A DNA stretch of 51,529 nucleotides from Candidatus Uhrbacteria bacterium. GTDB taxonomy: Bacteria; Patescibacteriota; Patescibacteriia; JACQSD01. The stretch lies in NCBI GenBank assembly GCA_016206165.1, contig JACQSD010000018.1, forward strand, positions 1 through 51,529, in the 5' to 3' direction. Position numbers and translations under genes: made by a program. The notes beneath the pieces are model-generated. The model saw only the letters and a program-made list of their open reading frames with translations, did no database searches and was not told where the DNA came from. Numbering within the stretch: the first letter of the stretch is position 1; the number at the start of each line of letters is the position of its first letter. Of this stretch, positions 1 through 51,529 are shown piece by piece.

Positions 1-26
1 CTATATCATCATGGACAAGAATGAGA

Positions 27-54
27 TTGGTAATTGGTAATTGGTAATTGGTAA
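27..54. repeat. tandem heptanucleotide repeat (TTGGTAA)x4
   Basis: Read directly: ttggtaa x4 at 27-54. It lies inside the minus-strand pth reading frame. Confidence 0.95.
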
Positions 55-58
55 TTAT

Positions 59-259
59 TTAAGCAGCTGCCTTTCCCGATTCATTCATATATGTTGTGGG
101 GAGTGCGAAAATGATGGCATCATGTTTTGCAATTTCGGCAAAGAGTTTCTTTTCAGCTTTCCAGTCCTTGGATAACGCACGCACAACCTCACGGCCCACG
201 TTATGCCGCGTACCCACATATTCCTCCCCTGGATTTCCAAGGCCAATGATGAGTTTCAT
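59..259 (-). CDS. pth: peptidyl-tRNA hydrolase, N-terminal 66 codons ending at an in-frame TAA; Pth-like sequence continues in the same frame to the window edge
   Basis: MKLIIGLGNPGEEYVGTRHNVG...TYMNESGK is a canonical Pth N-terminus. After TAA (59-61) the same frame reads IITNYQLPITNLILVHDDI, and LILVHDD matches the conserved Pth motif. Confidence 0.75.
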   Translation of the reverse strand: MKLIIGLGNPGEEYVGTRHNVGREVVRALSKDWKAEKKLFAEIAKHDAIIFALPTTYMNESGKAAA

Positions 260-266
260 GGTTTAT

Positions 267-340
267 GGATCGCGAAAATACGAATTAAATACGAACATAC
301 GAATTCGTGATTTCGTACAGTATTCGTACTTTCGCGATCC
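267..340 (-). repeat. 74-nt imperfect palindrome (long word-hairpin, putative terminator) between der stop and pth start
   Basis: GGATCGCGAAA..TACGAAT..TACGAA..GAATTC..TTCGTA..ATTCGTA..TTTCGCGATCC. The outer 11-bp arms are perfect and the center is GAATTC at 301-306. Confidence 0.7.
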
Positions 341-1806
341 TAGTGTTCTATTGTTCGTACGGTGAAGATAATGGGAGTCCCTAGAAAACCGAATCGTTCG
401 CGGAGGCGATTTTCCACAAACTTCATATACGATTTTCGCACTGTCCCTTTTTGTTTCCCGCGCTGCGTCATCACATTCGTCCACTCGGTGACGAGTTCAA
501 ACGTTGGTGGGCTTGCACTCTTTTGCTTCAAGCCATACACATGTGGCTTGCGCATTTTTTTATTCTTCGCAGAGGGGCGGTAGATCAGTCGTTTCATAAA
601 GTCGCGGAGTTCTGCTTCTGGGATCATCCGTTCACGTTCTCGCGCTGCCGCACGTGCTGCATCAAGTATACGCTCTACATTCCGTTTCGTCACGGCAGAA
701 ACGAAAAGAATCGGTGCCCACGAAAGGTGCGGGAAATGATTCCGTACGTACGCCGTATATTTTTTTACTGCATCCTCATTTTGCATTCTTAATTTCGCAT
801 TCTGCATTTGAAATAGGTCCCACTTATTTGCGACAATGATACACCCGACATTGCGGTCAATAATTTCTCGGGCGATGTGCATGTCTTGGCTCCCGAGTGC
901 TTCATGGCTTTCAATGACAAAGAGCGCAACATCGGTGCGTTCGAGTGCACGAAGCGAGAGCGTCACGCCAGCTTGTTCAAGCCCAGGATCAATGCGTGCA
1001 CCTTTGCGGATCCCCGCGGTATCAATGAGCATATACGATTGGTCGCGATATTGAAATTGTGTGTCGATCGGTTCGCGTGTCGTATGCGCGATCGGAGAAA
1101 CAATAACACGATCCTCGCCGAGGAGCGCGTTCATGAGCGAGGACTTTCCGACGTTTGGTCGCCCGATCAATGCGAGTCGGATTTGCTTTTCCTTCGGTGC
1201 TGCCAAATTTTTCGGCGATTTCCCCCCTTGTAATTTTGTGATAATAAGATCCAGCAAGTCGCCGGTTCCTGCACCGGTCACAGCAGAGACCGGAATTGGT
1301 TCCCCAAAGCCAAGCGACCAGAATTCATGGACATGATGCCTCCACTTTGGGGCATCGATTTTGTTCGCAACAAGGAGCACTGGTATGTTTATTTTTTGGA
1401 GCGCTCTTGCCCAGTTTTTTTCTTGCGGGAGGAGACCCTCTTTTCCGTCGACGAGAAAGAGAATGAGCGCTGCGCGGGGGAGTGCGAGTGCGGTTTGGAA
1501 TTCAATTTCTTTTGCGAATGGTTCTGATCCACGTTCATATCCCGGATCACCAGACAAACGCTGTCCGCGGCGCCTTTTCATGGGAAGTTTTTTTGCGTGT
1601 GCGAGATCAATGCCGCCGGTATCCATGAGTGTAAACTGTATATTGTCCCAGTGTACTGTTCCTTCGCGGCGGTCGCGGGTCGTACCGGCGATCGGCGAAA
1701 CAAGCGCACCGTGTGTGTGCGTCAGTTTGTTATAGAGTGTTGATTTCCCGACGTTTGTGCGTCCGACAAGGACGACCGTCGGGAGTGCGAGTGATTTTTC
1801 GATCAT
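340..1806 (-). CDS. der: ribosome-associated GTPase Der (EngA), two GTPase domains plus KH-like C-terminus
   Basis: Two P-loops (GRTNVGKST, GRPNVGKSS), DTGG/DTAG motifs, NKxD motifs (ANKID, ANKWD). Start placed at MIEKSL (ATG 1806) after AGGA; the ORF extends to 1845. The first G domain carries a ~40-aa basic insertion. Confidence 0.9.
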   Translation of the reverse strand: MIEKSLALPTVVLVGRTNVGKSTLYNKLTHTHGALVSPIAGTTRDRREGTVHWDNIQFTLMDTGGIDLAHAKKLPMKRRRGQRLSGDPGYERGSEPFAKEIEFQTALALPRAALILFLVDGKEGLLPQEKNWARALQKINIPVLLVANKIDAPKWRHHVHEFWSLGFGEPIPVSAVTGAGTGDLLDLIITKLQGGKSPKNLAAPKEKQIRLALIGRPNVGKSSLMNALLGEDRVIVSPIAHTTREPIDTQFQYRDQSYMLIDTAGIRKGARIDPGLEQAGVTLSLRALERTDVALFVIESHEALGSQDMHIAREIIDRNVGCIIVANKWDLFQMQNAKLRMQNEDAVKKYTAYVRNHFPHLSWAPILFVSAVTKRNVERILDAARAAARERERMIPEAELRDFMKRLIYRPSAKNKKMRKPHVYGLKQKSASPPTFELVTEWTNVMTQRGKQKGTVRKSYMKFVENRLRERFGFLGTPIIFTVRTIEH

Positions 1807-1837
1807 ACATCCTGAGACTGTAGCGGATCTTCCACCA

Positions 1838-1882
1838 TACATCACCTGGAGATGTATCTATTTTACATCTCCAGGTGATGTA
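1838..1882 (-). terminator. perfect 19-bp stem / 7-nt loop hairpin between the LCP gene stop and der start
   Basis: TACATCACCTGGAGATGTA tctattt TACATCTCCAGGTGATGTA. No clear U-tract follows, so it may act as a terminator, attenuator or processing site. Confidence 0.5.
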
Positions 1883-1891
1883 GTGGGTGAC

Positions 1892-3322
1892 CTATTCGTT
1901 ATCGTGTATCGCATGGTTCGGCCCAAGAATGATAATGAAATCTGCGGGAGATTGCAAGGGGTTTGCTTCGCGCAGCGCCCCGTCGTTGCGTGGAAGCGGA
2001 AGAATGCTCGTTTGCTCCCCGAAGAAGATATGGAGCGCGCTCACTGCATCTTCTTTTTTTCCATCCGTTTGGTCGATGATGAATGTTTCAGTAATTCGTT
2101 GGTCTGGAGCATTTGCTACATTTGTGATCGTAAATCCATTCTTTTTCAATGCATCAGCGACGGTTCGTGCGAGTCCTTCAATTTTCGTTCCATTGCGAAC
2201 ATCGAGCGTCGCGCTTATTTTCTTCCGAACCACGACTGGCTGAACATCAAAGATATTGGTGATGAGCGTGCGAATCTCATCAAAATTTCCTGTCCGTGGT
2301 TCGAGGAGAAATGCACCCTCGAAGTACGTTTCCGTGAGATACCCCTCGGCACTTGTATCAAGGACGATCGTATTGATTGTGCGCGTATCAATATTCTTCA
2401 TGAGTCGTGCAAATCGCACCATTTCTCCAAGGTTCATATTGATAATAACATTCTGTTCGAAGGTTTCGATGAGCGTGGAAATGACGGTGGGGCTGGTGAG
2501 TGTCCAAACAGAAAAAAGGCGATCCTTCACCGCCTCAATTATTTTTTGTTGACGACGTGCACGAGCAAAATCCGATCCCTCACCATTATTTCCGTGACGG
2601 GAACGAGCAAATTGAAGCGCGCGATTGCCGTCAAACCACTGCGGACCGGCATTGAACGTAAGAACTTGATATTTATAGTTTTCCGTTGGGTATCGTGTAT
2701 CAGTGAATGCACGGTCGACAGTAAGATACATGCCACCCATGGTATCGATGAGTTTTCGGAACGCTTCGAAATCAACACGGACGGTGTAGTGGATTGGTTG
2801 TTGCAAGAGTTTTTCTAATGCCGCGCTTACAAACGCAGCGCCATTCCCCGGATTTTCTAATTCCCCGAATGCGTTTGCGGTATTAATTTTTCTCCAGCCG
2901 TAATTTCCAAGGGGAACGACAAGGTCACGTGGGATCGAGAGGAGAAAAATTTGTTTTGTGGACGGACGGATCGATGCAAGGATAATGGTATCGGTGAGAT
3001 ACGGCCCCTCGTGACCAGCCCCACCCATGCCGAGGAGGAGCACATTGATTCGATCCTCTTTTTCTCCTTTGAGGGTAATTTCTCCACTTCGTGCAAGTGA
3101 GCGCAATACACGGAAGATGGGGATATTTGCAAATGGGAAGAACGTGTGTTCCGCAAAGATAATTTGGTAGCCAAAGGTGAGGAGAATGACAAAAAAAAGA
3201 CTGACCCCATAGACAAGGATCATCCGTTTTCGTTTATTGCGTGGAGTGGTGTGCTGCTCGCTCAATTCCTCGGGGGATTCTTCAGTAGGGACGAGATTGA
3301 CACGCGGTGGTTCGATGGGCAT
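1892..3322 (-). CDS. LytR/CpsA/Psr (LCP) family cell-envelope phosphotransferase with C-terminal LytR_C-like domain
   Basis: INVLLLGMGGAGHEGPYLTDTIILASI...LLSIPRDL is the LCP signature, and there is an N-terminal TM helix. Start set at MPIEPP (ATG 3322) because a promoter sits directly upstream; the ORF extends to 3421. Confidence 0.85.
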   Translation of the reverse strand: MPIEPPRVNLVPTEESPEELSEQHTTPRNKRKRMILVYGVSLFFVILLTFGYQIIFAEHTFFPFANIPIFRVLRSLARSGEITLKGEKEDRINVLLLGMGGAGHEGPYLTDTIILASIRPSTKQIFLLSIPRDLVVPLGNYGWRKINTANAFGELENPGNGAAFVSAALEKLLQQPIHYTVRVDFEAFRKLIDTMGGMYLTVDRAFTDTRYPTENYKYQVLTFNAGPQWFDGNRALQFARSRHGNNGEGSDFARARRQQKIIEAVKDRLFSVWTLTSPTVISTLIETFEQNVIINMNLGEMVRFARLMKNIDTRTINTIVLDTSAEGYLTETYFEGAFLLEPRTGNFDEIRTLITNIFDVQPVVVRKKISATLDVRNGTKIEGLARTVADALKKNGFTITNVANAPDQRITETFIIDQTDGKKEDAVSALHIFFGEQTSILPLPRNDGALREANPLQSPADFIIILGPNHAIHDNE

Positions 3323-3328
3323 AGCAAT

Positions 3329-3357
3329 AGTATACGGTGGAAGCGTGATATTGACAA
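3329..3357 (-). promoter_or_regulatory. sigma70-type promoter TTGTCA-17-TATACT, -10 box only 6 nt from the ATG (leaderless-type)
   Basis: Minus strand reads TTGTCA atatcacgcttccaccg TATACT attgct ATG. No Shine-Dalgarno sequence is present. Confidence 0.45.
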
Positions 3358-3546
3358 ACTTGCAGTATTTGATCTTTTTCTTTTTTATGGTATAGTCAAT
3401 GGAGAACGGTGGACATCCCATGCGTTGTTTTGTTTCAATGATATGGGCGTTTAGCTCCCGCCTCTCGCACCGCCGATCAAACCTCCGCTTCGCTCCGGCT
3501 CAGAGGCACCAGCATACGCGGCGGGCAGGCAGCTGGTTCGGTGTGC

Positions 3547-3623
3547 GGATGATTAGCTCAGATGGTTAGAGCGCTGTCCTCACACGACAGAGGTCGCTGG
3601 TTCGAATCCAGCATCATCCACCA
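3547..3623 (+). tRNA. tRNA-Val (anticodon CAC), canonical, CCA encoded
   Basis: GGATGAT TA GCTC AGATGGTTA GAGC G CTGTC CTCACAC GACAG AGGTC GCTGG TTCGAAT CCAGC ATCATCC A CCA. Confidence 0.93.
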
Positions 3624-3701
3624 GGTTCATTAAACAATACGAAAGCTCAGCTTCAGCCCCGGGCTGATCTCCTCCAAAGGCGGACAGGCGCCAGGGGCGG
3701 A

Positions 3702-3830
3702 GGTTAGAGCGCCCCGCCATGGCGGGGAGGTCGCTGGTTTCCGCGACGTCTTCGCGCGCGGACCCGCGCACCCGCGCAGGCCTCCGGCCATGTCGCGGGA
3801 TGTCGCGGGCGAATCCACCATCGTCCACCA
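3702..3830 (+). pseudogene. decayed tRNA-Val-like copy: shared D/T segments, palindromic tetraloop instead of an anticodon arm, 69-nt GC-rich insert in the T loop
   Basis: GGTTAGAGCGC and AGGTCGCTGGTT are identical to the tRNA at 3547. Between them lies CCCCGCCATGGCGGGG. The 3' end CGAATCCACCATCGTCCACCA (3810-3830) matches tRNA positions 3603-3623 at 19/21. Confidence 0.55.
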
Positions 3831-3839
3831 TCATTTATT

Positions 3840-4535
3840 ATGTTCTCATTCTTTCTCCCCAAAGCACAACCCGAAGCAGAGAATCCAGAGCCGGTTACGA
3901 AGGCGGAGGGCACGCTTGATTTTCTCTGGGAACTCATGAAGGTCGTGATTATTTCACTCGCGATTATTCTTCCGGTGCGCTATTTTCTTGTGCAGCCGTT
4001 TTATGTCAATGGTGCATCGATGGAGCCTACCTATTTTGAAAGCGATTATCTTATTGTCGATGAATTATCCTACCGATTCGAAGAGCCCGAGCGCGGCACA
4101 GTTATTATTTTTAAATGTTCGTCGCCCGCGTGTGGTGCAAGTAGGGGGTCGCACCTTATTAAACGTGTCGTCGGTCTTCCTGGCGAGCATCTTGAGCTCC
4201 GTCGCGGTCTTCTCTTCATTCAAAATGCCGCACGTCCGGAAGGATTTTATCTTGACGAGCGCCCGTATCTCACCCGCGGCATTTACGAACACGACGTTGT
4301 ATCGGTTGACCTTGGTTCAGATGAATATTTTGTGATGGGAGATAATCGGTGCGTGAGTTTTGCCTCCGAGGATTTTGGGCCAATCAAACGTTCGTGGATT
4401 GTCGGGCGTGCATGGATCCGCGGGTGGCCGTTTACAAAAGCAGGATTTATCGAGAGCCCGACGTATACGCTCCTGCCGCCAACCACCGATGAGGCGCCAT
4501 TACGAAAGCAAAACTGTATCGATTATTATCAATAG
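3840..4535 (+). CDS. lepB: signal peptidase I
   Basis: N-terminal TM helix, catalytic Ser box GASMEPTY, Lys box HLIKRVVGLPGE, and YFVMGDNR box. Confidence 0.9.
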   Translation: MFSFFLPKAQPEAENPEPVTKAEGTLDFLWELMKVVIISLAIILPVRYFLVQPFYVNGASMEPTYFESDYLIVDELSYRFEEPERGTVIIFKCSSPACGASRGSHLIKRVVGLPGEHLELRRGLLFIQNAARPEGFYLDERPYLTRGIYEHDVVSVDLGSDEYFVMGDNRCVSFASEDFGPIKRSWIVGRAWIRGWPFTKAGFIESPTYTLLPPTTDEAPLRKQNCIDYYQ

Positions 4536-4567
4536 GACCTCTACGACCAATAAGACCTATCCGACTT

Positions 4568-6100
4568 ATGAAACCGACAGAGAAACAACAAAAGGCACCA
4601 CCACCAACACCACCCCCTGCACCGCAGCGGAAGATTGAACGTGTGCAAGCAGTGCGGGGGATGAAAGATATTCTTCCACAAGAAGAGCGTTTGTGGACAT
4701 GGATCACGGGTCGTGCACGTGCACTTGCGCACGCATATGGATTTCAATTGATTGAACTCCCTATACTCGAGGCAACATCCTTGTTTGTACGCGCGGTCGG
4801 AAAGGACACGGATATTGTCGAGAAAGAAATGTTTTCATTTGAAGATCAGGGAGGAGATCGCTTAAGTCTTCGGCCAGAACCAACAGCAGGGATGGTCCGT
4901 TCATACATCGAGCATGGGATGGTGAATCAACCACAGCCGGTGCAGCTCTATACGATTGGACCGATGTTTCGTCATGAACGCCCACAAGCGGGACGCCTGC
5001 GACAGTTTTATCAATTCGACTGTGAGGTCTTTGGCGACGCGAGTCCGGTCATCGATGCCCAACTCATCATTCTTGCACATCATTTCTATAAGGAGCTTGG
5101 GCTTGAGACGATCGTCCACATGAATAGCGTCGGATGCCCGACATGCAGGCCCACGTATACGGAAGAGCTTGCGCGCTATTACAAAACACACCGGAAGTCG
5201 TTGTGTGAAGATTGTCAGCGACGCCTGTTAAAAAATCCACTGCGGCTTCTTGATTGTAAAGCAGAGGCGTGCCAACCAATCAAAACAGGAGCCCCACAGA
5301 TCCTCGATCGCCTCTGCGATCTCTGTAAGAATCATTTCATGAAGGTCCTTGAGTATCTCGATGATGCGGCGATTCCATACAGTTTACAGCCAGCGCTCGT
5401 CCGCGGGCTTGATTACTACACAAAAACCGTTTTTGAGTTTTTTTCGCCGATGCCAGACGGAACGCAAGGATTCGCACTTGGTGGTGGGGGCAGATATGAT
5501 GGGCTCGTGGAGTATTTTTCGCAGCGCCAATGTCCCGCTGCAGGGTTTGGCATTGGTCTTGAGCGCATCATGGCGGCCCTTCGTCAGCGCACGATCGATG
5601 CGCCAGCGAGTGAGCGGCCACACGTCTTTCTTGCACAACTTGGGGACGCAGCAAAACGACGCGCACTCCTTCTTTTTGAAGAGTGCCGCAAAGCGAACCT
5701 GCTCGTCCTTGCACAGTTCTCAAAAGATAACTTGAAGGCGCAGCTAGAAATTGCGCGACGCAACCATGTGCGCTACACACTCATTCTTGGTCAGAAAGAA
5801 GTGATGGAAGGTACAATTATTCTTCGTGATATGGATGGAGGAGCGCAAGAAGTAGTGAATGCAGAACGCATTGTTGCTGTCCTCCAAAAGAAAATTGCCG
5901 AAGCACCGATCATCGCTTCGGGAGCGACTGATGATACTCCGCATGATCGTTCGCTATCGTTTAAAGATGATCCAGAACTTGCCGAAGATGAAACCGAAGG
6001 AGATGCATTTGAACAGGTAAGCGACGGGAAGGATACAGTGAATCCGGATTTTGAAGAAAAAGGAGGTGACGACGGTGGAAGTGAAACGGAAACGGAATGA
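4568..6100 (+). CDS. hisS: histidine--tRNA ligase with Pro-rich N-terminal and long acidic C-terminal extensions
   Basis: VRGMKDILP, class II motifs (FRHERPQAGRLRQFYQFD, GGGGRYDGL), and an anticodon-binding domain. The tail reads ...DDPELAEDETEGD...GGDDGGSETETE. Confidence 0.92.
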   Translation: MKPTEKQQKAPPPTPPPAPQRKIERVQAVRGMKDILPQEERLWTWITGRARALAHAYGFQLIELPILEATSLFVRAVGKDTDIVEKEMFSFEDQGGDRLSLRPEPTAGMVRSYIEHGMVNQPQPVQLYTIGPMFRHERPQAGRLRQFYQFDCEVFGDASPVIDAQLIILAHHFYKELGLETIVHMNSVGCPTCRPTYTEELARYYKTHRKSLCEDCQRRLLKNPLRLLDCKAEACQPIKTGAPQILDRLCDLCKNHFMKVLEYLDDAAIPYSLQPALVRGLDYYTKTVFEFFSPMPDGTQGFALGGGGRYDGLVEYFSQRQCPAAGFGIGLERIMAALRQRTIDAPASERPHVFLAQLGDAAKRRALLLFEECRKANLLVLAQFSKDNLKAQLEIARRNHVRYTLILGQKEVMEGTIILRDMDGGAQEVVNAERIVAVLQKKIAEAPIIASGATDDTPHDRSLSFKDDPELAEDETEGDAFEQVSDGKDTVNPDFEEKGGDDGGSETETE

Positions 6101-6299
6101 AAGCTTTGAGAGTTTGTTGCGGCGGTTTAATCGGAGAATGCTCATGAGCGGACGCGCGTTGCAGGCAAAAAAAATTCGTTTTTTTCGACGTCCAAAGAAT
6201 GAAACGAAAAAACGCGCAGGAGCACTCCGACGGGTTGTCTTACAAAAACGAGCAGCATATCTTGAACGTATTGGGAAACTCGACGACATGATGAAGTAA
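6075..6299 (+). CDS. rpsU: 30S ribosomal protein bS21
   Basis: (M)EVKRKRNESFESLLRRFNRRMLMSGRALQAKKIRFF..P is S21-like. GTG at 6075 lies 8 nt after AGGAGGTGA, while the ORF opens at ATG 6051. It overlaps the hisS 3' end by 26-50 nt. Confidence 0.85.
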   Translation: MEVKRKRNESFESLLRRFNRRMLMSGRALQAKKIRFFRRPKNETKKRAGALRRVVLQKRAAYLERIGKLDDMMK

Positions 6300-6300
6300 A

Positions 6301-6368
6301 GACAGTAAAGGCAGTTTGTCAGTCTATCAGCTATCTTTACTGACTTTACTGGTATACTGGCTTACTAT
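6301..6368 (+). repeat. long word-hairpin repeat (GACAGTAAAG / CTTTACTGAC family), putative terminator after rpsU
   Basis: GACAGTAAAGGCAGT...CTTTACTGACTTTACTGG. Purine-rich arm comes first, then the pyrimidine-rich arm. Confidence 0.6.
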
Positions 6369-6380
6369 CAGGTGAGTTCC

Positions 6381-7931
6381 ATGCTTCTCACCAACAAACC
6401 CAATCAGCAAAAAAAACTATCGCGAGCACGACGTGCGGCGCAAATATTGTCGCTGTCTTTTTTTGTGTTCGTTTTTCCCTTCATTGCTTTTGCACAAACA
6501 ACTGGAGGAGGGCGAGGTTTTTTTATTGCAGGAATTATTTTCGGCATCATTGCGCTCATATTGTTTGGGGTTGTTGTATGGGCAATGGTGCAGTATCGGC
6601 GCTATACACCCGATGACCAGCGCAGTACACGAGCGCGCCTCATCCTTCTCGTGAGCGGCGGCGCAGCACTCATCTTTCTTATTCTTGCGCTCGTGTTCCT
6701 CATCATTGGGCGGAGAAAAAGTTCTGAGAGTACGAGTGGTGGGGGTAGAGGATCAACAATCCCAGAGCCGCCACGCCCGCCGCAGCTTCCAACGCGCGTC
6801 ATTGAAAGGCATACACCACGGCGTGATGAGCAAAATGTCGCACGGAATACATCACTCCTTATGACATTTCGTGAAGCAGTCGATCCCGTGAGTGTTCTTG
6901 ATACCAAGGGGACGGCTGACGTTTCCGACGACCGCATTCGTGGGGAAGCAATCACCCTTCGTCCGAAATCCGGCGGAGCTGCACTCGTGTTGCGAGGAAA
7001 ATTGTCAAACGGAAATCGTACTGTGCATGCAATTCCATTATCTCCACTCGGTGATCCTGCAACGCCTCTTACCTATATTGCGCAAATCACCGCATCTGTA
7101 CAAAAAAAGATTGGTGGGAGTGTATTTTCAGAAAACGGGGTTTATACATGGGAGTTTACAACCGGAAAAAGCCTCGATAGCACGCCGCCAACGATCGTGT
7201 CCATGATTCCAAGTGCAAAAGGAACGAGCGCACCGAATAGTGCAGTACACGTTGTCTTTTCAGAACCGATTGACCCGGCAACGCTTGATGTGACGAGCCA
7301 AGGATCCTCTGGGCTCACACTGATGCAGGATAAAAAACCTGTTCACGGGAGCTGGCTGCTCGGGGTCGACGGAAAAACAGCGGAATTTATCCCAACGGAA
7401 GAATGCGGAAAGAATACATGTGGAGCACCGATCCATTGTCTCCCGCGAGGGGCGCAGCTCTCATTCCTTGCAACTCCCGCAACGCTTGGCCCCACTCCAC
7501 CACAAGCGCGGTTTCCATACGATGGAATTGTTGATCTCGCCGGGAATAGCCTTGATGGAGATGGAGATGGAAAAGCAGAAGGGGCGGGAGATGTCTACCG
7601 ATCACTCTTTGCAACAATGAGCGCGATTGATTCTGTGGCGCCGACCATTATTGATGTGCGTCCGACGAGTGGGAGCACGAATGTTCCCGGGGCGACGCCC
7701 GTTGAGATCCTTTTCTCAAAACCAATGCTCACGACATCAATGACACGTGACTCGGTGTTCCTTGAAGGCGTTGAAGGAGAACTGCACTATCGATTTGATG
7801 ATCGCGACGGGCGAACGCGGGTGACCATTGAACACCCCCCGTTTGTTTCTGATCAGCTTGTCGCTCCCATTGTTTCTGGATCAGTCCAAGATCTTTCGCA
7901 AAATTGCTATCAACCGTGCACAGGACCGTAG
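6381..7931 (+). CDS. membrane-anchored surface protein with SbsA/Big_5-type Ig-like domains
   Basis: Two N-terminal hydrophobic helices. Repeated TPPTIVSMIPS...VHVVFSEPIDPATL and APTIIDVRPTSGSTNVPG...EILFSKPM modules. ATG 6381 lies 5 nt after GGTGA; the ORF opens at GTG 6372. Confidence 0.7.
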   Translation: MLLTNKPNQQKKLSRARRAAQILSLSFFVFVFPFIAFAQTTGGGRGFFIAGIIFGIIALILFGVVVWAMVQYRRYTPDDQRSTRARLILLVSGGAALIFLILALVFLIIGRRKSSESTSGGGRGSTIPEPPRPPQLPTRVIERHTPRRDEQNVARNTSLLMTFREAVDPVSVLDTKGTADVSDDRIRGEAITLRPKSGGAALVLRGKLSNGNRTVHAIPLSPLGDPATPLTYIAQITASVQKKIGGSVFSENGVYTWEFTTGKSLDSTPPTIVSMIPSAKGTSAPNSAVHVVFSEPIDPATLDVTSQGSSGLTLMQDKKPVHGSWLLGVDGKTAEFIPTEECGKNTCGAPIHCLPRGAQLSFLATPATLGPTPPQARFPYDGIVDLAGNSLDGDGDGKAEGAGDVYRSLFATMSAIDSVAPTIIDVRPTSGSTNVPGATPVEILFSKPMLTTSMTRDSVFLEGVEGELHYRFDDRDGRTRVTIEHPPFVSDQLVAPIVSGSVQDLSQNCYQPCTGP

Positions 7932-7964
7932 CCGAATTTCAAATTTGAAATTTCAAATTTTTTC

Positions 7965-10900
7965 ATGTTGATTGCCATTATCACTTGGTCATCACTTGTT
8001 CTTGCGCTCATCGCACTCGTGGGTGTTGTCTTTGGTTTTTTACAAATGCGGAAAGAAGATGCGCTCGTGCACGCGCGAGGGAAGAGCATCCTCATTGTTT
8101 CTGGCGTTACGACACTCCTCTTTTTTGCGCTTTTTGCGGTTGGATTGTATCGCATGAATGCGTCAGAGGGAATCAATCAAAGCACACAAACAGGCACGAG
8201 CCCATTAACGAACACATCACCAGGCCTCACCCCACGAACAGATCGTGATCGCGATCCCGGGAGTACTCCACCAAAGACAACGCAACCAGGAGGAGGAACA
8301 GAAGTGCCGATTGCAAGTCCGGCAGAAGGGGTGGCTGGGAGAACCGTCACGATTATTGGAAAAGGATTTGGGAATGTGCCAGGGAGCGTGCAGTTTGTGG
8401 ATACAAAAGGAAATGAAACACGCGCAGCACTTGTCAATGCAGGTGAGTGCACCCCGACGCCATGGGGGGATACCACAATCCTCATTACTATTCCCGATGT
8501 TGCCCCCGATACCTATACAATCATCGTGCGCCGTGTCGATGGCGGAGCATTGGCACCATTTTCATTTCGTGTGACGAATCTCGGGAACCGAACAAGTATT
8601 TGTCGCGTTGATCCCGAATCAGGCATCCCGAACGCAACGCAGGTGACCATGCTTGGTTCGGAATTAGGAAAAACTCCGGGGAAGGTATACTTTGGCGAGA
8701 CGCTCGCACAATCCATTGTTTCTTGGAGCGAGCGCGCAATTACGGTGCGCGTTCCCATTGGCGCAACCACGGGAACTGTCCGTGTCGTTACCAAAGAGGG
8801 CATTCGTTCGAACGAACTTGCATTTACGATTGGGCAATGCACAGGGACGTCATGTCGGAGTGGCGAATCGTGTTGTGGCGACGGCCTCTGTCGCAAAGAA
8901 GGAACATGTCCCGCATCGGGCGCATGTCGATACCGGTGGTATTTTTCGACTGGCGCAACGATGACGTTGCCATGCGGGGCGAATGGGGCATGTCCATCGG
9001 GTTTTCAATGTGATGCAACAACAAAAGCGTGCGCCCCACTGCGGCGTGCAGGGCCATGTGTGAAAGACACAGAGTGTCCGGCGGGAACATACTGCCAGAA
9101 AGCGAGCGGGCGATGTATTGATGGGACGCCACGTTTGATTGAAGAGCCTGGATGCGTGAACACCGTCCAGAGTCCGACGCCCTATCGCGGACGCATTGAC
9201 GCATGCACGAATGCACGGTTTGGCGCACGGTTTTCTGTTCCGCTCGACGCGAGTACATTGCATGACCATACACTCGAACTCCACCAATGTGGAACCGCCA
9301 TTGATTTTAACGAACAGGCATGCACGGCTCGCATTGCGGGTTCAGTCGTATCGATCCCTGGGCAAGATGGCGTTGTTGGGTTCCTCTATGAACCAGAGGT
9401 GCCGTTGCAACCGGAAACGTGGTACACAATGACCATCAAACAATCGCTCGAGAGCGTTGCACGAATATCGATTGGCGACGATATCACGTGGCGCGCACGA
9501 ACAGGGAAGACTCCATGTACACTTGATCACGTTGAGGTGACGCCATCGCGCGCCATCGTTGTTGGCATTGATCGCGAACAGGCATATCGCGCATTGCCGA
9601 CAGCAAAAAATTGCAACGTGATACCTCACGCGGGGCCATGGGCTTGGGTATCGAAGGATGAGCGTCAAGCATCGCTCGCACCGACGAATGGAGAAGAAGC
9701 GATTGCACGTGCACGCGGAGCGACGACAGGGGATGGTGTTTCGCTCGAAGCAGTGCTTCAGAAGAAAAAAGATACAGGCTTGTTGGTTGTTCGTTTGCTC
9801 GCGCCAAAATTGATTGAATGGTGGCCCTCGTGTGGAAGCGCGTGCAGAAATGCCGAGCTTGGTCTTCGATTCTCCGGGCCAATGCGACTTTCCAGTATCA
9901 ATGAAAAAACAGTTCGGCTCGAGGCGTGCGGGGACGCACAATGTACTCGAGTGACGCCCGTTTCGCTCACTGGATTTTCTGGTGCGGAAGGAGATACTGT
10001 CGTTCGATTTCGATCAACAAAAGGGCTTCTTGCACCTGGTATGACGTATCGCGTGGTCATCATTGCATCGGAAGTGAAAGGACGTGATGGCGTGGCGCTC
10101 GCTGGTATTGAAAGCCGAAGCGGCCAAACAATGACAACAGCGAATGCGCGATATTCTTGGACATTCCGGACACTTGATACACGTGCAGTGTGCAGCGTCG
10201 ATCATGTTGCCGTTGCCCCGGAGCGCGCAACACTCACCGCCATTTTTGCAAAACAGGATTTTTCGGCGATCCCGCGGAGTAAATCCGACGCGTGTGATGT
10301 GCAAGGGCAGCGGTTGATTGCCGATGGGTATGCATGGGCATGGGCGACAAGCGAGGAGCGGGTTGCTGCACTCATTGACGACAAATCGCCAAGTGATGCA
10401 TGGCAACAAGTTGAGGCGCGCGGATCTGGGCAGAGTGCCGTGAGCGCGGAAACTGGAGGGAAACGTGGCATCGGGACTGTTTCGGTTGTTTGTGATGCAA
10501 CTGATGATCGGTCGTGTGGTGCGGACCATGGTGTGGGCATTGATCGTTGTTGTTACCCTCGTCCAAGAATACTCAAACGTCAGCCCGAGGGCGATAAAGC
10601 ATGTCGGAATGGCGTCATTGAAATTCAGTTTGATCAGCCGATGGATAAGGGGACCGTTGAAAAAGGAACAGTCATTGAGCAAGAAGTGGCGGGCACATCA
10701 TGTGCCGCTCCATCACAGCCCAAGAAACCAAACGCCACACCGGGGCCGAACGCGACACCCGCGAAAAAAGTTTTTTGTCCCGTCGCAACGCGGTTGACCA
10801 CAAGTAGTGATGAGCGGCTGTTTACGTTTGCCCCCGCCACGGTGCTTCCGAAAAATGCGGCAATTCGTGTACGTGTTTTTGGCATGGATGCAGATCCAGC

Positions 10901-12326
10901 GAACGTTACTGTCAAGAATCGCGCGGGTGTTGCGATGACGCAAGGAGCGACATGGAATTTCACGACAGGATCGCTCATTTGTCAGATTACCACAGTGCGT
11001 GTGTATCGTGACCCAACACCGACCCCGGTGTTGAGTGATACGTTTCTCTGTTCACGCGGAGATAATTGCGCGGATGATGTGAATTCCGCGCTCCCTGGGA
11101 ACCAGCATCGATTCCGAGTGGCAGCATTCGATCAAGAGGAACATCCAGTGAATGCAACATACGTATGGTCAATAGAAGATCCGCGTACTGCCACGCTGAC
11201 TCCACAAAATCAAGAAGCAGAGGTCACGAGTGGGGAAAACGGAAGGACAGCCCTTGCCGTGCAAGCAACCGCAACGAACGCAGGGGGAGGAAAGGGGAAT
11301 GTGGTGATTCCGATTGATGTGACTGCGTGTGCGAATCCATGGCCTGCGCGGATCGTACAAGGAACAACAACATTGTGGGAACCATTTGCGGATCGAGTAG
11401 GCGCCGGAGCAACAAACTTTTCAACATACTATTGTCGTGATCGTGGAGAGGCTACGCTTGACGACGATTTGCCTGCACTCGCATGGCCGCCTGGCATTGA
11501 AACTGGGTTTGAACAAGATCCAAAGAAAAAAGATCTGATCAAAGGATTCCTTTTCCAGGTTGTTGGTGGCGGCGAACCAGATGCGATTGGCTTTGAGATT
11601 TTCCGAAACCAAGAGAAGAAAGATATTGCGGCATGGTATCGTGCAATATTTAAAAATGACAATCAAAATACTCTTGAACCACTGACCGTGAATGGATATC
11701 CGGGGCTGCGGGATGGGAGAACAGTGTACGTGAATGCATTGAATATTCAAGGATCGGACGTCGTGATGCAGGTGCATCTTCTTTCCTACGGGCTTGGTGC
11801 ATCCGAGGATACGATTGCAATTGCACGTCAGCTCGAACAGAACTGGCGGTTCACCACATCAGTGACCGATGATCGTGATCGGGCTGCGCTCCAACGCGAT
11901 GTGACACGCATGCTCGCGCTCAATGGTATGCGGGGAGCATTGAATAGTCGTGGTGCTCCAAAATTGGAAGCAGGGAGTTTTATTCCAGGGCTTACCTTTT
12001 CCACATGGCCTCTGTCGTGGGGGCGCCTTGGTTCAAGTGCTGGGGCAGCGTTCCCCCGTGATCCCGTGAATCGATTTGAAGGGTGCACGAAACCGTTTGA
12101 TCCTGCAACATGTTGGAACCCGGTGCGCAAGAAGACAGAACCATTGGTCAAACAATTCAAATGTCCGACTGGTGCACTCGCGTATGGATACAAGGTGGAT
12201 CCGGGGAGTCCTCAAGGATATATCCTTGCCACGAATTTTGAATACGATGGCCCGGGGTCCTTCAAGCGTGACCCATCATATCGTTCGCTTGATAGCTTGC
12301 TCGGGAGTGGTGTGTGTACCAAATAA
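7965..12326 (+). CDS. giant (1453 aa) N-terminally anchored surface protein: IPT/TIG domains, Cys-rich module, multiple Ig-like domains
   Basis: TM helix at the N-terminus. Two IPT-like units (GRTVTIIGKGFGNVPGSVQFVD; VTMLGSELGKTPGKVYFG...TVRVPIGATTGTVRVVT). The Cys-rich stretch is CTGTSCRSGESCCGDGLCRKEGTCP...CPAGTYCQKASGRCI. One long uninterrupted ORF. Confidence 0.8.
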   Translation: MLIAIITWSSLVLALIALVGVVFGFLQMRKEDALVHARGKSILIVSGVTTLLFFALFAVGLYRMNASEGINQSTQTGTSPLTNTSPGLTPRTDRDRDPGSTPPKTTQPGGGTEVPIASPAEGVAGRTVTIIGKGFGNVPGSVQFVDTKGNETRAALVNAGECTPTPWGDTTILITIPDVAPDTYTIIVRRVDGGALAPFSFRVTNLGNRTSICRVDPESGIPNATQVTMLGSELGKTPGKVYFGETLAQSIVSWSERAITVRVPIGATTGTVRVVTKEGIRSNELAFTIGQCTGTSCRSGESCCGDGLCRKEGTCPASGACRYRWYFSTGATMTLPCGANGACPSGFQCDATTKACAPLRRAGPCVKDTECPAGTYCQKASGRCIDGTPRLIEEPGCVNTVQSPTPYRGRIDACTNARFGARFSVPLDASTLHDHTLELHQCGTAIDFNEQACTARIAGSVVSIPGQDGVVGFLYEPEVPLQPETWYTMTIKQSLESVARISIGDDITWRARTGKTPCTLDHVEVTPSRAIVVGIDREQAYRALPTAKNCNVIPHAGPWAWVSKDERQASLAPTNGEEAIARARGATTGDGVSLEAVLQKKKDTGLLVVRLLAPKLIEWWPSCGSACRNAELGLRFSGPMRLSSINEKTVRLEACGDAQCTRVTPVSLTGFSGAEGDTVVRFRSTKGLLAPGMTYRVVIIASEVKGRDGVALAGIESRSGQTMTTANARYSWTFRTLDTRAVCSVDHVAVAPERATLTAIFAKQDFSAIPRSKSDACDVQGQRLIADGYAWAWATSEERVAALIDDKSPSDAWQQVEARGSGQSAVSAETGGKRGIGTVSVVCDATDDRSCGADHGVGIDRCCYPRPRILKRQPEGDKACRNGVIEIQFDQPMDKGTVEKGTVIEQEVAGTSCAAPSQPKKPNATPGPNATPAKKVFCPVATRLTTSSDERLFTFAPATVLPKNAAIRVRVFGMDADPANVTVKNRAGVAMTQGATWNFTTGSLICQITTVRVYRDPTPTPVLSDTFLCSRGDNCADDVNSALPGNQHRFRVAAFDQEEHPVNATYVWSIEDPRTATLTPQNQEAEVTSGENGRTALAVQATATNAGGGKGNVVIPIDVTACANPWPARIVQGTTTLWEPFADRVGAGATNFSTYYCRDRGEATLDDDLPALAWPPGIETGFEQDPKKKDLIKGFLFQVVGGGEPDAIGFEIFRNQEKKDIAAWYRAIFKNDNQNTLEPLTVNGYPGLRDGRTVYVNALNIQGSDVVMQVHLLSYGLGASEDTIAIARQLEQNWRFTTSVTDDRDRAALQRDVTRMLALNGMRGALNSRGAPKLEAGSFIPGLTFSTWPLSWGRLGSSAGAAFPRDPVNRFEGCTKPFDPATCWNPVRKKTEPLVKQFKCPTGALAYGYKVDPGSPQGYILATNFEYDGPGSFKRDPSYRSLDSLLGSGVCTK

Positions 12327-12374
12327 TTGCGGGTCTTCACTTTTTATGACACAATAAGAGTATCATCGTTACGT

Positions 12375-12455
12375 AAGCACGAAAGAACGAAAGAACGGAA
12401 GAACTTTTGATAGCCTCGTTCTTCAGTTCCTCCGTTTCCTTGTTCATTCGTTCTC
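12375..12455 (+). repeat. long word-hairpin repeat (GAACGAAAG / GAAGAAC family), putative terminator after the giant gene
   Basis: GCACGAAAGAACGAAAGAACGGAAGAAC ..loop.. CGTTCTTCAGTTCCTCCGTTTCC..CATTCGTTCTC. Same word family as 43664-43757. Confidence 0.6.
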
Positions 12456-12461
12456 CCGAGT

Positions 12462-13046
12462 ATGTTCGAAAATAAACCGTCATCAGCTCCACAAGAGCCA
12501 GAGGATATGTTTGCCGATACTGTTTCGGTGCAACCGCAACCGTCGCGTCTTGCCAGTGTTCCCGAATCAACGAGGACAGGGGATATCCCAGAGCTTGCCG
12601 GCCCTGTCTTTTCCCCGGGGAAGCTTTGGACAACGATCGGTGCTATTGTCGTTGTTCTTGCGCTCGTCGGAGGGGGAGTGTGGTGGTTCTGGTGGAGGCC
12701 GAAGCAACAATCTGCAGCATCGACAACAGCAAATCAACCAGTGACGCAACCCGAAGTGCAGCAACCGCTTGGGGATACCACCCCTCCGCCAGTGACTGAT
12801 GAGGATCAGGATGGGCTCACAGACGCAGAAGAAGCACAGCTCGGAACAAGCGCGACCAATGTTGACACGGATGGCGATGGTCTTTTGGATGCGGAAGAAG
12901 TACGCACATGGAAAACAAATCCGCTCAAAGTTGATAGTGATGACGATGGATATAGTGATAAACAGGAAATTGATAATGGATACAATCCAAACGGCGCAGG
13001 GAAGCTTATGAATGTAGAGGAGGATATTAAAAAGTTGGGTAACTAA
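12462..13046 (+). CDS. membrane-anchored protein with thrombospondin type-3-like Ca-binding repeats
   Basis: TM helix (TTIGAIVVVLALVGGGVWWFWW) followed by DEDQDGLTDAEE..DTDGDGLLDAEE..DSDDDGYSDKQE repeats. Confidence 0.7.
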   Translation: MFENKPSSAPQEPEDMFADTVSVQPQPSRLASVPESTRTGDIPELAGPVFSPGKLWTTIGAIVVVLALVGGGVWWFWWRPKQQSAASTTANQPVTQPEVQQPLGDTTPPPVTDEDQDGLTDAEEAQLGTSATNVDTDGDGLLDAEEVRTWKTNPLKVDSDDDGYSDKQEIDNGYNPNGAGKLMNVEEDIKKLGN

Positions 13047-13057
13047 TTACTGTTTCC

Positions 13058-14056
13058 ATGCCTGAGCAGACATTTGGACAATCAACAGAGCGAGGAGCAC
13101 CCGCACAACCAGCGGAGTCTCTTGACATCCGCACGATGCCGGAAGCATTTTTTCCGAAAACTCCGGTCGGTGCCCCGTTACCGTGGGGGATCTTCGCTGT
13201 CGTCGGTGTGCTTGTGCTTGCACTCCTTGGCGTCGGAGCGTACGTTCTTTTCTTTTGGGAAGAGCAACCGCGACCAGCAGACGTTGCCCCGATTCAAAAT
13301 ACAAATGAACCCCCACTAGTGGATACCAATACGCCACCACCAGTGGATACCAGCGGAGATGCACCAGTGATCCCACCTGGTGAGCCTCCGACTGATATAT
13401 CAACACCACCACCAACAAGTATACCGATCAGCGGCAGTCTATTCCCACAATTTGGAATCCGCACCGAGGACACGGATCACGATAACCTCACGAATGAAGA
13501 AGAGAAAGCACTGAATACAGATCCAACGGCGGCAGATACTGATCGTGATGGATATGCGGATGGGCAGGAGATTGAGAATCTCTATGATCCGCTTGCGCCT
13601 TCCCCAGCACTCCTTCCACAGTCGCGATCGGTCGCAACGTATGTGAGCCAGAAATTTGGGTTTCGCTTTCTTCACCCAGGAGTGTGGAGTCAACCTCGGC
13701 CAACCGATGCGGGTGAGCTTGAGACGATGATAACGACGCCCATTACCGGAGAATTCATGGAAGTCATTGTGCAAGAAAACGTGAAACAACAATCAGCATT
13801 TGATTGGTATGTTGCACAAATGCCAGCGGGCTCCGATCCGAAACGACTTTCCATAACATCGATTGAAAATCTCGAGGGCGTCTGGAGCCTTGATGGGAAA
13901 ACTGTTTATTTTACACTTGTTCCTGCCTTTGGAGGGTCGCGCAATTGGATTTATGGAATCACCTATAATACAGGGGAAGCACGCGAGGTGAATTACCCAA
14001 TGATCTTTCGTATGATGATCGAAAGTTTCCGCGTTCAACCACCGGTCGCCCCATGA
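13058..14056 (+). CDS. membrane-anchored protein with TSP3-like repeats plus C-terminal globular domain (paralog-like of 12462..13046)
   Basis: TM helix, Pro-rich linker, then TEDTDHDNLTNEEE..DTDRDGYADGQEIENLYDP. Confidence 0.7.
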   Translation: MPEQTFGQSTERGAPAQPAESLDIRTMPEAFFPKTPVGAPLPWGIFAVVGVLVLALLGVGAYVLFFWEEQPRPADVAPIQNTNEPPLVDTNTPPPVDTSGDAPVIPPGEPPTDISTPPPTSIPISGSLFPQFGIRTEDTDHDNLTNEEEKALNTDPTAADTDRDGYADGQEIENLYDPLAPSPALLPQSRSVATYVSQKFGFRFLHPGVWSQPRPTDAGELETMITTPITGEFMEVIVQENVKQQSAFDWYVAQMPAGSDPKRLSITSIENLEGVWSLDGKTVYFTLVPAFGGSRNWIYGITYNTGEAREVNYPMIFRMMIESFRVQPPVAP

Positions 14057-14517
14057 CACCGTTCGCTCTTGATTGTCGGTTCCCCGCATCGTTTCGTCGC
14101 TTCGTCCCACAAGCGAGCATGACGCGATTACCAGACGCACTGCACCATGTGCTCCACAAAAAAATGAGTGGATCAGTGACGATTGTCGGCGTTTCAGATC
14201 GTGTCATGCGTACGCTCAATCGGCGATATCGGGGGAAAGATAGAACGACAGACGTGCTTAGTTTTCTTTATACGGGGAACACAACGAAAGGAGCGCAGAT
14301 GATCATCGGAGATATCCTCCTTTCCATTCCTGAAGTACGGAGGCAAGCAAGGGAACGAAACGTATCAGCGACCTTTGTGACACACGAGCTCATTGTTCAC
14401 GGACTACTCCATTTGCTCGGGTATGATCATGAACGGAGTCAACGAGATGAAAAAATAATGTTTGAACTCCAAAAGAAAATAGTGCATCATGTTCTCTCCA
14501 GCACGTCTCATCCGTAG
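14053..14517 (+). CDS. ybeY: rRNA maturation endoribonuclease YbeY
   Basis: Zn motif HGLLHLLGYDHE. ATGA overlap with the upstream gene. Confidence 0.88.
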   Translation: MTPFALDCRFPASFRRFVPQASMTRLPDALHHVLHKKMSGSVTIVGVSDRVMRTLNRRYRGKDRTTDVLSFLYTGNTTKGAQMIIGDILLSIPEVRRQARERNVSATFVTHELIVHGLLHLLGYDHERSQRDEKIMFELQKKIVHHVLSSTSHP

Positions 14518-14857
14518 TTTTCAATACGCGTGGAATGGTATTCGGTCGACGTTCGTGTCGGAGCAAAATTTTCGCATCCAGATATGCATTGGCATTCTCG
14601 TGCTTCTGCTCGCGGTCGGTCTCTCCATTCCACTTTCGCACATCGCGTTTCTCGTGCTTGTGGTGACATTTGTTCTCGTGTTAGAATTACTGAACACCGC
14701 CTGGGAGCGTATGCTTGACCTCATGCATCCCGGGTTATCGCCTGCGGTACGCCTTATTAAAGATCTTCTCGCTGCGTTTGTCTTTATCGCATCGCTGGGA
14801 GCGGTCATTACAGGGCTCTTATTGCTTGGCCCACCACTTATCAACTTGTTTTTTTAG
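14489..14857 (+). CDS. dgkA: diacylglycerol/undecaprenol kinase (DagK family)
   Basis: RLIRSFQYAWNGI...EQNFRIQ...ELLNTAWERMLD, with three TM helices. Overlaps the ybeY end. Confidence 0.85.
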   Translation: MFSPARLIRSFQYAWNGIRSTFVSEQNFRIQICIGILVLLLAVGLSIPLSHIAFLVLVVTFVLVLELLNTAWERMLDLMHPGLSPAVRLIKDLLAAFVFIASLGAVITGLLLLGPPLINLFF

Positions 14858-14992
14858 ATAACCTGAGATGTCGCGAGGCGCGTACCCGACCGAAGGGATC
14901 CGGCTCTGCCGTGTCCCTGAGGATCGCGGAGCGCGCCGCAAGCGACACAGCGGTTTTGGAGGTTGGACACCTTTTCCAAAAGGGGTCCACAC

Positions 14993-16255
14993 ATGTGTAT
15001 GTCGCGCGACGCACTTATTACTGGTTTGGATGTTGGATCAACCTCGATTCGTCTTGTCGTTGGGCAGGTGGTTGCCTCAAAACAACGCGACGAAGAACAA
15101 CAATTGCAAATCATTGGTGCGATTGACGTGCCGACCGAAGGGATCCACCGGGGGTCAGTGACCTCCATTGATGATGCAGTCGAGTCGCTCTCAAGTGCGC
15201 GTGATAAAGCAGAGCGCCTCGTCGGCATGCCGATCGACCACGTGTTCGTTGGGATTTCTGGTCCATATATTATTGCGCAGCCTTCGAAGGGTGTCATTGC
15301 AGTTTCCCGCGCAGACGGAGAAATTCAGGAAGAAGATATCGAGCGCGTTATTGAAGCAGCGCAAGCAGTGGCGACGCCACCAAATTATGAAATCCTGCAC
15401 GTCATCCCGCGGAGTTTTACGGTCGACCATCAAACCGGCGTCAAAGATCCGCTCGGCATGACCGGTGTTCGCCTTGAAGTCGACGCACAGATTATTCTCG
15501 GCCTCTCATCGCATTTAAAAAATATTACGAAAGCAGTGTATCGCACAGGCGTTGACATTGACGATCTTGTGCTCTCGACCTTCGCTGCAGCAGAATCCGT
15601 GTTGACAAAGCGGCAGAAGGAGCTCGGCGTCGCGCTCGTGAACATTGGTGGAGGCACGACGAGTGTCGCCGTGTTTGAAGAAGGAGATGTGCTCCACGTG
15701 GGAACAATTCCTATCGGCAGTGGGCACATTACCTCTGATATTGCGATTGGTCTTCGCACATCCATTGAAGTTGCGGAAGAACTGAAGCGTGAATATGGGT
15801 CTGCAACTCCAGAGAAGATTGCGAAGAAAGATGATATCACCCTCGAAGCATTTGGTGAGGGTGAAGGGAATGTCGTTTCGCGAAAGCACCTTGCGGAGAT
15901 TATTCAAGCACGACTTGAGGAGCTTTTCGATCGCATTGATAAAGAATTAAAAAAAGTTGATCGGAGCGGGCTCCTCCCTGCGGGGGTTGTGCTCACTGGT
16001 GGAGGATCAAAACTGCAGGGCATTGTCGATGCAGCAAAACAATCATTACGATTGCCCGCAACGCTTGGATATCCGCAAGAGGTCACAAGTGCGCTTGAGA
16101 AGATCCATGACCCCGCATTTGCGGTGAGTCTTGGGCTCGTGCTTTGGGGGTACGCACTTTCGAAGGACAGGCCAAAAACATTCCTTCCTCGATTCTCTGC
16201 GGTTTCGCAAGTGACGAAGCGTATGAAGGATCTCTTTAAATCATTGTTTTCTTAG
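14993..16255 (+). CDS. ftsA: cell division protein FtsA
   Basis: LITGLDVGSTSIRLVVG, an actin-like fold, and GGGSKLQGI. The ORF opens at TTG 14963; ATG at 14993 or 14999 is more likely. Confidence 0.9.
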   Translation: MCMSRDALITGLDVGSTSIRLVVGQVVASKQRDEEQQLQIIGAIDVPTEGIHRGSVTSIDDAVESLSSARDKAERLVGMPIDHVFVGISGPYIIAQPSKGVIAVSRADGEIQEEDIERVIEAAQAVATPPNYEILHVIPRSFTVDHQTGVKDPLGMTGVRLEVDAQIILGLSSHLKNITKAVYRTGVDIDDLVLSTFAAAESVLTKRQKELGVALVNIGGGTTSVAVFEEGDVLHVGTIPIGSGHITSDIAIGLRTSIEVAEELKREYGSATPEKIAKKDDITLEAFGEGEGNVVSRKHLAEIIQARLEELFDRIDKELKKVDRSGLLPAGVVLTGGGSKLQGIVDAAKQSLRLPATLGYPQEVTSALEKIHDPAFAVSLGLVLWGYALSKDRPKTFLPRFSAVSQVTKRMKDLFKSLFS

Positions 16256-16279
16256 AATCCCTAGGGATTTGCAGTGAAC

Positions 16280-16308
16280 TTGACGGGTGACAGCAATCTT
16301 TATACACT
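16280..16308 (+). promoter_or_regulatory. candidate promoter TTGACG-17-TACACT upstream of ftsZ
   Basis: Read directly in the ftsA-ftsZ spacer. A GCAACCT-tta-GGTTGC hairpin follows at about 16366-16381. Confidence 0.35.
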
Positions 16309-16403
16309 GAGAGACTGTTTAAGTAAGACCGTCCCGAGAAGCGCAGTCAACGGATGGTAGCCGCAACCTTTAGGTTGCGCAACGGAACGATTTTTCAACA
16401 AGT

Positions 16404-17522
16404 ATGGAAGTTAAACCTTCTATCGAAACATTCGCAAAGATTAAGGTTGTTGGCGTTGGTGGAAGTGGTGGGTCAACAATCAACCACATGGTTCGCTCAA
16501 AGATCCGTGGGGTTGAATTTATGGCAGTGAATACCGATGCACAGGCACTGCACCACAATCTTGCTGCAGTCAAACTCCACGTCGGGAAATCAACAACGCG
16601 AGGCTTGGGGGCAGGGATGGATCCAGAGGCAGGGAAGAAAGCAGCAGAAGAAAATCAGAGTGAAATTCGCGAAGCGCTCAAAGGGGCGGATATGGTGTTT
16701 GTCACCTGTGGCCTTGGTGGAGGCACAGGAACCGGGGCGTCCCCCATTGTTGCGGAAATTGCACGTGACCAAGGGTCGCTGACCGTTGCGGTGGTGACGC
16801 GGCCTTTTTCATTTGAAGGTGCACAGCGAAAAGCAATTGCGGAACGAGGGTTGAAAGAGCTCCTTGATAAAGTGGATACAATTATTGTAATCCCCAATGA
16901 TCGCATTCTCGAAATCATTGATAAAAAATCCACATTGCTTGATGCGTTTGGTATTGTGAATGATGTATTAAAGCAGGGGGTGCAAGGCATTTCCGAGCTC
17001 ATCACCGTGCCGGGGTTAACGAACGTTGATTTTGCTGATGTGAAAGCAATTATGCGCGATGCAGGATCTGCGCTCATGGGGTTGGGATCCGGGCAAGGGG
17101 AGAATCGAGCTGTCGAGGCAGCGAAAGCAGCAATTGCATCTCCATTACTTGAAGTTTCGATTGACGGAGCAAAGGGAATATTGTTTACCGTGACGGGAGG
17201 GACTGATCTTCGGATGCATGAACTCTCGGAGGCCGCAAAAATTATTACCGCGCAAGCTGATCCAAATGCGAAGATTATTTACGGTACGGTCATTGATGAA
17301 ACAATGAAAGATGAAGTGCGCATCACCGTTATTGCCACAGGCTTTGGCGATACAGGGAAGGTGCTCACTCAAGAAGCAGCGACGAGTTACCGCCCATCAC
17401 TCTTTTCAAAACCGGCAGAAAAGCCGCAACTGCGCACTGCCGCACAAAAACAGGTAGAAGAGAAGACAAAAGAAGAGGAAGAACTCGAAATCCCCGCATT
17501 CATCCGGAAGAAGATGGGGTAG
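16404..17522 (+). CDS. ftsZ: cell division protein FtsZ
   Basis: GVGGSGGSTINHM and GGGTGTGASPIVA (tubulin signature), plus a C-terminal EIPAFIRKK peptide. Confidence 0.97.
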   Translation: MEVKPSIETFAKIKVVGVGGSGGSTINHMVRSKIRGVEFMAVNTDAQALHHNLAAVKLHVGKSTTRGLGAGMDPEAGKKAAEENQSEIREALKGADMVFVTCGLGGGTGTGASPIVAEIARDQGSLTVAVVTRPFSFEGAQRKAIAERGLKELLDKVDTIIVIPNDRILEIIDKKSTLLDAFGIVNDVLKQGVQGISELITVPGLTNVDFADVKAIMRDAGSALMGLGSGQGENRAVEAAKAAIASPLLEVSIDGAKGILFTVTGGTDLRMHELSEAAKIITAQADPNAKIIYGTVIDETMKDEVRITVIATGFGDTGKVLTQEAATSYRPSLFSKPAEKPQLRTAAQKQVEEKTKEEEELEIPAFIRKKMG

Positions 17523-17610
17523 GACAGCGAGGACAGTGAAGACAGTAAAGACAGCTGATACACTGACTTCACTGACTTTACTGACTTTACTTACTTTACT
17601 GATACTTGTC
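17522..17610 (+). repeat. long word-hairpin repeat (ACAGCGAGGNCAGTGAAG family), putative terminator after ftsZ
   Basis: GGACAGCGAGGACAGTGAAGACAGTAAAGACAG ctgatac ACTGACTTCACTGACTTTACTGACTTTAC. The 5' part is homologous to 30785-30867. Confidence 0.65.
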
Positions 17611-17616
17611 CACATC

Positions 17617-17644
17617 TTGAAACTACTATCCGTTGTGGTATAAT
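17617..17644 (+). promoter_or_regulatory. strong promoter TTGAAA-16-(TG)G-TATAAT for the nrdR-nrdJ operon
   Basis: cTTGAAActactatccgttgTGgTATAAT, an extended -10. Confidence 0.6.
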
Positions 17645-17654
17645 GGAGTATAGA

Positions 17655-17670
17655 ACACTAGATATTGAAA
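17655..17670 (+). promoter_or_regulatory. candidate NrdR box overlapping the transcription start
   Basis: ACACTAGATATTGAAA matches the published NrdR-box consensus acaCwAtATaTwGtgt at 12/16. It sits in the loop of the inverted repeat ATGGAGTAT/ATACTCCAT (17643-17679). Confidence 0.3.
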
Positions 17671-17696
17671 ATACTCCATATTTTTTTGACTGTTTT

Positions 17697-17849
17697 TGAA
17701 TGTTTTCCGAGACTGCGTCGCGCAGAATCGAAGAAAACATTCAATCCGCCGAGTATGCGGTGGCCCTGAGCCGAATCCGCCGATGAGGCGGAGGAGGTAT
17801 GAGCGGTGCTGCGAGAGGCGGATGTACTGTTTTCCGAGACTGCGTCGCG
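17697..17849 (+). promoter_or_regulatory. structured nrdR leader with a 22-nt direct repeat and alternative pairing potential
   Basis: TGTTTTCCGAGACTGCGTCGCG occurs at 17701-17722 and 17828-17849. Copy 1 lies in the hairpin TGAATGTTTTC...GAAAACATTCA (17697-17743). Two AATCCGCCGA hairpins lie in between. Confidence 0.5.
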
Positions 17850-17859
17850 GATGCATCGT

Positions 17860-18342
17860 ATGTTCTGTCCAGCGTGCCGCCATAAAGATACAAAAGTGAG
17901 TGATTCCCGTGTGGGGGCAGATGGGACAACCATTCGTCGCCGGCGAGAATGCCTGAAGTGCCATTTTCGTTTTTCAACACTTGAAGAGGTCGAGATCCTC
18001 GATTTGACGGTCGTGAAGCGTGACGGGCGGCGCGAGGCGTATCGCCGTGAGAAGATTACTGCAGGTCTTCATAAAGCATTTGAGAAGCGCCCCATTACCG
18101 AAGAGGATTTCATGAAACTTGTCCACGCGATCGAGCGCGATATCCAAGCGCGGCGGGTCTCGGAGATTCGCAGTTCCGATATTGGAGAGATTCTCATGGA
18201 GCATCTCCAGGCAGCAGACTCTGTCGCCTACATCCGGTTTGCATCGGTCTACCGTAAGTTTGAAGATGCCGAACGGTTTCAACAAGAATTACAACGCCTT
18301 TTTAAAAAACAAAGGAGAGTGAAACGGCCTCACCGCGCATGA
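17860..18342 (+). CDS. nrdR: transcriptional repressor NrdR (Zn ribbon + ATP-cone)
   Basis: MFCPACRHKDTKVSDSR...RRRRECLKCHFRFSTLE. The canonical MxCPxC start was chosen; the ORF opens at 17806. Confidence 0.92.
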   Translation: MFCPACRHKDTKVSDSRVGADGTTIRRRRECLKCHFRFSTLEEVEILDLTVVKRDGRREAYRREKITAGLHKAFEKRPITEEDFMKLVHAIERDIQARRVSEIRSSDIGEILMEHLQAADSVAYIRFASVYRKFEDAERFQQELQRLFKKQRRVKRPHRA

Positions 18343-18388
18343 GAGCCCATGCTCATGCACCGTGCGTCGATTTGCTTGTCACGACGTT

Positions 18389-20959
18389 ATGAACGCCTAC
18401 GATCCAAAGCGGAAGGCGGATGCTGAAGTTCTTGCATCCGAGCCAATAGTGCAACGTCCGTTTACGAAGGAAGAAATTTATCGCGATGGTCGCGCGCTCG
18501 GGTTTACCGAGAATGCAATTCGTGTCATTGAAAAGCGGTATCTTACGCGCGATGAAGAAGGGCAGATCGTCGAAACGCCAAAAGGAATGTTTCGTCGGAT
18601 CGCACGTGCACTTGCGGCGGTCGAGGGGAAGTACGGGGCAAATGAGGCGCAAGTAAAATTTTGGGAGGAACAATTTTATACTGTCCTTTCGCATTTTGAA
18701 TTTACTCCCGCAGGCCGCACCATTACGAATGCGGGTGGGCCAACGCGCGTTGTTGCGAACTGCATCGTGCTCCACGCGGAAGATTCGATGGATGGCATTT
18801 TTGGGACGCTGCGCGATGCAACACTCCTCCAGCAAGCAGGATCTGGCCTTGGGTTTCCGTGGCACCTCCTCCGCCCTGCAGGAACGATTGCAGTGAAGTC
18901 ACGCGGAGTTGCTTCAGGCCCTGTTCCATTTTTACGTTCCTATGACGCAGCATTTGGCGTGGTGAAACAACAAGGGCGGCACGGTGCGAACATGGGGGTC
19001 ATGCGTGTCGACCATCCAGATATCCTCGAATTTATTGATTGCAAACGAAAAGAAGGGGATATCGTCAATTTTAACATTTCCGTTGGGCTCACCGATGCAT
19101 TTATGACCGCGGTGAAGGCAAATGATCTGTCGCCCTGGCTCTGCGAATGGAAAGGGAAGAAGATGAAGCCACATACGATCACGCGGAATAATCGCGGCGC
19201 ATACAAATCACATGAAGATGTGACGCTTACTGCGCGCGAACTCATGGATCGGATTGTTGATGCAGCGTGGACGAATGGAGAGCCGGGGATTCTTTTCCCT
19301 GATGCGGCGAATCGATCAAACCCAGTGCCGGCTTTGGGGCGCCTTGAAGCAACGAATCCATGTGGCGAGCAATGGTTGCACGATTCAGACGTCTGCAATT
19401 TAGGATCCGTGAATCTTGCGCGGTTTGTGAAAGATGGTCATATCGACGAAGATCGGCTTCGCGTTGCATCGCGGATCGCGACACGCATGCTCGATAACGT
19501 CATTGATATTTCTGATTTTCCTGTGGAGCGTGTGAACAAGCGATTCCGCGACAATCGTCGGATTGGGCTCGGGATCATGGGGTTTGCCGACATGCTCTAT
19601 CAGCTTGGCATTCCGTATAATTCCGAAGAGGGCTTCATGACTGCGGAGCGAGTGATGAAGATTGTGAATGACGCCGCACATCAGGAGTCGCAAGATTCTG
19701 CAGAACAAAAGGGTGTGTTTCCAAATTGGGAGATTAGTATTTTTGGGCCGAAAGGACAGAATCGAAAACAACGGAACGCGGCCTTAACGACGGTCGCTCC
19801 CACAGGATCACTCTCCATGTTCTTTGACTGTGCATCAGGGGTTGAGCCCTTCTTTGCACTCGCCTACTATAAAGAGGTTATGGGGGGCGATCAACTTCCG
19901 TATTTTAATTCGTATCTCGAGGCGGAACTCCGGAAGCGCGGTTTCTATTCTGACGAATTACTGCAAGACGTGTTGAAGACAGGGACGATTCAACATCGCG
20001 CGGATCTTCCAGAGGATCTCCGTCGCACATTCGTGACGGCTATGGATATTTCGGCAGAAGATCATATTCGGATGCAGGCAGCATTTCAGAAATATGTCGA
20101 CAATTCCATTTCGAAGACTATTAATTTCAAGAATAGCGCGACGAAAGAGGATGTACTCCGTGGATACATTCTCATGTGGGAGCTGGGGTGCAAAGGGGGC
20201 ACGGTGTATCGCGATGGATCACGGAATGAGCAAGTGCTTAATTTGAATTCAAAGAAATCCGGCGAAGCCGGACGCGGCTCCGCCGGGGGCGAAAAAGTTG
20301 CAGTCGCAGCAGCACCTGTCGCCGCGGTTGTACCAGAGGCCCCATCGCAGGCAGCAGTCGCTCCGGCGTATGTGGGGGCATCAGGGTTGACTCCGCGCCC
20401 GCGTCCAGATGTCACCCACGGATCAACGTATAAGACGAAGACGGGCTATGGGAATTTGTATGTGACGATTAATGATGATGCGGAGGGGAAGCCATTTGAG
20501 GTATTTGCAACGATTGGAAAAACAGGTGGAGTTTTCGCAGCAAAGTCCGAAGCGATTTGCCGGCTTGTGTCGATTGCGCTCCGGTCTGGCCTTGATCCTA
20601 TCGAGCTTGTGAAAGAATTGAAAGGGATCCGGGGCCCCATGCCTGTCTGGGGGAAGAATGGAATGGTGCTCTCGATTCCTGATGCGATTGCGCAGGTCAT
20701 GGAGGAGCACGTGAAACGCGATCAGCAGCAGTTGGCGTTTTATGCAAAACCAGAAGGAGCAGCACCGGTCGCAGTGAACGCAGCGGTTGCGTTAGCGGCA
20801 ACAACGACAGCTCCCGCGTCTGCGGCAGTGATGAACACCGCGCCGACATCCATTGCCGATCTTGGGTTTGCGCCCCAGTGTCCCGATTGTTCTGGAATTC
20901 TCGAAATGAGTGAGGGGTGCATGAAATGCCGCTCCTGTGGGTTTTCTAAGTGTGGATAG
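18389..20959 (+). CDS. nrdJ: adenosylcobalamin-dependent ribonucleotide reductase (class II)
   Basis: TENAIRVIEKRYL, NCIVL, NPCGEQWL, TVAPTGS, and a C-terminal CPDC..CMKCRSCG Zn ribbon. A low-complexity Ala/Pro insert precedes the B12-binding region. Start set at ATG 18389. Confidence 0.92.
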   Translation: MNAYDPKRKADAEVLASEPIVQRPFTKEEIYRDGRALGFTENAIRVIEKRYLTRDEEGQIVETPKGMFRRIARALAAVEGKYGANEAQVKFWEEQFYTVLSHFEFTPAGRTITNAGGPTRVVANCIVLHAEDSMDGIFGTLRDATLLQQAGSGLGFPWHLLRPAGTIAVKSRGVASGPVPFLRSYDAAFGVVKQQGRHGANMGVMRVDHPDILEFIDCKRKEGDIVNFNISVGLTDAFMTAVKANDLSPWLCEWKGKKMKPHTITRNNRGAYKSHEDVTLTARELMDRIVDAAWTNGEPGILFPDAANRSNPVPALGRLEATNPCGEQWLHDSDVCNLGSVNLARFVKDGHIDEDRLRVASRIATRMLDNVIDISDFPVERVNKRFRDNRRIGLGIMGFADMLYQLGIPYNSEEGFMTAERVMKIVNDAAHQESQDSAEQKGVFPNWEISIFGPKGQNRKQRNAALTTVAPTGSLSMFFDCASGVEPFFALAYYKEVMGGDQLPYFNSYLEAELRKRGFYSDELLQDVLKTGTIQHRADLPEDLRRTFVTAMDISAEDHIRMQAAFQKYVDNSISKTINFKNSATKEDVLRGYILMWELGCKGGTVYRDGSRNEQVLNLNSKKSGEAGRGSAGGEKVAVAAAPVAAVVPEAPSQAAVAPAYVGASGLTPRPRPDVTHGSTYKTKTGYGNLYVTINDDAEGKPFEVFATIGKTGGVFAAKSEAICRLVSIALRSGLDPIELVKELKGIRGPMPVWGKNGMVLSIPDAIAQVMEEHVKRDQQQLAFYAKPEGAAPVAVNAAVALAATTTAPASAAVMNTAPTSIADLGFAPQCPDCSGILEMSEGCMKCRSCGFSKCG

Positions 20960-21014
20960 TGTTCCTCGTTATTGTTCGAGCCCGGTCGAGAACCTACCAT
21001 GAGCAACAAAGAGA

Positions 21015-21042
21015 CCTCGGCATGCGCGCCGGGGTTTTGTTT
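21015..21042 (+). terminator. intrinsic terminator after nrdJ
   Basis: CCTCGGC atgcgc GCCGGGG followed by TTTTGTTT. Confidence 0.6.
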
Positions 21043-21076
21043 CCCTCTCCTTGTAGGAGAGGGTTAGGGTGAGGTC
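21043..21076. repeat. CCCTCTCCT-N3-AGGAGAGGG + GGGTGAGGT hairpin element, copy 1
   Basis: CCCTCTCCT tgt AGGAGAGGG ttaGGGTGAGGTC. It sits between convergent genes and supplies the last codons (TSP*) of 21064..21462. Confidence 0.85.
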
Positions 21077-21462
21077 TTGGTAAGCTCTTTTAATACCTCC
21101 TCAATCGTCTCCCGTCTCCGGACATGTGATGCGAAAAACCACGGTGATTTTGTATTCCATTCGCCGACTACGTAGACAATCGGCTTCCCAGTCATGAAAC
21201 ATCGGAGTGACGCAGCGCCAAATTCCATGGGGAGTGTCGTGCCATGTTCATCTGAGATAAAAATGAGAACGTCACACGCGGCAATGCCGGCAAGTTCATT
21301 TTCTGCATATTTTTGCGCTATGTCTTCGTGCTCGACGTAAGGCTCAATAAATTTGTGTGTTGTCCAGTCGTATGTGATTTCATGCCCGAGGGCACGAATT
21401 TGCGCATACATCGCACGAACCATATCCTTCTTTTCAAATTTTGCAGCGACGTAAATACGCAT
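21064..21462 (-). CDS. nucleoside 2-deoxyribosyltransferase-like protein
   Basis: MRIYVAAKF...DW...ACDVLIFISDEHGTTLPMEFGAA...GKPIVYVV is an NDT/Rossmann-like pattern. Call rests on motif recognition only. Confidence 0.55.
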   Translation of the reverse strand: MRIYVAAKFEKKDMVRAMYAQIRALGHEITYDWTTHKFIEPYVEHEDIAQKYAENELAGIAACDVLIFISDEHGTTLPMEFGAASLRCFMTGKPIVYVVGEWNTKSPWFFASHVRRRETIEEVLKELTKTSP

Positions 21463-21493
21463 AGTTGATTAGTCTATCGCATGACACTTGTTT

Positions 21494-21521
21494 TTGCAAA
21501 GTCTACATAAGCGTGTATGAT
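21494..21521 (+). promoter_or_regulatory. promoter TTGCAA-16-TATGAT, -10 box 8 nt from ATG 21530 (leaderless-type)
   Basis: TTGCAA agtctacataagcgtg TATGAT agaaatat ATG. Confidence 0.4.
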
Positions 21522-21529
21522 AGAAATAT

Positions 21530-21787
21530 ATGCATGCATTTGAACATCCGAATGAAGAATCAATCGAAGCGCGGCGCGAGCGGCTTATGCCCATACTTCG
21601 CGAATCGTTTGAGGGGAATCTTCCACTACGTGTGACGCGGAAGAAGGGCGAGGGTGAAGAAACAATCGATGACCTCGTCGTTTGTGGCGTGAATGAAGAC
21701 GGGCCAGAATTTTGTATACTTGAAGCAGATGGGCTGCCAGGCCCGAGCGCAACAATGCTTTGGAGCGAGATTATTGATGTACAATAA
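21530..21787 (+). CDS. hypothetical acidic 85-aa protein
   Basis: ORF with its own promoter. Shares a VTR-x6/7-ETIDD motif with 22547..22918. Confidence 0.45.
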   Translation: MHAFEHPNEESIEARRERLMPILRESFEGNLPLRVTRKKGEGEETIDDLVVCGVNEDGPEFCILEADGLPGPSATMLWSEIIDVQ

Positions 21788-21844
21788 TTTTTTCTGCGTT
21801 CGTCCGCGTTTGCGCAAGCGTGACGTTCCGCGTTATTCTGCGAT

Positions 21845-22456
21845 ATGGGACAACAATGGAAACAATCGAAGGGGTTGACAATCATCTATGTCGGTGATGG
21901 GAAGGGGAAGACGACAGCGGCGGTGGGGATGATTGTGCGTGCACTCGGTCATGGCTGGCGCGTTGCGTTTTTGCAATTCATGAAAGAAGAAAAATGGCCC
22001 TCCGGCGAACGCGACTTTCTACGCTCGCTCTCTAAAAAAACTTCCCCTCTCCTTTTAGGAGAGGGCGAGGGTGAGGTCCAGGTGAGGTCTCAGGGCGAGG
22101 TTCTCGTTGAGGTCGTCGGCCAAGGCTTTGTCGGTATCATGGGCGACAAGAAAGAGCGCGACATCCATCGCGCTGCCGCAGAAGCGGGATACAAGAAGAC
22201 GCTCGATCTCCTCACATCGAAACAATATGACCTTGTGGTGCTCGATGAAATCCTTTCTGCTGTTGATGAGGGGTTATTGACCGAGGATCAGATCCTTGTG
22301 CTCATTGCATACAAACCAGAAGACACCACTCTCGTGATGACCGGCCACAAGCACTACTCAAAGATTTTTGAAAAAGCCGACCTCGTGACCGAAATGAAAA
22401 AATTGAAGCACCCCTTTGATTCCGGCTACATCGCCAAGAAGGGGGTTGACTTTTAG
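21845..22456 (+). CDS. cobO: ATP:cob(I)alamin adenosyltransferase (CobO/BtuR type) carrying a ~22-aa in-frame repeat-element insertion
   Basis: LTIIYVGDGKGKTTAAVG (P-loop), LQFMK..WPSGER, DLVVLDE, TGH, LVTEMKKLKHPF. The extra segment is KKTSPLLLGEGEGEVQVRSQGE. Confidence 0.85.
   Translation: MGQQWKQSKGLTIIYVGDGKGKTTAAVGMIVRALGHGWRVAFLQFMKEEKWPSGERDFLRSLSKKTSPLLLGEGEGEVQVRSQGEVLVEVVGQGFVGIMGDKKERDIHRAAAEAGYKKTLDLLTSKQYDLVVLDEILSAVDEGLLTEDQILVLIAYKPEDTTLVMTGHKHYSKIFEKADLVTEMKKLKHPFDSGYIAKKGVDF
22045..22089. repeat. CCCTCTCCT-N3-AGGAGAGGG + (GGTGAGGTC)x2 hairpin element, copy 2, inside cobO
   Basis: CCCTCTCCT ttt AGGAGAGGG cgaGGGTGAGGTCcaGGTGAGGTC. Confidence 0.85.
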
Positions 22457-22546
22457 TGCGGTTTCGGCTATACTCTTTTGAGTCGTCCAATGGAGAGACG
22501 GCGAAGGACAATCCTTAGGATACATAGAGATCGATTGGGGGATTCG

Positions 22547-22918
22547 ATGAACGACCCATGGTTTATTTATGTAGAACAGTGGGGAGCCTGGAAGGACAAT
22601 GCGAGGTCATGGTTATTGCAGCGAACCAAGATAACCATGAGTGGTGGGCGTGTAGTTCGTATTGATTTCGACCAGGACGCGGAGAACATCTACATTGGAT
22701 CATGTCAGCGCCGTGAAGACGGCAGCATCAGCTGCGCCGTGTGCCACCCAGTAACACGAGACAGCAAGATCGTCGAGGGGGAGACGATTGACGACGTGCT
22801 CCCGGCGGATCTTCAGCCGAAGTTTCGTATTCCAATCCGAGAGCTTTTTAGGCGCTCTGATCATACCGCGGACACATGCAGGTGGCTTTTTCCAACAGCC
22901 GAGATCGTCGTCGTGTAG
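22547..22918 (+). CDS. hypothetical protein
   Basis: ATG 22547 lies after GGGGGA; the ORF opens at TTG 22478. No recognisable family. Confidence 0.45.
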   Translation: MNDPWFIYVEQWGAWKDNARSWLLQRTKITMSGGRVVRIDFDQDAENIYIGSCQRREDGSISCAVCHPVTRDSKIVEGETIDDVLPADLQPKFRIPIRELFRRSDHTADTCRWLFPTAEIVVV

Positions 22919-22946
22919 CATCCGGTGCGATCACGATTTTCCGAAG

Positions 22947-22986
22947 CGACCCAGGGTGAACATACCCCTGGGTCGTATTCTTTTTT
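22947..22986 (+). terminator. intrinsic terminator
   Basis: CGACCCAGGG tgaacatac CCCTGGGTCG followed by TATTCTTTTTT. Confidence 0.8.
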
Positions 22987-23040
22987 ATTTCCAGATTATT
23001 GAATTCTCATAGATTTTGGACGCGTGTTGAATAAAAACAC

Positions 23041-23078
23041 AAATCCACTTTATGTCCGGTCGGACATAAAGTGGATTT
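23041..23078. repeat. 38-bp palindrome, 18-bp perfect arms, core ATGTCCG-GT-CGGACAT (family copy 1)
   Basis: AAATCCACTTTATGTCCG GT CGGACATAAAGTGGATTT. T-rich on both outer flanks, so it could be a bidirectional terminator or an operator. Confidence 0.9.
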
Positions 23079-23122
23079 TATTGTTTGTGTCTATGTTGAT
23101 AGTTTTGTTTGACACCGAGAGT

Positions 23123-23152
23123 TTGACATCAAGCACGGCTTTGGTGTAGATT
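23123..23152 (+). promoter_or_regulatory. promoter TTGACA-18-TAGATT in front of the tRNA-like array
   Basis: A second TTGACA sits at 23109-23114. The first tRNA-like gene begins about 17 nt after the -10 box. Confidence 0.45.
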
Positions 23153-23168
23153 CTTTTTGTATAGGAAT

Positions 23169-23260
23169 TAGGGGGTAGCTTAGTGGTAAAGCATGGGAGG
23201 AAATCATGTAGTGCATGCGGGTTCTCCCACAGCGCAGGTTCGATTCCTGCCCCCCTTCCA
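23169..23260 (+). tRNA. tRNA-like gene with canonical D and T arms but a 36-nt element in place of the anticodon arm
   Basis: TAGGGGG TA GCTT AGTGGTA AAGC A [TGGGAG GAAATCATGTAGTGCATGCGGGTT CTCCCA] CAGC GCAGG TTCGATT CCTGC CCCCCT T CCA. No 5-bp stem with a 7-nt loop can be drawn. Confidence 0.55.
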
Positions 23261-23267
23261 AGTACTA

Positions 23268-23342
23268 GTGGTGGTAGCTCAACGGTAGAGCACGCGGCTT
23301 TTCGCCGTGTCGTAGGGCGTTCGACTCGCCTCAACCACTCCA
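23268..23342 (+). tRNA. tRNA-Lys(TTT)-like, non-canonical (C37, G6-A67 mismatch, U73)
   Basis: GTGGTGG TA GCTC AACGGTA GAGC A CGCGG CTTTTCG CCGTG TCGTA GGGCG TTCGACT CGCCT CAACCAC T CCA. Confidence 0.6.
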
Positions 23343-23349
23343 ATACACT

Positions 23350-23423
23350 CCTCCCATAGCTCAGAGTGTTGAGCGCTCGCCTCTTAAGCGAGAGGACGCT
23401 GGAGTGACTTCCAGCTGGGAGGA
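23350..23423 (+). tRNA. tRNA-Lys(CTT)-like, non-canonical elbow (no GG in the D loop, 8-nt T loop without TTC), no encoded CCA
   Basis: CCTCCCA TA GCTC AGAGTGTT GAGC G CTCGC CTCTTAA GCGAG AGGAC GCTGG AGTGACTT CCAGC TGGGAGG A. Confidence 0.6.
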
Positions 23424-23436
23424 GACAATTTGTCGG

Positions 23437-23473
23437 CGGCGCACTTTGGGGGGTGCGCCGTTTTTCTTTTTTT
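23437..23473 (+). terminator. intrinsic terminator after the tRNA-like array
   Basis: CGGCGCAC tttggggg GTGCGCCG followed by TTTTTCTTTTTTT. Confidence 0.8.
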
Positions 23474-23492
23474 GCTACAATGTACAGTGCCT

Positions 23493-24362
23493 ATGAAACG
23501 ATTCATTTTATTTTCTACGCTCGTTGGAGTTTTCTTTATTGCACTATTTTTTTATTGGTCGAGCGTTGTGTCGAACGCTCGCGCGCGTGGGCGGTCACTC
23601 CCCCTCATCGTTCATGCGGGTGGGGGTGTTCGCGGAAACATTTATACGAGCAGCCGCGAAGCACTTGATGCAAATTATGCGGCGGGGTATCGGTTATTTG
23701 AACTCGATTTTTCTTGGACGAGCGATCGTCAACTCGTCCTCATCCATGATTGGGAAGGAACATATGAAAAATATTTCGGGATGCAAGGCGAGCGGCCGAC
23801 ACGCGACCAATTTTTGGCGCTCTCCATGAAGGATAACCTCACTCAACTCTCTCTCGAACAATTGTTCGAGTGGTTAGCGGCGCATCCTGATGCGCGTGTC
23901 GTGACGGATGTTAAAGAAGATACTATTGCCGCGCTCACATACATTCAGGAACGCGATCCTAAGTTTGCGCAACATTTTATTCCACAGATTTACGATCCAG
24001 AAGAATATACTGCGGTTCGCGCGCTTGGATATGTGGACATTATTTTTACATTATATCGGTTGACCATCGATCGCTACGTGACTGCGTTGCGCATCTTCTT
24101 TTTTGCAGGGACGCATGATTTATATGCCGTGACGATGCCAGTGGAGCGTGCGTTGCATGGATCATTCGCATCGCTCATGCAATGGACAGGAAAGATCGTC
24201 TATGTGCATACCGTGAATGAAAAAGAAGAATATCAAATCCTACAGCAACGCGGCATCGGCATCTATACTGACTGGATTATTCCGAGCGCTTCTTCCACAG
24301 ACGCCCTTCCTCAAGCATCGTCCGCTTCCATTGATACAACTCATTCAGGTCGCACATGGTGA
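23493..24362 (+). CDS. membrane-anchored glycerophosphodiester phosphodiesterase-like (GDPD/PLC-like) protein
   Basis: Signal/TM MKRFILFSTLVGVFFIALFFYW; IVHAGGG..SREALDANYAAGYRLFELDF..LVLIHDW...GIYTDW. Start at ATG 23493, because the ORF opening at 23430 runs through the terminator. Confidence 0.6.
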   Translation: MKRFILFSTLVGVFFIALFFYWSSVVSNARARGRSLPLIVHAGGGVRGNIYTSSREALDANYAAGYRLFELDFSWTSDRQLVLIHDWEGTYEKYFGMQGERPTRDQFLALSMKDNLTQLSLEQLFEWLAAHPDARVVTDVKEDTIAALTYIQERDPKFAQHFIPQIYDPEEYTAVRALGYVDIIFTLYRLTIDRYVTALRIFFFAGTHDLYAVTMPVERALHGSFASLMQWTGKIVYVHTVNEKEEYQILQQRGIGIYTDWIIPSASSTDALPQASSASIDTTHSGRTW

Positions 24363-26541
24363 GCAGTGCGGTGGTATCGGGAACGTACTCGCGTGGGCAT
24401 TGGAGTGCATGAAGAATTCCAGTCTCCACTCTTCTTTTACCACGAACGTCCTCCTGGTTGATATACAAGCCGAGTTCATGCATCCCCACGAGATTCGGGA
24501 ATTTCCTCCGGTCATCAAAGAGTGAATGCCCCTCAAACGTATTTGGTACATTCACGCCAAGGAGGTGGAGGAGCGTGGGGGTAAGATCAAGGCTCGACGC
24601 ATACATGTCTACTGCTCTTGGGAGCGGTGAATCGGGCACGTACATCATGAACATAATTTCGTCATAGATATCGAGCGTCCTTGTATCTTCTGGGAATAAG
24701 GCTTTTACGGATACGGTCGGGAATACGGCATGGTCAGCAATCGCAACGACGATCGTGTTTGCTGCGAGTGGGCTTTTTTGGAAATCATCCCAAAATTGCG
24801 AGAAGGCATCGTCCGTCGAGTGAAAGGAATTCAAGACGTCATTTTTTCCATGCCCGTAACTTTTTCTATCTTTCGAAATGGTAAATGGTGGATGCGAATC
24901 GATCGTTGTCATGATACCAAGGAATGGGCGAGCCGTTTGTTGTTCCATCATGGGGATGAGGAGTGGGAACAGTTGATGATCGGAGTATCCCCACGAGAGC
25001 GGTTTTTCCGGAATCACGTTTTTAAGTTGTTCGCGTCCGTAGATTGTATCGACACCAGCGTTCCCGAATAATTTATCCTTCGATGCATACGTGCGTTCAA
25101 TAGCGGTCATGTAGAATGTATCGCCATAGCCATTTTTTTTCAAAATCTCTGGGAGGCAAAGCAATTGATGTCGCGTCAACGAACCATTGCTTATAATTTC
25201 TCCATGCCCGGTTGGCGGGAGAAACGAACAGAGATCCGCGAGCATGCCTGTTTCTGTGGGCGTTGAGGCGTTGTAGAATTTTTTAAACACGGTTGTGTTT
25301 TCGTTTCCCGCCATTTTTTCAAGCCCCGGCGTTAACCCCGGAAATCGTTGATTGTAGACGCTCGTCAATCGTGTCGAGAATGATTCAAAAAAAAGGATGA
25401 GAATGTTTGGAGGTGTCGTTGCGAATCGTTGTGCGAGTTTTGGTGCGAGCGATTTCTCATCGTACACGCGTTCATGCGTGGATACGAGGAATGCATTCGG
25501 TGTATACGTGAGGCCAAATTTTTTCAGTTTTTCTGCAAGGATGGGGTTCAATGTTTTTACGTACGATTTCCCGAAATAGTACTCGATAAAGGAACGCGCG
25601 ATGATTGCTTCGCCTGTATTCCGGAGGATCGAGGATCCAAAAAAGATGCCGATGCCGAGCATGAGAACCACCCCCTCCACGATGATCCATCCGCGCGCGG
25701 ATGTGGTTGCACGGATCGTGCGAGCAAATTTCCATACAACGAATCCAACAATGCAGGTAATTGCGAGAAAGAGCAGCATGGTCACGATGAGCTCGTTGCC
25801 TTGTACGACTTCATCGGCGCCAGCAAGATGCTCGAGTGCCGACGGTCCGATGTGGCGCCCGGAATAGTAAAGGACGCTGACGTTCACGAGCCAGACAAAA
25901 GAAACAAAGAGGGACGCAATGAACCAGAGGAACATTCCTCCCATGCGGATGATTCGTGGTAAATAGCGGAGCAATAGACTCGCAAGTGCTGCACCCGCCA
26001 TCCAGAGCAATGTTATCGCGAATGTACGAAAGACAACGATGGTGTAGATTTTTTCATAGCGCGCATCAATGAGTGAATAGCGGAATCCAAAATATTGGAA
26101 GACGCCGATGATTACGAAAACGGTAATGAATAAGAGGAACGAAGCATCAATCATTTGTATCAATGTCGCTGTGTGTGGAGATGATGCAAGGAGTCGTCGT
26201 ACGAAAATGAAGAGCGCCATCATCAGGATTACCACGAGAACAATTTGTGCGAGTTGATCGCGAATAACGAGTATTGGCGCGAGCAATGATCCAAGAAGCA
26301 GGAAGCGCGCGGCGAATGTGATCGAGAGCGTGCGTGTGGTATCGAGGAATTTTTTCATGATCGACGCAAGAGCGAAGACAGCGATCGTGCTGGCAACAAG
26401 TGCGATGAGTCCCGTGACACCTCCCCACAACGCAAACGATTGCAGAGGAAAATGTGGGATACGGACAAATGACCACGATGCACTCATGAGCGCTGTTGCA
26501 ACGACAATAGCAATGATCGATTTTTTTTCAAAATAATGCAT
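24277..26541 (-). CDS. LTA synthase / phosphoglycerol-transferase family protein (multi-TM N-terminus + sulfatase domain)
   Basis: About 9 TM helices, then PNILILFFESFS...TPTETG...SHPPF, a sulfatase-type domain. The 3' end overlaps the convergent GDPD-like gene by 86 nt. Confidence 0.8.
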   Translation of the reverse strand: MHYFEKKSIIAIVVATALMSASWSFVRIPHFPLQSFALWGGVTGLIALVASTIAVFALASIMKKFLDTTRTLSITFAARFLLLGSLLAPILVIRDQLAQIVLVVILMMALFIFVRRLLASSPHTATLIQMIDASFLLFITVFVIIGVFQYFGFRYSLIDARYEKIYTIVVFRTFAITLLWMAGAALASLLLRYLPRIIRMGGMFLWFIASLFVSFVWLVNVSVLYYSGRHIGPSALEHLAGADEVVQGNELIVTMLLFLAITCIVGFVVWKFARTIRATTSARGWIIVEGVVLMLGIGIFFGSSILRNTGEAIIARSFIEYYFGKSYVKTLNPILAEKLKKFGLTYTPNAFLVSTHERVYDEKSLAPKLAQRFATTPPNILILFFESFSTRLTSVYNQRFPGLTPGLEKMAGNENTTVFKKFYNASTPTETGMLADLCSFLPPTGHGEIISNGSLTRHQLLCLPEILKKNGYGDTFYMTAIERTYASKDKLFGNAGVDTIYGREQLKNVIPEKPLSWGYSDHQLFPLLIPMMEQQTARPFLGIMTTIDSHPPFTISKDRKSYGHGKNDVLNSFHSTDDAFSQFWDDFQKSPLAANTIVVAIADHAVFPTVSVKALFPEDTRTLDIYDEIMFMMYVPDSPLPRAVDMYASSLDLTPTLLHLLGVNVPNTFEGHSLFDDRRKFPNLVGMHELGLYINQEDVRGKRRVETGILHALQCPREYVPDTTALLTMCDLNELYQWKRTMLEEGRLWKKRSE

Positions 26542-26563
26542 ATTTTTTTATAATAGCACAGAG

Positions 26564-26591
26564 TTGACGGCGATTGTAGGGTTGCTATACT
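26564..26591 (+). promoter_or_regulatory. promoter TTGACG-16-TATACT driving the cobalamin riboswitch
   Basis: gagTTGACGgcgattgtagggttgcTATACTtgag. Confidence 0.55.
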
Positions 26592-26597
26592 TGAGAA

Positions 26598-26740
26598 AGT
26601 TCCTTTCACTCATTCCATTCCGTGGGGGAAGGCTGTGAAAATCAGCCGCTGTCCCGCAACTGTAACCCGCCATGGGGTGGGGAGCCAGGATACCCACGGT
26701 GGAACTATCAATCGCTAACTCTTCGAGTGAAAGAGTGAGT
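26598..26740 (+). promoter_or_regulatory. cobalamin (B12) riboswitch
   Basis: P1 CTTTCACTC/GAGTGAAAG. Conserved core GGGAAGGCTGTGAAAATCAGCCGCTGTCCCGCAACTGTAA. B12 box GAGCCAGGATACCCAC, with CCGTGGG/CCCACGG closing. Confidence 0.88.
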
Positions 26741-26768
26741 GCAGAGTTTTCAAAAAAATCTCATGTGC

Positions 26769-26804
26769 ATTCCCTCGTTCCCTCGAACGAGGGAATTTGA
26801 TTTC
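26769..26804 (+). terminator. riboswitch expression-platform terminator
   Basis: ATTCCCTCGTT ccctcg AACGAGGGAAT followed by TTGATTTC. GGAGG and ATG 26831 follow. Confidence 0.65.
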
Positions 26805-26830
26805 AACGAACAGCACACGTGGAGGAAATC

Positions 26831-27232
26831 ATGGATCTTGATATCGGTCGTCGGGAGTTTTTGCGATACGGCATCGGTCTCGCGATCACAACGATGTTCG
26901 TGGGGATCCTGCCGGGGTGCAGGGACATGCTCGACAAGCTCGAGAAGGACAAGAAAACCTATCCGGCAGGAACGCCCTTGGGTGAGCTTGTTCGGAAGGG
27001 CTATGTGGTGTCGAAGGTCGAGAAAGGCGACTGGCAGACGACGTGGAACACGACGTTCGGCGGCCCGAAAATCACTGCCATCAATGGCACGGTCGTCGCA
27101 ACGTTTGATGTGACCGATGTACATGGTTACGTCAATCCTACCGTTGGCGTTGGAGAATATCAGCTCGGCTCTTGGAGAAGCATGACTTGGTATGACTTCA
27201 ACTATCAGCGTGTCTTCACGGTCACGGCATGA
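26831..27232 (+). CDS. Tat-signal lipoprotein of unknown function, first gene under the B12 riboswitch
   Basis: MDLDIGRREFLRYG (twin-Arg motif) ...GILPGC (lipobox). GGAGG lies 6 nt upstream of the ATG. Confidence 0.7.
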   Translation: MDLDIGRREFLRYGIGLAITTMFVGILPGCRDMLDKLEKDKKTYPAGTPLGELVRKGYVVSKVEKGDWQTTWNTTFGGPKITAINGTVVATFDVTDVHGYVNPTVGVGEYQLGSWRSMTWYDFNYQRVFTVTA

Positions 27233-27243
27233 GGTCCGATTTT

Positions 27244-27281
27244 GTGGTGGGAGGTATGCGCAACGCGCAGCCTCCCACCAC
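27244..27281 (+). terminator. 11-bp GC-rich hairpin between the lipoprotein gene and the alpha-toroid gene (attenuator/terminator candidate)
   Basis: GTGGTGGGAGG tatgcgcaacgcgcag CCTCCCACCAC, then acaacaccTTTTcT ATG. Confidence 0.4.
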
Positions 27282-27295
27282 ACAACACCTTTTCT

Positions 27296-28258
27296 ATGCG
27301 TAAAAGTTTCATTATTGCAAGTTTCGTATTTCTCCCGCTTTTTGTGTCCGCAAGCGAATCGCCATGGACTGTGATGGCAGACGCGGCACGGGGAGGAGTA
27401 ACATCCGCCATCACTATTGATCAGAGTTCCGTATTTTCGTTTTCAACTTCACTCCTTGCCTTTGTTGCTGCTGGCGGAAGTCCAGATAGCGCGATCGTTC
27501 AGTCGTTTATCGACAAATATTATACAAACAACCAGATTGGCAATCTGGAATATCTCAACGATGATTTTTGGGGTATTCTTGCGCTACGATCTGCCGGGGT
27601 TCTCGCGTCGGATGCCGTGATCCGTGATGCGCGGTCGCTTATCGAGAAAGCGCAGCGCCCGAATGGGGGATGGAGTTGGAGTCCGACATATCCGGTCGCG
27701 GATACCGATGATACTGCAGCGGCGATCATGGCGCTGCTCGAGAGTGGCGCTGCACGCTCGGATGCATCGATACAAAAAGCATTGGGGTATATTCGCAGCG
27801 CACAGAATATAGATGGGGGATTTCCGAATGTCCCGCCAGCAACATCAAGCATCGAATCGACAGCATGGGTTGTCTCTGCGCTTTGGAAGGCAGGGGAGGA
27901 TCCGAAGACGTGGTCAAAGTCCGGAAAAGATCCGATGACGTATCTTCATGCGCAAGAGAAAAGTGATGGATCGTTTGGTGGAGCAGTGAGCACTGCGTAT
28001 GTCGTCATCGCGCTTGCAGGTAAATCGTATCCGGTGCGATCGTATGTCCCGCCGGTAATTCTTGAGGCTCCACAACAAGAAGAAGTCCCGCAACAGAAGA
28101 TACAATTGCCTCCACCAGAGCAGCCTTCGCCGGTTGTTGAGAAAGTTATCAAGAAACCAGTTGTTCAAAAAGTAATAAAAAAGATCATGAAGAAAGCAGT
28201 GAAGAAACCAAAGAAAACCTCACCCCCACCCTCTCCTAAAAGGAGAGGGAAGATATAG
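27296..28258 (+). CDS. secreted prenyltransferase/terpene-cyclase-like alpha/alpha-toroid repeat protein (transcobalamin alpha-domain-like)
   Basis: Signal peptide MRKSFIIASFVFLPLFVSASE. Repeats DDFWGILALRSAG, NGGWSWSP, DTDDTAAAIMALLESG, QNIDGGFPN, STAWVVSALWKAG, SDGSFGG. Lys/Pro-rich tail. Confidence 0.7.
   Translation: MRKSFIIASFVFLPLFVSASESPWTVMADAARGGVTSAITIDQSSVFSFSTSLLAFVAAGGSPDSAIVQSFIDKYYTNNQIGNLEYLNDDFWGILALRSAGVLASDAVIRDARSLIEKAQRPNGGWSWSPTYPVADTDDTAAAIMALLESGAARSDASIQKALGYIRSAQNIDGGFPNVPPATSSIESTAWVVSALWKAGEDPKTWSKSGKDPMTYLHAQEKSDGSFGGAVSTAYVVIALAGKSYPVRSYVPPVILEAPQQEEVPQQKIQLPPPEQPSPVVEKVIKKPVVQKVIKKIMKKAVKKPKKTSPPPSPKRRGKI
28217..28249. repeat. ACCTCACCC + CCCTCTCCT-N3-AGGAGAGGG hairpin element, copy 3 (inverted orientation), forms the 3' end of the CDS
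   Basis: ACCTCACCCCCA CCCTCTCCT aaa AGGAGAGGG, which encodes ..TSPPPSPKRRGKI*. Confidence 0.85.
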
Positions 28259-28261
28259 AGT

Positions 28262-28702
28262 ATGCTCACACGAGGATTAAAATTTTTCGGAGTCACACTC
28301 GTGCTCATCGGAGTAGGTTTCTTGCTTGGGTGGAGCGTGCAGGCGCCGACGCCTCTACAGCCGACAACATCCGATACGGGTGGAGCGCGTGTTGCCCACC
28401 TCATCATTGATGCGGATACTGGACATCTCCAAACATTCCCCAACGAACCGTTCTTTGCGGGCGCGACAGTTTTTGATATACTGAAAGCAGTGACGACACG
28501 AACATCAATGCCGTTTGTGTACGATCCGCCGGGCGCATATGGCGTCTTCATTCGGCAAATCGGCGGAAAGAAGAATGGAACAGAGAAAAAGTATTGGCAA
28601 TACTGGGTGAACGGGCAGTTTGCCATGGTCGCGGCAGATAAACAGGTTCTTCAATCAGGGGATACTCTATTATGGAAATTCACAGGAGAACAACAGGAAT
28701 AA
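28262..28702 (+). CDS. membrane-anchored DUF4430 protein (transcobalamin beta-domain-like)
   Basis: TM anchor, then ATVFDILKAV...FIRQIGGKKNG..KYWQYWVNGQFA..GADKQVLQSGDTLLWKF, the typical DUF4430 pattern. Confidence 0.75.
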   Translation: MLTRGLKFFGVTLVLIGVGFLLGWSVQAPTPLQPTTSDTGGARVAHLIIDADTGHLQTFPNEPFFAGATVFDILKAVTTRTSMPFVYDPPGAYGVFIRQIGGKKNGTEKKYWQYWVNGQFAMVAADKQVLQSGDTLLWKFTGEQQE

Positions 28703-29223
28703 TACTTGCCTTTGCTCTATTCATGGCTGTGGCAATCGCAGTGCGTTTGCTTCCTCATGCGCCAAATATGACGCCGCTCGGAGCGCTCGCATTAACCGCC
28801 GGTCTTTTCTTGCGAGGGCGGTGGACATGGGTGATACCGATGGCGGTGCTCTTTGCTACGGATCTCGTGCTCGGTGGGTATGCGTGGCCAGTGATGCTTG
28901 CGGTCTACGGCAGCTTTGCACTCATCACGTGGATTGGGCAACAACTGCGATCTGCGTCACGCCCAGCGCAGGTCATTGTTGGCTCGGCAAGTGCATCGCT
29001 CTTCTTTTTTCTCACCACCAACTTCGCAGTCTGGGCATGGACACCAATGTACGAGAAGACATGGAACGGACTCATGCTCTCGTATACACTCGCCATTCCC
29101 TTTTTTAGAAATATGTTTGTTGGGGATCTTTTTTATACCACATCTTTTATAGCAATCATTGTTGCCGTTCAACATCTTACAGCCGTGAAATATTTTTATG
29201 GAACAACCACCATCGGACATTAA
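28672..29223 (+). CDS. polytopic membrane protein, putative cobalamin ECF-type S component (CbrT-like)
   Basis: RLLPHAPNMTPLGALALTAGLF motif and 5-6 TM helices. Functional call is an inference from the motif and from riboswitch context. Confidence 0.55.
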   Translation: MEIHRRTTGIILAFALFMAVAIAVRLLPHAPNMTPLGALALTAGLFLRGRWTWVIPMAVLFATDLVLGGYAWPVMLAVYGSFALITWIGQQLRSASRPAQVIVGSASASLFFFLTTNFAVWAWTPMYEKTWNGLMLSYTLAIPFFRNMFVGDLFYTTSFIAIIVAVQHLTAVKYFYGTTTIGH

Positions 29224-29512
29224 AGAACTGCTCGAGCGGAATATTGCGCTCGCGGAACAGATTTTGTATCATACGAAGAAGACGCACCGTCACCTTATGT
29301 GGGACAGCGCGTTCAGTGCGATCAAATGGGTGATTATTCTCGCTCCACTCCTCGCTGCTGCGTGGTACTTTCCAAAATATACGAAGGATATTGTTGGATT
29401 TACCACGGACATCGGAAAGCAGTTCGAGTTTATGCAGAAACAATTGGGACAGATTGGTGATCTTCAGAAACAGGCGGAACAAATGCAGAAACAAGTGCCG
29501 AAAAGAAAATAG
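29198..29512 (+). CDS. hypothetical single-TM coiled-coil protein
   Basis: 104-aa ORF with TM helix WVIILAPLLAAAWYF and a Gln/Lys-rich tail. Confidence 0.45.
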   Translation: MEQPPSDIKELLERNIALAEQILYHTKKTHRHLMWDSAFSAIKWVIILAPLLAAAWYFPKYTKDIVGFTTDIGKQFEFMQKQLGQIGDLQKQAEQMQKQVPKRK

Positions 29513-29515
29513 AAT

Positions 29516-30784
29516 ATGCTTTCACAAAATTCAAAGATTATACTTACATCAATTGCAGTGAGTGTCATCACTTCATTGCTCGTGAGTTGGTCCTTCATTG
29601 GTGGTCCACTTGCAAAGTATGTGCCGCGTGAGGACGCCGTGGTTGCTCCGCCGTCGCCAGGATCCGTTGTCGAGACGCAACAAGAGGTAAAAAAAGATGT
29701 TGTGGGAGTGAGCCCGAAAGAAGAAGAACAACGGACGATTGATGTGGTGAAGCGCATCTTGCCATCGGTCGTGAGCATTGTGATTTTACGTGATACTGCA
29801 CAACAATCGAGTGGGAGCGGAGTCAATCTTTTTCCATTTGATCAATTTTACGATTTTGGTGATTTTCCGTTTCCTTCACCAGTACAACCAAAGCAGGATC
29901 CCAAGAAAAAGGGAGGGAAAGAAGAAGTTGGTGGTGGCACAGGATTTATCATTTCATCTGACGGTCTTATTCTTTCGAATAAACATGTCCTTGGCATGGA
30001 CAACGCGGAATTCGTCGTCATCATGGTAGATGGGAAGCGATTGCCGCTCAAGGTGCTCGCCACAGATCCATTTAATGATCTTGCGATTGGGAAAATCGAA
30101 GGAAAAAATTTTCCCGCAGTGACGCTTGGAGATTCGGAGAAAATTCAAATCGGGCAGACCGTCATCGCGATTGGGAATTCACTCTCGCAATATCAGAATA
30201 CAGTGACGAAGGGAGTGATCTCTGGTATTGGGCGCCGCGTGATCGCGGGTGACATCACGGGAGTGACGGAGGTGATTGAAGGGGCGCTCCAAACGGATGC
30301 TGCTATTAACCCGGGAAATTCCGGTGGGCCACTCGTGAATCTCGATGGAGCTGTCGTTGGAATAAATACCGCAATTTCACGCGAGGGGCAGCTTATTAGC
30401 TTCGCGATTCCCATTAACGAAGCAAAACGTGGAATTACGAGTGTACAAAAAACGGGGAAAATTGCACGGAGCTGGCTTGGTGTGCGGTATACGGCAGTGA
30501 CGCGAGCGCTGAAAGAAGCAAACAATCTTGATATCGATTACGGCGCGCTCATCACGCGTGGGGGGCCGAATGAGCTCGCGGTTGTTCCTGGAGGGCCAGC
30601 GGACAAAGCAGGGTTGCTTGAAAATGATATTGTACTTGAGGTCAATGGTGTGCGCCTTGATGAAAGCCACGGTCTCTCACCCGAAATTGGAAAATATGAT
30701 CCTGGGGACGTCGTGACGCTCAAGGTGTTATCAAAGGGCAAGACAAAAACAATCAAAGTCACACTCGGAGAATTTAAAGGATAG
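29516..30784 (+). CDS. HtrA/DegP-family trypsin-like serine protease with PDZ domain
   Basis: GTGFIISSDGLILSNKHV, DLAIGKI, GNSGGPLVNLDGAVVGINTAI, and a C-terminal PDZ (GGPADKAGLLENDIVLEVNG). Confidence 0.92.
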   Translation: MLSQNSKIILTSIAVSVITSLLVSWSFIGGPLAKYVPREDAVVAPPSPGSVVETQQEVKKDVVGVSPKEEEQRTIDVVKRILPSVVSIVILRDTAQQSSGSGVNLFPFDQFYDFGDFPFPSPVQPKQDPKKKGGKEEVGGGTGFIISSDGLILSNKHVLGMDNAEFVVIMVDGKRLPLKVLATDPFNDLAIGKIEGKNFPAVTLGDSEKIQIGQTVIAIGNSLSQYQNTVTKGVISGIGRRVIAGDITGVTEVIEGALQTDAAINPGNSGGPLVNLDGAVVGINTAISREGQLISFAIPINEAKRGITSVQKTGKIARSWLGVRYTAVTRALKEANNLDIDYGALITRGGPNELAVVPGGPADKAGLLENDIVLEVNGVRLDESHGLSPEIGKYDPGDVVTLKVLSKGKTKTIKVTLGEFKG

Positions 30785-30867
30785 CCAGAACAGCGAGGTC
30801 AGTGAAGTAAGTGAAGACAGCTTTTACTGATACACTGTCTTTACTGATACACTGTCTTTACTTCACC
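30785..30867 (+). repeat. long word-hairpin repeat (ACAGCGAGGNCAGTGAAG family) with an internal 17-nt tandem duplication
   Basis: CCAGAACAGCGAGGTCAGTGAAGTAAGTGAAGACAG c TTTTACTGATACACTGTCTTTACTGATACACTGTCTTTACTTCAC. Confidence 0.65.
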
Positions 30868-30868
30868 T

Positions 30869-31967
30869 ATGAGTATTTCTGATTTACTCAGTCGGATAGC
30901 CGCTCTCGCCCTGCGCGTCGAGAACACACGGGGGTTTCTTTGACATTGCTGGTAAGGGAAAAATAATTGCAGCGCTTGAAGGGGAAATGAGTCGCCCGGG
31001 ATTCTGGAATGATCAAGCACATGCGCGCGATGTGAGTCAACGCGTTGCCGCACTCAAAAATGAAGTTGAGCGATGGGATCACATGGTGCATGAGGTTGAG
31101 GCGCTCCGCGAGATTGGTGAACTCGACGCAAAAGATCCGACGGTGACCCTCCGGCCAGAGATGGAAAAACGACTCGACGAACTTGAGCGCGAGTTTGAGC
31201 AGCTCGAGTTTTTTGTCTTATTCTCTGGGCCGTATGATGCGAACCCAGCGATCCTCGCGATTCATGCGGGGACAGGCGGGACAGAAGCGCAAGATTGGGC
31301 TGCGATGCTCTTGCGCATGTATCTCCGGTTTTGTGAAGCGAAGGGGTTTCGCGCGACTGTCATTGATGAGCACCGTGGGCAAGAAGCAGGTATGAAGAGC
31401 GTTGTGGTTGAAGTCGAAGGCGCATATAGTTATGGATGGCTGCGATCAGAACATGGCGTTCACCGTCTCGTCCGTATTTCTCCATTTGATGCTGAAAAAA
31501 TGCGACACACAAGTTTTGCGCTTGTTGAAGTGATGCCAGAACTTGGTGCATTACTCGAGGTTGAAATCAAGCCCGAGGATATCAAAATGGAGGGGTTTCG
31601 TTCCTCCGGGCATGGGGGGCAAAACGTGCAAAAGGTAGAAACTGCTGTTCGTATCACGCATATTCCGACAGGTATTGTCGTTGCGTGTCAAAGCGAACGG
31701 TCGCAAGCGCAGAATCGCGAGAATGCGATGAAGATTTTGAAAGCGAAACTGCACATGCGGTTTTTGCAGGAGCAAGAGCGAGAGAAGCAAAAGATCCGCG
31801 GCGCGTATCATGAAGCAGCGTGGGGGAATCAAATCCGTTCGTATGTGCTCCATCCCTATCATCTCGTGAAAGATCATCGGACAGAGGCAGAAACACAGGA
31901 TACGGATGCGGTGCTCGACGGAAAGATTGACATCTTCATTGAGGCATATTTGAAGCATAAAGAATAG
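30869..31967 (+). CDS. prfB: peptide chain release factor 2, programmed +1 frameshift at 30938-30944
   Basis: Frame 1 reads MSISDLLSRIAALALRVENTRGFL then TGA. The site cGGGGGtttCTT TGA C has an SD-like element plus a slippery CTT. The +1 frame continues DIAGKGKIIAALEGEMSRPGFWND...SGHGGQNVQKVETAV. Confidence 0.93.
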
Positions 31968-31991
31968 GATTGCGGGTCCTGTCGCTTCGCA

Positions 31992-32029
31992 CCCCCATCG
32001 CGCTCACTCTCGTTGCGCGCGAATGGGGG
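31992..32029 (+). terminator. GC-rich hairpin after prfB (no U-tract)
   Basis: CCCCCATCGCGC ..13 nt.. GCGCG(A)ATGGGGG. Confidence 0.35.
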
Positions 32030-32062
32030 ACCCCCGCTCCGCGCCACCCGCACACAAAAAAT

Positions 32063-32986
32063 ATGAAACGATATCTTGTTACTGGTGGAGCTGGGTTTGT
32101 GGGGTCGCATCTTGTTGACTACTTGTTATCACGCGGACACACAGTCCGCGTTCTTGATAATTTTTCGACAGGGAAACGTGAACGCATTCCGAATGGCGTT
32201 GAGATTGTTGAGGCAGATATTCGTGATCAGAAAGCGATTGCGTCTGCGTTTGTCGGTGTCGACGGTGTTTTTCACCTTGCTGCGCTCCCGAGCGTCCAGG
32301 TTTCCCTTGAGCACCCAGAGGAAACACATGCGGTGAATGTCACCGGAACAGTGAACGTACTGCTCGCGAGCCGCGACGCGCGAGTCCCTCGCATTGTCTA
32401 TGCAGCATCGTGCGCTGCATATGGCGATCAAGCAACGTTGCCGTGTCATGAGGGGATGACGCCGCATCCAAATACTCCGTACGCACTCCAAAAATATATT
32501 GGTGAGCAGTATGTGCAACTCTTTTCCACGTGCTACGGATTACAGACGGTTGCCCTTCGTTTTTTTAATATCTATGGACCGCAATTACCATTCCACGGCG
32601 CATACGCTTCGGTCATTGGTATCTTTCTCAAACAACAATCAAGTGGTCAGGCACTCACGATCACCGGAGATGGGAAACAAACCAGAGATTTTGTCTATGT
32701 TGAGGACATTGTGCGCGCACTCCTCGCGGCGATGGAAAGCCCGCACGTCGGTACAGGCGAGGTGATCAATATCGGAAGCGGCGTCGAGACGTCGGTGAAC
32801 GCGGTTGCGGATCTTTTTGGTGGTCAACGGGAATATATTGCCCCGCGCGTCGAACTACGTGCGATCCGTGCAAACATTGATCGAGCGAACACGCTCCTCG
32901 GATGGAGCCCAGAGATATCATTTGCCGATGGGATGCAGCGCACGATGGAATGGTTTGCGCGTGCGATGCCATCGCAACGACCATGA
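32063..32986 (+). CDS. NAD-dependent sugar epimerase/dehydratase (UDP-glucose 4-epimerase-like)
   Basis: MKRYLVTGGAGFVGSHL and YxxxK (YALQKY). Start set at ATG 32063; the ORF opens at 31970 across the hairpin. Confidence 0.88.
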   Translation: MKRYLVTGGAGFVGSHLVDYLLSRGHTVRVLDNFSTGKRERIPNGVEIVEADIRDQKAIASAFVGVDGVFHLAALPSVQVSLEHPEETHAVNVTGTVNVLLASRDARVPRIVYAASCAAYGDQATLPCHEGMTPHPNTPYALQKYIGEQYVQLFSTCYGLQTVALRFFNIYGPQLPFHGAYASVIGIFLKQQSSGQALTITGDGKQTRDFVYVEDIVRALLAAMESPHVGTGEVINIGSGVETSVNAVADLFGGQREYIAPRVELRAIRANIDRANTLLGWSPEISFADGMQRTMEWFARAMPSQRP

Positions 32987-33046
32987 CGAGTGCCGTTACA
33001 AATTTGTTTTACTCGTTGATACCCATCACATATCATCCATTCTTTA

Positions 33047-34576
33047 ATGAATATTTCACGTACTGAACCAGCAGATTTAATTTGTAACGGTACGAGCGCA
33101 CAATGTTTACGATGGATCTGTTGTGGTATTCTTGTGGGAGTTGTTGCAGCAACGTTTATTCCGTGGCTGTGGTCAATTGATCCATGGTTGATTGCGAGCA
33201 CCGCTCTTGGTGTTTTTTTGTTTGCCATAGTTTTTTCTGATCGACGGAGCATATATTTTCTTTTTCTCGCCTTCCTTTTGCTTGGTGTTGCTCGTTTTGT
33301 CACAATGCTTCCGCATTCAACAACCACCGCGATTGATCGCAGGGGAGTTGTTCAACGTGTGCAACCTGAACGTTTCGGAGCGGTGAGTCTTGTCGTCGAT
33401 TTTGGAGACGCAGAGAAGCTGCTTGTCCGTTCGGTGCGTGGCACATTCACGTACGGAGACGCGGTGCGCGTTGTTTGTATTCCGGGAATGATTGAAGATA
33501 TACGGGGAGCACCACTCGACTTTTCACTCGCAAGCCGCGGAGTATTTTTTGAGTGCGCGGAGAGCCGGATTACTTTGCTTGACCACAATGAAGGAAATCC
33601 CGTGTTCCATGCGCTCTATCGCTTCCGTGATACGTTGCAGCGTGTGACACATCGTTTTCTTTCTGAACCAGCATCGAGTCTTTTTTCTGGGATTCTCTTG
33701 GGAATTCAGGAAACGATTCCCACACCACTCAAACAGGCATTTGTGCGAACGAGCCTCGTGCATATTCTTGTTGTCTCTGGATCGCATATGGTCATCCTTA
33801 GCGAATATCTCACCCTCTTTTTTCTCCTCTTTGGATTCTCTCCACGCGTCCGAGGAATATTAACGCTCGTTATTCTTTTTCTTTTTGTCGCATCCATTGG
33901 GTTTCCGGCAAGTGCGGTGCGCGGGCTTTGGTTTGCGGTACTGCTTACCCTTGCAATGATCCTTGGGCGCATGCGTGTGGTGACGACCGCGCTTCTTGGT
34001 ACCGCAGGAATCATGATATTGTGGAATCCTTTTTTGATTCGCGACCTCGGATTCCAACTTTCATTCCTCGCAACAATTGGTATCGGGATTGTTGCCCCGC
34101 GTGTCGAGCTTTTGTGGGAGCGTTTTCGCGCGTGGCTCGCAACGTGGCGGAGTGCGCCATCCGCACACAAAAAGCGTAAAAAGACCTGGTTCCATGAAGT
34201 CGTTCTGCGCCCATGCGTACAATTTTTTTCACAAACGACGTTTGCGACGATTGGGGCAATCATCATGACCGCTCCACTCATCGCATCGACATTTGGTCAA
34301 TTCTCCATTGTCGCTCCATTTGCGAATGTCATCGTGCTTTGGATACTCCAACCGATGATGGCGCTTGGGATCATCTTTCTGCTCGTTGCATGGGTAACGC
34401 CGCTCGCGTGGATCATTGCGAGCATACTCATTGCGCTCTTACAACTCATTGTGATCGTTGTCCAATTTTTTGGATCATTTCCGTTCGCGCAAATCACCAT
34501 GGAGCGATCATGGATGATCAGCATTGTTCTCTATAGTGTAATATTTTTATGGATCAGGAAAAGCAATCCGCGATAG
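33047..34576 (+). CDS. comEC: ComEC/Rec2 DNA-uptake channel, DUF4131 + Competence domains only
   Basis: Polytopic protein: SLFSGILLGIQETIP..LKQAFVRTSLVHILVVSGSHM...GFQLSFLATIGI. Confidence 0.85.
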   Translation: MNISRTEPADLICNGTSAQCLRWICCGILVGVVAATFIPWLWSIDPWLIASTALGVFLFAIVFSDRRSIYFLFLAFLLLGVARFVTMLPHSTTTAIDRRGVVQRVQPERFGAVSLVVDFGDAEKLLVRSVRGTFTYGDAVRVVCIPGMIEDIRGAPLDFSLASRGVFFECAESRITLLDHNEGNPVFHALYRFRDTLQRVTHRFLSEPASSLFSGILLGIQETIPTPLKQAFVRTSLVHILVVSGSHMVILSEYLTLFFLLFGFSPRVRGILTLVILFLFVASIGFPASAVRGLWFAVLLTLAMILGRMRVVTTALLGTAGIMILWNPFLIRDLGFQLSFLATIGIGIVAPRVELLWERFRAWLATWRSAPSAHKKRKKTWFHEVVLRPCVQFFSQTTFATIGAIIMTAPLIASTFGQFSIVAPFANVIVLWILQPMMALGIIFLLVAWVTPLAWIIASILIALLQLIVIVVQFFGSFPFAQITMERSWMISIVLYSVIFLWIRKSNPR

Positions 34577-35469
34577 TGAGTGGAATGCGATGGGTTTCCA
34601 CATGGGCGCGGCAACGAAAAACACACACGATGCTCATCATCGTGGGATGTATGCTCCTCCTCACCCTTGCGACACTTGGGTATGATGGTGTTCGCGTTCT
34701 CCGCGATCGTGGAAAACTCGTGGTGTATAGCCTCGATGTCGGGCAAGGAGATGCGCTCTTCGTTCGGTTCCCGAATGCAACGACGATGCTTATTGATAGC
34801 GGGCCTGATGGGAGCGTCGTTGAGCAGCTCGGGAGCGTCCTTCCATTTTGGGAGCGACACATTGATACGATTGTGCTCACACACCCACAAGCAGATCATG
34901 TCGGTGGATTGCCGTCCGTCTTCGAGCGGTATTCGATTGGTCGCGTGGTTATGACTGGTGTTTTGCATACCACGCCAGAGTATCTTGAGTTGCTCCAACA
35001 AATTCGTGATACTCGTACGCCAACAACGATCGTTGATCACCCGTTTGTGGAAACAGTCGGTTCGGTGCGTCTTGAATATCTGTGGCCACGAACATCAATT
35101 GCAAAGCGCAGTGTTCCGGAGTTGAACAATACGTCGATTATCCTGCGCATGGTCTATGGCGACACATCTTTTTTATTCACCGGAGATGCGGAATCGGTCG
35201 TTGAAGATGCGCTTTTTGCGAGTCGCCAGAAGCTAGAAGCTACCGTGCTCAAGATTGGGCATCATGGGAGTGATACATCCACGAGCCAGGCATTTCTTGA
35301 TGCAGTACACCCCGAGTTCGCGATGATTTCTGTCGGTCGAAAGAATAAATTTGGTCATCCCTCGCGTCGTATTCTCCGTCGTCTCGCCCGCGCTGGTGTC
35401 GAAGTCCATCGCACAGACAAAGAGGGGAGAATTCGGTTCGTGAGCGATGGGACACGCGTAACGCAGTAA
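34549..35469 (+). CDS. comEC: ComEC C-terminal metallo-beta-lactamase domain encoded as a separate overlapping ORF
   Basis: TM helix, then LDVGQGDALFV, THPQADHVGGL, FTGD, GHHGS. The ORF is in a different frame and overlaps the upstream ORF by 28 nt. Confidence 0.85.
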   Translation: MDQEKQSAIVSGMRWVSTWARQRKTHTMLIIVGCMLLLTLATLGYDGVRVLRDRGKLVVYSLDVGQGDALFVRFPNATTMLIDSGPDGSVVEQLGSVLPFWERHIDTIVLTHPQADHVGGLPSVFERYSIGRVVMTGVLHTTPEYLELLQQIRDTRTPTTIVDHPFVETVGSVRLEYLWPRTSIAKRSVPELNNTSIILRMVYGDTSFLFTGDAESVVEDALFASRQKLEATVLKIGHHGSDTSTSQAFLDAVHPEFAMISVGRKNKFGHPSRRILRRLARAGVEVHRTDKEGRIRFVSDGTRVTQ

Positions 35470-35561
35470 CAATCCTTTACAGAAAGAGGAAAGATTGCTA
35501 CTCTCTCCTCGTACTGGTTATCGAACGCACATCACAACAACCCATGGGAGAGGAGATTGTC

Positions 35562-35777
35562 ATGAGTATACGATTCGTGTATGTAGGAAACAGGAAATCG
35601 CGAGGGGCGCTTTCGGATCCGAAGGCTCTACCCGTTGATCAGGCGCAGAAGGCGTCGCGCATCACCGGGGGTTGTTCCTCCACGTTTACTGTCAGCAGTC
35701 TGGACTGTCCGCTTTGCCTCCGGTATCCCGGATTCGAGGAAGACATTGCCCTCGACCTCGATATGGGCTGGTTCTAA
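35562..35777 (+). CDS. hypothetical 71-aa protein (cassette 1, gene 1)
   Basis: GGAGAGGAG lies 7 nt before ATG 35562. No family recognised. A competing antisense 180-aa ORF is Arg-rich. Confidence 0.35.
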   Translation: MSIRFVYVGNRKSRGALSDPKALPVDQAQKASRITGGCSSTFTVSSLDCPLCLRYPGFEEDIALDLDMGWF

Positions 35778-35801
35778 GCCCACAAGGAAAGGAAACGAAA
35801 G

Positions 35802-35990
35802 ATGAAGCCTTCGGATAAGGAAGATGGAAAGGATGCTCCGGAGCATGGACTCCGTGCGGTCGCGCGAGCCCTCAAGGAGATGCCGAGAGATCCCGGTCCT
35901 ATCGAGGAAACGGTGCATGTGTCGGACGGATTCCATACCTTCTACCACGGCCCCGTCAGCGGCTGTCCTTCGCACTTTCTCGATCCATGA
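35802..35990 (+). CDS. hypothetical 62-aa protein (cassette 1, gene 2)
   Basis: AAGGAAAGGAAA precedes ATG 35802. The gene ends 18 nt before the 110-nt 3' module. Confidence 0.3.
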   Translation: MKPSDKEDGKDAPEHGLRAVARALKEMPRDPGPIEETVHVSDGFHTFYHGPVSGCPSHFLDP

Positions 35991-36007
35991 TCGATGAGAC
36001 TCGTCAC

Positions 36008-36117
36008 GAAGAGGCCCGGTTTCTTCGTGCCCCACAACACCCTCGCAACGACGAGGGTCATCGGCCACAGACATCAACCGCCGGCTTCTCATGGAGAGGA
36101 GCCGGCTTTCTTTTTTC
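36008..36117 (+). repeat. ~110-nt 3' module, copy A: conserved hairpin ACCCTCG/CGAGGGT + intrinsic terminator
   Basis: ..CTTCGTGCCCCACAACACCCTCGCAACGACGAGGGTCA..CAACCGCCGGCTTCTCatgGAGAGGAGCCGGCtTTCTTTTTTC. About 80 percent identical to 38084-38195. Confidence 0.8.
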
Positions 36118-36400
36118 ACTTTCAAGAGATAATGGAAAATTCGTAAGGCTGAAAATTGAGTCTTGGGCAATATCGACTAGGGTATAGAGTGATTGTCTAT
36201 ACTGCGGCTATAGTCAAACGTCTCAATGCCATCCTGATCTCAACAATCCACAACCAATACCAGCGGTTTTCTTAGAGATGCTGCAACAAGTCAGAATAAC
36301 AACCTCGTAAAACAGCCTTACAGATTTACCATTAGACCCACTTCAACATCATTGTAGCTACAAAGTATACACTGCCCATACACTGCTCAATAGTGAGAAA

Positions 36401-36438
36401 AACGAAAAAACACTTTATGTCCGGTCGGACATAAAGTG
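36401..36438 (-). terminator. palindrome family copy 2 (CACTTTATGTCCG GT CGGACATAAAGTG) followed by TTTTTTCGTT on the minus strand: intrinsic terminator of the regulator gene
   Basis: 13-bp perfect arms at 36411-36438. The minus-strand U-tract comes from 36401-36410. Confidence 0.7.
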
Positions 36439-36487
36439 AAAATGATGCATTTGTCATCAGTACAATAGTGGAAGAGTTTTTTGGTGT

Positions 36488-37054
36488 TTATTGCATCGAT
36501 ACATTGTGTGCGCGGAAGACGCGCACCCAGCGTTCACTTTTTGTATCTCTGATAAACTCTCGCATTGCGTCGAGGACGTCGCATCCGTGCATCCAGACAC
36601 TCTTTTGGAGTTGCGTAAATTTGCACTGTTTCAGGAAGAGACGAAATTGACGCCGTACGCGCCGCTCCCGTTCTGGAACATCAAAGATAACAATGATACA
36701 TTCATTGCTCATGCACGCCGGTGCGGTATGCATGCGCTCCTTTAGCACGAGATGTTTTCCTTTCTCGGTGAGGGCAATATAGACACGCTTCCCCACACGT
36801 CGCTCCTCAATCCACCGTCGCTCTTTTAGTTTTTCGAGGAGCATTTTTTGATACCGTTGTTCGTCGTGAGCCCAGAATTCCCGGACGCGGTCGATATCAC
36901 CGTGGGTAAGTATTTTCCTGTCTCTTGGTGAGAGGAGTGCAAGGTTGACATCAACAAAGTTGACGAGCCCGCGGTGCATACATCTCGCGAGTGCCACGAG
37001 GAATTGCTTTGCTATCGATGGAGTCCTTTTTTTCTGTGGAGAATGGTTTTTCAT
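36488..37054 (-). CDS. winged-helix + Cas2-like/PaaX-like ferredoxin-fold domain transcriptional regulator
   Basis: wHTH LLEKLKERRWIEERRVGKRVYIALTEKGKHLV. The C-terminal CIIVIFDVPERERRVRRQFRLFLKQCKFTQLQKSVWMH..ERWVRVFRA has a beta-alpha-beta pattern as in Cas2/PaaX. Start set at MKNHSPQ (37054), since the ORF extension crosses the palindrome. Confidence 0.6.
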   Translation of the reverse strand: MKNHSPQKKRTPSIAKQFLVALARCMHRGLVNFVDVNLALLSPRDRKILTHGDIDRVREFWAHDEQRYQKMLLEKLKERRWIEERRVGKRVYIALTEKGKHLVLKERMHTAPACMSNECIIVIFDVPERERRVRRQFRLFLKQCKFTQLQKSVWMHGCDVLDAMREFIRDTKSERWVRVFRAHNVSMQ

Positions 37055-37068
37055 ATTATTTTCAAAAC

Positions 37069-37084
37069 ATGTCCGGTCGGACAT
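37069..37084. promoter_or_regulatory. palindrome family copy 3 (core only, ATGTCCG GT CGGACAT), 14 nt upstream of the regulator start codon: candidate operator
   Basis: Lies between a TTTACA/TACTAT-like promoter and ATG 37054 on the minus strand. Confidence 0.45.
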
Positions 37085-37250
37085 AAAATGATTATTCGTA
37101 TAGTATACATGAATCGTGGATGTAAATCTATCTCTTCGTTTTGGTGCCTCGTTCCCTGTATCGTTTATTGCTAAGAAGAACAAGGTTTGTTAGTATTGTG
37201 TTGTACTAGTCATTGAATGTACCTTCAATAACTCGTCGGAGGATAAGACA

Positions 37251-37661
37251 ATGTCGCCAAAAACGCGTAACGCGATTGGTTGGATGGTTCTCGGTGCCAT
37301 TGCGATCACGGGGATTATCTACTGCACATGGGGATCGCCGTACAGCACTACACCGTGGCTTCGGGTCGCCTTCAGTATGCTTATTATCTATGGAGTCACC
37401 TACGGCATCGCCATGAACGTCTCGTTTCGTCACACACTCGTAAAGTGCATTCCTATGGCAATATTCCTCATGTGCTATGCGGCGTGGTGGATGGTCGAGG
37501 AGGGAAAAGCGACGATACCACAACTTGCTATCGTCCTCGGCGGACTCGTTATCGTGTGTGCGATCGGCGGTCTTGCACTCTACTTTTTCTTCGAGTGGCT
37601 CGATCGCTACTCGTACGGCCTCACCGGTAACCAACGGAAACGGAAAGGGAAACCGTCATGA
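37251..37661 (+). CDS. hypothetical 4-TM membrane protein (cassette 2, gene 1)
   Basis: GGAGGA lies 7 nt before the ATG. Strongly hydrophobic helices and a basic tail (QRKRKGKPS). Confidence 0.6.
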   Translation: MSPKTRNAIGWMVLGAIAITGIIYCTWGSPYSTTPWLRVAFSMLIIYGVTYGIAMNVSFRHTLVKCIPMAIFLMCYAAWWMVEEGKATIPQLAIVLGGLVIVCAIGGLALYFFFEWLDRYSYGLTGNQRKRKGKPS

Positions 37662-38086
37662 CGAACGAACAGAAAGTCCCGTCACGCCGCTTCGAGATAT
37701 TCGCGATGATTTGCGGATTCATCGTTGTCGGTATCGTGATCGGTATACCACTCTTCGAGTACATCCTTAGTGGTACGTTGGATCCGCGAGGCCTCTCCGT
37801 CGTGCTCTTGTATAGCGCGGCGACCGCCATCATCGGTGCATGTATCATCGTTTTTGCAAACGAAGTCTTGTGGAAACGTTACCCACGGGCACCGAAGTAT
37901 GCCGCCGTCTTCTGCGGCGTCACTTTCATCAGCGCACTTCCCGTCAAGGCGCACTTCGAACCCAACGCCCCTATTACGTTCGTAACGCTAGGGTATGCGG
38001 CGATAGTCGGGATCGCGTGTTGTATTCTCTTCGCCGTATTGAGCGCGATTTTCCGCCGCACTCGATCCGCATCGCGTAGTCACTAA
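37658..38086 (+). CDS. hypothetical 4-TM membrane protein (cassette 2, gene 2)
   Basis: ATGA start/stop overlap with the upstream gene. Hydrophobic helices. The stop lies inside copy B of the 3' module. Confidence 0.6.
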   Translation: MTNEQKVPSRRFEIFAMICGFIVVGIVIGIPLFEYILSGTLDPRGLSVVLLYSAATAIIGACIIVFANEVLWKRYPRAPKYAAVFCGVTFISALPVKAHFEPNAPITFVTLGYAAIVGIACCILFAVLSAIFRRTRSASRSH

Positions 38087-38195
38087 GAGGTCTGGCTTCT
38101 TCGTGCCCTACAACACCCTTCGCAATGACGAGGGTCACGAGTACGTAAACTTCAACCGCCGGCTTCTCGAAGAGAGGAGCCGGCATTCTTTTTTC
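38084..38195 (+). repeat. ~110-nt 3' module, copy B (hairpin + intrinsic terminator)
   Basis: ..CTTCGTGCCCTACAACACCCTTCGCAATGACGAGGGTCA..CAACCGCCGGCTTCTCgaaGAGAGGAGCCGGCaTTCTTTTTTC. Confidence 0.8.
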
Positions 38196-38257
38196 GTGAC
38201 ATGACATTGCAATTTTTACTGGTCATGGTATAGTGTATGTATTCATAATCTCAACAT

Positions 38258-38470
38258 ATGCAGACACAAAAAGACAATCAGATTAATCATGATTTGCGCG
38301 ATATATTAAAACCCTATGCGAACCAATGGGTGGCATTAAGTCGTGATCGTACAAAGGTGGTCAGTGCAGGCATGACATTGAAAGAAGTGATGCGTAAGAT
38401 AAAAAGAAATGATTGTTTACTGATGAAGGTGTTTCCTTCTGATTCTTTTTATCTTCCATTGAGTTCATGA
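38258..38470 (+). CDS. DUF5678-like small protein (antitoxin-like partner)
   Basis: LKPYANQWVALSRDRTKVVSAGMTLKEVMRKI is the DUF5678 pattern. TGgTATAGT extended -10 lies 23 nt upstream. Confidence 0.6.
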   Translation: MQTQKDNQINHDLRDILKPYANQWVALSRDRTKVVSAGMTLKEVMRKIKRNDCLLMKVFPSDSFYLPLSS

Positions 38471-38883
38471 AGTATCGCTATTCTACGTTAGCGCCAGTCG
38501 ATCTTAATGCAAAGTGGACGAAAAGACCAATGTTGCAGATCGAGGTTTTTGGCGCCCAGGAAAGTAGAAGTTTTGAGGCGCTCATTGACTCTGGTGCAGA
38601 TATTTCATTGTTTAATACGGAGATTGCAGAAGTCCTTGGTATTGAAGTGTCATCTACGCACGAAAGAAAGTTCACTGGTATTAGTGGAACGATTCCGGGG
38701 TATTTGGTAGAAAATGTAAAAATAAGAATCGATGGGATCAATGATTCGCTTTTTATCCCGGTATGTTTTGTACAAAGTCCCACGGTAGGACTTTTATTGG
38801 GAGGAGAGGGTTTCTTTGACCAGTGCCGAATTAAATTCGAGAAACATCACGACACCTTTGAGGTTGATCTCGTTCGAAAATAA
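38467..38883 (+). CDS. retropepsin-like aspartic protease
   Basis: ALIDSGADISLF (D-S-G-A active-site motif), LLGGEGFF flap-like C-terminus, and an ATGA overlap with the upstream gene. Confidence 0.7.
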   Translation: MKYRYSTLAPVDLNAKWTKRPMLQIEVFGAQESRSFEALIDSGADISLFNTEIAEVLGIEVSSTHERKFTGISGTIPGYLVENVKIRIDGINDSLFIPVCFVQSPTVGLLLGGEGFFDQCRIKFEKHHDTFEVDLVRK

Positions 38884-38906
38884 TTTTTAACACTTGATTA
38901 TTGACT

Positions 38907-39485
38907 ATGCAACATCCAAAACACGAACGGACGTATGTGATGGTGAAGCCAGACGGCGTGCGTCGTGGCTTGACAGGCGAGATTATTAAACGGATTGAGC
39001 AACGGGGGCTGAAGATTGTGGCGCTCAAAATGTTCCAAGCGAAAAAGGAACAGATCGATAATCATTACCCAAAAGACGAGACGTGGATTGCGCGTCTCGG
39101 AAAGAAGACACTCTCGACGTACGAGAAGTACGGGTTTGATCCGATTGCAGAACTTGGAACAAAGGACGAGCTGACAATCGGGAAGATGGTGCGCGCATGG
39201 CTTGTTGATTACATGGTTTCCGCACCGATCGTGAAAATTGTTGTTGAGGGTGTGCACGCGGTGGACATGATTCGGAAGCTTGCGGGAAATACGCAACCAA
39301 GCCTTGCTGAAATGGGCACACTCCGTGGCGATTACTCGGTCGATTCCGCAGCGTCCGCAAATCGCGATAAGCGTGCAATTTATAATCTGCTCCACGCATC
39401 AGAAACAGCCGAGGAAGCAAGCCACGAGATTGGCTACTGGCTTTCACCGGAAGACGTTTGCGAATATAAACGCATGGATGAGTAG
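38907..39485 (+). CDS. ndk: nucleoside diphosphate kinase with a ~45-aa insertion
   Basis: ERTYVMVKPDGVRRGLTGEIIKRIEQRGLKIVALKM and NLLHASE (active-site His). ATG at 38907; the ORF opens at TTG 38901. Confidence 0.85.
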   Translation: MQHPKHERTYVMVKPDGVRRGLTGEIIKRIEQRGLKIVALKMFQAKKEQIDNHYPKDETWIARLGKKTLSTYEKYGFDPIAELGTKDELTIGKMVRAWLVDYMVSAPIVKIVVEGVHAVDMIRKLAGNTQPSLAEMGTLRGDYSVDSAASANRDKRAIYNLLHASETAEEASHEIGYWLSPEDVCEYKRMDE

Positions 39486-39554
39486 TGAAACATTCAAAGA
39501 CAATCAAAACGCCTACCCTGATGATGTATTTCGGGGTAGGCGTTTCTTTTTAAA

Positions 39555-39600
39555 ACCTCACCCGGCAACCTCACCCCAACCCTCTCCTAAAAGGAGAGGG
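39555..39600. repeat. (ACCTCACCC)x2 + CCCTCTCCT-N3-AGGAGAGGG hairpin element, copy 4, between convergent ndk and the pil operon
   Basis: ACCTCACCCggcaACCTCACCCCAA CCCTCTCCT aaa AGGAGAGGG. An extra GAGGAGAGGGG half-site follows at 39612-39622. Confidence 0.85.
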
Positions 39601-39625
39601 AGGGTTGTGTTGAGGAGAGGGGATT

Positions 39626-39889
39626 TTATTTGAACGGGTTGTTTATTTTTTTAGGATCAAGCGGAGGGAGTGCGGCTTGCCATGTGAGGCGCTCGATGAT
39701 TTTTTTTGTCCGTGCCTCATCAATTTCAACGAGTGTCACTTCGCCACGGAGATCGGCAATGCGCTGTGTGAACGTCACTGAATGGTAATACGATCGGTAG
39801 AGGAAGAGTGCGAGCGCAACAATCGAAAGAATGACACCAATAAGTGCAATGATTGCCCCTCGAGTTATCCATCGGTAAAGAGTGTTCAT
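39626..39889 (-). CDS. small single-TM protein, last gene of the pilMNO operon
   Basis: TM helix GAIIALIGVILSIVALALFLY. 4-nt overlap with the upstream pilO-like gene. Confidence 0.55.
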   Translation of the reverse strand: MNTLYRWITRGAIIALIGVILSIVALALFLYRSYYHSVTFTQRIADLRGEVTLVEIDEARTKKIIERLTWQAALPPLDPKKINNPFK

Positions 39890-40470
39890 TTCTTTTGCCA
39901 GAGCGTGCCCGTGAGACGGACAAGGACGTGGCCTTTCTGTTGATTCGTGAGCCCAATGTCGGTGAGCGGAGTTTTCTCAATAAATGACCATTGCTCGATT
40001 GTGTAAAAAAGTGGCAACCGTTCGATCGATCGGAGATACTGGAGCACATTGGGGAACGGTCCATCAATGGAGAGATCGAGTGGGAACGGTTTTGTTCCTT
40101 CTGGTGCACGCACACTCGGGCTTGCTTGCCCGAATGCGATTGTTTTTGTTACGTTTGCGCGTCCAGCGAGCGTTTCGAGTTCAGTGATGAGATTTAATAC
40201 ATCGCTTTCCTTGATGAAACGTTGCTCCCAGGTGGAGAGCATTGGTGCATGTTTTTCGTATGTCGTTTTGAGTTTATTTAACTGTGCGCCGCGCGCATAC
40301 CGCGTTTCAAGATCACGCATGCGTGCATCAACCGCGCCCTGCAATGCAGCAATCTCATTGATCGACGGAGCAATAAAAAGGATGACAACAATAATTTCGA
40401 TGGTGAGTAATACTCCAACAATCGTGATCATGCGGAGATGCCTTGGGATTGATGGAATGCGTATGTTCAT
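39886..40470 (-). CDS. pilO: type IV pilus assembly protein PilO-like
   Basis: N-terminal TM helix, coiled coil (INEIAALQGAVDARMRDLETRY), C-terminal ferredoxin-like part. Position after pilN supports the call. Confidence 0.65.
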   Translation of the reverse strand: MNIRIPSIPRHLRMITIVGVLLTIEIIVVILFIAPSINEIAALQGAVDARMRDLETRYARGAQLNKLKTTYEKHAPMLSTWEQRFIKESDVLNLITELETLAGRANVTKTIAFGQASPSVRAPEGTKPFPLDLSIDGPFPNVLQYLRSIERLPLFYTIEQWSFIEKTPLTDIGLTNQQKGHVLVRLTGTLWQKK

Positions 40471-41012
40471 AACGCTTTTTGAGGGGTGAATTCTGGCCGC
40501 ACAGTTGCACGGATTTCAAATGGTACAGACACCGGGGTGAGGAGATTCGTATTTGGGAATTCGAGTGCGCCGACCCACGGGCTTTGCTCAAGTCGGTTTT
40601 TGAATTCAAGGAGATCATTCCGTGTTGCGGCGATTCCGCGAATCGTCAGTTTTTTATCCTGTTCCATCGCAAGTGCAGAAAGGTGAATAGTATTTGGTAC
40701 GCGCGTGACAAGATCCTCCACGATGAGTGACCATGGGAATGAGCGCTCGGAAACCGTATCGATTGTACGGACAAGCGTATTGAATGATTGCACCTGCCCC
40801 TCAAGTGTCGTGACGATTGCGTCTGCAGCGCGTGGTGGTTGTACAATTTGTTCAACGCGATTGCGGAGAGACGTGCGCGCAATGACAAGAATGAGTGCGA
40901 CCGCTCCGGTGATCGCGAGGAGCACCTCGAAGAAGCCAACAAGAAAACGCGCGCTCTGTACAAGTTCGTATTCGATGCGTTTTTTTGGAGGGAGTATGTT
41001 CAAGAGAATCAT
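40467..41012 (-). CDS. pilN: type IV pilus assembly protein PilN-like
   Basis: MILLNILPPKKR, then a TM helix and coiled coil. Overlaps pilM and pilO by 4 nt each. Confidence 0.7.
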   Translation of the reverse strand: MILLNILPPKKRIEYELVQSARFLVGFFEVLLAITGAVALILVIARTSLRNRVEQIVQPPRAADAIVTTLEGQVQSFNTLVRTIDTVSERSFPWSLIVEDLVTRVPNTIHLSALAMEQDKKLTIRGIAATRNDLLEFKNRLEQSPWVGALEFPNTNLLTPVSVPFEIRATVRPEFTPQKAL

Positions 41013-42031
41013 ATGAGTGATGCCGTGGCACTCCGGAGCGCGAGGCCAAGTGCGGTCATAAATCCGAGATGCGCTGCGGGCGCATCGTGTGCAGCGTCGT
41101 TCAGGAATGTAGTGGATGGGTCAGGAACAATGATCGCGCATTGTAATTGTGCCTCAAGAAATGTTTTGAGCCCCGGCATGTGCGCGCCTCCACCGACAAG
41201 TACAAATGTTGAAACCGGTGATGGTGATTGATTGTGTGCAAGTGCAAGCATCTCGTGCACACGCTTGGCCATGAGTGTATATTCTGGTACGAGTATTTCT
41301 TTCAGTGACCCGGTGCACGCGTGTGGGTCGACTCCACATTCGCGCTTTGTCCGCTCGGCTTGTTCAGGGGCAAGATGCAATGTGCTCGCGATTTTTGTGG
41401 TGAGCCCTTCGCCGGAGAGTGGGAGTCGGAGTGTATGGAGTGGTGTCTCTCCCTCCGCAATCATGCACTGTGTGCGTGTCGCTCCAAAGTCAATGACCCC
41501 CCACGCTCCACGCGTTTCTTTTGGTACGAGATATGCAATTGCTCGGATTGTGGCAAGCCCCTCAAAATCGAGTGCAGCAATGGTCATGCCAGCGGTTTCT
41601 GTCATCGTAATCGTACGATCAATATACTCTTTTGGTGCAGCCCCAATAACACGGTACGGAGGCACGACTTGGCTGTCATAATAAAGATCGGTGATTGGAA
41701 GAGGGACTTCTCCCGCGATTCGATCGGCGATGTGTTGTGCATCGCCCGCTCCTTCAGGAATTGTGAGCACATAACTTTGACTCTCCGGAATACTCATGGT
41801 CGCATCAATAATTCCATGATGTTTTGCACGAAGTTCTCGCGCGACAGTGGCGAGCGTACTTTGGAGGACCATCGTATCGTTGGATTTGACAGCGTAGTCA
41901 TGTAAGAATGTCACGCGATATGAACGCTTTCCACTCCACGATGTTTCTGTTTTGAGCGCAGCAACTTTGAGCGATTGCTCGCCACAATCGATGCCAATAG
42001 ATGGGGGAGATACGTATGGGAAGAGTCGCAT
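41009..42031 (-). CDS. pilM: type IV pilus assembly ATPase-fold protein PilM
   Basis: SIGIDCGEQSLKVAAL, GVIDFGATRT, LVGGGAHMPGL: actin-like ASKHA motifs. Confidence 0.85.
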   Translation of the reverse strand: MRLFPYVSPPSIGIDCGEQSLKVAALKTETSWSGKRSYRVTFLHDYAVKSNDTMVLQSTLATVARELRAKHHGIIDATMSIPESQSYVLTIPEGAGDAQHIADRIAGEVPLPITDLYYDSQVVPPYRVIGAAPKEYIDRTITMTETAGMTIAALDFEGLATIRAIAYLVPKETRGAWGVIDFGATRTQCMIAEGETPLHTLRLPLSGEGLTTKIASTLHLAPEQAERTKRECGVDPHACTGSLKEILVPEYTLMAKRVHEMLALAHNQSPSPVSTFVLVGGGAHMPGLKTFLEAQLQCAIIVPDPSTTFLNDAAHDAPAAHLGFMTALGLALRSATASLI

Positions 42032-42222
42032 AGGGTTGTTATTGTTTTACGTTGCGGATGTTCCTCGCGAACGTTCCGCGCCCAGCGGCGCGTCACTCTT
42101 TGGAGCGTCCAACGCCCACGACGTGAGCGTGGGACCATGCCGTTGGCCGCTCCGATGTCGCTCGGAACAATCGCAACGTTGGACAATAGAGAAGCGGCCT
42201 AATCCGCGCCATCCGTTTCGTC
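42032..42222 (-). other. ~190-nt GC-rich structured leader upstream of pilM (candidate cis-regulatory RNA)
   Basis: TGcTATACT extended -10 at about 42223-42231 (minus strand). Nested helices GTCCAACG/CGTTGGAC, TCCGA/TCGGA, CCCACG/CGTGGG, GCGCC/GGCGC, GCGGA/TCCGC. No credible ORF. Confidence 0.4.
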
Positions 42223-42237
42223 AGTATAGCATTTTTT

Positions 42238-43758
42238 TCATTTTTGTTCTTCCCATGTGAGGAGCGTGTATGCATCCGCGGTAAGTGGGAATGAGGGCGG
42301 GGGGTTATAGAAGAGATTGCCGTCGTAGAGGAGGGTGCGCGTGCGATACCCGGTGCCATCCGTATACAAGAATCCGTACCGTTTATTTGTTGCAATCATT
42401 CCATAGAGTGTGATGTCGTTTCGGACATATTCTCCACCGCAGTAACTCGAATAATAATAGCGCCCCACGCGTCCATTTTTTGCAACGAGCGCGCCATCAA
42501 TTCGGATCGTCGTATTCGATTTGAGTCCAGTGAGCACATTGTTTTGTGCGACGAGCGCAATGACATCACGCCCATCGGTATTTGTATAGAGGAGCGAGCG
42601 GTTCACGATGATATTTGCGTACGATGTTTGTGGCACTCCCGAGCCAAGGCGTGCTGCAGCGACGGTCACGCGCGCAGAATCAATTTGTCCATCCACCCAC
42701 GCATCGGATTCAACAAAAATAACTCCATTCGCAGGAAGTGGGCGACGTTTAATAAACGTTTCGGAATTAATGGACCAGAGCCCCCAGCCCGGTTGGCTCG
42801 CAGGAGCGGTGCATTTGTTTGGCGGGGCGTATACCTTTGTCACATACAGTGTACTTACGGTGTCATCTGGATTAAAAATAAGATGATACGCAAGTGCATT
42901 TGATGGTGGTGGGAGATAGATCCCATCCGCTGTTGCCTTGTCGCGGAGTGCACTCAAGTCGGTGATGAGACCATCAAGATCAATTTTCGGAACTGGAAAT
43001 TTTCTTCCCACCTTAAAAATATCTGGGCGGTCGGGAACTGCTGCTGGCGGGGTTGGGTCGGCGGGCGATACGCACGTGTGTACACCAAAGTCGAGCTTCG
43101 ATGGTGTGCAATCGTCGCCATCGGTGTCGTTGTATTGCTCCTTTTCACTCGTGACGAGATTATACGCAACTCCATCAAAACGAATACCGTCATTCACATG
43201 GATTGGGCCATAGACATTTGTTCCGGAACCAAAACGGTTTCGTTCATTCCCGACGAATGAATATTTTGCAAGTGAAGGGATAGCGAATGTTGTACGCACA
43301 GTGCGGGTGAATTCAGGGAATTGATCGGTCACGCCGGTTGATGCAATGGTGACAAGCGTTGATCCGACCGGTGGTGGGGTGATCGCGAGTCGGAATTCTC
43401 CAAGGCGCACGCCGGTGCGATCGAGGAATGCATGCACAAATGGGCCAGAGCCGCCTGTCCCGTCAGTGAAATCGGCTTTCGCATGCGCAAGATGCCAGCG
43501 ATAGTAATCAATGCCTGCTTCCGCAATATGGAATGCGAGTGTCCGAGCACTTCGCATTGATCCGAGCCTTTTTTGTGAAAGGACAATTTGGAGGAGACTC
43601 GAAATGAGGAGAACGGTGATTCCCCCAACGACAAGAAGAAAAATAAGAGCGTACCCCCGAGGATCGGAACGAAAGGACTGAAGAACCGAAGAACTCAAGA
43701 ACAATTTTTTAGTTCCGTCGTTCTTCCGTTCATACGTTCTTTCGTTTATTCGTCTCAT
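42238..43758 (-). CDS. large PilX-like pilus-associated protein (N-terminal hydrophobic pilin-like helix)
   Basis: RGYALIFLLVVGGITVLLISSLLQIVLSQKRL..AFHIAEAGIDYY. The start is uncertain because the first 30 codons coincide with hairpin repeat 43664-43757. Confidence 0.6.
   Translation of the reverse strand: MRRINERTYERKNDGTKKLFLSSSVLQSFRSDPRGYALIFLLVVGGITVLLISSLLQIVLSQKRLGSMRSARTLAFHIAEAGIDYYRWHLAHAKADFTDGTGGSGPFVHAFLDRTGVRLGEFRLAITPPPVGSTLVTIASTGVTDQFPEFTRTVRTTFAIPSLAKYSFVGNERNRFGSGTNVYGPIHVNDGIRFDGVAYNLVTSEKEQYNDTDGDDCTPSKLDFGVHTCVSPADPTPPAAVPDRPDIFKVGRKFPVPKIDLDGLITDLSALRDKATADGIYLPPPSNALAYHLIFNPDDTVSTLYVTKVYAPPNKCTAPASQPGWGLWSINSETFIKRRPLPANGVIFVESDAWVDGQIDSARVTVAAARLGSGVPQTSYANIIVNRSLLYTNTDGRDVIALVAQNNVLTGLKSNTTIRIDGALVAKNGRVGRYYYSSYCGGEYVRNDITLYGMIATNKRYGFLYTDGTGYRTRTLLYDGNLFYNPPPSFPLTADAYTLLTWEEQK
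43664..43757 (-). repeat. long word-hairpin repeat (GAACGAAAG / GAAGAAC family) between two pseudopilin genes
   Basis: Minus strand: GACGAATAAACGAAAGAACGTATGAACGGAAGAACGACGGAAC taaaaaat TGTTCTTGAGTTCTTCGGTTCTTCAGTCCTTTCGTTCC. Confidence 0.6.
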
Positions 43759-44351
43759 AAGTTGTCTTTGAGCGCGCGCGGTGCAACGCCAGATTCAAGA
43801 ATAAATGGGAGAGGGAGTTTTTTTGGATCATCGTCGATCGTGAGTGTGAACCGAATAAAGCGTATTGCGCTCACGTTGATTGGGAGAGCGAGTGGCGATT
43901 CGCTCCCACTATAATTGGCGTCAAAGTATGTGAAGAGTGGAAATAGGCTCGTCGTCACATCGCGTGCGAGTTCACTCGCGACTTCCGCAGCCGGATTATA
44001 GGTGAGTGGTGATCCGGTTGGTTTTGTGACACCACGCTTTAATGTTGACCCATCGAGAAAGTAGCGTACTTGCTCGAAGAGGGCATCATTGTCAGTATTT
44101 GTATAGAATGTCAGTGATTGTGCGCCTGCATATGCGATGGGATAATCGCCGCGGTTTGATGTTGCCATACGGCGTGCTTCATCGGTCACCCCTTCGATTG
44201 CAGCGCGGGCGCTCCGTTCACGTTCAATTGTTGCGAATGTCGTTTGTGGTAAGCGAAACGTGTGGACAATGACCACATTCCCCACAAGCATGAGGATTGC
44301 AAAGACGCCGAGTGCAATAATAATTTCGATGAGCGAGATTCCACGGAGCAT
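43755..44351 (-). CDS. prepilin-type N-terminal cleavage/methylation domain protein (minor pseudopilin)
   Basis: MLRG/ISLIEIIIALGVFAILMLV is a class III signal peptide. Confidence 0.75.
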   Translation of the reverse strand: MLRGISLIEIIIALGVFAILMLVGNVVIVHTFRLPQTTFATIERERSARAAIEGVTDEARRMATSNRGDYPIAYAGAQSLTFYTNTDNDALFEQVRYFLDGSTLKRGVTKPTGSPLTYNPAAEVASELARDVTTSLFPLFTYFDANYSGSESPLALPINVSAIRFIRFTLTIDDDPKKLPLPFILESGVAPRALKDNL

Positions 44352-44355
44352 TGCA

Positions 44356-46206
44356 TTAAGGAGAAAGCGTCACATTCCTTTTTGTAACGCCGTCAACCTG
44401 TATATCTTCTTCGATGGTTGCGTATCCGGGTTTTGCGACGGTCATTGTGTATTGCCCATTCGAGAGTGCGCGAAAGAACGCTTGTCCGGGCGGCGTACAT
44501 TCGGATACGAAGATCACTTGCACTTCAGCAACGCTTGGGCCGACTGCCACATCATCGGTATGGAGGAGGAGGCGATAGCGGAGATATCGGCGGCCATTGT
44601 GGAGGCTCGGGATATCGGTCACGGTGTTTGTAAAAAAAGTATTCGCCGTTCCATCGGGGCCGACAAAATTCCATGTGGCCCCATCATTATTCGTTGCGAT
44701 CTGGAGGCGCACACTCGATTGGCCTGTTGTCTCTGGCTGATCTCCTGGAGTCACACGGATTGCGACATATTCTGGTGTACTTCCAAAGTCGATCGTTGAT
44801 GATTCAAGCGCGCCGTCGGCTGCATAGATTTTGTTCTGTTTTTTAAGTACCACATCCCCGGGAGACGCCGTGGTATCGAGTGTTCCAGAATCAGCGGCGT
44901 ATCGTGTTTCATCAAGCCACGCTTGTTGCCCCGGGCCTCCGGACCAATCCGTTTGCACAATGAACCCCCGCCCTGTTTCTCGAACTTGTGTCGATGAACC
45001 CTTCGTGATCGTTACCGTGGCTCCGGGGAGCGGCAAACTCGTGACGCCATCAATAACCGAAACCAAAAGATTGCGCGCGGAATAGGTATCAAGAATCAGA
45101 TCAAGTCCTTGGGTTACTCCAGGCGCAATCGTGATTGGGTTTTGTGGGATCGATCCCGCCTCGGTGAACTGTGTGCCAGAAAGTGCGAGTGTATAGGTGT
45201 CCCACTCAAGGTTCGCAATTGCACTCGTGCCACTTCCATTTGTGGTAAATGTTCCGGTATATTTTGGTTTATCAGGATTCTCTCCTACTTGTTTTGCCCC
45301 AGTGATTGTTCCGGAAATCGTGGGGATAGGAACACAACGATCAGTCAACGTTCGCACGTTCAGCGTACTCACACGATCAATGAAAAAGTTCGCTTCGGTG
45401 ACCGTCTCTTTGAGCACCGTTGAATCTGTTTTTTTTGGATTTGGATTATCTGATCCTCCTGGTGGGTACGTTGCGTCCGTTGTGTATCCCGATTTTGAAA
45501 CACGAATGTTATATCCGCCGGTTGATGGCGGAATGTCGACGAGCTGGAGCATCCCTTTTGTGTCCGTGACATCGTCGATTGTGAGGTTTGGTGACAATTT
45601 TTGATTTACAATATGGACATTTGCACCCGCAACTCCGGCACCGATCGCATCAAGCACACGAATAAAAAGTGCGCCATTGCCAGAAGAGACTTCAAGGTTT
45701 TTCGGCGCAATGAGTGTTGTCTGTACCCGAGGTTGTGTCGTCGTTTGACAGCTTGTACAGAGCACGGTGATTTCGATTTTTTTGTAGTCAGCCGGAGCAG
45801 TGTCGTTTGGCGTGCCACCAATCGTTCCATCGAATGGATCATCGGTATTCCGAATCGTTGTTGTTACGGCCATGGAGAAACCATCACGGACAATGGTTTC
45901 AAAAGCCACGAGTTTACCGCGTGGGATGCCGGTTGTGGTGCCAACATCGGCGTAGGGGAGCGTGCGTGCGATTTCAATACGTTCGTTTGCGAGTGCTGTT
46001 GCCGCCGTCTGAAAGCGAAGGTCGTTTGTGGTGCGAAGGAGTGCGGTCGCAATACTCGTGATCGTTAAAAAAATAAGCGCGAGCACTCCAAGTGTCACGA
46101 GGAGCTCGATCAAGGTAAACGCCCTGACATCACAAAAGCACGGAATCACAGAATCACGTGCTTGGTCGGTTTGTGTTTCAGTGTTTCTGTGTTTCTGTGT
46201 TTTCAT
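44356..46206 (-). CDS. giant (616-aa) pseudopilin with CarboxypepD_reg-like/Ig-like domains
   Basis: ...CDVRA/FTLIELLVTLGVLALIFL after a 29-aa leader. GANVHIVNQ..TDTKGMLQLVDIPPSTGGYNIRVSKSGY. Start at ATG 46206, just after the pilC stop. Confidence 0.75.
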   Translation of the reverse strand: MKTQKHRNTETQTDQARDSVIPCFCDVRAFTLIELLVTLGVLALIFLTITSIATALLRTTNDLRFQTAATALANERIEIARTLPYADVGTTTGIPRGKLVAFETIVRDGFSMAVTTTIRNTDDPFDGTIGGTPNDTAPADYKKIEITVLCTSCQTTTQPRVQTTLIAPKNLEVSSGNGALFIRVLDAIGAGVAGANVHIVNQKLSPNLTIDDVTDTKGMLQLVDIPPSTGGYNIRVSKSGYTTDATYPPGGSDNPNPKKTDSTVLKETVTEANFFIDRVSTLNVRTLTDRCVPIPTISGTITGAKQVGENPDKPKYTGTFTTNGSGTSAIANLEWDTYTLALSGTQFTEAGSIPQNPITIAPGVTQGLDLILDTYSARNLLVSVIDGVTSLPLPGATVTITKGSSTQVRETGRGFIVQTDWSGGPGQQAWLDETRYAADSGTLDTTASPGDVVLKKQNKIYAADGALESSTIDFGSTPEYVAIRVTPGDQPETTGQSSVRLQIATNNDGATWNFVGPDGTANTFFTNTVTDIPSLHNGRRYLRYRLLLHTDDVAVGPSVAEVQVIFVSECTPPGQAFFRALSNGQYTMTVAKPGYATIEEDIQVDGVTKRNVTLSP

Positions 46207-46210
46207 GACA

Positions 46211-47278
46211 TTAAATCTGCTGCGCGAGTGAATACATCGGCATGATAATCGCAACCGCGAGGCTCCCGACCCCAACGCCAAGAATGAGCATGAGGAGTGG
46301 TTCGATGAGCGAAGGAAGTGTACTCATGATTTGTTCCACCTCGTTTTCATAGAAGATTGCAATTTCTTTGAGCATGGTGTCGAGCGACCCGGTTTGTTCG
46401 CCCACCATAACCATTTGTGCAAGTGTCGGCGGAATGAGTTTTGGCATTTCTGGAAATATCGTGCCGAGCGCCGATCCGCGCTTCACCGAATCCGCACACG
46501 TTGCAAGGAGCTGCTTGTAATGGATATTCGTAACGACAGTGCCGGTGATCGTGAGCGCGTCGGCAATCGGAACCGCGGTCGAAAGGAGTGTGCCGAGTGT
46601 TCTCGTCAGGCGTGCAATGTTTATCTTTATAACAATTGGCCCAATGATCGGCATGTGGAGGAGTATGGTGTGCCAAATTTGTTTTCCGCGCGGACGCCGG
46701 ATTGCAAAAATGAATCCGCCGATGACAAGGATGGTTGCAAGCGCCATGAGAAACCCATGATCAATCATAAATGCACTCGTTTTCATAAGGATGCGTGTGG
46801 GGAGCGGAAGTGTTGCCTTAAACTCGTTAAACATTGCGGTCATTTTTGGGACGATGAATATCATGACCCCTGCGCCTATCGTGATCATGGCGATAATGAC
46901 AATTGTTGGATAGACGAGCGCCCCACGAACTTTACCTCGCATTTCATGTTCTTTTTTCATTTGTGTATAAAGTTCGGACAAGACATGTTCAAGTGTTCCA
47001 CTCAATTCTCCAATCCGAACCATATTCACAAAGAGCGCTCCAAAATGACGCTCGTGTGATTCGAGTGCGCGAGCGAATGATGTCCCGTGTTCTATGGCGT
47101 CACGGATGTCGCTAAGGATTGATTGAAAATGCCGATTCTTTGTTTGTGCGATGATCGACGCGAGTGCAGGGGCGAGGGACATCCCTGCTTTGAGCATCAT
47201 CGAAAGATATTGCACAAAAAAAAGTTTATCCGTCACCGTGATTGGAGTCAGTTTATCGAGATACGCTTGTAGTGTCAT
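46211..47278 (-). CDS. pilC: type IV pilus platform protein PilC (GspF family)
   Basis: Two T2SSF repeats (LSMMLKAGMSL..; LGTLLSTAVPI..) and three TM segments. Confidence 0.88.
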   Translation of the reverse strand: MTLQAYLDKLTPITVTDKLFFVQYLSMMLKAGMSLAPALASIIAQTKNRHFQSILSDIRDAIEHGTSFARALESHERHFGALFVNMVRIGELSGTLEHVLSELYTQMKKEHEMRGKVRGALVYPTIVIIAMITIGAGVMIFIVPKMTAMFNEFKATLPLPTRILMKTSAFMIDHGFLMALATILVIGGFIFAIRRPRGKQIWHTILLHMPIIGPIVIKINIARLTRTLGTLLSTAVPIADALTITGTVVTNIHYKQLLATCADSVKRGSALGTIFPEMPKLIPPTLAQMVMVGEQTGSLDTMLKEIAIFYENEVEQIMSTLPSLIEPLLMLILGVGVGSLAVAIIMPMYSLAQQI

Positions 47279-47290
47279 AGATTCCGGCCC

Positions 47291-47323
47291 CCCTCTCCTG
47301 GTAGGAGAGGGTTGGGGTGAGGT
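47291..47323. repeat. CCCTCTCCT-N3-AGGAGAGGG + GGGTGAGGT hairpin element, copy 5, in the 44-nt pilB-pilC spacer
   Basis: CCCTCTCCT ggt AGGAGAGGG ttgGGGTGAGGT. It abuts the pilB stop codon. Confidence 0.85.
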
Positions 47324-48987
47324 TATTCTTTTGTCACACGAAGCACTTCTTCAATCGTCGTGATCCCTTGTTTTGCCTTTGCAAGTCCGTCGTCCAAGAG
47401 GGTGAGCATTTTTTGTTCGTGTGCGGCTTTCACAAACGCATCGCGTGGGGCACGTTCAAGGATGAGCGCGGAAAGCGCCGGCGTCATTTCGAGTACTTCA
47501 TAGATGCCCACGCGCCCTTTATATCCCTCGTTATTACACTGTTTGCATCCCTTGCCGTGGAAAAATTTAAGATCACTCCCTTTTTTTCCTTTCAATGCAT
47601 TCGTGAGCGACTCGATCGACGTTGTGGTTGTTGCAAACGGCTCAATACATTTTTGGCAGATCTTCCGTACAAGTCGCTGTGCAATAATGACATTGATCGT
47701 CGATGCGACAAGAAATGGGGCAATGCCCATATCGAGGAGCCGTGGGAGCGTCGTCACTGCATCGTTCGTATGGAGTGTGGAAAGCACGAGGTGCCCGGTG
47801 AGCGCCGCATGCACTGCAATTTCACCAGTTTCTGTATCGCGAATTTCACCGACCATGATAATGTTTGGGTCTTGTCGTAAGAATGACCGGAGTGCATTCG
47901 CGAACGTGAATCCGATGCGCGGGTTCACTTGACTCTGATTGATGCCGGGCATGCGATATTCGATTGGGTCTTCGACGGTCAGGATGTTCACCTCCGGCGT
48001 GTTCACGATATTGAGGATCGTGTAGAGTGTTGTCGTTTTTCCGGATCCCGTTGGCCCAGTGACAAGAATCATGCCATGTGGTTTTTTAATACCGCGTTCG
48101 ACAATGGCGAGTGGTTCTCGCTGCAACCCAAGCTGATCGAGTGTTAATGGTCGGCTTGATTCATTCAGGATACGGATGACAATTTTTTCGCCGTCAGCAA
48201 CAGGAATAATCGAGACACGAAATGAAATGCGTTGATCATTCTCGATAATTTTAAATCGACCATCTTGTGGGAGCCGATGCTCATCAATTTTGAGGTCGGC
48301 GAGTACTTTGATCCGTGCAACAATACCCGAATGGATTGCTTTCTCGAGTTCCATTGTTTTTTTAAGCATGCCATCAACACGAAATCGGATGATCGTCATG
48401 CGATCGGTTGGCTCAATATGAATATCTGATGCGCCTTCCGCAATCGCAGACTTGAGTGTAAGGTCCACGACGCGCACCGCAGAGAGATCATCAGTGATCG
48501 GAGTTCCTTCAATTTTTTCATCGTGTTCCGTTTGGAGGAGAGCGACTTCAGCGGCAAGATTTTTATGGTACAAGCGAAGTGCGTCCGCAATACTTGTGGG
48601 CGTGGTAAGGAAAAGCCGTGCAGCCCGCCCCGCGCGCTTCTCAATAAACTCAATGGTTTGTGATTGGTGTGGATTTGTCGATGCGAGCGCAATGGTCGTG
48701 CCGTCGTCATCCCACGCGATCACTTGATGCGCGTGTGCGAACTGTTCCGGGATGAGGGTGAGCACATCACGCTTCACGCTTTTTTCTTTGCAATCAACGA
48801 ACGGGAGCGCGAAGGTTTTTGCTGCATGTTCATAGAGCTCTCGCTCGGCAACGATCTTTTTTCGAATGAGATATTCCTCAAGCGAGAGACCTTCCTTCGT
48901 TGCGGCGTCGGTGTGTGTCGCAATTTCCGATTCTTTGAGCAGGCCCTCGTTGGTGAGTGTAGCGATGAGATCTTCGTAGTGAAGCAT
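47323..48987 (-). CDS. pilB: type IV pilus assembly ATPase PilB (GspE family)
   Basis: Walker A GPTGSGKTT, Asp/His boxes, tetracysteine CQKC..CKQC. Start at MLHYEDL (48987); the ORF opens at 49029. Confidence 0.92.
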   Translation of the reverse strand: MLHYEDLIATLTNEGLLKESEIATHTDAATKEGLSLEEYLIRKKIVAERELYEHAAKTFALPFVDCKEKSVKRDVLTLIPEQFAHAHQVIAWDDDGTTIALASTNPHQSQTIEFIEKRAGRAARLFLTTPTSIADALRLYHKNLAAEVALLQTEHDEKIEGTPITDDLSAVRVVDLTLKSAIAEGASDIHIEPTDRMTIIRFRVDGMLKKTMELEKAIHSGIVARIKVLADLKIDEHRLPQDGRFKIIENDQRISFRVSIIPVADGEKIVIRILNESSRPLTLDQLGLQREPLAIVERGIKKPHGMILVTGPTGSGKTTTLYTILNIVNTPEVNILTVEDPIEYRMPGINQSQVNPRIGFTFANALRSFLRQDPNIIMVGEIRDTETGEIAVHAALTGHLVLSTLHTNDAVTTLPRLLDMGIAPFLVASTINVIIAQRLVRKICQKCIEPFATTTTSIESLTNALKGKKGSDLKFFHGKGCKQCNNEGYKGRVGIYEVLEMTPALSALILERAPRDAFVKAAHEQKMLTLLDDGLAKAKQGITTIEEVLRVTKE

Positions 48988-48995
48988 AGGTGTAT

Positions 48996-49004
48996 AGTAT
49001 ATCA
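48996..49004 (-). promoter_or_regulatory. extended -10 TGaTATACT, 8 nt from the pilB ATG (leaderless-type)
   Basis: Minus strand: gTGaTATACT atacacct ATG. Confidence 0.35.
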
Positions 49005-49055
49005 CATTCACTGCATTGAAGGAATTCACCCATTCTGATAGGATAAGTCAAGAAT

Positions 49056-49415
49056 ATGTTCTCTCTTCGCATCTACTTTTTTAAGGACAGAACCGTGCTC
49101 GCGATGGCGGCGCTTGCGCTCATGGCCATTGTGGGGAGCTGGTTGTTCATCGCCGCAGTGCCGCTGCCCCTTGCCGAGGATCCGTTTGTCGTGCTCCAAT
49201 ACACCGTGTACTTTGGTATTCAACGCCTTGGGGACTGGTCTACATTATTTTGGTTTCCTGGCGTGGGAAGCGCGATTGCGATCATCCACTGTATTGCCGC
49301 ATATGTGTTGTATGACCGCGATCGATTTTTGAGTTATGTACTTATGATCGGTGGAGCATTGAGTACTGTTATACTCTTTTTCGTGAGCCTCTTCATACTC
49401 ACGGTGAATGTCTAA
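49056..49415 (+). CDS. hypothetical 4-TM membrane protein
   Basis: Hydrophobic ORF immediately upstream of mraY and overlapping its start. Confidence 0.5.
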   Translation: MFSLRIYFFKDRTVLAMAALALMAIVGSWLFIAAVPLPLAEDPFVVLQYTVYFGIQRLGDWSTLFWFPGVGSAIAIIHCIAAYVLYDRDRFLSYVLMIGGALSTVILFFVSLFILTVNV

Positions 49416-50449
49416 TGTCTATGACAATTGTCGATCACGTCACCCGGCTTCTTTTTCTTTTCACGATTGCATTCGTGAGTACTATGGCGTGGACTCCGCT
49501 CCTCACCCGTTTTTTGTATCAGCATCGCCTTGGGAAACATATTCGCGACGCAGGAGAGGCGCCGATCATGGCGGGGCTCCACGCGGCGAAAGCAGGGACG
49601 CCAACGATGGGCGGCGTGCTCGTGTGGGGGACAACACTTGTATTGACACTGCTTGTCGCATTCCTCGCGCCACAATTTTCATTTCTCTCGCGCAAAGAGA
49701 CGCTCTTGCCGCTTGGCGTGCTTATTGCGTCCGCGTTCGTCGGGCTTGTTGATGATCTTTTCAACGTGTGGCGGATGGGTAGCCACGGAGGAGGGCTTCG
49801 CATGCGACATCGACTGCTCCTCTATTCGCTCATTGCTGCGGTTGGCGCGTGGTGGTTTTACGTGAAGCTTGAATGGGATTTTTTGCACATTCCATTTGTT
49901 GGCGATGTGACGGTTGGCGCGTGGTACATTCCCATATTTATTTTCATCATCGTTGCGACATCATTTTCCGTGAACGAAATTGATGGCCTCGATGGCCTCG
50001 CAGGCGGTACGCTTTTGACTGCATACGGGGCATTCGGAGCGATTGCGTTTGTGCAAGGGCGGTACGATCTTGCTGCACTCATTAGCGTCATTATTGGCGC
50101 GCTCCTCGCATTCCTTTGGTTCAATATCAAGCCCGCTCGGTTTTTTATGGGGGATACAGGGTCAATGTCACTCGGTGTGACGCTCGGGGTCATTGCCATG
50201 CTCACGAATGCAGCGCTCTTGCTCCCCATCATCGGTATTCTTTTTGTTGTTGAATCATTGTCGGTGATTATACAGATTACATCGAAGCGTCTTTTCCATC
50301 GAAAAGTATTTCGCTCCGCGCCTATTCATCATCACTTGGAAGCCATTGGTTGGCCGGAGGAAAAGATCGTCATGCGGTTTTGGGTGATCGCCGCCGTAAG
50401 CGCAATCGCGGGCCTTGTCCTTTTTCTTCTTGATCGAGGGATTACGTAA
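49415..50449 (+). CDS. mraY: phospho-N-acetylmuramoyl-pentapeptide transferase
   Basis: KAGTPTMGG, VGLVDD, NEIDGLDGLAGG, FMGDTGS, PIHHH. Confidence 0.95.
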   Translation: MSMTIVDHVTRLLFLFTIAFVSTMAWTPLLTRFLYQHRLGKHIRDAGEAPIMAGLHAAKAGTPTMGGVLVWGTTLVLTLLVAFLAPQFSFLSRKETLLPLGVLIASAFVGLVDDLFNVWRMGSHGGGLRMRHRLLLYSLIAAVGAWWFYVKLEWDFLHIPFVGDVTVGAWYIPIFIFIIVATSFSVNEIDGLDGLAGGTLLTAYGAFGAIAFVQGRYDLAALISVIIGALLAFLWFNIKPARFFMGDTGSMSLGVTLGVIAMLTNAALLLPIIGILFVVESLSVIIQITSKRLFHRKVFRSAPIHHHLEAIGWPEEKIVMRFWVIAAVSAIAGLVLFLLDRGIT

Positions 50450-50454
50450 CGCAA

Positions 50455-50491
50455 GAGAACGGGTCTCTGAAATTCAGGGAGACCCGTTCTC
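50455..50491 (+). terminator. 13-bp perfect hairpin after mraY (weak U-tract)
   Basis: GAGAACGGGTCTC tgaaattcagg GAGACCCGTTCTC. Confidence 0.5.
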
Positions 50492-50567
50492 CGAAGTAAG
50501 TTTAAACTAAGAGGGGTGAGGGGAGTTATGGTTCGGCATACTGTCATCCTCGCGCAAGCGGGGATCC

Positions 50568-50693
50568 ATGCTAGATGAAAAAATAAAAGACGGGATTCTG
50601 GACATCATCGTCAATGCAAAAAAACTTAGTCAGCGAATCTTCGCCCGCGTCGTTGGGGAGGTGTTAAAGAAAGTATGTAAATATGAGTCATGA
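50568..50693 (+). CDS. 41-aa ORF overlapping the zeta-toxin start (candidate epsilon-like antitoxin)
   Basis: MLDEKIKDGILDIIVNAKKLSQRIFARVVGEVLKKVCKYES, predicted helical. 11-nt overlap with ATG 50683. Too short to appear in the ORF track. Confidence 0.3.
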   Translation: MLDEKIKDGILDIIVNAKKLSQRIFARVVGEVLKKVCKYES

Positions 50694-51411
50694 GGAGCTT
50701 ATAAAAACACAGGCGGAGGAATTCGCAAGGGTCAATAAAAAACGATTGGCAAGAGAATTGACGGACATGTCAAAATACGTTCCGGATGAGATTCCCATTT
50801 CTGTTTTTATGGCAGGTTCTCCCGGCGCAGGGAAAACTGAGTACTCAAAGAATCTTATCGAGATTCTTGAGAAAAATAGGAAACATAAAGTTATTCGTAT
50901 TGACGGCGATGAGGTTCGGAGTCGTTTCTCGGGTTACACGGGAAGCAACTCGTATCTTTTTCAAGTTGCCATAAGTATTGTTGTCGATAAGGTACATGAC
51001 ATGGCACTTGAGCATAAACAAACTTTTTTGCTCGATGGCACATTTTGGAATTACGAGAAAGCAATAAAAAATATCAATCGTTCATTAGATGCGAAGAAGG
51101 GAAGAATGGTTCTTATTTTTTATGTATACCAGAAGCCGGAAGTGGCATGGAAATTTACGAAAGCGAGAGAAGTCGCCGAAGGGCGCAATATTCCTAAAGA
51201 AGTATTTATTCGTCAATTCCTCGGTGCACGAGAAACGATAGATCGTATACGAAAGACTTATGATAAAAGAGTATCCATTTTTTTGGTGAAGAAAGATTTT
51301 GAAACTCACGCCGTCGAAGATATTATTGGGATTGAGCCGGATGGCAAGCAGATTGACGAATACCTTCCGGAACGGTATACTCAAAATGACCTAGAAAACC
51401 TACTTCTATGA
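50683..51411 (+). CDS. zeta-toxin family P-loop kinase
   Basis: VFMAGSPGAGKTEYSKNL (Walker A), IRIDGDEVR, FLLDGTF. Size and architecture match Zeta_toxin/AAA_33. Confidence 0.75.
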   Translation: MSHEELIKTQAEEFARVNKKRLARELTDMSKYVPDEIPISVFMAGSPGAGKTEYSKNLIEILEKNRKHKVIRIDGDEVRSRFSGYTGSNSYLFQVAISIVVDKVHDMALEHKQTFLLDGTFWNYEKAIKNINRSLDAKKGRMVLIFYVYQKPEVAWKFTKAREVAEGRNIPKEVFIRQFLGARETIDRIRKTYDKRVSIFLVKKDFETHAVEDIIGIEPDGKQIDEYLPERYTQNDLENLLL

Positions 51412-51529
51412 TCAAAATGCTAAAAGCGATCTTTCAAGGCCGAGGAGAAAGCGGTGTAGAAAAATACTCCGGTTTTTCTGATTTTTTCTTGCGTGCTTCG
51501 TCCGATGAGAAAAAGGCAGTAATGCAAGA
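51408..51529 (+). CDS. partial ORF (5' end only) overlapping the zeta-toxin stop by ATGA
   Basis: MIKMLKAIFQGRGESGVEKYSGFSDFFLRASSDEKKAVMQ.. runs off the window. Confidence 0.3.
   Translation, partial: MIKMLKAIFQGRGESGVEKYSGFSDFFLRASSDEKKAVMQ

Follow-up and report, generated by a model that had tools for sequence, protein, structure and literature searches.

A palindrome family linked to mini-PaaX genes of Patescibacteria: a candidate self-bracketed autoregulator

Described systems and the palindromes of the window

PaaX, the phenylacetyl-CoA-responsive regulator of E. coli and Pseudomonas (PDB 8a39, 3l09), is an autorepressed winged-helix repressor that acts as a dimer, binds inverted repeats and blocks its own promoter by steric hindrance, its middle part being a dimerisation motif (PMC9493321). 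In the REP/RAYT systems, a gene is flanked by palindromes of its own, several such gene/palindrome pairs may be present in one genome, and extra copies are scattered in intergenic regions (Nunvar 2010, PMC2817692; Bertels and Rainey 2011, PMC3116915). The copy number of REP elements is usually above 100 per genome (PMC2817692). Two further systems, the Cas2 protein of CRISPR adaptation and the bidirectional intrinsic terminators, also invite comparison with the locus described here. In the literature searched, no paper joining Patescibacteria and PaaX was found, and none on palindrome-bracketed PaaX-like genes. The literature on TTHA0973 concerns the TetR-type PaaR, not PaaX.

The window, which is the whole stretch of 51,529 nucleotides that was analysed, is contig C90 of an 836-kb genome in 92 contigs, which is 83% complete and has a G+C content of 49.5%. 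The features of interest are as follows.

23041-23078, no strand: long solo palindrome with 18-bp arms around GT, T-rich on both sides
23123-23423, plus strand: promoter TTGACA-18-TAGATT and three tRNA-like genes (23169-23259, 23268-23342 and 23350-23423)
36411-36438, no strand: long palindrome with 13-bp arms, 50 nt past the regulator stop at 36488
36488-37054, minus strand: gene of the regulator P0001, a winged helix and a Cas2-like domain without PaaX_C, here called mini-PaaX
37061-37089, plus strand: promoter-like element TTCAAA-17-TAAAAT, a 9/12 match to the consensus with the 16-bp core in its spacer, pointing toward 37251-38086
37069-37084, no strand: short palindrome, GT between two 7-bp arms, located in the divergent promoter region 14 nt before the regulator ATG (37054)
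37251-38086, plus strand: two overlapping small membrane-protein genes (ORFs of 136 and 142 aa), divergent from the regulator

The 16-mer core, ATGTCCGGTCGGACAT, is found exactly at 23052, 36417 and 37069, each time with the non-palindromic centre GT. The coordinates and distances given for these copies in a sequence-only reading of the same DNA are all correct, and the two long copies, at 23041 and 36411, have CACTTTATGTCCGGTCGGACATAAAGTG exactly in common, as that reading had said. Dinucleotide-preserving shuffles give an expectation of 0.04 core copies per window, and none of 100 shuffles matches the observed count. In the whole genome there are six exact copies, three of them outside the window, at C19:7440, C19:10060 (where the centre is inverted and reads AC) and C23:2448, and no credible degraded relative of the core, at one to three mismatches, was found genome-wide.

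The copies come in two forms. The long form consists of an A-tract and CACTTTATGTCCGGTCGGACATAAAGTG at C90:36411, C19:7434 and C19:10054, and the long copy at C90:23041 has five more paired bases. The short form consists of ATTTTCAAAAC, the core and AAA, and its two representatives are identical over 31 nt, non-palindromic flank included (C90:37057-37087 and C23:2436-2466). In the same way, the copy at 36411 has 36 nt, the A-tract and the palindrome, in common with C19:7428-7463. The short copy at 37069 forms an RNA hairpin of only -10.6 kcal/mol (z = -2.0); the orthologous upstream copies in other genomes are also 'half' sites, of the form ...ATGTCCGNNCGGACAT-TTTT. The C23 copy was considered as the relic of a deleted cassette, which is not supported, the homology ending at the 31-33 common nucleotides. 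No known RNA family is matched in 35400-37300 or around the solo copies.

Mini-PaaX genes and their private palindromes

The protein encoded next to the palindromes, P0001, has a PaaX_M domain at residues 121-186 (PF20803; E 7.5e-14, 52 bits against a cut-off of 24, and 55 bits in the whole-genome PaaX_M scan), together with Pfam matches to CRISPR_Cas2 (1e-5) and to the DUF6293_C winged helix (8e-7). It scores 31.3 bits with the Cas2 model TIGR01573 (cut-off 24.5, residues 120-169) and 5e-8 with the Cas2 model of PADLOC; with TIGR02277, the PaaX equivalog, it reaches 20.2 bits, far below the cut-off of 264.55. There is no match to the PaaX_N or PaaX_C (PF08223) Pfam models, and the protein ends at residue 188. 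In the AF2 model (pLDDT 83.6), helices 54-64 and 66-78 and the following β hairpin, 82-95, form the winged helix. The best Foldseek match of this model is E. coli PaaX (8a39; E 5.5e-5, 185 columns aligned), and Cas2 chains superpose on the C-terminal domain with an rmsd of 2.3-2.6 over about 70 residues. An HMM search against the PDB returns the AspA winged helix (6e-4) and PaaX (residues 56-112); a phmmer search of the PDB with the Cas2-like domain returns no match. The start at 37054 fits the N-termini of the homologues. The Asp that ends β-1 (D125, in FD[IV]PE) is invariant in the P0001 family, and its position is presumably that of the catalytic Asp in Cas2.

Clustered at 50% identity, the family has 6,369 representatives that its profile recovers, almost all of them 160-210 aa long, and 4,905 reach E <= 1e-10. 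The neighbours of P0001 are ComEC-MBL, small membrane proteins and Ndk, with no paa genes nearby. The two proteins encoded at 37251-38086 have only weak Pfam matches, below cut-off (DUF6622, 1.7e-4; MFS_1, 1.3e-3). From their divergent layout, they are a candidate local target of repression.

A census of the repeats of this genome reveals other palindrome families of similar size, two of which bracket the remaining PaaX_M genes. All three PaaX_M genes of the genome (on contigs C90, C5 and C27) are therefore bracketed on both sides, each by its own private palindrome family with 4-6 copies in the genome. On C5, GTCTTTTGATCCGATCGGATCAAAAGAC sits 69 nt before and 3 nt after the gene at 19657-20226, the product of which is 34% identical to P0001. 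On C27, GGATTTATACACAATGCGGCCGCATTGTGTATAAATCC sits 22 nt before and 118 nt after the gene at 4307-5116, which encodes a paralogue of 269 aa that retains a PaaX_C match (1.6e-6). The background of bracketing in this genome is 17 of 598 ORFs, and (0.028)^3 = 2e-5. A different palindrome, GGGGAAAAGTATGCGATCGCGTACTTTTCCCC, brackets the gene of P0002, which at 41% identity is the closest homologue in the database. The same layout, with its own 5-copy palindrome, is found at an ArsR-type gene of this genome (C32:17650-17952), so that bracketing would be something that ordinary repressors do here.

Within the class, 33 of 121 genomes carry 1-11 PaaX_M genes of about 175-215 aa. Among the 26 genes of other genomes with enough flank, 17 are bracketed, by the criterion of at least three 10-mers common to both 200-nt flanks, as against 2 of 33 neighbouring genes (Fisher p = 1.2e-6). 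The bracketing palindromes are 28-54 bp long and differ at every locus, at distances of 12-91 nt from the start on the upstream side and of 0-120 nt from the stop on the downstream side. The bracket layout is common to members of an unstudied large protein family of ultra-small (CPR) bacteria.

The core itself is also found in other genomes. A first search for the 16-mer in 60 relatives gave two matches against two control matches, a count at chance level; one of the two, in G013, abuts a PaaX_M gene and the other, in G002, does not. In G002, which belongs to a sister genus, the regulator is absent from the syntenic MBL-to-Ndk interval, but since the entire interval differs, this empty-site comparison says little. 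The inner 22-mer, TTTATGTCCGNNCGGACATAAA, occurs at 14 loci in GTDB species-representative genomes and on 31 metagenome contigs, where about one match in the genome collection is expected by chance. Nearly all the hosts are Patescibacteria, and those of the 14 loci include Kerfeldbacteria, Saccharibacteria and Parcubacteria. Nine of these genomes, searched for the 16-mer core and PaaX_M, have 1-8 core copies each, and in eight of the nine exactly one of the 1-6 PaaX_M paralogues adjoins a core copy. The two-core bracket is found in four, exactly in G122, G124 and G126 and with a near-exact second copy in G121. The co-occurrence of regulator family and palindrome in related genomes, which the sequence-only reading had named as a check, is thus borne out.

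The proteins beside an identical core do not form one clade. In a tree of the 26 paralogues from the same-core genomes, those adjacent to an exact core are scattered (9 changes for 9 rows, with the starred branches forcing at least 4), so that fine specificity is not a simple function of position in the tree. A coarse class, with a TCC...GGA core, does cluster (3 changes, equalled by 3 of 500 shuffles), with the class labels assigned after the data had been seen and the genomes of the tree selected for carrying the core. Fine specificity seems, from these sequences, to switch often within a restricted repertoire.

The copy at 23041 is preceded by the intrinsic terminator of the gene before it (about 22939-22985) and followed by the promoter of the tRNA look-alike operon, with its TTGACA at 23123, 45 nt downstream. 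The centre of this copy is 88 nt before the -10 hexamer and about 100 nt upstream of the predicted start, and as RNA the copy has a folding energy of -28.2 kcal/mol on one strand and -28.6 kcal/mol on the other. A regulon tying P0001 to the tRNA-like array, as had been suggested from the sequence, is not supported, because the copy is off the promoter, the 34 other loci scanned (31 loci of other genomes with the same inner palindrome and the three solo-copy loci of this genome) have no tRNA gene in the 3 kb on either side of the palindrome, and solo copies favour 3' ends, 4 of 11 being between convergent genes. It seems to be by chance that one copy landed near the tRNA-like genes. The centre at C19:10060 is also exactly 88 nt from the -10 of a promoter, TTGACA-17-TAGGAT; the intervening DNA is without detectable homology, and, with two cases, the equal spacing may be design or coincidence.

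Proposed self-bracketed autoregulation and its alternatives

The link between the palindrome and the regulator family is firm, being strongly supported by the comparison of sequences. The core of the earlier proposal, that the palindrome is the site of the adjacent regulator, gains from the three brackets of this genome, the excess of bracketed genes in the class and the eight genomes with a core beside one paralogue. On balance we lean to the reading that the palindrome would be the cognate DNA site of P0001, through which P0001 would regulate itself. The repeat itself, the fold class of the protein, the bracket layout with its wide occurrence and the joint presence of core and paralogue are established here, and from them we infer binding, repression and termination. 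A P0001 dimer would read the inner 20-22 bp, TTTATGTCCG-NN-CGGACATAAA, as two 10-bp half-sites about one helical turn apart; a conserved part of this length is the footprint that a winged-helix dimer might be expected to leave. Binding at 37069, between the likely -10 and the ATG, would repress the regulator itself, and, because the site is also in the spacer of the divergent promoter-like element, perhaps the membrane-protein pair as well. The copy at 36411 would close the bracket at the 3' end, where it is shaped like the intrinsic terminator of the gene. The other four copies (23041, the two on C19 and the one on C23) appear to be dispersed duplicates of the bracket copies, with common flanking bases, and the copy ahead of the tRNA look-alike operon would be one of them. 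Such copies, mostly at gene 3' ends, may be protein-bound hairpin terminators or insulators, or may have no function.

The 37069 core lies between an extended -10 candidate of the regulator, TGTATACT, and the ATG. In the orthologues L055, L059 and L049, the -35 box of a regulator-facing promoter match is 11-23 nt from the palindrome centre. Promoter matches of the kind assigned here turn up about as often in shuffles (6 found and 4.5 expected in 3.5 kb), so that the element at 37061-37089 is a lead and not a finding.

Some features go beyond a plain operator. An operator for a dimer could be much shorter and less perfect than these palindromes, and none of the 11 solo copies of the three families in this genome is in a divergent promoter region; all of them adjoin at least one 3' end. 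In the alignment of 36 distinct same-core copies, positions 11-14 from the centre, beyond the 22-mer that the search had fixed, pair in 33-35 of the 36, and all four Watson-Crick pairs occur there with almost no G-U, so that protein contact cannot explain the arms. Pairing falls to chance only at about 19-24 nt from the centre (79% paired, against 29-43% in slid controls). No two copies have the same outer arms, in which covariation, confined to Watson-Crick pairs, extends to 14-25 bp. The central dinucleotide is uniform within most genomes and differs between them, being GT in all six copies here, GC in G121, G122 and G127, and AT in G125 and G126; G124, which has both CC/GG and GC, is an exception. 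Each bracket copy also has a solo twin with a common non-palindromic flank (the 36 and 31 nt described above), and another genome has a duplicated flank of about 200 nt (L045/L049). Uniform centres and common non-palindromic flanks point to copy-and-paste, not to independent operators. Taken together with the outer arms and the positions of the solo copies, they indicate that the copies are recent duplicates in which self-complementarity is kept on both strands. Outer-arm pairing and the uniform centre are explained by neither the operator nor the terminator reading, and self-complementarity is maintained either because a hairpin or cruciform is selected for or through a process in which one arm templates the other.

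These are the features on which a self-propagating palindrome-gene cassette would draw, an explanation that we consider improbable but worth weighing. In such a functional analogue of REP/RAYT, P0001 would nick or cut its palindrome close to the dyad with a Cas2-type acidic site and so maintain the copies, lengthen them by templated repair from arm to arm and spread them, the solo copies being its non-autonomous offspring. The fullest version, an element of a new kind in which P0001 recognises the inner 20-22 bp and breaks DNA at or near the dyad through that acidic site, and in which arm-to-arm repair by way of hairpin or cruciform intermediates perfects the palindromes, extends them into arbitrary flank and seeds copies at 3' ends, we hold to be slightly less probable still. 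The outer arms, which covary and differ in each copy, the centres that are mostly uniform per genome and variable between genomes, the twins with common flanks, the REP-like positions of solo copies at 3' ends or between convergent genes, the lack of degraded copies in the genome, the invariant D125 and the absence of the gene from the sister-genus interval all suit the cassette. It is opposed by the tiny copy numbers, 1-8 per genome; neither a target-site duplication nor an empty-site pair nor an excision junction turned up, and the G002 interval, which differs throughout, tells little. In PaaX, the corresponding domain has been described as a motif for dimerisation and not as a nuclease (PMC9493321), and some mobility in the background could come from the Y1 transposases of the genome and its many other repeats. 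Moreover, the asymmetric centre is direct in the bracket of the window and inverted in that of L049, an inconsistency of orientation in which no directional recombination logic is apparent.

It is distinctly unlikely that the palindromes act at the RNA level, as hairpins in the leader and 3' end of the regulator's own transcript and in neighbouring transcripts, with the RRM-like Cas2 fold binding RNA and affecting stability, termination or translation. The likely transcript does contain or border on both bracket copies (one 14 nt ahead of the ATG, the other 50 nt past the stop), the stems covary, and the four long copies of this genome have U-tracts and fold strongly, at -17 to -28 kcal/mol (z -4.5 to -8). 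Selection on a single RNA strand, however, would tolerate G-U pairs, which are nearly absent (7 in about 244 paired cells of columns 7-14), and the palindromes are symmetric on both strands. In addition, several solo copies, such as C19:10054, where the U-tract faces away from any upstream gene, have no obvious useful orientation of transcription, and winged helices of this type (PaaX, AspA, PadR-like) bind duplex DNA.

The second proposal of the sequence-only reading, that the long copies are bidirectional terminators, holds as a probable local property of the long copies of this genome and fails as a trait of the family and as an account of the gene association. The copy at 36411 is followed on the minus strand by TTTTTTCGTT and is the sole terminator-like structure after the regulator gene (12 pairs, a loop of 4 and a T-tail; -17.2 kcal/mol, z = -6.4). 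The terminator scan marks 36438-36411 on the minus strand and 23041-23078 on both strands, in all four long copies the eight bases following the stem include at least five T on one side or both, and C19:7434 is placed to terminate the DUF5674 operon. In other genomes, just 5 of the 35 copies with this core have a U-tract (difference from this genome, p = 0.0015), and the palC5 and palC27 families of the same genome have none. Termination is therefore, as far as the sequences tell, a local add-on, probably because the unit copied here includes the A/T-tract of the 36-nt identity. The refuting condition set by the sequence-only reading, many copies scattered at 3' ends with no tie to the regulator, gives a mixed result: copies are found at 3' ends, but they are not without a link to the regulator family.

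That the palindromes are nothing but bidirectional intrinsic terminators or REP-like hairpins unrelated to the neighbouring protein is very improbable, and as the whole story it appears already disfavoured by the comparison. Other terminator hairpins are indeed duplicated in the genome (36080 and 38158 in the window; the flanks of C63:5933-6484), but this explanation leaves the private two-sided palindromes of every PaaX_M paralogue and the co-occurrence in eight of nine genomes unaccounted for, and the copy at 23041 comes only about 55 nt after a canonical terminator.

Three other candidates were rejected. A serine-recombinase site of the hix/res type (13+2+13, asymmetric GT, with two inverted copies 2.6 kb apart on C19) is contradicted by bracket centres that are direct here and inverted in L049 and by the symmetric AT or GC centres of most other genomes, and no resolvase/invertase (PF00239) is matched in the genome. 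A RAYT-dependent REP was dismissed since the Y1 transposases are elsewhere and the palindromes flank a gene outside the HUH group, and a relation to CRISPR since the 83%-complete genome gave neither a cas1 match nor an array.

Significance and comparison with known systems

To our knowledge, Patescibacteria have very few recognisable regulators. With up to 11 paralogues per 1-Mb genome and about 4,900 clusters, the mini-PaaX family would be one of their main DNA-binding families, and, with a site written beside each member, its natural protein/site pairs would lend themselves to working out a recognition code. For the window, a tempting link between a regulator and a tRNA look-alike operon is removed as unsupported, and the automatic 'Cas2' and 'PaaX' labels are corrected. 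Long perfect palindromes, covarying arms, uniform centres and dispersed twins also leave room for a Cas2 fold that processes DNA. If that were true, thousands of genes of Patescibacteria would encode a Cas2-fold enzyme that processes DNA in a sequence-directed way without CRISPR, which would be relevant to how the CRISPR adaptation module arose.

The C-terminal domain of P0001 resembles Cas2 in sequence and in fold, including the invariant Asp after strand 1. Unlike the Cas2 of CRISPR, it is fused to a winged helix; no cas1 (PF01867) is matched in the 83%-complete genome, and no regularly spaced repeats occur among the genome's repeat families. Annotating P0001 as 'Cas2' would be wrong. The long copies have the A-tract, GC-containing stem, T-tract and stable RNA hairpin of bidirectional intrinsic terminators. 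Unlike intrinsic terminators, they have an inner sequence that distant lineages have kept and that goes with a single gene family, and most relatives lack the U-tracts.

The likeness to REP/RAYT extends to gene-private flanking palindromes, to several gene/palindrome pairs in a genome, to extra copies scattered between genes, mostly at 3' ends, and to covarying stems. The differences are in the gene, which is wHTH-Cas2-like and has no Y1_Tnp match (the three Y1_Tnp genes of the genome are on C58, C13 and C78, away from the palindromes), and in the number of copies, six here and 1-8 in nine other genomes. The GTAG/CGTC head (PMC3733652) is not seen in pal1 when read by eye.

PaaX has the same N-terminal winged helix followed by a Cas2-like middle domain. 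P0001 stops after the Cas2-like domain, so that the inducer-binding part of PaaX is absent. The operator of PaaX is TGATTC-N27-GAATCA, whereas the site of P0001 would be a continuous, near-perfect palindrome of 28-38 bp. Unlike PaaX, the P0001 gene is bracketed on both sides, has its site dispersed elsewhere as well, lacks paa genes nearby and belongs to a family with as many as 11 paralogues in a 1-Mb genome. Judged by these sequence comparisons, the system is, with some reserve, best regarded as a PaaX-type repressor with its own operator, in a variant form.

The block around the regulator gene

The gene for the mini-PaaX regulator, which combines a winged helix with a Cas2-like domain, lies in a 2-kb block enclosed by two direct copies of a 3′ module:

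36003-36118, 3′ module, first copy
38079-38195, 3′ module, second copy

These copies are about 84% identical across 116-118 nt and terminate in a terminator, GCCGGCTTCTC...GAGGAGCCGGC, followed by a T-tract; a third copy is absent from the genome. The block comprises 290 nt with neither an ORF nor an Rfam match, the regulator gene with the long palindrome on one side and the short one on the other, and a pair of genes for membrane proteins; in its entirety it could be a single inserted or duplicated unit. Next to the regulator, the stretch at 35470-36410 (about 0.95 kb) has only small plus-strand ORFs, of 77 and 62 aa. They end at the terminator at 36080, after which the 290 nt follow.

Spacing and variants of the palindromes

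Two copies of the palindrome family that brackets the regulator (pal1), centred at 23059 in the window and at 10067 on contig C19, are each followed by a promoter with a strong match to the consensus, TTGACA-18-TAGATT in the former and TTGACA-17-TAGGAT in the latter, and in both the centre is exactly 88 nt upstream of the -10 hexamer. No homology is detectable between the two sites in the DNA that separates centre and hexamer.

On contig C23, a variant palindrome, TGTCCCGGTCGGGACA (2419-2434), and the short pal1 copy are 12 nt apart. Each arm of the variant has one C:G pair more than the pal1 core, a paired insertion that alters half-site spacing and retains self-complementarity. The same contig carries, at 5816-5843, a copy of the palindrome type private to the PaaX_M paralogue on C5, with compensatory outer changes (GACTTTTGATCCGATCGGATCAAAAGTC). 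It is located within a long open frame on the plus strand (5566-6816); either the palindrome is translated, or the true gene start is downstream of it.

A second palindrome family, GCTCTATATTTTGTTGCGATAGCAACATTTTATAGAGC, has six copies in the genome:

C19:7385-7422
C19:10004-10041
C19:11906-11943
C23:2347-2384
C48:19952-19989
C60:10754-10791

No gene bracketed by these six copies was found. On C19 the palindrome is a component of a repeat of about 110 nt, consisting in order of a terminator, 60 nt, the palindrome and an A-tract, with a long pal1 copy at its end in two instances; on C23, 70 nt separate it from the short pal1 copy.

An ArsR-type gene and Y1 transposases

An ArsR-type winged-helix gene of 100 aa (C32:17650-17952, minus strand) has a palindrome of its own, CATTCTAATGTTCTTGAGAACATTAGAATG, on both sides:

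C32:17965, ahead of the gene's start
C32:17651, at the next gene's start

Contigs C22, C48 and C79 hold three further copies. The arrangement resembles a conventional small regulon.

The genome also contains repeat families with 72, 49 and 48 regions, and three genes for Y1 (IS200/RAYT-type) transposases:

C58:6842-7153
C13:13831-14052
C78:17599-17820

Both flanks of the C58 gene share a 12-mer belonging to one of the abundant repeat families, and therefore a genuine REP/RAYT pair, the known association of a palindrome with a Y1 transposase, may exist beside the mini-PaaX systems.

Follow-up and report, generated by a model that had tools for sequence, protein, structure and literature searches.

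An adenosylcobalamin-riboswitch operon of a Candidatus Uhrbacteria bacterium as a probable corrinoid-scavenging system that operates without an ECF module

Corrinoid (B12) scavenging in CPR/Patescibacteria is the quite likely function of an operon in which an anchored DUF4430 protein (g3) and a DUF6580 membrane protein (g4) would form the core, with g4 working without an ECF module and with a secreted toroid protein (g2) as an accessory. The operon lies in the window, which is the whole 51,529-nucleotide stretch of contig JACQSD010000018.1 (Candidatus Uhrbacteria bacterium) that was analysed; its features are listed in Table 1, and those described initially were confirmed at their given positions. 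A broader proposal is put forward only tentatively: the pairing of DUF4430 with DUF6580 could be an undescribed form of vitamin transport, in which an ECF-free CbrT-family protein is loaded by an anchored transcobalamin-beta-type protein with toroids as optional antennae. Patescibacteria, and some DPANN archaea, could take up B12 mainly in this way.

Table 1. Features of the operon, its leader and nearby corrinoid-related genes (positions in the window)
Feature	Positions	Strand	Description
Sigma-70-like promoter	26564..26591	+	TTGACG-16-(TG)TATACT; consensus scan, 10/12 matches
AdoCbl riboswitch aptamer RF01482	26600..26746	+	cmscan
Putative terminator-like platform	26769..26806	+	ATTCCCTCGTTC-CCTC-GAACGAGGGAAT, then TTGATTTCAA; perfect 12-bp hairpin
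g1, small lipoprotein	26831..27232	+	133 aa; leader GRREFLRYG...LPGC
g2, secreted alpha/alpha toroid	27296..28258	+	320 aa, signal peptide
g3, DUF4430/SLBB protein	28262..28702	+	146 aa, N-terminal membrane anchor
g4, DUF6580 membrane protein	28672..29223	+	183 aa
g5, single-span membrane protein	29198..29512	+	104 aa; overlaps g4 end
NrdJ, class II (AdoCbl-dependent) ribonucleotide reductase	18518..20239	+	TIGR02504 3.9e-190, over cut-off
CobA/CobO/BtuR-type corrinoid adenosyltransferase	21845..22456	+	clusters with L054:5697-6245

The leader carries a promoter, an aptamer and a hairpin. The initial annotation had described a B12 riboswitch with a terminator-type platform, to be confirmed against RF00174; the covariance model scan does recover a cobalamin riboswitch, as RF01482, with 65.5 bits (E 7e-10) against a gathering score of 50 bits and over the full model (positions 1-149 of 149). 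The hairpin (26769-26796) is directly followed by TTGATTT, and this U-tract is weak in the window; in the closest relative, locus L085, the sequence 3' of the hairpin is TTTTCGTTTCTTT, which is a better U-tract. Promoter, aptamer and hairpin are all kept in L085 and L005, and the conserved hairpin is a putative terminator-like expression platform. Cobalamin riboswitches from three Rfam classes, each at its gathering score, head the same module in 20 of the 36 loci scanned; homologous riboswitches precede it in 19 loci besides the window.

The two proteins of the proposed core have recognizable relatives. g3 matches DUF4430 (PF14478) at 3.2e-16, with 60 bits against a cut-off of 23.8, and its AF2 model (pLDDT about 93) resembles 3u7z (TMt 0.78) and the human transcobalamin (TC) beta domain (5no0/5np4, TMt 0.72-0.73) in Foldseek. 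Sequence profiles point the same way, with matches to haptocorrin, intrinsic factor (IF) and TC (1.6e-11 to 2.7e-7) and to 5no0 (1.9e-4), and the original description of g3 as a membrane-anchored DUF4430 protein with the TC beta-domain fold is upheld. From its riboswitch control and homology, g3 most likely binds cobalamin; a crystal structure of the isolated human TC beta domain with CNCbl exists (5np4). g4 matches DUF6580 in Pfam at 1.3e-40 and contains the LPHAPNMTPLGA motif reported earlier for this polytopic protein. A profile built from 29 DUF6580 proteins has a sole match in the PDB, chain A of 6FNP (CbrT), at 2.6e-9 over profile positions 6-162; the single g4 sequence finds nothing there, and CbrT is reached by the family profile only. 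On this family-level homology g4 is a CbrT-family S-component homologue, in agreement with its first reading as CbrT-like.

The remaining two products are lineage-specific small proteins. The start of g1 is probably the ATG at 26831, behind the Shine-Dalgarno sequence GGAGG at 26821-25, and the database copy (P0163) likewise has 133 aa. Its leader combines an RR motif with an LPGC lipobox, and the genome encodes Lgt. The Tat half of the earlier label "Tat lipoprotein" is unsupported because TatC is absent from the genome; it is also absent from both same-family genomes and occurs in only 2-3 of the 151 genomes of the class. g1 has no match in Pfam, NCBIfam or PDB sequences. A word-indexed search of 5.8e9 proteins returned four homologues, and HMMER, run in full against 1.8e9 representatives, gave eight matches, some of them repeat units of large, repetitive surface proteins whose only Pfam matches are spurious. 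The g1 AF2 model has a pLDDT of 62 and Foldseek finds no PDB fold below E 0.7; the first gene of L085 is only 26% identical to g1. g5 has no Pfam match and is probably the fifth operon member. The same overlapping 104-aa gene lies behind DUF6580 in L085-L087, and g5 homologues occur in six loci, directly downstream of DUF6580 in four. Both g1, an orphan lipoprotein, and g5 may be lineage-specific helpers. L001 and L085 each have an additional gene (175-197 aa) that separates DUF4430 from DUF6580, but the two are not alike.

The source of the window is a tiny-genome groundwater bacterium, and the module is widespread in its class. DUF4430 and DUF6580 occur together in 62 of 151 class genomes, with 4 and 2 genomes having just one of them and 83 neither (Fisher p = 8e-35), and about 44% of class genomes have the module. 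DUF4430 is present in 58 of the 83 loci, and in most CPR loci it directly precedes DUF6580. Neighbouring genes in the 83 loci include NrdJ (24), PduO-type adenosyltransferase (19), NrdR (13) and CobO (8). NrdJ occurs in 60 of 66 DUF6580-positive genomes compared to 53 of 85 others (p = 5e-5); these 53 NrdJ-positive genomes without DUF6580 mean that DUF6580 is not the sole route. In the window, NrdJ is the likely consumer of imported B12, and the adenosyltransferase clusters with a gene (L054:5697-6245) that matches PF02572 at 1.3e-59. The genome also encodes a B12-radical-SAM enzyme.

How g2 relates to g3 bears on two alternative explanations. g2 is a secreted alpha/alpha toroid, as originally described: it has a signal peptide, Pfam assigns SQHop_cyclase_C (8.9e-8) and Prenyltrans and finds no PF01122, and AF2 models residues of about 20-250 with a pLDDT of about 96 as a single toroid of 10 helices (~225 aa), followed by a Pro/Lys-rich C-terminal tail. 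It could act on an envelope lipid, as a genuine enzyme of the class II terpene-cyclase type or as a prenyl-binding protein, and merely be co-transcribed with the B12 genes. Its best sequence matches are indeed squalene-hopene cyclases and drimenyl-diphosphate synthase, by sequence profile the toroid resembles squalene-hopene cyclases (1.8e-40) more than it does the TC alpha domain, and its DTDDTA aligns with the catalytic DxDDTA. Such a role is nevertheless very improbable: class II terpene cyclases have a two-domain beta-gamma architecture and a conserved DxDD, whereas g2 is an exported single toroid, and the central Asp is replaced by Asn in 32 of 76 members of the toroid family. Toroids are also repeatedly fused to DUF4430 (in 13 of 32 toroid-bearing loci, with both domain orders), and the toroid gene of L026 has its own cobalamin riboswitch. 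In transcobalamin and IF, one B12 is clamped within a single polypeptide, between the alpha6/alpha6 toroid (PF01122) at its N-terminus and the beta domain at its C-terminus. The initial annotation regarded g2 and g3 as the split halves of such a protein, which would sandwich one corrinoid in trans and deliver it to g4. The genes are in the same frame, with one TAG and one codon between them, and the top 15 PDB matches of an AF2 model of the g2-g3 read-through are all TC, IF or haptocorrin; the matches (8ixu, 2bb5, 2pmv, 4kki) run through the toroid and on into the beta domain, with the domain order preserved. At the sequence level, a profile aligns with haptocorrin, IF and TC from the final hairpins of the toroid through the beta domain, and the g2 toroid falls within a clade of collinear toroid-DUF4430 fusions (aLRT 95). 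The fusions and the read-through matches support a functional link between toroid and DUF4430. Against a two-part clamp, g3 clusters with small DUF6580-adjacent DUF4430 paralogues (aLRT 93) that are always beside DUF6580, often with no toroid in the locus, and that coexist with intact toroid-DUF4430 fusions in L057 and L009; the toroid is present in just 32 of 83 loci. The domains of the read-through model are placed unlike those of holo-TC (rmsd 15-19 Å, TMq about 0.37), which is a weak test, since what was modelled is a monomer in which a long artificial linker joins the domains. On these grounds g3 did not arise by fission of a transcobalamin-like gene; loss by g2 of its own beta domain is the likelier history, since its toroid lies in the fusion clade. 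The split-transcobalamin idea thus keeps both folds and the fusions of relatives and loses g3 as a fission half, and a clamp formed in trans appears possible but rather unlikely. The constant association of the small paralogue with DUF6580, often without a toroid, leaves DUF4430 + DUF6580 as the conserved core.

Two further explanations concern g4 and its substrate. The absence of ECF A/T components and BtuFCD (including BtuCD) noted originally for the window holds genome-wide: neither CbiQ/EcfT (PF02361) nor FecCD was found in the whole 836-kb genome, and a local six-frame search of it found no EcfT homologue. g4 could still be an ordinary S-component if an EcfAA'T module were encoded in the missing 17% of this 83% complete genome. 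L003, where the same riboswitch-headed gene set lies inside a full ECF operon, would fit such a module, as would the solitary L. delbrueckii CbrT, which gave no B12 uptake in E. coli (PMC5997447), so that ECF-independence is not a given for the fold family. However, none of the 151 class genomes has CbiQ/EcfT, although 66 carry DUF6580 and 136 reach a completeness of 90% or more, and the four ABC ATPases of the genome adjoin FtsX-type, ABC-2-type or binding-protein-type partners. A hidden module is hardly credible on this evidence and was not adopted as the main explanation, given the class-wide absence of EcfT. An ECF S-component has EcfT and EcfAA' in the same genome, and g4 has no such set; a BtuFCD-type importer is likewise not indicated in a genome without FecCD, whose sole Peripla_BP_2 protein is an orphan without a signal peptide or an adjoining permease. 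With EcfT missing throughout, g4 is a solitary S-component that would have to move its corrinoid without an ECF ATPase module, and the suggested handover to an ECF-type system has to be abandoned. The cargo might instead be another tetrapyrrole or a corrinoid precursor (cobinamide or another cobamide) and not complete cobalamin. ECF-CbrT also carries cobinamide (PMC5997447), four class genomes have DUF6580 without DUF4430 and without NrdJ, and Bacteroidales loci have DUF6580 alone without a riboswitch, so B12 may not be the only substrate of the family. The window riboswitch is nevertheless of the AdoCbl class, the visible corrinoid enzymes are only an adenosyltransferase and AdoCbl/B12 users, and no nucleotide-loop assembly genes occur near the module, which makes a different cargo improbable.

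Under the favoured interpretation of ECF-free B12 scavenging, the host has no B12 synthesis of its own and requires AdoCbl for its class II ribonucleotide reductase. Plentiful AdoCbl would lead RF01482 to favour the terminator hairpin and switch the operon off, and scarce B12 would allow the five products to be made. g3 and g4 would be the core: g3 most likely binds corrinoid at the cell surface and g4 would move it without an ECF ATPase, probably by the S-component toppling that has been proposed for BtuM and solitary BioY. Net uptake may be driven by trapping inside the cell, where the neighbouring CobO would adenosylate the corrinoid and NrdJ would bind it. g2 would be an accessory surface protein with a transcobalamin-alpha-like toroid, probably held at the envelope by its basic Pro/Lys tail, and might trap corrinoids by itself or jointly with g3.

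CPR/Patescibacteria are ultra-small, largely uncultured and rely on neighbours for cofactors. About 44% of class genomes have the module and most of these have an AdoCbl-dependent ribonucleotide reductase, so B12 import may gate DNA synthesis. The module is a natural test case for the ability of CbrT-type S-components to function with no ECF motor, and for a prediction made in 2007 that bacterial transcobalamin-like domains bind corrinoids; such binding is relevant to the proposal that animal B12 carriers originated in bacteria. A function would also be assigned to two DUF families, DUF6580 and DUF4430. Literature searches found no paper naming DUF6580, none naming DUF4430 on this system and nothing on cbrS beyond the eLife paper.

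Several known systems resemble parts of this operon. CbrT of Lactobacillus delbrueckii is an experimentally shown Cbl/Cbi S-component (PMC5997447). The g4 family shows homology to it (6FNP) across some 157 residues that take in the R...PN..P motif, and the CbrT cluster nrdJ-cbrS-cbrT-pduO has NrdJ and an adenosyltransferase nearby, as does the window. CbrT needs EcfAA'T, whereas the CPR class has no EcfT, and the invariant His in LPHxPN of CPR DUF6580 proteins is absent from CbrT. BtuM of Thiobacillus denitrificans is a solitary B12 transporter with the S-component fold, for which toppling and facilitated diffusion have been proposed (PMC6072759). It shares with g4 an S-component-type protein, an organism without an ECF module and a gene beside a corrinoid adenosyltransferase, but it has no dedicated extracytoplasmic binding protein. 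No sequence relationship to DUF6580 was detected (no BtuM match to g4 by sequence or profile at E<=10), and g4 contains no cysteine, so BtuM-like Cys-cobalt ligation is impossible and g4 falls outside the BtuM family, which is defined by sequence membership and a Co-ligating Cys. Animal TC, IF and haptocorrin differ in that the window has two polypeptides, each membrane- or envelope-tethered, and in that g2 has a 10-helix toroid nearer in sequence to terpene cyclases and without PF01122; the pair is not a member of the transcobalamin/IF family, and its fold resemblance is real. A further likeness is to the bacterial toroid + SLBB proteins that Burroughs et al. 2007 (Biol Direct 2:4, PMC1796856) predicted to be B12 scavengers. 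Both systems have secreted or anchored DUF4430/SLBB proteins, a toroid on either side of SLBB, paralogous SLBB genes in the operon, hosts without B12 synthesis and a predicted B12-scavenging role, and both are known from prediction alone. The Burroughs operons carry CbiO/CbiQ (an ECF-type module), which is lacking here and class-wide; in the window, toroid and SLBB are separate genes and DUF6580 serves as the membrane partner. The idea that transcobalamin-like proteins scavenge B12 at the cell surface is therefore not new, having already been predicted in 2007 (PMC1796856); the version in the window appears to do without an ATP-driven ECF motor.

The window contains one riboswitch, an AdoCbl element (RF01482) that covers the full model and scores 65.5 bits against a gathering score of 50 in a cmscan search of the entire window, which bears out the B12 riboswitch of the initial annotation. 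It heads five genes (g1–g5; see the table). Its promoter, aptamer and downstream hairpin each align with those of two related loci, L085 (the closest relative) and L005, and the U-run after the hairpin is better in L085 than in the window. These alignments make a terminator-type expression platform a reasonable reading of the leader, in which AdoCbl would terminate transcription ahead of the operon. An LtaS/sulfatase-type membrane enzyme is encoded divergently from the riboswitch promoter, an arrangement also present in L085.

Features of the window operon, its neighbours and related loci (L, related locus; G, genome of the class, G000 being the source of the window)
Feature	Location	Strand	Details
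NrdJ	window 18518-20239		
CobO	window 21845-22456		
LtaS/sulfatase-type enzyme	window 24277-26541	-	754 aa
Sigma-70-like promoter	ends 8 nt upstream of riboswitch		TTGACG-16-TATACT
AdoCbl riboswitch	window 26600-26746	+	RF01482
Perfect 12-bp hairpin	window 26769-26796		followed by TTGATTT
g1, lipoprotein	window 26831-27232		likely start ATG behind GGAGG; database copy 133 aa
g2, toroid	window 27296-28258		Pfam SQHop_cyclase_C/Prenyltrans
g3	window 28262-28702		Pfam DUF4430
g4	window 28672-29223		Pfam DUF6580
g5	window 29198-29512	+	104-aa single-span membrane protein, overlaps g4 end
Inserted secreted proteins	L085:7404-7997, L001:4069-4596, L023:5959-6513		175-197 aa
RF00174 riboswitch	L026:7526-7645		34.5 bits
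RF01689 (AdoCbl-II) riboswitch	L025:6299-6375		40.4 bits; contig DATBWR010000004.1
Group I intron match	L001:2066-2274		RF00028, 55.4 bits
Peripla_BP_2 (BtuF/FhuD-type) protein	G000:C32:8233-9036 = L091:1330-2133	-	267 aa
Tandem NrdJ matches	G111:C2:139072-144552, G048:C24:10025-15332, G060:C18:12371-17754, G021:C71:5132-10515, G071:C1:258455-263729		TIGR02504

The second and third genes encode a toroid and a beta domain like those of transcobalamin (TC). They lie in the same frame with only TAG and one codon between them; the read-through product was therefore folded, on an alignment of 77 sequences, natural fusions among them. The model has a mean pLDDT of 82.5, with a ten-helix toroid at residues 20–250 (pLDDT ~96) and a DUF4430 domain at ~93. 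Its top 15 Foldseek matches in the PDB are transcobalamin, intrinsic factor (IF) and haptocorrin (E 2e-10 to 1e-8), with alignments of ~490–515 columns that span both domains in order. Below them, at 1e-6 to 1e-4, come matches that cover the toroid only: squalene-hopene cyclases, drimenyl-diphosphate synthase and prenyltransferase beta subunits. On its own, the beta domain matches 3u7z (TMt 0.78) and the human TC beta domain solved in isolation, both apo and bound to CNCbl (5no0/5np4, TMt 0.72–0.73). The toroid of g2 is thus both TC-alpha-like and cyclase-like and g3 has the TC-beta fold, in agreement with the domain assignments made initially. Relative to holo-TC the domains are placed differently (rmsd 15–19 Å) in a model whose linker is artificial. 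In profile searches the matches to haptocorrin, IF and TC (1.6e-11 to 2.7e-7) extend over the last toroid hairpins and the beta domain. An enzymatic role for g2 has points in its favour: by profile its toroid comes closest to squalene-hopene cyclase (1.8e-40), and its DTDDTA aligns with the cyclase DxDDTA motif. In 32 of 76 toroid family members, however, Asn replaces the middle Asp of this motif, and g2 consists of one toroid and is exported, which makes a catalytic cyclase unlikely. Corrinoid would be bound by g3 and possibly by g2, which may be tethered to the envelope by its basic tail.

The separation of the two halves could be read as fission of one ancestral gene. Fusions exist in both orders: toroid–DUF4430 in 6 and DUF4430–toroid in 7 of 83 loci. 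The trees of the two domains together speak against fission. The DUF4430 tree places g3 outside both fusion clades, with small DUF6580-adjacent paralogues of four other loci (L005, L060, L057 and L011; aLRT 93), and the toroid tree places g2 in a clade with all six toroid–DUF4430 fusions (aLRT 95). Fusion loci usually retain an extra small DUF4430 beside DUF6580, and both kinds, small paralogue and fusion, are present in L057 and L009. From the trees it is likelier that the g2 lineage lost its own beta domain, now a Pro/Lys-rich tail, and that the pairing of g3 with g4 was already in place. Of the proposed split transcobalamin, the folds of both halves stand and the splitting of one gene is unlikely.

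Relatives of g2 and g4 are found together repeatedly. A one-genome-per-species scan found a DUF6580 relative in >586 species, from which 80 loci were kept; counts with local HMMs built from the window genes cover 83 loci. DUF4430 is present in 58 of these, usually directly upstream of DUF6580, and the toroid in 32. L001 has a fused toroid–DUF4430 followed by DUF6580, L004 has the three as separate genes in that order, and L003, on a 2.8-Mb contig, has a complete ECF operon with two DUF4430 genes, CbiQ, a double ABC ATPase, DUF6580 and toroid. DUF6580 stands alone in Bacteroidales and Ignavibacteria loci.

As a single sequence, g4 has no match in the PDB. With a profile of 29 DUF6580 proteins, a single PDB sequence is matched, chain A of 6FNP (E 2.6e-9, ~157 positions). 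This structure is ECF-CbrT, the L. delbrueckii ECF transporter for B12 and cobinamide that has been characterized by experiment (PMC5997447). By this profile match g4 is a CbrT-family S-component homologue, as had been suggested. R25, P28, H29, N32, D64, T116, N117 and other positions are invariant in CPR DUF6580 members; the histidine is missing from CbrT and from the ECF-linked L003 protein, which both read PNVQPVT.

The lack of an ECF module in the window extends well beyond it. PF02361 (CbiQ/EcfT) was not found in the 836-kb source genome, where the EcfT of L003 as a local query also gave no match, and EcfT occurs in 0 of 151 class genomes, 136 of them ≥90% complete. FecCD was not found in the source genome, and the partners next to its four ABC ATPases are of FtsX, ABC-2 or binding-protein type. 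These results make g4 a solitary S-component. The sole Peripla_BP_2 protein of this genome has neither a signal peptide nor a permease neighbour and may bind a corrinoid or a metal in the cytoplasm. Across the class, DUF6580 (66 genomes) and DUF4430 (64) are tightly co-distributed as well as adjacent (both 62, DUF6580 only 4, DUF4430 only 2, neither 83; p = 8e-35). NrdJ occurs in 60 of the 66 DUF6580-positive genomes against 53 of the 85 others (p = 5e-5). The four genomes with DUF6580 and no DUF4430 (G022, G040, G081 and G126) also have no NrdJ; there, as in Bacteroidales and Ignavibacteria, unpaired DUF6580 may carry a different substrate. Five class genomes have three consecutive full-length NrdJ matches in tandem, partly inside giant open frames (1,450–2,144 aa), a pattern that triplication of a class II RNR gene or fusion of copies could produce. 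Published precedents for ECF-independent transporters with the S-component fold are BtuM and some BioY proteins (PMC6072759); solitary CbrT failed to complement E. coli (PMC5997447). In the mechanism that we propose, g3 would hand corrinoid over to g4, toppling of g4 would provide ATP-independent transport, and CobO and NrdJ would trap the corrinoid inside the cell.

The remaining genes, g1 and g5, have no Pfam match and may have helper roles. The g1 leader (GRREFLRYG...LPGC) is kept in its 3–4 close homologues and Lgt is encoded in the source genome; TatC was found neither there nor in either of the two same-family genomes, and occurs in only 2–3 of 151 class genomes. The Tat lipoprotein of the initial annotation is better termed a lipoprotein, Tat export being unsupported. 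Homologues of g5 lie directly 3' of DUF6580 in L085–L087, L009, L048 and L062. Three loci have secreted proteins inserted between DUF4430 and DUF6580, mutually unrelated across lineages and one of them Ig-like; this slot seems to accept lineage-specific accessory proteins, like g1 in the window.

Of 36 loci scanned, 20 have a cobalamin riboswitch (RF01482, RF00174 or RF01689) ahead of the module: 16 of 22 with a toroid, 4 of 11 with the DUF4430–DUF6580 pair only and 0 of 3 from Bacteroidales. In L026 the riboswitch is placed after DUF6580 and directly before a 711-aa toroid gene, which gives this toroid its own B12 switch. The L025 riboswitch precedes a DUF4430–DUF6580 pair; its contig (143 kb) was assigned by binning to a DPANN archaeon (Candidatus Nanoarchaeia). 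Cobalamin riboswitches are unusual in archaea, and either the element came from CPR bacteria by transfer or the contig is misbinned. In L001 a group I intron match lies ~100 nt upstream of the AdoCbl-II riboswitch and adjoins a tRNA gene on the opposite strand. B12 use dominates the neighbouring genes (NrdJ in 24 loci, PduO-type adenosyltransferase in 19, NrdR in 13 and CobO in 8), and the module is associated with NrdJ and adenosyltransferases.

Overall, the initial observation holds and its interpretation is partly supported: the riboswitch, folds and CbrT homology stand, Tat export is unsupported, and the trees speak against fission. DUF6580 as a membrane partner (the name itself is absent), its homology to CbrT together with class-wide ECF absence, and its near-obligate pairing with membrane-anchored DUF4430 were not found in the literature searchable here. 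Burroughs et al. 2007 (PMC1796856) already defined a transcobalamin-like SLBB clade in bacteria and noted that toroids are fused to SLBB at either end and that further SLBB paralogues occur; they predicted B12 scavenging and proposed that animals took TC over from Gram-positive bacteria. The notion of a "bacterial transcobalamin" thus predates this analysis, and to have the two domains fused or in separate genes is ordinary variation. Whereas they linked SLBB/toroid proteins to CbiO/CbiQ operons in B12 auxotrophs, the window operon belongs to a genome in which EcfT was not found, and its additions are an orphan lipoprotein as the first gene and a toroid that lacks a beta domain of its own.
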